Positions 1-29,516 of a stretch of 29,516 nucleotides of DNA are shown piece by piece; positions within the stretch are counted from its first letter, which is position 1; each line of letters begins with the position of its first letter. The position numbers and the translations under genes are program-made. Below the pieces are notes generated by a model. That model did no database searches, was not told the origin of the DNA, and saw only the letters and a program-made list of their open reading frames with translations. Origin of the DNA: Piromyces finnis finn (lineage: Eukaryota; Fungi; Neocallimastigomycota); assembly GCA_002104945.1 (NCBI GenBank), contig MCFH01000135.1, positions 1 through 29,516 on the forward strand. The letters are read 5' to 3'.

Positions 1-386
1 ATTAAGGAACTTCATATTCATCCTACATCTGTATTATTCAAAAGATCACCGAAATGGGTAATTTTTAATCAAGGTAAATTTTAAAATGGAATATATGCAC
101 TTTAAAAATTTGGATGTATTTTAATTTTTTTTTTTTTTTCTATATATATTATATTTGTATTATTTATTTTATTTAGTTGTTCAAACAACAAAATATTATA
201 TGAGAAGTGTTTCGTTATTGAACCAGAATGGCTTTCCGAATTAGCGTAAATATAGACAATACTATTAATATATTATTATGAAATATAAATAGAAAAATAA
301 TTTACATCTTTTTTTTTTTTTTTTTTTTTTTATTTTATTTTATTATTAGACCACATTTCTATAAGATTAAGGAAACAAAGAAATAA
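1..386 (+). other. Mirror-image copy of the last three exons of the DHX35-like helicase (left palindrome arm)
   Basis: Spliced translation ELHIHPTSVLFKRSPKWVIFNQ / VVQTTKYYMRSVSVIEPEWLSELA / PHFYKIKETKK* is the reverse complement of 3595-3985. Confidence 0.93.
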
Positions 387-885
387 ATGAATAAATTTTG
401 ATTTAAATATAATTTGCTAAATAATTTTTGTAATGACATTTGAATGTAAATAAATGCTTAAAAATAGAAATTAAAAACCATTTTTACAAATTAAATAAAT
501 TCAAATACTTATAAATATAATAGAATAAATAAAAGGTCATTTTTATTATAATTAAACTATTTATTATAAAATACTATATTTACATATATTAAATGTATAT
601 ATATATATTTTATTATTAATATTTTTTTTATTATTTTTATTTTAAAAATATAATGAATACAGTTATCTATAATTTAAATTAGTATTATTGTTATTATTTT
701 TTTTATAAATACTTATTAGCGATTTATTTCATTTTAATAATAGATTTTTTATGCAACAATATAAGTATTGTTTTTTTTTTTTTTTTTTTTTTTGGGAAGT
801 TGAAGTTCATTATTATTTTTAATCAACTGCTTTATTTATTGTTATTAGTTTAATGCTATTGAAAAGAAATAAGAAATTACTCAAT

Positions 886-1915
886 TTACTTTTGGTAGTT
901 TTCCCATCCGACCTTTTCTAATTTATCAACTTTAACTAAAACTTCTTCATTCATATTAGTTGGTATTTAACCATTTTATCTAAGTATTTTGGAATAGAGA
1001 ACCAAGAATACGAAAGCTAATAAAGCAGCATTGTGGAGTTATTGATAGCAACAGTAGCAACTGGGACACCACGCTATATAATTTATATAGAGTATAAATA
1101 AAATAATTTTTTAAGAAGTTATCATCATTAGTTAAATTTATTTTTATTAATAAAAAAAAAATAGCTTTCTAATCATAAAACTATTAAAAATAAATGTTAT
1201 TATACTTACTGGCATTTGAAACAATAGAGTATAAAGAATCAACACCATCAAGAACTCTTAAGGCAACTGGACAACCAATAACTGGAAGTGGAGTAATAGC
1301 AGCAACCATACCTGGAAGGTGAGCAGCACCACCAGCGGCAGCAATAATTAACTTAATACCTCTCTTATGAGCATTCTTTGCTATTCAAACCATTCTTTCT
1401 GGGGTACGGTGAGCAGAAACAATAGAAAGTTCAATGGAACATCAAGTCCTTTAAGATTTGAGCACATGGCTTCATAGTTGGTAAATCGGAATCACTTCCC
1501 ATAATAATAGCAACCATTGGTGAAATGCTGAAGTTTATATTTCTTACCATTTGGCATATGTTTCTAAAAGTTTTTCAACCTTTTCAACAACTTCTGGCAT
1601 GGTATCGGCGTTACAGTGATGTGACCCATCTTTCTACCTTTACGGCATTCACGTTTTACCGTATAAATGAACAGTAGCACCAGGAATAGTCATAGAAGCT
1701 TGGCAAGGACGAAGAGTATCAGCTAAACCTTCTTCACCATTTCCAGTACCGAGAATGTTAACCATAGCAGCGGCACGACTCTCATCTTAGTAGAACCTAA
1801 TGGCATATCTAAATAGCACGAATATGTTGTTCAAATTGTGAAGTTCACAAGATTCAATAGTGTAATGACCAGAATTATGTGGACGTGGAGCAATTCTCGT
1901 TAACGAGAATTTCAC
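886..1915 (-). other. Mirror-image copy of the ADE2 3' exons (left palindrome arm), with its own independent frameshifts
   Basis: Reverse complement of 2052-3088. Contains the [15 protein letters not shown] motif on the minus strand (~1295-1345). Confidence 0.93.
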
Positions 1916-2051
1916 CTTTTTTTATTTTAAAATAATTATTAATATATAATATATATAAAAAAAAAATTAATTCATAATTTCTAAAAACAGATGTTTTTAT
2001 TTTAATTTTATATATTATTATATATTAATAATTATTTTAAAATAAAAAAAG

Positions 2052-3088
2052 GTGAAATTCTCGTTAACGAAATTGCTCCACGTCCACATAATTCTGGTCA
2101 TTACACTATTGAATCTTGTGAAACTTCACAATTTGAACAACATATTCGTGCTATTTTAGATATGCCATTAGGTTCTACTAAGATGAGAGTCGGTGCCGCT
2201 GCTATGGTTAACATTCTCGGTACTGGAAATGGTGAAGAAGGTTTAGCTGATACTCTTCGTCCTTGCCAAGCTTCTATGACTATTCCTGGTGCTACTGTTC
2301 ATTTATACGGTAAACGTGAATGCCGTAAAGGTAGAAAGATGGGTCACATCACTGTAACCGCCGATACCATGCCAGAAGTTGTTGAAAAGGTTGAAAAACT
2401 TTAGAAATATGCCAAATGGTAAGAAATAAATAACTTCAGCATTTACCAATGGTTGCTATTATTATGGGTAGTGATTCCGATTTACCAACTATGAAGCCAT
2501 GTGCTCAAATCTTAAAGGACTTTGAGATGTTCCATTTGGAACTTTCTATTGTTTCTGCTCACCGTACCCCAGAAGAATGGTTGAATATGCAAAGAATGCT
2601 CATAAGAGAGGTATTAAGTTAATTATTGCTGCCGCTGGTGGTGCTGCTCACCTTCCAGGTATGGTTGCTGCTATTACTCCACTTCCAGTTATTGGTTGTC
2701 CAGTTGCCTTAAGAGTTCTTGATGGTGTTGATTCTTTATACTCTATTGTTCAAATGCCAGTAAGTATAATAACATTTATTTTTAATAGTTTTATGATTAG
2801 AAAGCTATTTTTTTTTTTATTAATAAAAATAAATTTAACTAATGATGATAACTTCTTAAAAAATTATTTTATTTATACTCTATATAAATTATATAGCGTG
2901 GTGTCCCAGTTGCTACTGTTGCTATCAATAACTCCACCAATGCTGCTTTATTAGCTGTTCGTATTCTTGGTTCTTCTATTCCAAAATACTTAGATAAAAT
3001 GGTTAAATACCAAACTAATATGAATGAAGAAGTTTTAGTTAAAGTTGATAAATTAGAAAAGGTCGGATGGGAAAACTACCAAAAGTAA
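2052..3088 (+). CDS. ADE2: Phosphoribosylaminoimidazole carboxylase (fungal PurK-PurE fusion), 3' portion only; 5' exons cut off at the palindrome centre; one intron 2760-2896
   Basis: PurK-type motifs [14 protein letters not shown] and HLYGK...RKMGHIT, followed by PurE motifs [39 protein letters not shown]|[20 protein letters not shown]. Stop TAA at 3086-3088. A few 1-nt indels lie between 2400 and 2580. Confidence 0.95.
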
Positions 3089-3594
3089 ATTGAGTAATTT
3101 CTTATTTCTTTTCAATAGCATTAAACTAATAACAATAAATAAAGCAGTTGATTAAAAATAATAATGAACTTCAACTTCCCAAAAAAAAAAAAAAAAAAAA
3201 AAAACAATACTTATATTGTTGCATAAAAAATCTATTATTAAAATGAAATAAATCGCTAATAAGTATTTATAAAAAAAATAATAACAATAATACTAATTTA
3301 AATTATAGATAACTGTATTCATTATATTTTTAAAAATAAAAAATAATAAAAAAAATATTAATAATAAAATATATATATATACATTTAAATATATGTAAAT
3401 ATAAGTATTTTATAATAAATAGTTTAATTATAATAAAAATGACCTTTTATTTTATTCTATTATATTTATAAGTATTTTGAATTTATTTAATTTGTAAAAA
3501 TGGTTTTTAATTTCTATTTTTAAGCATTTATTTACATTCAAATGTCATTACAAAAATTATTTAGCAAATTATATTTAAATCAAAATTTATTCAT

Positions 3595-7245
<3,651 letters not shown>

Positions 7246-7663
7246 ATTAGTTTAATATTGATCTGAATATAATGTATTATCTATAATAAATTCTCTATTC
7301 TTTATCATATTTATATATTAAATTTTATATTATTAAAAATTGATATTATAACAAATAATTCTATTATTTAATTAATAATAATTAAAATTTTGTATTTAAT
7401 TTTTATTCTTAATATTAATTTATGATTTATATACATATTTAGTTATTCAAAATGTATTTTTTTTTTTATAATTATATATTATATAATATAATATAATATA
7501 TTTAAATATAAATTACATCCAATCATTTATGTCTATTATTGAAGATTTAAATTTAATAAAATGTTTTTTTTTTTTTTTGATACTACACTACATACTGTTA
7601 TTATTAAATCAACACATAATCTTTTTTTTTCTACTTTATTAATAATAAAAGTATAAAAAAAAA
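7246..7663. promoter_or_regulatory. Putative bidirectional promoter region between the divergent DHX35 and LeuRS genes
   Basis: Only ~420 bp of nearly pure A/T separate the two start codons (7245 on minus, 7664 on plus). Inferred from gene geometry; no specific element identified. Confidence 0.45.
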
Positions 7664-10600
7664 ATGGCAACTGAAAAAGAGAACCAAAAGGAGTAAGAGA
7701 AAAAATAAAAAATAATAATAAAAGGCTTTTATAAAAAAATAATAATGAATTTAATTTTTAAAAATGAATTTATATTTTATTTTATTTATTTTATTTTACT
7801 GTTATGCAATGATTCATAATAATAAGATAAATTTGGATTTATTTTTATTTACTAAAAATAAAATAAAAATATAATTAGTTGAATATAAATATATTAATAG
7901 TAAATGTTTATATAAAATTAAATGAAATTTAGACAGCTAAAAGAGATACACTTCGTGATATCGAAGTTGAAATGCAAAAATATTGGTATGAAAACAAGAT
8001 TTTCGAAGCCAATGCTCCAAAAGAAGGTGAAGAAAAGCAACCAAAGTTTATGGCAACTTTCCCATTCCCATATATGAATGGTCGTCTTCACTTAGGTCAT
8101 TCTTTCTCTTTATCTAAGGTTGAATTTGCCATTGGTTATGAAAGATTAAAGGGTAAACGTACTCTTTTCCCATTTGGTTTCCACTGTACTGGTATGCCAA
8201 TTAAGGTAATAATATTTATTAAACATTTTCTATTTAATATTTAATATTTATTTTAAGAAAATCAAAATTTGAAATTTTGAAAGATATAATTATTACAAAT
8301 AATTAATATAATATAAAATTTTATAATAAAGGCTTGTGCTGATAAACTTAAAAATGAAATCGAATTATTCGGTCAAAACTTCGAAAAGTTCTACGGTAAA
8401 TGTTACATAATTATTTAATATGTTTTTATATTTTTATATTTTACATTTAAATGTTAATCAAAAAATATATTATAAATAATGATAAAAAAAATAATAAAAA
8501 GAACAACAAAAAGAAGAAGCTGAAGAACAAGCTAAAGAAGAATCTGTAACAAGCCAAAGGTATGAAATTAAAATAGTAAAAATTTAAATCCATGGAATTT
8601 ACATTAAAGTTTTGTATTAATCTATTTTATATATATATATAGTATTAATAGCATAGTAAAGTTGCTGCTAAGTCTGGTAGTTACAAATATCAATTCCAAA
8701 ACTATGTTATCCTTAGGTATTCCAATGAAGAAATTCACAAGTTCGCTGATCCAGTTTATTGGTATACTACTTCCCACCACGCGCTATTGTAAGTTTTTAA
8801 ATAATAAAATTATATTTTCAATAAAAGTAAAATCTTATTGAAGAGAAAATTAAATTATATCCTTAAAAAATAGGATGATCTTAAAGACTTTGGTGTTAAG
8901 GTTGACTGGCGTCGTTCCTTCATCACAACTGATGTTAACCCATACTACGATTCCTTTGTCAGATGGCAATTCAATAGACTTAAGAACCACGAAAAGCCAA
9001 AGATTAAGTTCGGTGAAAGATACACTATTTACTCTATAAAGGATGGCCAAGCTTGTATGGATCATGATCGTAGTACTGGTGAAGTGTTGGTGTTCAAGAT
9101 ACACTGGTATTAAGCTTGAAATTATTCAAGATGAAATTACAAAGCCAGCTAGTGAAAAGGATACTTATGATGGTGTTCCAGTTTGGTGATCTTCTTTCTA
9201 AGAACATTAATAAATTCGGTGGCCGTAGCTTTATATGGTTGCTGCTACTTTAAGACCAGAAACTATGTATGGTCAAAACTAACTGTTTCGTTGGTGTTGA
9301 TATTGAATACGGTGTTTACCAAGTTAACGATAAGGAATGCTGGATTTGTACTGAACGTGCTGCTAAAAACATGCTTACCAAGGTTTATTCGAAAAGGAGA
9401 GGTGAAATTATTAAGTTATTAGACTTAAGGGTAGTGACTTAGTTGGTATCCCATTAAAGGCTCCATTAACCTCTTATGAAAAAGTTACATTTACCTATGG
9501 AAGGTGTCTCTCCAAAGAAGGTAATAAAAATTATTGAATACTATATTAATTTTTTTTAAGTTTATAAAATAAATTCTAATAATATTATAATATTTTAAAA
9601 AAAAAAATTACTATTATTAAAAATGAAATGATTTATAGGGTACTGGTGTTGTTACTTCTGTTCCATCAGATGCTCCAGCTGATTACATTACTTTACAAGA
9701 CTTAAGAAAAGCATGAATACTACAAAATTGATCTTAAGTGGGTTGAAGGTTTTGAACCAATTCAATTATTAAAACTCCAAACTTTGGTGATTTAGCCGCT
9801 AAAACTGCTTGTGAAAAACTTAAAGATTAGAAGTCAAAAAAGATAAACAACAATTAGAAACAGCTAAGGAACAAGTTTACAAAGAAGTTTCTACTCTGGT
9901 TCTTTAATTGTTGGTAAATACGCTGGTAAATCAGTTCAAGAAGCTAAAAATATTATTAAAAAGGAATGGTTGAAGAAGGTTTACTATTACCTACTGTGAA
10001 CCAGAAGGTCTCGTCATCAGTCGTAGTGTGATGAATGTATTGTTAGTTTAATGGACCAATGGTTCTTAGATTATGGAGAAGCAACCTGGAAGTCTCAAGC
10101 TGAAAAGTGTTTAGCTCAAATGAATACTTCAGTGAAGAAACTAGAAATGCTTTCCAAAAGACTCTTGACTGGCTCAACCAATGGCTTGTTCAAGAAGCTT
10201 TGGTTTAGGTTCTCGTTTACCATGGGATCCACAATATTTAATTGAAAGTTTAAGTGATTCTACCATTTACATGGCTTATTACACTGTTGCTCATATGCTT
10301 CAACATGGAGCTCTTGATGGCTCTAAGTTGGTCTTGCTGGAATTAAGGCTGAAGAACTTACTGAATCAGTTTGGGATTACATATTTATGGATGATGCTCC
10401 ATTCCCAGAAACTTCTATCCCAAGGAAAATTAGATTCTATTCGTCGTGAATTCCAATACTTCTATCCATTAGATTTACGTTGTTCCGGTAAGGATTTGGT
10501 TACCAATCACTTAACTTTCTCATTTACAACCACGTTGCTTTATTCCCAGAAAAATACTGGCCAAAGGGTGTCGTTCTAATGGTCACTTACTTCTTAACTC

Positions 10601-11637
10601 TGAAAAGATGTCTAAGAGTACTGGTAACTTCATTACTCTTAGTCAAGCTATTCAAAAATTCGGTGCTGATGCTACTCGTATTGCCCTTGCTGATGCTGGT
10701 GACACTATGGATGATGCTAACTTCGTTGAAGATAATGCCAATGCCGCCATTCTTCGTCTTTACACTCAAAAAAGAATGGATGGAAGAATTATTAAGGGTA
10801 TTTGAAGAAGGTAAATTCCGTGAAGGTGAATACAACTTCAATGATCATGTATTCGAAAACGAAATCAATAAATTCATCCTCGCAGCCGATTCAGCTTACT
10901 CTAATATGTTACTATCGTGATGCCTTAAAGTACAGTTTCTTCGAATTACAAAGTTCTCGTGACCGTTACCGTGATGCTTGTGCTGATGAAAATATGCACA
11001 AGGATCTCCTTATGCGCTTTATTGAAGTTCAAGCTCTTTTATTAGAACCAATTGCTACTCACTTTGCTGAATACATTTGGAGAGTCTTCTTAAGAAGAAG
11101 GTACTATTACTACCGCTAAATATCCAGAAATTACTAAGCCAGTGATGAAGGGTTTTACATGCTTCAGCTTACATCCGTGATTTAATTCGTGATATTCGTG
11201 TTGATGAACAAAATGCTCAAAAGAAAAGAAGAAGGGACCACGTTAACTTAACTTCTAAGAATGCTAAATTATTTGTTGCTCTTAAGTACCCAGACTGCAA
11301 GAAGAAATGTTGCCATTCTCAAGAATTGGGATGAAGAATCAAAGTCTTCACTAAGAACGAAAAGGAAGCTTTAGCTAAAAGGGATTATTAAAAACAAAAA
11401 TTATGCCATTCATTGCTGCTTTAAAGAAAAACGTCATCAACAACGGTTCTCATGCTTTGATCGTAGACTTTGATTGAAGAAATGGAATTTAGAAGAAAAT
11501 AAAAAGCTTATTCTTCGTTCTCTTAACCTTGAAAATATACCATTGTTAATAATGGTAAGTTACTGAAGAAAACTCCACTCAAGACGAATTAGAAAAGCTT
11601 CTAGTTTCCAGGAAAACCAATGTTCATTCGTGTTTAA
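7664..11637 (+). CDS. CDC60: Cytosolic leucyl-tRNA synthetase (6 introns in the 5' half, ~2-kb last exon); many 1-nt indels, probably sequencing errors
   Basis: [14 protein letters not shown] (HIGH-type motif, HLGH at 8089-8100), [24 protein letters not shown], editing-domain [15 protein letters not shown] (from 9639, catalytic Asp retained), [38 protein letters not shown] (10605-10619), [14 protein letters not shown]. Stop TAA at 11635-11637. Confidence 0.97.
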
Positions 11638-13215
11638 TTCTATAATTAAAAAAAAAAAAAAAAAAGACATAATATTTATAGAAATAAAACAATTTTCTTG
11701 AATTATTTCAAAAAGAAGAAAAAAAAAAAAAAAAAAATATGATTTTTAATTTATAATAAAAATAATATAATAAAGCAATCATAAAAGCATAACATATAAA
11801 ACAACATAATCATTATTGTTGTATTTATATATATATATTCAAATTGTATTTAAAGAAACAACAACAAAAAAAAATAAAAAAAAATAAATAATAAATATGC
11901 AAGATAAATCAATAAAAATATTATAATATAAAATAAGTAATAATTATTAAGAATGTTGTGTTAATTCTAATGTAAATAATTTGTTTGTGTTGAATATTAT
12001 CTGTATTATATAGATATATATATATATATTATATATATATATTTAATTTATTTATTTATTAAAAATTATCTTAAATATAATTTTAATTATAATAATTGAA
12101 TTTTTACATATTTAAATTTTTGGTTTATTCTAAATAAACAGTAGTCTGTGCAACTAATAGAAATTATATTTTAACTAATAATTAAATAATAAATTTAATC
12201 TTTGAGACTTAGTTTCATTGAAATCATATACAATTATACTAGAAGTGTGTTATAGTAGCCTTCTTACTTTAATTAAAATTACTAGAATATATTTACTTTT
12301 TTTTTTTTTTTATTCATTTGTTTTAATTAAATTTACTTTTAAATACATATGTATTATATTTTAATTAAAATAATAATAATAATAAGCTTTAAAATGTTGT
12401 AACTATTAATTTTTTTTGTTTTTTTGATTTTATTAATGTTATTTACGAATCTTATATTTCATACATAAAGTTTTACAGCTTTTTATAGGTTCAATAAAAC
12501 ACTTTACGTACTAAATATATATTCCATACAAAAAAATCGGATGGTTAAAAATTCAACAAATAATAAAACCGTAAGGTTTATTTTATTTATTTTTATTTTA
12601 TATATTTGTTATTTTTATTATTAACATTATTATCTAATGCAATGTAATATTAAAATATAAATCAAATTAATTCAAAAGATATATTTAAACCTTCCATAAA
12701 TAAATAAAATAATACAATCAAGTATTTTATAAATTTATTCAATTATTTGTAATCATTTTTATATATTACAATAAATATTTGTAAATTTTATCTTTATAGA
12801 GTTTAAATTGTATTAATTATTATTTAATTAATTTCATAATATATTTAAAATAAACCAAATGAATAATTATTTATTATAAAATTGTAATAATTGAGTAAAA
12901 ATGAGAAATATGAGAAAAAAAAAAATTATTAAAATTAATCTAACCATCAAAATTATTACCTAACCTTTCAAAAATAAAGTATATAATGGAATAAGTTACA
13001 CAAACAATGAATGAAATTTTAACTTAATTTTAAAAAGGATAAAATAATATTATTTTATTTTAAATAAATATTAATATATTTTTAAATATATTAATTATAT
13101 GTGTAATAATCTTTAATCTCTTTTATAAAATATTTAAAATCTTTAATTCAAAATTGAGTATTTATTTATTTTATATTTTTATTTGTAAAATTTATAATAA
13201 AAATAAAAATTACGA

Positions 13216-15003
13216 ATGAATAATAAGAGGATTCAAAATTTTTTAAATGAAAATATTCCTGAATGGTTTGAAAAGAGCGTATGCAGACTCTATTTACTGC
13301 TTTTCGTGAAGTTAAAGATAAAATTATGATAAATTTTTATTGATTCTAATAATGATAAAGTATTTTTTTGGAAAAATTTAATTTTTTGCTGCAACAAGAA
13401 AATATTAAATCAAAATGACAATTTATTAACTTTTCCAGGAAAAATTTAGATCAAATTTTGTTCGTAATGGTTTAACCCTTCATGTATTGGTTCTGATCGT
13501 TAAGTGATATATTATAATTTTTAATTATTATTTTTAGTTATTATTTTATTATATATTTAATGTTAAATTGTAAATGACTATTTATTTTTTTTTTTATTAG
13601 AATGAATTACAAAAAAATGGTAAATAATGGAATTAAATAATTATAAAGTCTTACTGATTGGAAACTTATTAAGTTGATATTAGTCCGATACTTGGGATTT
13701 TCAAAAATACTTGGAGTTAATGATAGTAGTAATTCTGAATTAAAAGATGATTTATCTTAACATTACAATTTTAAAGGTATTAGGAAGAATGTTAATTTAA
13801 TATCTATTATTAATTTATATAATATTAATTATTGTGTTATTTTATTATAATTTAATAGCAAATATGTAAGAAATTTTAAATTCACATTATAATTTAATTA
13901 TAAAATTGATAATTTAATAACTAAAAATAATTTTATAAAAATACAAAAACAATTAATTTAAATGACAAAATTTTAACATTATCAGAATTTGATATTGAAA
14001 TAATATTAAATCAATTACAAAGGATAATAACATAAGTTTAATGATTCAAGATGATATAACTGTAAGTATGAATATTTTATTTTATTATTACATTTTCTAA
14101 TATTTTTCTAATATAAATATGTGATTAATTGTTTATTGTTATTGTTAATATTAATATATAATAAATTCAGATGTTAAAATTTAAAGAAAAGAATTCTAAA
14201 AATAAAATATTGAATTCAGTAGTAGTGATATAAATATTTTAAATTAAAAAAATCAATTGAAATGATTTCAAATCTTAAACAAGATGAAGATAAAAAGATA
14301 GGTAAATAAATATACATAAGTTGATAAACATTTATATTATACTTAAATTTATTATATAATTATTCTTTTGAATTAGCATCCAGGCTAGGGTTATGAAATG
14401 TATTGTAAATAAACAAAAAGTTCAGGCTTTATATTATTAAAGGAAAAGAAATAATACAATTATTCATTGAAAAGAAAATGTCTTCTATAACACTTACAAA
14501 TATTTTATTAAAGATTCAATCTTGTGAAAGCAATAATGACGTAAGTATTATTAAAATTGACAATATGATAATATATTATATAAAGCCATTAAACTTTTGT
14601 AGCTAAAAATCATATATTTTTATAAAAGATTTTGAATGCTATGAAACTGGGTTCAGATACATTAAAGCAATTTATTGAAAGAAGAATTTATCTGTTGATA
14701 GAATTGATGATGTTTTTACTTATATTGAAAATACTTTAATGGACTTTGATGAAATTGAGTCTTCTATTAAACAAAATCAATCAGTAATTAATAATAGTGA
14801 TGAAGAATTTGAAAGAACTTGATAAATTACTTAAAGAAGAATCGCTAAAAAGAATAATACATTGAATATTATAAAATCTCAACATGAAGAAAATAAATTG
14901 AAAATAAAATTGAATCAACTGATACATCTATTGACTTTATTCAAAAAATAATGAATTTAAAAAATTAAAAGAAAAAATATCAGCAATAGCAATATATATA
15001 TAA
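13216..15003 (+). CDS. CHMP7: CHMP7/Chm7-like ESCRT-II/III hybrid protein (N-terminal winged-helix region plus Snf7 domain); frameshifted; end approximate
   Basis: Frameshift-corrected PEWFEKERMQTLFTAFRE...KVFFWKNLI...RNGLTPSCIG resembles the CHMP7 start (PEWE..ERMSFLFSAF...KMGFW). The 3' exons give a Snf7-like helical region (ALYYIK..K...LTNILLKIQSCESN...VDRIDDV...DFDEIE...DEELEEELDKLLKEE). Confidence 0.8.
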
Positions 15004-15379
15004 ATCACTAAATATTTAATTTTCATTATATAAAATAGTTTATAATATTATATTAATATAATTAAGAAAAATATTCATTTATAGATATATTTCAAAATTT
15101 TTTTAATATGTAAATCAAAATATTAATAATTTAATATAACTATTTATTTTTTTTTTCTTCATAATCATTATAAATATTTTTCATAACTATAAATTAAACT
15201 AAAAAAAAAAAAAAGGAAAAAAAATTACATGAAAAATAAATGTTGAATTTTTGTAAAAGGAAAATAAGTATATTTATATATATAATAATAAATTATTTTT
15301 TTGATATTTAAATTTAACTGAAAATTAAACATAAATAATAATATATACGAGAGCATATTTAAAATTTGAATACTTATTT

Positions 15380-15848
15380 CTAATGATTATTATTGTGACA
15401 ACATTTACCCTTTTTTTTGTATTTGTTGCTTTCATATGCATTTGGTTATATCATCATCAGACTCGAACTTGATTCTGAGGAAGAATCATCAAAGTTTCTT
15501 GGTTTAAAATAGATACAGCAAACTAATATTATTTATCAAATAAGAGGTTAATAAATATATATATATTTTATTTTATTTCTTATTTAAATATAATATTATT
15601 TATATTATATGTATATTTATTTTAATAAAAATTATATTATTATATATAAACTATAAAAATATATACTTTTGATTTTTTCTTTCCCATATTTTCATTATCT
15701 ATAGTTTCATTTGTCCAACGAACATGTCTTTCATTTTCATTTTCTCCATGTAATATTAATTCCTGTAATTTGATTATGTTGATGTTGATTGCTCAATTAT
15801 AATAGTTTCTGTTGCTATCTGATTTTGAATATTATTTTCTTCTTCCAT
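15380..15848 (-). CDS. YPI1: Protein phosphatase 1 inhibitor 3 (Ypi1/PPP1R11 family), 1 intron
   Basis: RHVRWTNETIDNENMGKKKSK|(V)CCIYFKPRNFDDSSSES...PNAYEKQ matches the family signature (RVxW motif, KSKVCCIY, PNAYE). Stop TAG at 15380-15382. A few indels. Confidence 0.87.
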
Positions 15849-16471
15849 TTTTAATTTTATAATGCTTCATTATTTTAATTTTTAGAAATTTATATAATTA
15901 ACGAATAAGTTAGAAATATCTTTATTTCAAATATATATAATATAGTATTTACTTTATTTCTCCGTATACTATATATAATTAATACAGTTTAATTATTGAA
16001 TAAATTTGAAATGTATTTATTTTTAAAATAATAATATTTTATATTTTATATATTTATATACAAGGAAACTTTCAAAATATATAAAAATAAAGAAATACAA
16101 TTTTAATATCTGTTATTTAAATGTGTTATTAAATATCAAAATTTTAAATATAAAAACTTTAAATTAATAAATTATTTCAAAAGGATTAGGAAAAAAAATG
16201 GATAAGGTTCCATTTATTTTTTATATAGAGATATTATTAATTAAAATAATTAATTAATTTATAATATATATAAATTCGTTTATTTTCTTACTTTATATAC
16301 AATATTCCATTTCTTTGTATTAAAACATTTCATTATTTTTAATTTATCTTATTTTATTCAAAAATGCAATCGAATTAAATTTGATAGCGTAATACTTTAA
16401 AAAAAGCAAATAAAATATATATATATTTTTTAATAAAATATTTAAGAGTAGGAAAATTTTGATTTTTAGAA
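15849..16471. promoter_or_regulatory. Putative bidirectional promoter region between the divergent YPI1 and Ank-RCC1-BTB genes
   Basis: ~620-bp AT-rich spacer between head-to-head starts. Inferred from geometry only. Confidence 0.4.
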
Positions 16472-19400
16472 ATGTCTGATTTAATATAAATGCGTTTTAC
16501 AACATGATATCGATCAATTGCGTTCATTGTTGAAGAAACACCTAATTCAAAGGATATTAATTTATTCATCTTTTACTGACAAACACCATTATTATTGGCA
16601 TGTTCTCTTGATCATAGAGATAGTTTATTAGCATTAATTCAATGTCCATGTTAATTAAATCTTCAAGACTTAGAGATAAATATATATTATATATATATAT
16701 TATTAAATGTATATTATATCATCATCATTATTATAATATTTAACATAATTTTATTATTATATGAAAATATATAATAAATTAATATTTTTATGAAGGTGGT
16801 TATACGGCACTTCATTATTGTCTTTATCATGGAAAATTACAATTTACAATTGACATTCTAAAATTACGTAGAGCTGATTGCAATTTAGCTTTAAAGATAA
16901 AGAAGAATGACATGCTTTGATTTATTAAATTTCTTTTTAAGGCACTCCAAAAAAAATAGAAAATGAAAAAATAAATATTGTTAAAAATGGCTCAACTTTG
17001 ATGTTTTAAAACTGAAATAATTAATTCTATATAGATACTGATTTAGAAGACAAAAAAAATCATTTAAGTAATAATTCAGATGACAATAATTCTGATATGA
17101 TTATATTTTTCAGATGATTCTGACATAAATAAAGAAAATACCGATTCTTTAAATGTCAACCTTCAATGAGTTTATGGACTTGGGTTCAAATTCAAATTAT
17201 GTATTGGTCATAATAATACTAAACAGAACCTCACCTGAAAGTGTTCGTCTTGATTTACCATTAAGAAATAATGATAAAGGAATACATTCAATACAATTAT
17301 TTACACCATTAATTCATAAAACTACAATGTCAAAATTTCATACTGTTGTTAAAGTAGGAAATGAAGTAATTGTGTGGTAAAATATTACAAAAACGAATAT
17401 CTCATCGCTTTTTATTGTTTAAATTATTATTATATATTTATTATTATTATCATTATTTTATTATATAATTTTATATTTTATATATTTATTAAATAATAAA
17501 ATTATAATTTGAAGGTCATGGAAAAATAGGAAGACTTGGTTTGGAAATGAAGCTACTCAATTTAACTTAAAAACATTAAGAATTGATAATTGTCAAATTC
17601 AAAATTTCTCGGAGTTACAATCATACTTTATTTATAGGAAGTAATGGTGATTATTTACTTGTGGAGATAATACTTTTGGTCAATTAGGTATGATAGCGGT
17701 AGCTATATGATTGTTTATCTAAAATCAAAATATTAAAATTAAAAATTAAAACTATATTGAATAATTTAAATTATAAAAATTATAAATATAATTAAAGGTT
17801 ATGAAACTAAAATTCTGTAATGGAAACAATGCCTAAGGAAGTTCAAAGTTTAAAAAATATTCCAATTATTAAGGCATCATCATGTAAATACCATAATCTT
17901 GCATTAGCAAGAAATGGAACTCTTATTCATGGGGTTTAAATTTAGGTATCTAATAATATTTATATACAATATACAATATATATAAAAAATATAATATTAA
18001 TTACTAATTGATTTATGTCAATAAACTAAAGGTCAATTAGGACATCCAGCTAAATAGATACAATAAAAACACCAAAAGAGTATCATTAATTATTCAGCAA
18101 GATATTATTGATATAAAGACATGTGTAACGGCGTCAGCATGCTTATTATCTTCATATAGTTATTATTTTAGTAAATTATACTACTCAAAAATTAAATTTG
18201 TTATTCCACCAAAACCTTTATATCAATAACAGCTCAAAATTTTGAGGTATCAAATAGAAAGTCATATTTGAAGAAAAAATGTTCAAAAAACAAAAATAAC
18301 AGCAATCGAATCAAATCAAAATAATAATTTTATAGCTTTATCAGAATCTGGTGATATTTATACATGGAAGTTAATACCAAAGAGTAAAAGCAATAATGAT
18401 AAAAGAAATTCCAGGAGAGAAATTAAAGCAAAAATCATCAATAAGTAATATTGCAGTAAATATAGGAAGAGCTGCAATTCCTGTGAAATTGCATAATTTT
18501 GAATTCAAAAAACTATCTTGTAAGTGTATCTGATGCTATTTAGTATATTCTACAGAAAGAAATATATGAAGCCTTTAAAAATTGCTATTGGTATTGATGG
18601 CAATATCTTATATTCTACAAATTTGGAGATGCATATTTTGGTTCTTAAAAAATAAAACGACTTTAAAGATATTGCTTTAAAATCAAATAGTAAATTTTAT
18701 AAATTTAAAAAAATTCCTGTTGCAACATATTGTAGATGTATTTGCTAATTCATTCAGGTTATGTGCAATTAGATCAGATTATCGTCCGAAGTTGATACCA
18801 TAATTAAGGAACTCTAAGTGAAGATATATCTGATTTATATCAAACAACAGCTAATTTTATTGATAAAAAATTATATACGATGGTAATATGATGTTATTTT
18901 TGAAACTTCAGACAACATTTATCATTATGCAAATATGCTATATTAGCTGCTAGATCAAACTATTTTTATGAATATTTTGCAACAATATAAGAATAATGCA
19001 TCCAGGATTGTTAATGCTAACAAATATATCTATAGAATTAGATATAATGATAAAAGTATTAAAACTGAAGTATTACATGAAGAAATTATTGATGATATAT
19101 TACATTATTGTTACTAAATTAATTCATCTAAAATAATTCCTTGGATAATATATATCGAAATAATCTTTTTATTTTAGCTTAAAAATATTCATTCTCAGTC
19201 TCTAGTGTTTATTGAAATTTATATATTCTGACTCTTTGATAATATGATTATGAAACAAAGTATATTAATAAAAATAGTAGAAATTTATGAAGACTTTATT
19301 ACACTTGCAAAACTTTTGAATGCTATATTCTCATAATAAATTACCGACAACAACATATAAACCGACGACTAATATATATATGTCAAAGAGTTAACTCAAA

Positions 19401-21022
19401 TTAAATGTTGTTCAATTTGATTATTCCAAACAACTTGAACGTATGTGCATGATACAGGCTGTTAAAATTATCAGTTATATTAAAATGGATTGTAAGTCAG
19501 TCTTCAGTTCATCGTTCTATATCAAAACGTATAAATTTTTTAAGTTATTCTAGCTATGATCAATATGGATCCATCGTGATAAAGATTTTATAATAAAATT
19601 ATTATTGACTTTTCTCATGTGAAAAGGAATATATGTCATTTATATACTTATATAATGTGATTTGGCGTTAACAATTTGAGAATAAATTCCAAAAGCATTA
19701 AGAAAAATATAAAATCCCATGTAATAAATTATATTATATTGATTTAATTGTTAATAATAATTTTAGCGGATGAATTGATGCTTGATGAATTTATTATATA
19801 TGTAGTAGAATACTTCTTGTATTGGATATAAAAATGTTGTTAATATCTTCAAATTTCTGAAAAATACAATGCTTTCAAGTTAAAAGCTTCATGTATTCAA
19901 TTCATATGCTCAAATCTTATTACATTAATTGAAAATGGAAAAATAGATATTCTTGATCATGATTTTATATAAATACAAGAATCCTACAACAATTGCAAAA
20001 TAAAAAATTCAAATTTACAAGAGTGAAAACTCGTATTATAAGCGTATTAAAACTATGGCAGAAGAAAAACTAATCAAAAAAACTTAGAGAAAAAAGTAAA
20101 CGCCAAGAAAAGAAAAATAGAAAGAATAGTACCAATAAAGAAAAGGAGAAAGAAAAGAAATTAAATTGAAAAGAATTGTGCAGCCCTCACAAGAAGATAT
20201 TCAGGAACAAATTTAATATATCAATTAGCGATGCAGAACAGGAAGCTCGAAAAAATAATAATAATTCTTCAAATATACTAACGGAAAAAAAGAAAAAAAA
20301 GAATGCTAAAGGAAAAGATAGCGATATAGCAATGGTAATAATAAAAATAGTAACAACTATTCCAAGATAAAAGAGAATAAAGATTATTATATGATTTATC
20401 ATTTATTGCTGAAATACAAGAAAATAGCGTCGAATTCCAATAATTTTGCTTCCTCCTCATCATCTTTGAATCTTCAAACCGAAAATAAAAATGTAAATGA
20501 TTTCAAATAGTTCAATTAATAATAATAAATCATCAAAATCTAAAAAGGTAAAATATTCTAAATTAGATATATTTTCACCTGAATCTACAAGGAAAAATGC
20601 ATGGGAAATTACTTCCCTACTAATTTGGATACTAAAAAAACTATTTCAAATTGTTAGTGCAAGTCCAAAGAATACAACAACTTGGAATACATCATCTTTA
20701 ACTTCTAATGCAAATAGTCAATCAAGTACTACGTTATGGGGCATCTAAAGGTTGGGCTAATACAGTTCCAAATAAAAATAATAATGATAATAATAACAGC
20801 AATAATAAAAAGTTGATTGAAAAAAGTGAAAAGTAAATTATTTTAATATTATATTTGATATAAAATCTTATATATAATGAATTTATTATATAATTAATCT
20901 ATTTTCTATATAATTAGCAATAATAACTTTTATCATTTAAAAAATAATGAAGCTAGAACAAAAAAGTAAATTTATTTTATTTTTTTTATTTTTTTATGGT
21001 TACGGTTAAATATATTTTATTC

Positions 21023-21062
<40 letters not shown>

Positions 21063-21515
21063 CATGTAATATAATAAAACAGGAAAAAATCATCAACTTC
21101 TAGTATCAACAAACCATCTAATTCATTTAAAGTTTCCAAAAATTATCTCAAAAAGAACGTATAAAAGCATCAAAATTATTAGCGGCTGAAACTAGGAGCC
21201 AACTGAGAAGGTAGCATGGGTGTGCTGGAATGATTAACAAAAATAAAGGACCGTCTATATTAGCATTACAACATAATAATGAAACTAAATGGTTCATCGA
21301 AAAAATCTGCTACTAAAAATAATGCTTGGTCTAATAGATCCTTTTTAAATATTCAACAAGAACAACTTAAAACTCAAAAAGCACAGCAAAAGAAATTAAA
21401 TAAATCTTTAATGCAAATCCAGACAGAAGAAAAAAGTATTGAAGCTATTTTATCATTTTATAAGCAAACAAGTAATCTTGAAAATGGTGAATGGTTCTCT
21501 GTTTCAACACTCTAA
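16472..21515 (+). CDS. IBTK: Ankyrin repeat + RCC1-like + tandem BTB domain protein (IBTK-like); many frameshifting indels
   Basis: Ankyrin motif LQDLE(S)GYTALHYCLYHG (cf. DKESGWTALH). RCC1-like repeats GHGKIGRLGFG, GDNTFGQLG, GLNLG..GQLG. BTB-like DVIFETSD...ILAARSNYF (~18890-18965) and a second BTB/BACK-like VNIFKFLKIYNAFKLKASCIQFICSN (~19840-19915). Lys/Ser-rich tail ending ...SLMQIQTEEKSIEAILSFYK...GEWFSVSTL* at 21515. Confidence 0.75.
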
Positions 21516-22239
21516 TTGCTTAATATCTTAATGATATTATATTATTTTTATATGAAATAATACATATATTTCATATTTTCATATTTTAATATATATAAAT
21601 ATGCTATCTAAATTTTATTTTTTTATTTTTTTTTATTATAATATTTATACCTTTTTTTTTTTTTTTTTTTGAATTTTGAAAATAATTTCTAAATGTATAA
21701 TGAACTTTGAAATAAATACATAATTAATTTATAAATTAATTTATTATATTATTATTATGCATGTTTAATAATAATATCGAATAATGATATACACATATAT
21801 ATAAATGATGCATCGTTTTTTTAAATAAGGATTATTTATTAGCTATTTTTATTTTTAAAAATATTTTTTATTATTGTAATTTATTCTTGTTATAATTTAT
21901 TTCAACTTTTATTTTAATATTATTAATATTTATGAATTGAATATTTTTGTTTATATTTATTACAAAAAATAAACTATTTTAAAAAAGAAATATACTTTTG
22001 TTAATAGCTATGTGTTGATAATTTAAGATTGTGTTTATGTTTTATACTTTCAGTTATTTGAATAATTTAATAATTTAATTATATTATTATTATTATTATT
22101 ATTAAATGATATTTTTACAATTTTTATTATTTTAATATTTTATTACTAAATTTATATATTTGATTTTTGTTTAATAACAATATCAATTTTATTATATTTG
22201 TATTATATATATATATATATTATTTTTATATTTTAGATA

Positions 22240-24025
22240 TATAACTATGATAAATATTTTTTCTTATATTTTTTGTGTGAGTTTCACAAGTGTTATTGGA
22301 CATCTTTGATTTTCTTCAATATAATTAAATATACAAGGATAACAAAAGGCATAACCTGTTGATGTTACTGCAGTATTTGTTCTTTTGTGATGACATAATG
22401 GGCAAATAGTTACATCGTCTGGAATTGGTAAGCCATCAGGATGTTGCTATTTTATGATTATTAATATTAATTATGAACAATAATTAAAAATTTATTTATT
22501 GTAATAAAAAATATAGTAATCATTGATAACAATTATATATTAATAATTTAGCAACTATATGTGTTATACCTCTAAAGCTTCAGGTGGTGTTGGAATATTA
22601 GATTGGTCTACAACTGTATTCGATTTAACTTGATTTGTCCACCATTCCATAAATTTAAAAGTTAGAACAAAAATAGGTAATGCATATTTTAAAAGTTCAA
22701 ATCCCCTTGATGATACAGTTTTCATTATTTCTAAAAATTTTCTAGTGAACTTTACATCAGAGTTTTGAAGAATATTTCTTATAATTTCCATTATTTTTTC
22801 TTTATTTTCATGATTCTTTTTCTATAATGTTTTTATTAAACTTAATTATTATTTATATATTTATTTATATATTATTTTATATTACTTAGAAATTATACAC
22901 ACATAATCTTCCATATTCATTCTTTGTATTTTTAATCCTATTAATTGAAGCCATGGGTTAAAATAATCAGTTTTTATATAGATAACAGATTCTTTGTATA
23001 AAGAATGTTGTATTGAAAAGCATATTAACTAATGGATAATATTTTAAGAATTTTTTCTTCATATTTTCTTTTATTTTACTTTTTAACTTTTTTTTTTTTT
23101 TTTTTTTTTTTAATTTATTATATTATTTAAATAGAGAATTAACAATTTTAAATAATTTAAATTACTGCATATAATTTGATACTTTTTTTGAATAATATTT
23201 TATTAAATTTCTTACATTTTTTTTTCATTAAAATCATATTGTTCTGTATAATTAGAGATTCCTCCTCCTAAATCTTCATATAATATATTTAACTTTTTTC
23301 TTAAATATGGTAATCCAATCTTTTAAATGTAGATTATATACGAATATTAAAATATGAAATTATAATTGTTTGAATATAATTAATTTAAATTATTTTAAAT
23401 ATAAATTCATTAAAAATATAGTGTTAAAATATTTATATATTATATTTTAAAAATTACTAGAAATAATAAAGAATAATTTATTTGTTTTTGATTTAGGTCG
23501 GATTTTAAATATTTTTGTTTTGTTGGTGATATATTATTACTTAAACATGGTACTCTTTTAAATGAATAATAACTTTCTGTAAATGAAGCATCTTTATATA
23601 TAATAAAATTTATAAGTTAATAATTATAATAAAAATAAAAATATTTAATTAAATTTATTATCTCTTTTTTGAAATTTACTATATTTTTTTAAGTAATATC
23701 TTTCAATGAAAAACATAATTAATGAATAAATTTCCTGACTTCTATTAGCAATTCTAAGAAGATATCTAGGGTATCTTTGGGCATAAATCTTTTATTTTAT
23801 TAATGAAATATAAAAATAAAGATATTTATTATTATTATTTAATTTGTTAATAGAGGACTGATGAAGTTTAGGAATAATAAATTTTCAATTGTTAATTTTA
23901 ATTACAGATAATATGTATTCTATTGCTGGTTCAATAAGCTCATCCATTTTTTCCTGATTAATTAATTCAAAAAAAGAAGGCTTATTGGGATCGAAAAAAA
24001 ATAAATTGAGGGAATTAACATTCAT
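22240..24025 (-). CDS. PEX12: Peroxin 12, RING-finger peroxisomal import E3 subunit (multi-exon; 3' end approximate)
   Basis: N-terminal PNKPSFFELINQEKMDELIEPA, AQRYPRYLLRIANRSQEIYSLIMFFIERYYLKK, DASFTESYYSFKR; ALPIFVLTFKFMEWW...IPTPPE; C-terminal degenerate RING CPLCHHKRTNTAVTSTGYAFCYPCIFNYIEENQRCPIT. Confidence 0.9.
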
Positions 24026-24672
24026 TTTCTAAAAATTATTAATCTAAATCCTATATACTAATTTATACAGAAAAATATAATAGCAAAATAAAAATAAAAA
24101 TAAATAAATAAAAAAAAATTATTTGAAATAGTTAAAATACTTATTTCTCTTGTAATTTGCGAATAATTTCAATTCAACCCATTTAATAAAACCAACTAAA
24201 TATTGCGAAAAACAAATATAAATTCATTATATACAATACATAGTATTTATAAATATTCTTGAGATAAAATAAAAATTCCTCAACATTCACTAAAAAAAAA
24301 TTAATATTTAAAAACTCCATAAACAAAAAATAATTTTCTTTTTGTATTTTATTACATAATAATTATAAAAATTATCCTCATAATTCCTCTAAACTTCCAA
24401 ATATATTTTTCTCATTTTGTTAAATTCCTTTAAAAATTAAAAACAACCATTGAATTAAATATTTTCTTTAATAATATTTTTATTGCAATTTATTATTACT
24501 TTTATATTTCTTGTCATATTATATATTCTCATTATAAATTCCAAATTTACTGACGCTTCACTTTATTTATTAATTTATAACACAAATTGAAATAATATGC
24601 TGTTTTTTTGAAACACAAAATATATCTTTATTTCCTTTAAATTAATGTAATTTTATATTCAATTTAATACAT

Positions 24673-25359
24673 TTATTGGACGTAAGACCAGGTGCTATAA
24701 AAAAAATTATAAAAAATTTATTTAATAATTTATTACATTTATTATATTATTCATATAAGTAATAAAAATAAAAAATCGATATTTACTTCTTAAGGTAACC
24801 AGATTGAGTGGCTAATCTGTCAAGAGAATCGTTAGATTCACCTTGGGATCTGACATTACCAGAGAAGGCAAAGGTAGTGAAAGTCTTGGTGTAGACACCA
24901 GTTTCTGGGTCAACATCACCAATGTTGATTTGGACGGAAGCCGTGGTCCTTAGCAGTGATAAGACGACCAGTGGGCAGAGCTATATTTTATTTTAAATAA
25001 TATATTATTATTATCTATTTTAAATTTCATATTCCATTATCATTTTATTATATCTACTTGAAGTTAATACTAACCACTTTCTTGGGATGTAAAGATCAAC
25101 GAGTTTTCCCTTATCGTTTTGCTATTAATTATTTAATTATAATTAAGTACAAATTAGTAATTAATCCATTGAGTAATTTAATTTTCATTTCAATTTTTTA
25201 AAAATAGAAACAAAACAAACACATATTCATCAATAATTAATCATCTTTCAAAATAAGAATATACTTTTTTCATAATATCATTCATCATCAAAAATATAAA
25301 AACTCATAACATTAACATCATTTAAAAAAAAATAAAGCATTCAAAATAATATATACCAT
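24673..25359 (-). CDS. RPS21: 40S ribosomal protein S21 (eS21), 3 introns; first coding exon is the ATG alone
   Basis: M|[86 protein letters not shown]. ATG at 25357-25359 is followed by GT. Two 1-nt insertions in exon 3. Confidence 0.97.
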
Positions 25360-25821
25360 TTTGTGTTCTTATTCCTTATTTAAAATAAATTAAATAATTT
25401 ACTGAGAAAGAGGGAAATTAAGTTTTATTATTTTGCATTTCTTTTTTTTTTTCGTGATAATTTTTTTCCACCTATCATCCAATCATTAATCAACAATATA
25501 TCATGTGTATTTATGTATATATATATATTCATGAATCTTCATTTAAGAAAACATAAATTTATGAAAATTTGATTTATATTTTTTTTTATTTATTGTAATT
25601 CTTTAGTATAAATATTTTATTTTAATATTTCTATTTTTTATTTATTATTATTATTATTAATATCTAATTTATTTTATTTTAAATTTATGTGTTTTAGCAA
25701 TTATTTCGGGGTTATTTATTTTATATTATTTATATTTTTACATTATAAATAAAAAGTATGTATATGTAAAATTTTAATTCGTTTTTTTTAATAATGTTTC
25801 TAGTGTACTACTAGTTAATAT

Positions 25822-26595
25822 TTAATTACTTTTATTTTCAAAAGCATCAATAATAGCTTGGTACATTTCCATTGCAATCTTTATTCTAACTCTATCCTCA
25901 TCTGAATTTTTGGTAATTGTCTTTCAGCTTCAATTAATTTTGTTTAGTGGCAGATAAATCAATATAATCCAATGGATAAGCTTCAGCAGCGGAAATACTC
26001 ATTGATTTATCTGGATTAATATTGCAAACCTCCACTTACTATTTTTTTAAAAAAACAATAAGTTATTAATTAGATAACAAATTTTTACTTTAAATTAATT
26101 ACAATACAATATTACCAATAAATTTTTTAATTTCTTTATTTTGTTCAACTTCAACAAGTCCACCAAGAATACGTTGAGCAAAAGCATCTTGTCCAGCTTT
26201 AATTTCAACAGGTCCTTTTTCTGTTGTAAATTTTACTCTTTCAACTTGTTCATTGTTGAAAAGGCTCTTTATAAAAATGACATTTCAAATTACATTTGTT
26301 AATATATTTTAATTTTTCTTTATTCTTTATTATTATATTAATACATTAATAATTTGATTTTACTTTTTTTGGGGCAGAGAAATTTAAAGAAAATTGTTGT
26401 AAAGAGCGAGTAGCTATGACATGGGTAACTGTATATTTGATATTATAATTTTATTGATTAAAACAACAAATTAATTATTTTTTCAATAAAAAATGAAACT
26501 TTAATTACTATGATAAATTAAGATGATATTTTATTACGGTTTGGTATTAATTTTGTTTTATTTAATAATTTTAAAGAACTGTTAAATAAAGCCAT
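25822..26595 (-). CDS. ATP16: Mitochondrial-type F1-ATPase delta subunit with N-terminal organellar presequence (exons 26538-26595, 26364-26428, 26116-26266, 25822-26038)
   Basis: Exons 1-3 splice in frame with GT-AG ends: MALFNSSLKLLNKTKLIPNLTHVIATRSLQQFSLNFSAPKKSLFNNEQVERVKFTTEKGPVEIKAGQDAFAQRILGGLVEVEQNKEIKKFI. Exon 4 (a few indels) gives VSGGFA..NPDKSMSISAAEAYPLD...KLIEAE...IAMEMYQAI, collinear with yeast Atp16 (LQFALP, PGVVEV, KKFFISGGFA, AIEAFPL). Confidence 0.88.
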
Positions 26596-27234
26596 TTGAT
26601 GAAAGGATATTTGACTAATTTTATAGATAAAAATAAAAAAGGAAGTATATTATGAATTTATTAAGAAATATTTTTTTTTAAAAAGATAGATGAATTTAAT
26701 AGAAATTTACTCTTTCATTTATTAAAGTTTATTACAATATATTAATAATTTTAAGTGAATTTATCCACATAATTTATATTTTCAAAAATTTTATTTTCGT
26801 TATTTAAATTAATTATATAGAGTTTTTAATATATAGATTTAATATTTTATCTTTCTTATGTAGAAGTAGAAAAAAAAATAACTATATAATAATTATAAAA
26901 ATTTAAAAACAAAAACAAAAGCAAACACAGAAAAGGCAATTTAAATTTACTTTATATATGTTTTTAGTATTCTTGCTTCTTTTTTTAATAACTAAATATC
27001 GAAGCAACATAAATTTAAATACTTAAATTATTAACGGACTATAATAAAGTAAAATAAAAAAATGCAGATAAACAAAAATAACAATTATTTTTTTATTTAT
27101 CAAATTTATTATATTTTAAATTTTTATATAAACTGATCATATATTTTAAATATATACAAAATTATGAATACTATCAATGAAATTTTTTTCAGTAGTAGCT
27201 TTTGATAACTTTAAATATAGAGTGCATAATTTAA

Positions 27235-29419
27235 TTATGAATTTCCCATAATTTGTGCTTTCTACAATTGAATATATTGTATAAAGTATATTATTATTTA
27301 ATTATTATTAAATTAAAAATAAAAATAGCATTGATAATGCCATTTTAATTGATATAATAAATTACTAATGCCATGATATTTTCTCGTTGATCTGGTGGAA
27401 GACTACTTAATTGGTCTGGAGTTAAACTCATTACTTGCATTAATAATTGCTGAAAATTTATTAATTAATTAATTAATTATTATTAACTATCAACTGTTTT
27501 ATATTATAGTATTAAAAATATTTAGTACTTACTTTTTGTTGTTCTTGTAACATATCACCATAAATTTATAATATTATTTTAATATTAATTTTTATATTTA
27601 GAAAAATGTAATTATTCTTACTACCATTAAATTGAGACAAAGTCTTGTTAACAGCATTCATATTCTATTTTGATTATTCATTCCTTGATTTGTGTCATAT
27701 TGGACATTTGATTTTGTTGTGAATTTGTTGATTTTGCATTGAAGCATTTGAATCATTCATAGAACTTGTAATATTCTTTCATTATATTATTAATTATTGA
27801 ATGTTAATTAATGCATTTATTCCATATATTTATAATTTAATAAACTTAGTAAAAATATTAACAAACAAACAAAAAATCTACCTGTATTACATTTGGATCG
27901 ACTATATTTAATGTTAATAGGGCTTTATTTAATATTATTAATTATAATTAAGCTTAAATAAGTATATAAACAAATGAATAAATTAATTTATTAATATATT
28001 ACTTGAAAACTGCATATGATAATTGTGGATTCATTGTTAATAAGTTTTCTTGCTGCAACTGGATTGGTTTCGATAAGTGTCTTGTGGTAAACATAAATTA
28101 AATATTAAATATAAATTAATATTCATATTATTATTAATTAGTATATTAACTTTATCTGTCATACTTTTATTTGTGACATTAATTAAGTAATTCTCTTGTG
28201 GAAGCATATTAACGTATTTTTGAATATTTTTCTACAATAGATTGATTTTGTTGATTTTGATTTTGATTTTGTTGTACATTTTGTGAAGTATTTTTGCATG
28301 TTATTTGTTTTATTATTAAAAATTCTTTCTATTCTGATTATTAATAGTAAAAAATATATTAGAATGAGAAAATAATAAAAAAGAAAAATAATTGTTACAA
28401 TTTCTGATTTTTTTAAAGGGTATGCTAATATGCTTAATAATTAAAAAAAATATAAAAAAATATTATTTTATATATTAGTCATCATGTTGGAATTATTATT
28501 TCCTGAATTGTTTATTTACTCTATTACTATTATTATTAATACTATTATTGTTATTGTTATTATTATTATCATGATTATCTTCCTTGTCATTATCAGCATA
28601 ATCAACTCTTAATTCTCTTCCCCTTCATAGGATTAGTTTTTTTAAATTATTTATATATAAATTTATAAATATATCACAAAAAATAATATAGGGTAGGAAA
28701 ACAATTATTTTAAATGGTATTAAGCTTTCCTCCAGTTATCTAAATTTTATTATTAATAATGATAATTTATCTTATATTATTAAGAATTTAAATCTTTAAT
28801 AATTACATTATTAATATAAGTTATTTCATTCTTGCCAAGAGAAATACTGATATTCTCAACATTTTAGGGAAAATTAATGATTAAATTAATTTTATAAAAT
28901 ATTCCTTTATTATGTTTATAGTTTCTAACAGCACTTGCTGCAGTTTCAGCATCTTGATATTCCAAAAACCTATTTTTTATTGATGTATGATTTACTGAAA
29001 TGAATTTTATTGCTTTTAAAAGTTTATATCATTTAATTTATATTTTAAAATACCATAACCACGAGGTTTTCCTGATTCTCTATCAAACATAATCTTTTAT
29101 TATTGTTACAAATTGTTACAATATAATTGAATTAAATGAAAACGTTTTTTTTTAAAAAAATTATTAAATTTTTGAAGTTTGAAATTTATATTGACATTTT
29201 TGTCCTTTGTTTTAATTTTTAATAAGTACCTAAATGAAACTACAGGACCAACTTCCTTAAAAATTTCAGTAAGTTGCTCTTCAGTGTAATCATCTTGAAA
29301 CAACAATAATGCAATAATAATAATAATAATAATAATAATAATTAATTTTAATAAAAATAATTTAATTTAAAAATCGTGATAAATTGCTTAATTTTTATTC
29401 TTACATGGTATATTTCCAA
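27235..29419 (-). CDS. RNA15: Cleavage stimulation factor 64-kDa subunit (RNA15/CSTF2); first exon lies beyond the right window edge
   Basis: RRM (V)GNIPY|DYTEEQLTEIFKEVGPVVSFR|..MFDRESGKPRGYG..FLEYQDAETAASAVRN...GRELRVDYA; hinge-like TNPVAARKLINN..., ALLTLNIVDPNVIQ; C-terminal QQLLMQVMSLTPDQLSSLPPDQRENIMAL|KAQIMGNS* (stop 27235-27237). Q/N-rich linkers. Confidence 0.88.
29313..29342. repeat. (AAT)10 microsatellite in an RNA15 intron
   Basis: Ten tandem aat units, ~20 bp from the intron acceptor at 29294-29295. Confidence 0.9.
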
Positions 29420-29516
29420 CTTTATTATATAATTATTATATATTGTATGGTAAAGAAAAAATTTGATATCATGAAAAGAGTGTTAAATATTATTTATAAA
29501 AATTTATAATATAGTA

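Follow-up and report, generated by a model that had tools for sequence, protein, structure and literature searches.

A spliced and expressed ATP16 gene in the gut fungus Piromyces finnis and the case for an F1-ATPase without a canonical membrane sector

In mitochondria, the delta subunit of the F1-ATPase is the homologue of bacterial epsilon and, together with the mitochondrial epsilon subunit, it couples gamma to the c-ring, while alpha3-beta3-gamma alone hydrolyses ATP. Import of proteins carrying a presequence needs a membrane potential and, in yeast and human cells of the rho0 type as well as in dyskinetoplastic Trypanosoma brucei, this potential is generated by the F1-ATPase together with the ADP/ATP carrier.

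For gut fungi, the most complete account was given by Wilken et al. in 2021 (PMC8561657, Table 3), who listed alpha, beta, gamma and delta subunits of ATP synthase in N. lanati and in five other species. All four N. lanati subunits were predicted to be mitochondrial or hydrogenosomal, the delta orthologue being assigned by DeepLoc to the mitochondrion, and they were expressed at 1-26 TPM. No membrane subunits were found in the six gut fungi, JC-1 staining provided evidence of a gradient in N. lanati, and the function of the soluble subunits was left open by the authors. According to the same paper, the notion of an ATP synthase goes back to Youssef 2013 and Marvin-Sikkema 1994, and later papers on gut fungi refer to a 'putative ATP synthase' and call its role unclear. 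An ADP/ATP carrier has been shown in Neocallimastix hydrogenosomes, according to a section of PMC5168858 (its references 70-71) that also describes many ADP/ATP carrier transcripts in Piromyces. Outside the fungi, a section of Lewis et al. 2020 (PMC6993867) on the genome-less hydrogenosome of Plagiopyla frontata proposes electrogenic ADP/ATP exchange, operating without proton pumps, as the source of the import potential, and F1 subunits are reported there for Cyclidium porcatum. We found no proposal in the literature that combines F1 hydrolysis and ADP/ATP exchange for gut fungi.

An earlier note on the present locus, made from the sequence alone, had cautioned that F1 subunits might already have been noted in these fungi. 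Alpha to delta are indeed published, and the system-level lead is already known since PMC8561657 lists F1 subunits without a membrane part. The additions made here are small: the epsilon subunit, a full-length P. finnis delta model with its N-terminus, a change in a conserved delta motif, and a warning about one contig of the assembly.

The window, which is the whole stretch of DNA that was analysed (positions 1 to 29,516), constitutes the entire 29.5-kb contig C41 of the P. finnis assembly. It is AT-rich, with a G+C content of 14-38% per kb, and it carries an ATP16 gene with the following features:

Exon 1, 26538..26595, minus strand: ATG start, 19 codons plus 1 nt encoding MALFNSSLKLLNKTKLIPN, the first part of the leader.
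Intron 1, 26429..26537, minus strand: 109 nt, GT..AG; the joint 26428 to 26538 is present in the RNA contigs X2, X3 and X5.
Exon 2, 26364..26428, minus strand: (L)THVIATRSLQQFSLNFSAPKK, comprising the end of the leader, the proposed RS/L cut and the first beta-strand.
Intron 2, 26267..26363, minus strand: 97 nt in the window; the joint 26266 to 26364 is present in X2 and X3.
Exon 3, 26116..26266, minus strand: SLFNNEQVERVKF...KEIKKFI, the beta-sandwich core with the altered motif GPVEIKAGQDAF.
Intron 3, 26039..26115, minus strand: acceptor ATAG at 26042-26039.
Exon 4, 25832..26038, minus strand: VSGGFAIINPDKS...IDAFEK and stop; broken in the window, with five bases missing.

The four-exon structure claimed in the earlier note lies on the minus strand and is borne out by two RNA contigs, X2 with 676 nt and X3 with 556 nt, which span the ATG and skip all three introns exactly; all of these introns are of the GT..AG type. 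Both contigs extend beyond the ATG, to 26640 and 26687, giving a 5' untranslated region of at least 92 nt, and exon 1 has an in-frame stop 5' of the ATG at 26595. X5 carries only the joint between exons 1 and 2 and covers the 3' part of exon 1, to 26569, such that this joint is present in RNA from three studies. Read together, exons 1 and 2 encode MALFNSSLKLLNKTKLIPN, a Leu codon split by the intron, and THVIATRSLQQFSLNFSAPKK, and exon 1 aligns with the N-termini of the delta proteins of A. robustus and N. californiae. The complete translation of exon 3 is SLFNNEQVERVKFTTEKGPVEIKAGQDAFAQRILGGLVEVEQNKEIKKFI. At intron 3, position 26116 is followed in the RNA contigs by TAAGTGGAGGTTTTGCAAT (minus strand), yielding FI-VSGGFAIINPDKS with the conserved SGG; an alternative acceptor TAAG, four bases on, which would give ...FIG-VEVCNINPDKS, is ruled out by the RNA. 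When the extra bases present in the RNA are included, exon 4 becomes a single frame, VSGGFAIINPDKSMSISAAEAYPLDYIDLSATKQNLIEAERQLPENSDEDRVRIKIAMEMYQAIIDAFEK, ending in a stop codon. Public RNA runs contained 30-45% of the words sampled from the 1-kb stretch around the gene, a proportion to be expected if the transcript is spliced, and the delta transcript was assembled at high k-mer depth in two runs. ATP16 is therefore a genuine four-exon gene that is spliced and expressed.

Individual exons score weakly against reference families. Exon 3 alone matched Pfam family PF02823 at an E value of 0.057 (13.8 bits) and yeast delta in the PDB at 0.93, and the identification rests for this reason on full-length orthologues and on the public P. 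finnis protein. The window model was searched exon by exon, and database proteins were used for the full-length comparisons. Searched against 1.84 billion representative proteins, exon 3 led to a 161-aa protein of Neocallimastix californiae with 86% identity, and the delta orthologues considered are:

P0001: Neocallimastix californiae.
P0004: Anaeromyces robustus.
P0005: Piromyces sp. E2.
P0006: Piromyces finnis (BCR36DRAFT_304486).

P0006, the public P. finnis model, corresponds to an intact reading of exons 3 and 4; it is partial, lacks exons 1 and 2 and begins only with the final codon of exon 2, and its residues 2-51 are identical to exon 3. With a curated cut-off of 27 bits for PF02823, which all of these orthologues exceed, it scores 28.4 bits, while the A. 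robustus and N. californiae proteins reach 36.2 and 34 bits, respectively. Its residues 3-120 align with residues 27-146 of bovine delta, up to the last bovine residue (E 8e-12), and its residues 2-111 with yeast delta (E 1.3e-13); a second family, PF21335, yields 14.7 bits only. P0001 matches yeast delta at 6.6e-17, plus 21 more delta or epsilon chains, and delta is 74-81% identical across gut-fungal genera. On these comparisons, which agree with the assignment in the earlier note, the gene is identified as nuclear ATP16, encoding the delta subunit of a mitochondrial-type F1-ATPase in P. finnis, and that it both encodes this subunit and is expressed can be considered almost certain.

The leader, MALFNSSLKLLNKTKLIPN-L-THVIATRS/LQQ (the slash marking the proposed cut), comprises 28 residues and contains neither Asp nor Glu, the first acidic residue of the protein occurring at position 47. 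Its basic residues are K9, K13, K15 and R27, with Arg at position -2 of the proposed cut. The same layout occurs in A. robustus and N. californiae, which share the sequence IA(T/S)RSLQQFSLNF, and the leader is thus conserved across three genera, confirming and extending to the Anaeromyces and Neocallimastix orthologues the earlier description of an acid-free presequence ending in ATRS/LQQ. The mature N-terminus of yeast delta aligns a few residues before the proposed RS/L cut. We infer that the leader directs delta to a genome-less hydrogenosome and is cleaved near RS/L. The database model for Piromyces sp. E2 (P0005) begins with a spurious N-terminus, MSFFFFFFIKS, and the RNA-supported leader is absent from it.

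That P. finnis is a gut fungus bearing hydrogenosomes without an organelle genome, as the earlier note had assumed, is in accord with the marker genes, COX1 being absent from the assembly and an [FeFe]-hydrogenase present. A second [FeFe]-hydrogenase-like locus (C207:190713-191901, minus strand) carries one TGA and four TAA codons in one piece of the match; these stops may be due to introns, or the stretch may be a further one that is prone to errors. For the ADP/ATP carrier, pattern searches with RRRMMM produced only low-complexity or chance matches, the pattern being uninformative.

The earlier note had proposed a profile search for the remaining F1 subunits, and alpha, beta, gamma and epsilon are all encoded in the P. 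finnis genome:

Beta, C2:458239-459984: single exon, 632.8 bits.
Alpha, C1:1011011-1012984: at least seven exons, summing to about 610 bits.
Gamma, C13:677680-679078: five exons.
Epsilon (ATP15), C178:~681146-681400, minus strand: two exons, with WKAAG-V-SYLEVLS across the intron.

P. finnis thus encodes all five F1 subunits. In beta, the P-loop GGAGVGKT, the catalytic GERTREG, the Walker B motif and DELSEED are all intact, and to judge from these motifs the F1 looks catalytically competent. Epsilon is a P. finnis protein of 74 aa with a 14-residue N-terminal extension and is annotated only as a hypothetical protein; the epsilon sequences P0007-P0009, from P. finnis and two other genera, score 30-32 bits against PF04627 (cut-off 27) and are 80-91% identical across genera. 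A predicted delta-epsilon complex obtained a score of 0.70, the best of three controls scoring 0.00. Among solved complexes, 51 of 78 attain that mark, as do 2 of 108 mismatched pairs; the score expresses likeness to complexes already solved rather than binding, and it may reflect memory of them since similar complexes have been determined. At least 79% of the contacts were shared between the prediction runs, with a partner pLDDT of at least 54.

For the membrane sector and peripheral stalk the picture is different. A search of the 56.5-Mb assembly for subunit a (PF00119) was negative at E <= 1, and the assembly-wide matches to PF00137 comprised solely three two-hairpin loci, which are V-type proteolipids and not F-type c. 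The single candidate for F-type c found with TIGR01260 (C225, E 0.57) turned out to be a transporter gene read in antisense. OSCP yielded one chance-level exon in the assembly (E 0.5), at C113:596669-596848; although this exon has a Pfam E of 0.011 by itself, it lies between exons of an opposite-strand transporter and is unsupported by PDB, Atlas, TIGR01145 and homologue searches. Two candidates for subunit b were also rejected, one belonging to a sugar-phosphate-transporter-like gene and the other being a chance match inside a 1,733-aa frame. The assembly search gave no match to subunit d and a single chance-level match, and hence nothing credible, to IF1. ATP11 and ATP12 gave no matches, and their profiles barely register in control genomes either. 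The six-frame search of the P. finnis genome with PF02823 missed delta itself, being insensitive to short split exons, and the negative results for Fo and stalk are consequently weak for small split genes. Of the two possibilities raised in the earlier note, an F1-only ATPase or a fully nucleus-encoded Fo, the first is thus favoured in so far as a, b, c and OSCP were not detected, at a sensitivity that is low for split genes. From the gene content we consider it probable that P. finnis has an F1 without a canonical Fo.

The delta subunit itself is altered where it would face the rotor foot. The near-universal stretch G-x-x-G-[IV]-L-x-x-H-x-P, which reads GRIGVLANHVPT in yeast and GAFGILAAHVPT in cattle, is replaced by GPVEIKAGQDAF in P. 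finnis (window 26180-26215), so that the protein departs from the conserved pattern of the PF02823 family, and the EIKAG core of the replacement is identical in four gut fungi. In the equivalent stretch of E. coli epsilon, E31 cross-links to the c-ring loop and H38 to gamma. A motif that has been rewritten and yet conserved would fit a lost partner at the rotor foot and a changed one alike, and its conservation in four gut fungi suggests a changed contact rather than merely a lost one.

On balance we lean towards a hydrogenosomal F1 that contains the ATP16 product, lacks Fo and is used in a manner resembling that of rho0 cells as the best overall explanation. Delta and epsilon would be seated on the foot of gamma within an alpha3-beta3-gamma-delta-epsilon complex, and this F1 would most likely hydrolyse ATP in the matrix instead of synthesising it, given that neither a canonical membrane sector nor a peripheral stalk can be detected. 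By lowering the matrix ATP/ADP ratio, it could drive electrogenic exchange of ATP4- for ADP3-, thereby creating an inner-membrane potential that would support presequence import. Such a potential-generating role for F1 and ADP/ATP exchange, built by analogy with rho0 and dyskinetoplastic cells, would be the likeliest use of this F1, but it is a plausible and tentative proposal only. Its main difficulty lies in the direction of the carrier: gut-fungal hydrogenosomes produce ATP by substrate-level phosphorylation and export it, and carrier operation in this direction consumes a negative-inside potential. Because ATP export runs the carrier oppositely, F1 hydrolysis would amount to a futile cycle unless the two modes were separated by time or condition, and they would need to alternate. 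The most specific version, in which a naturally Fo-less F1 had its delta foot remodelled to GPVEIKAG after loss of the c-ring and powers the import potential by reverse exchange, must be regarded as doubtful.

The chief rival is a complete F1Fo whose nuclear-encoded a, c, b, d and OSCP subunits are too divergent or too intron-split for family searches and which makes ATP from a proton gradient or pumps protons. It is favoured by the strict retention of delta and epsilon, the c-ring couplers, both of them conserved: given that alpha3-beta3-gamma suffices for hydrolysis, keeping these two subunits would suit an enzyme with a hidden rotor partner no less than an F1 on its own. The rewritten yet conserved GPVEIKAG could likewise signify a changed partner, the family search did overlook delta, and the authors of PMC8561657, who saw the JC-1 gradient, deemed unannotated subunits possible. 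Against this, few membrane proteins are as well conserved as a and c and yet PF00119 found nothing, PF00137 led only to the three V-type loci, the TIGR01260 candidate proved to be transporter antisense, and the OSCP candidate found no support in PDB, Atlas or homologue searches. Moreover, none of these subunits was reported in the six gut-fungal genomes of PMC8561657, and no proton-pumping respiratory complex is known in gut-fungal hydrogenosomes. We judge a hidden divergent Fo unlikely overall.

It is still less probable that the F1 genes are relics that retain hardly any function today, or none, and are in the course of being lost. The low expression in N. lanati (1-26 TPM), the negligible effect in a metabolic model (PMC8561657) and the degenerate state of the textbook delta motif could all be read in this way, but five of five F1 subunits are intact in P. 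finnis, the catalytic motifs of beta are preserved in an exon of 632.8 bits, the delta leader is conserved and the delta transcript is found at high k-mer depth in two runs. With delta 74-81% and epsilon 80-91% identical, conservation across genera renders a functionless relic unlikely, and an Fo-less F1 in active use continues to be the reading that we prefer.

The copy of the gene in the window requires separate comment. In a megablast comparison, contig C41 matched C184:315146-343262 from end to end at 97.4% identity, the 28,169 alignment columns containing 27 mismatches but 606 gap openings. The intact ATP16, also of four exons, lies at C184:339517-340284, with an open exon 4 (C184:339517-339725), and a genome search with the public P. 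finnis protein likewise recovered a second, unbroken copy at C184:339517-339956. Contrary to the earlier note, exon 4 is not a single reading frame in the window, where it needs three frames, plus a fourth for the conserved VSGG at the exon start. Judged against the RNA contigs and the second genomic copy, exon 4 of the window lacks two bases between 26020 and 26026 and one base each behind 25935, near 25906-25910 and behind 25834, the last of them being present in X2 among the RNA contigs. The end of the gene placed at 25822 by the note has also to be corrected: the apparent stop at 25822-25824 arises because of the base missing behind 25834, and the real stop, following ...IDAFEK, is at 25832-25834. 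Over positions 25700-26700, C41 and C184 differ by nine indels (10 nt), all of them bases absent from the window and located where the RNA differs, in introns, untranslated regions and exons, and by no substitutions. The pattern of missing bases is typical of an unpolished long-read contig. Furthermore, window positions 1 to ~1985 form the inverted complement of ~1985-3985, the complementarity of the arms reaching 100%. A hairpin-like beginning of this kind has the look of an artefact from a long read in which the adapter was missed, and not of a biological feature. The window copy is a redundant, indel-rich duplicate and its frame breaks are assembly errors; since the differences between C41 and C184 in the gene region are missing bases matching the RNA, there is only one real ATP16, at C184:339517-340284.

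A true second locus carrying a young pseudogene paralogue of ATP16, to which the separate contig and the frame-breaking changes might seem to point, is highly improbable given 27 substitutions against 606 gap openings across 28 kb, nine of nine differences in the gene region being bases missing from the window in introns, untranslated regions and exons alike, and a contig that begins with a 2-kb hairpin typical of a missed-adapter long read; as a reading of the broken exon 4 it is rejected on comparison with C184 and the RNA, from which the window differs by missing bases alone.

In practical terms, the analysis provides a corrected P. finnis delta model and an alert that the duplicate C41 creates false frameshifts, such that any frameshifts or 'pseudogenes' on this contig are suspect until compared with C184. 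More generally, it bears on how the genome-less hydrogenosomes of gut fungi maintain the potential for presequence import: with a complete and intact-looking F1 set, a conserved delta leader and no canonical membrane partners found, the question has been narrowed to a feasible experiment.

Among the closest known systems is that of N. lanati and five other gut fungi, whose 'ATP syn: sub delta' shares with P. finnis delta the orthologue group, the organism group and the absence of membrane subunits; the table in PMC8561657 contains alpha, beta, gamma and delta only, and epsilon is added here for P. finnis. The hydrogenosome of P. frontata belongs to a ciliate, a lineage different from gut fungi, and in the section of PMC6993867 cited above F1 subunits are mentioned for C. 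porcatum and not for P. frontata.

In comparison with yeast Atp16 and bovine ATP5F1D (2xok_H, 2hld_H and 1e79_H), the alignment runs the full length of the beta-sandwich and the C-terminal helical hairpin, the F-[IV]-SGG and AxEAxPL motifs are common to the gut-fungal and reference proteins, the cleavable-looking N-terminal leader is of similar length, and P. finnis, like yeast and cattle, has an epsilon partner. The identity between the P. finnis and the yeast or bovine delta subunits is only ~30% and, unlike in yeast and cattle, neither the c-ring nor subunit a nor a peripheral stalk can be detected in the P. finnis genome.

With rho0 and dyskinetoplastic cells, gut fungi have in common a genome-less organelle, an intact-looking F1, an ADP/ATP carrier (shown in Neocallimastix hydrogenosomes) and the need of presequence import for a membrane potential. 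They differ from these cells in that the gut-fungal state would be natural, ancient and stable, as opposed to a loss that is recent or was produced in the laboratory, and in that the organelle is a net producer of ATP. If the proposal is correct, the Fo-less F1 of gut-fungal hydrogenosomes would be nature's own equivalent, ancient and stable, of the rho0 and dyskinetoplastic condition.
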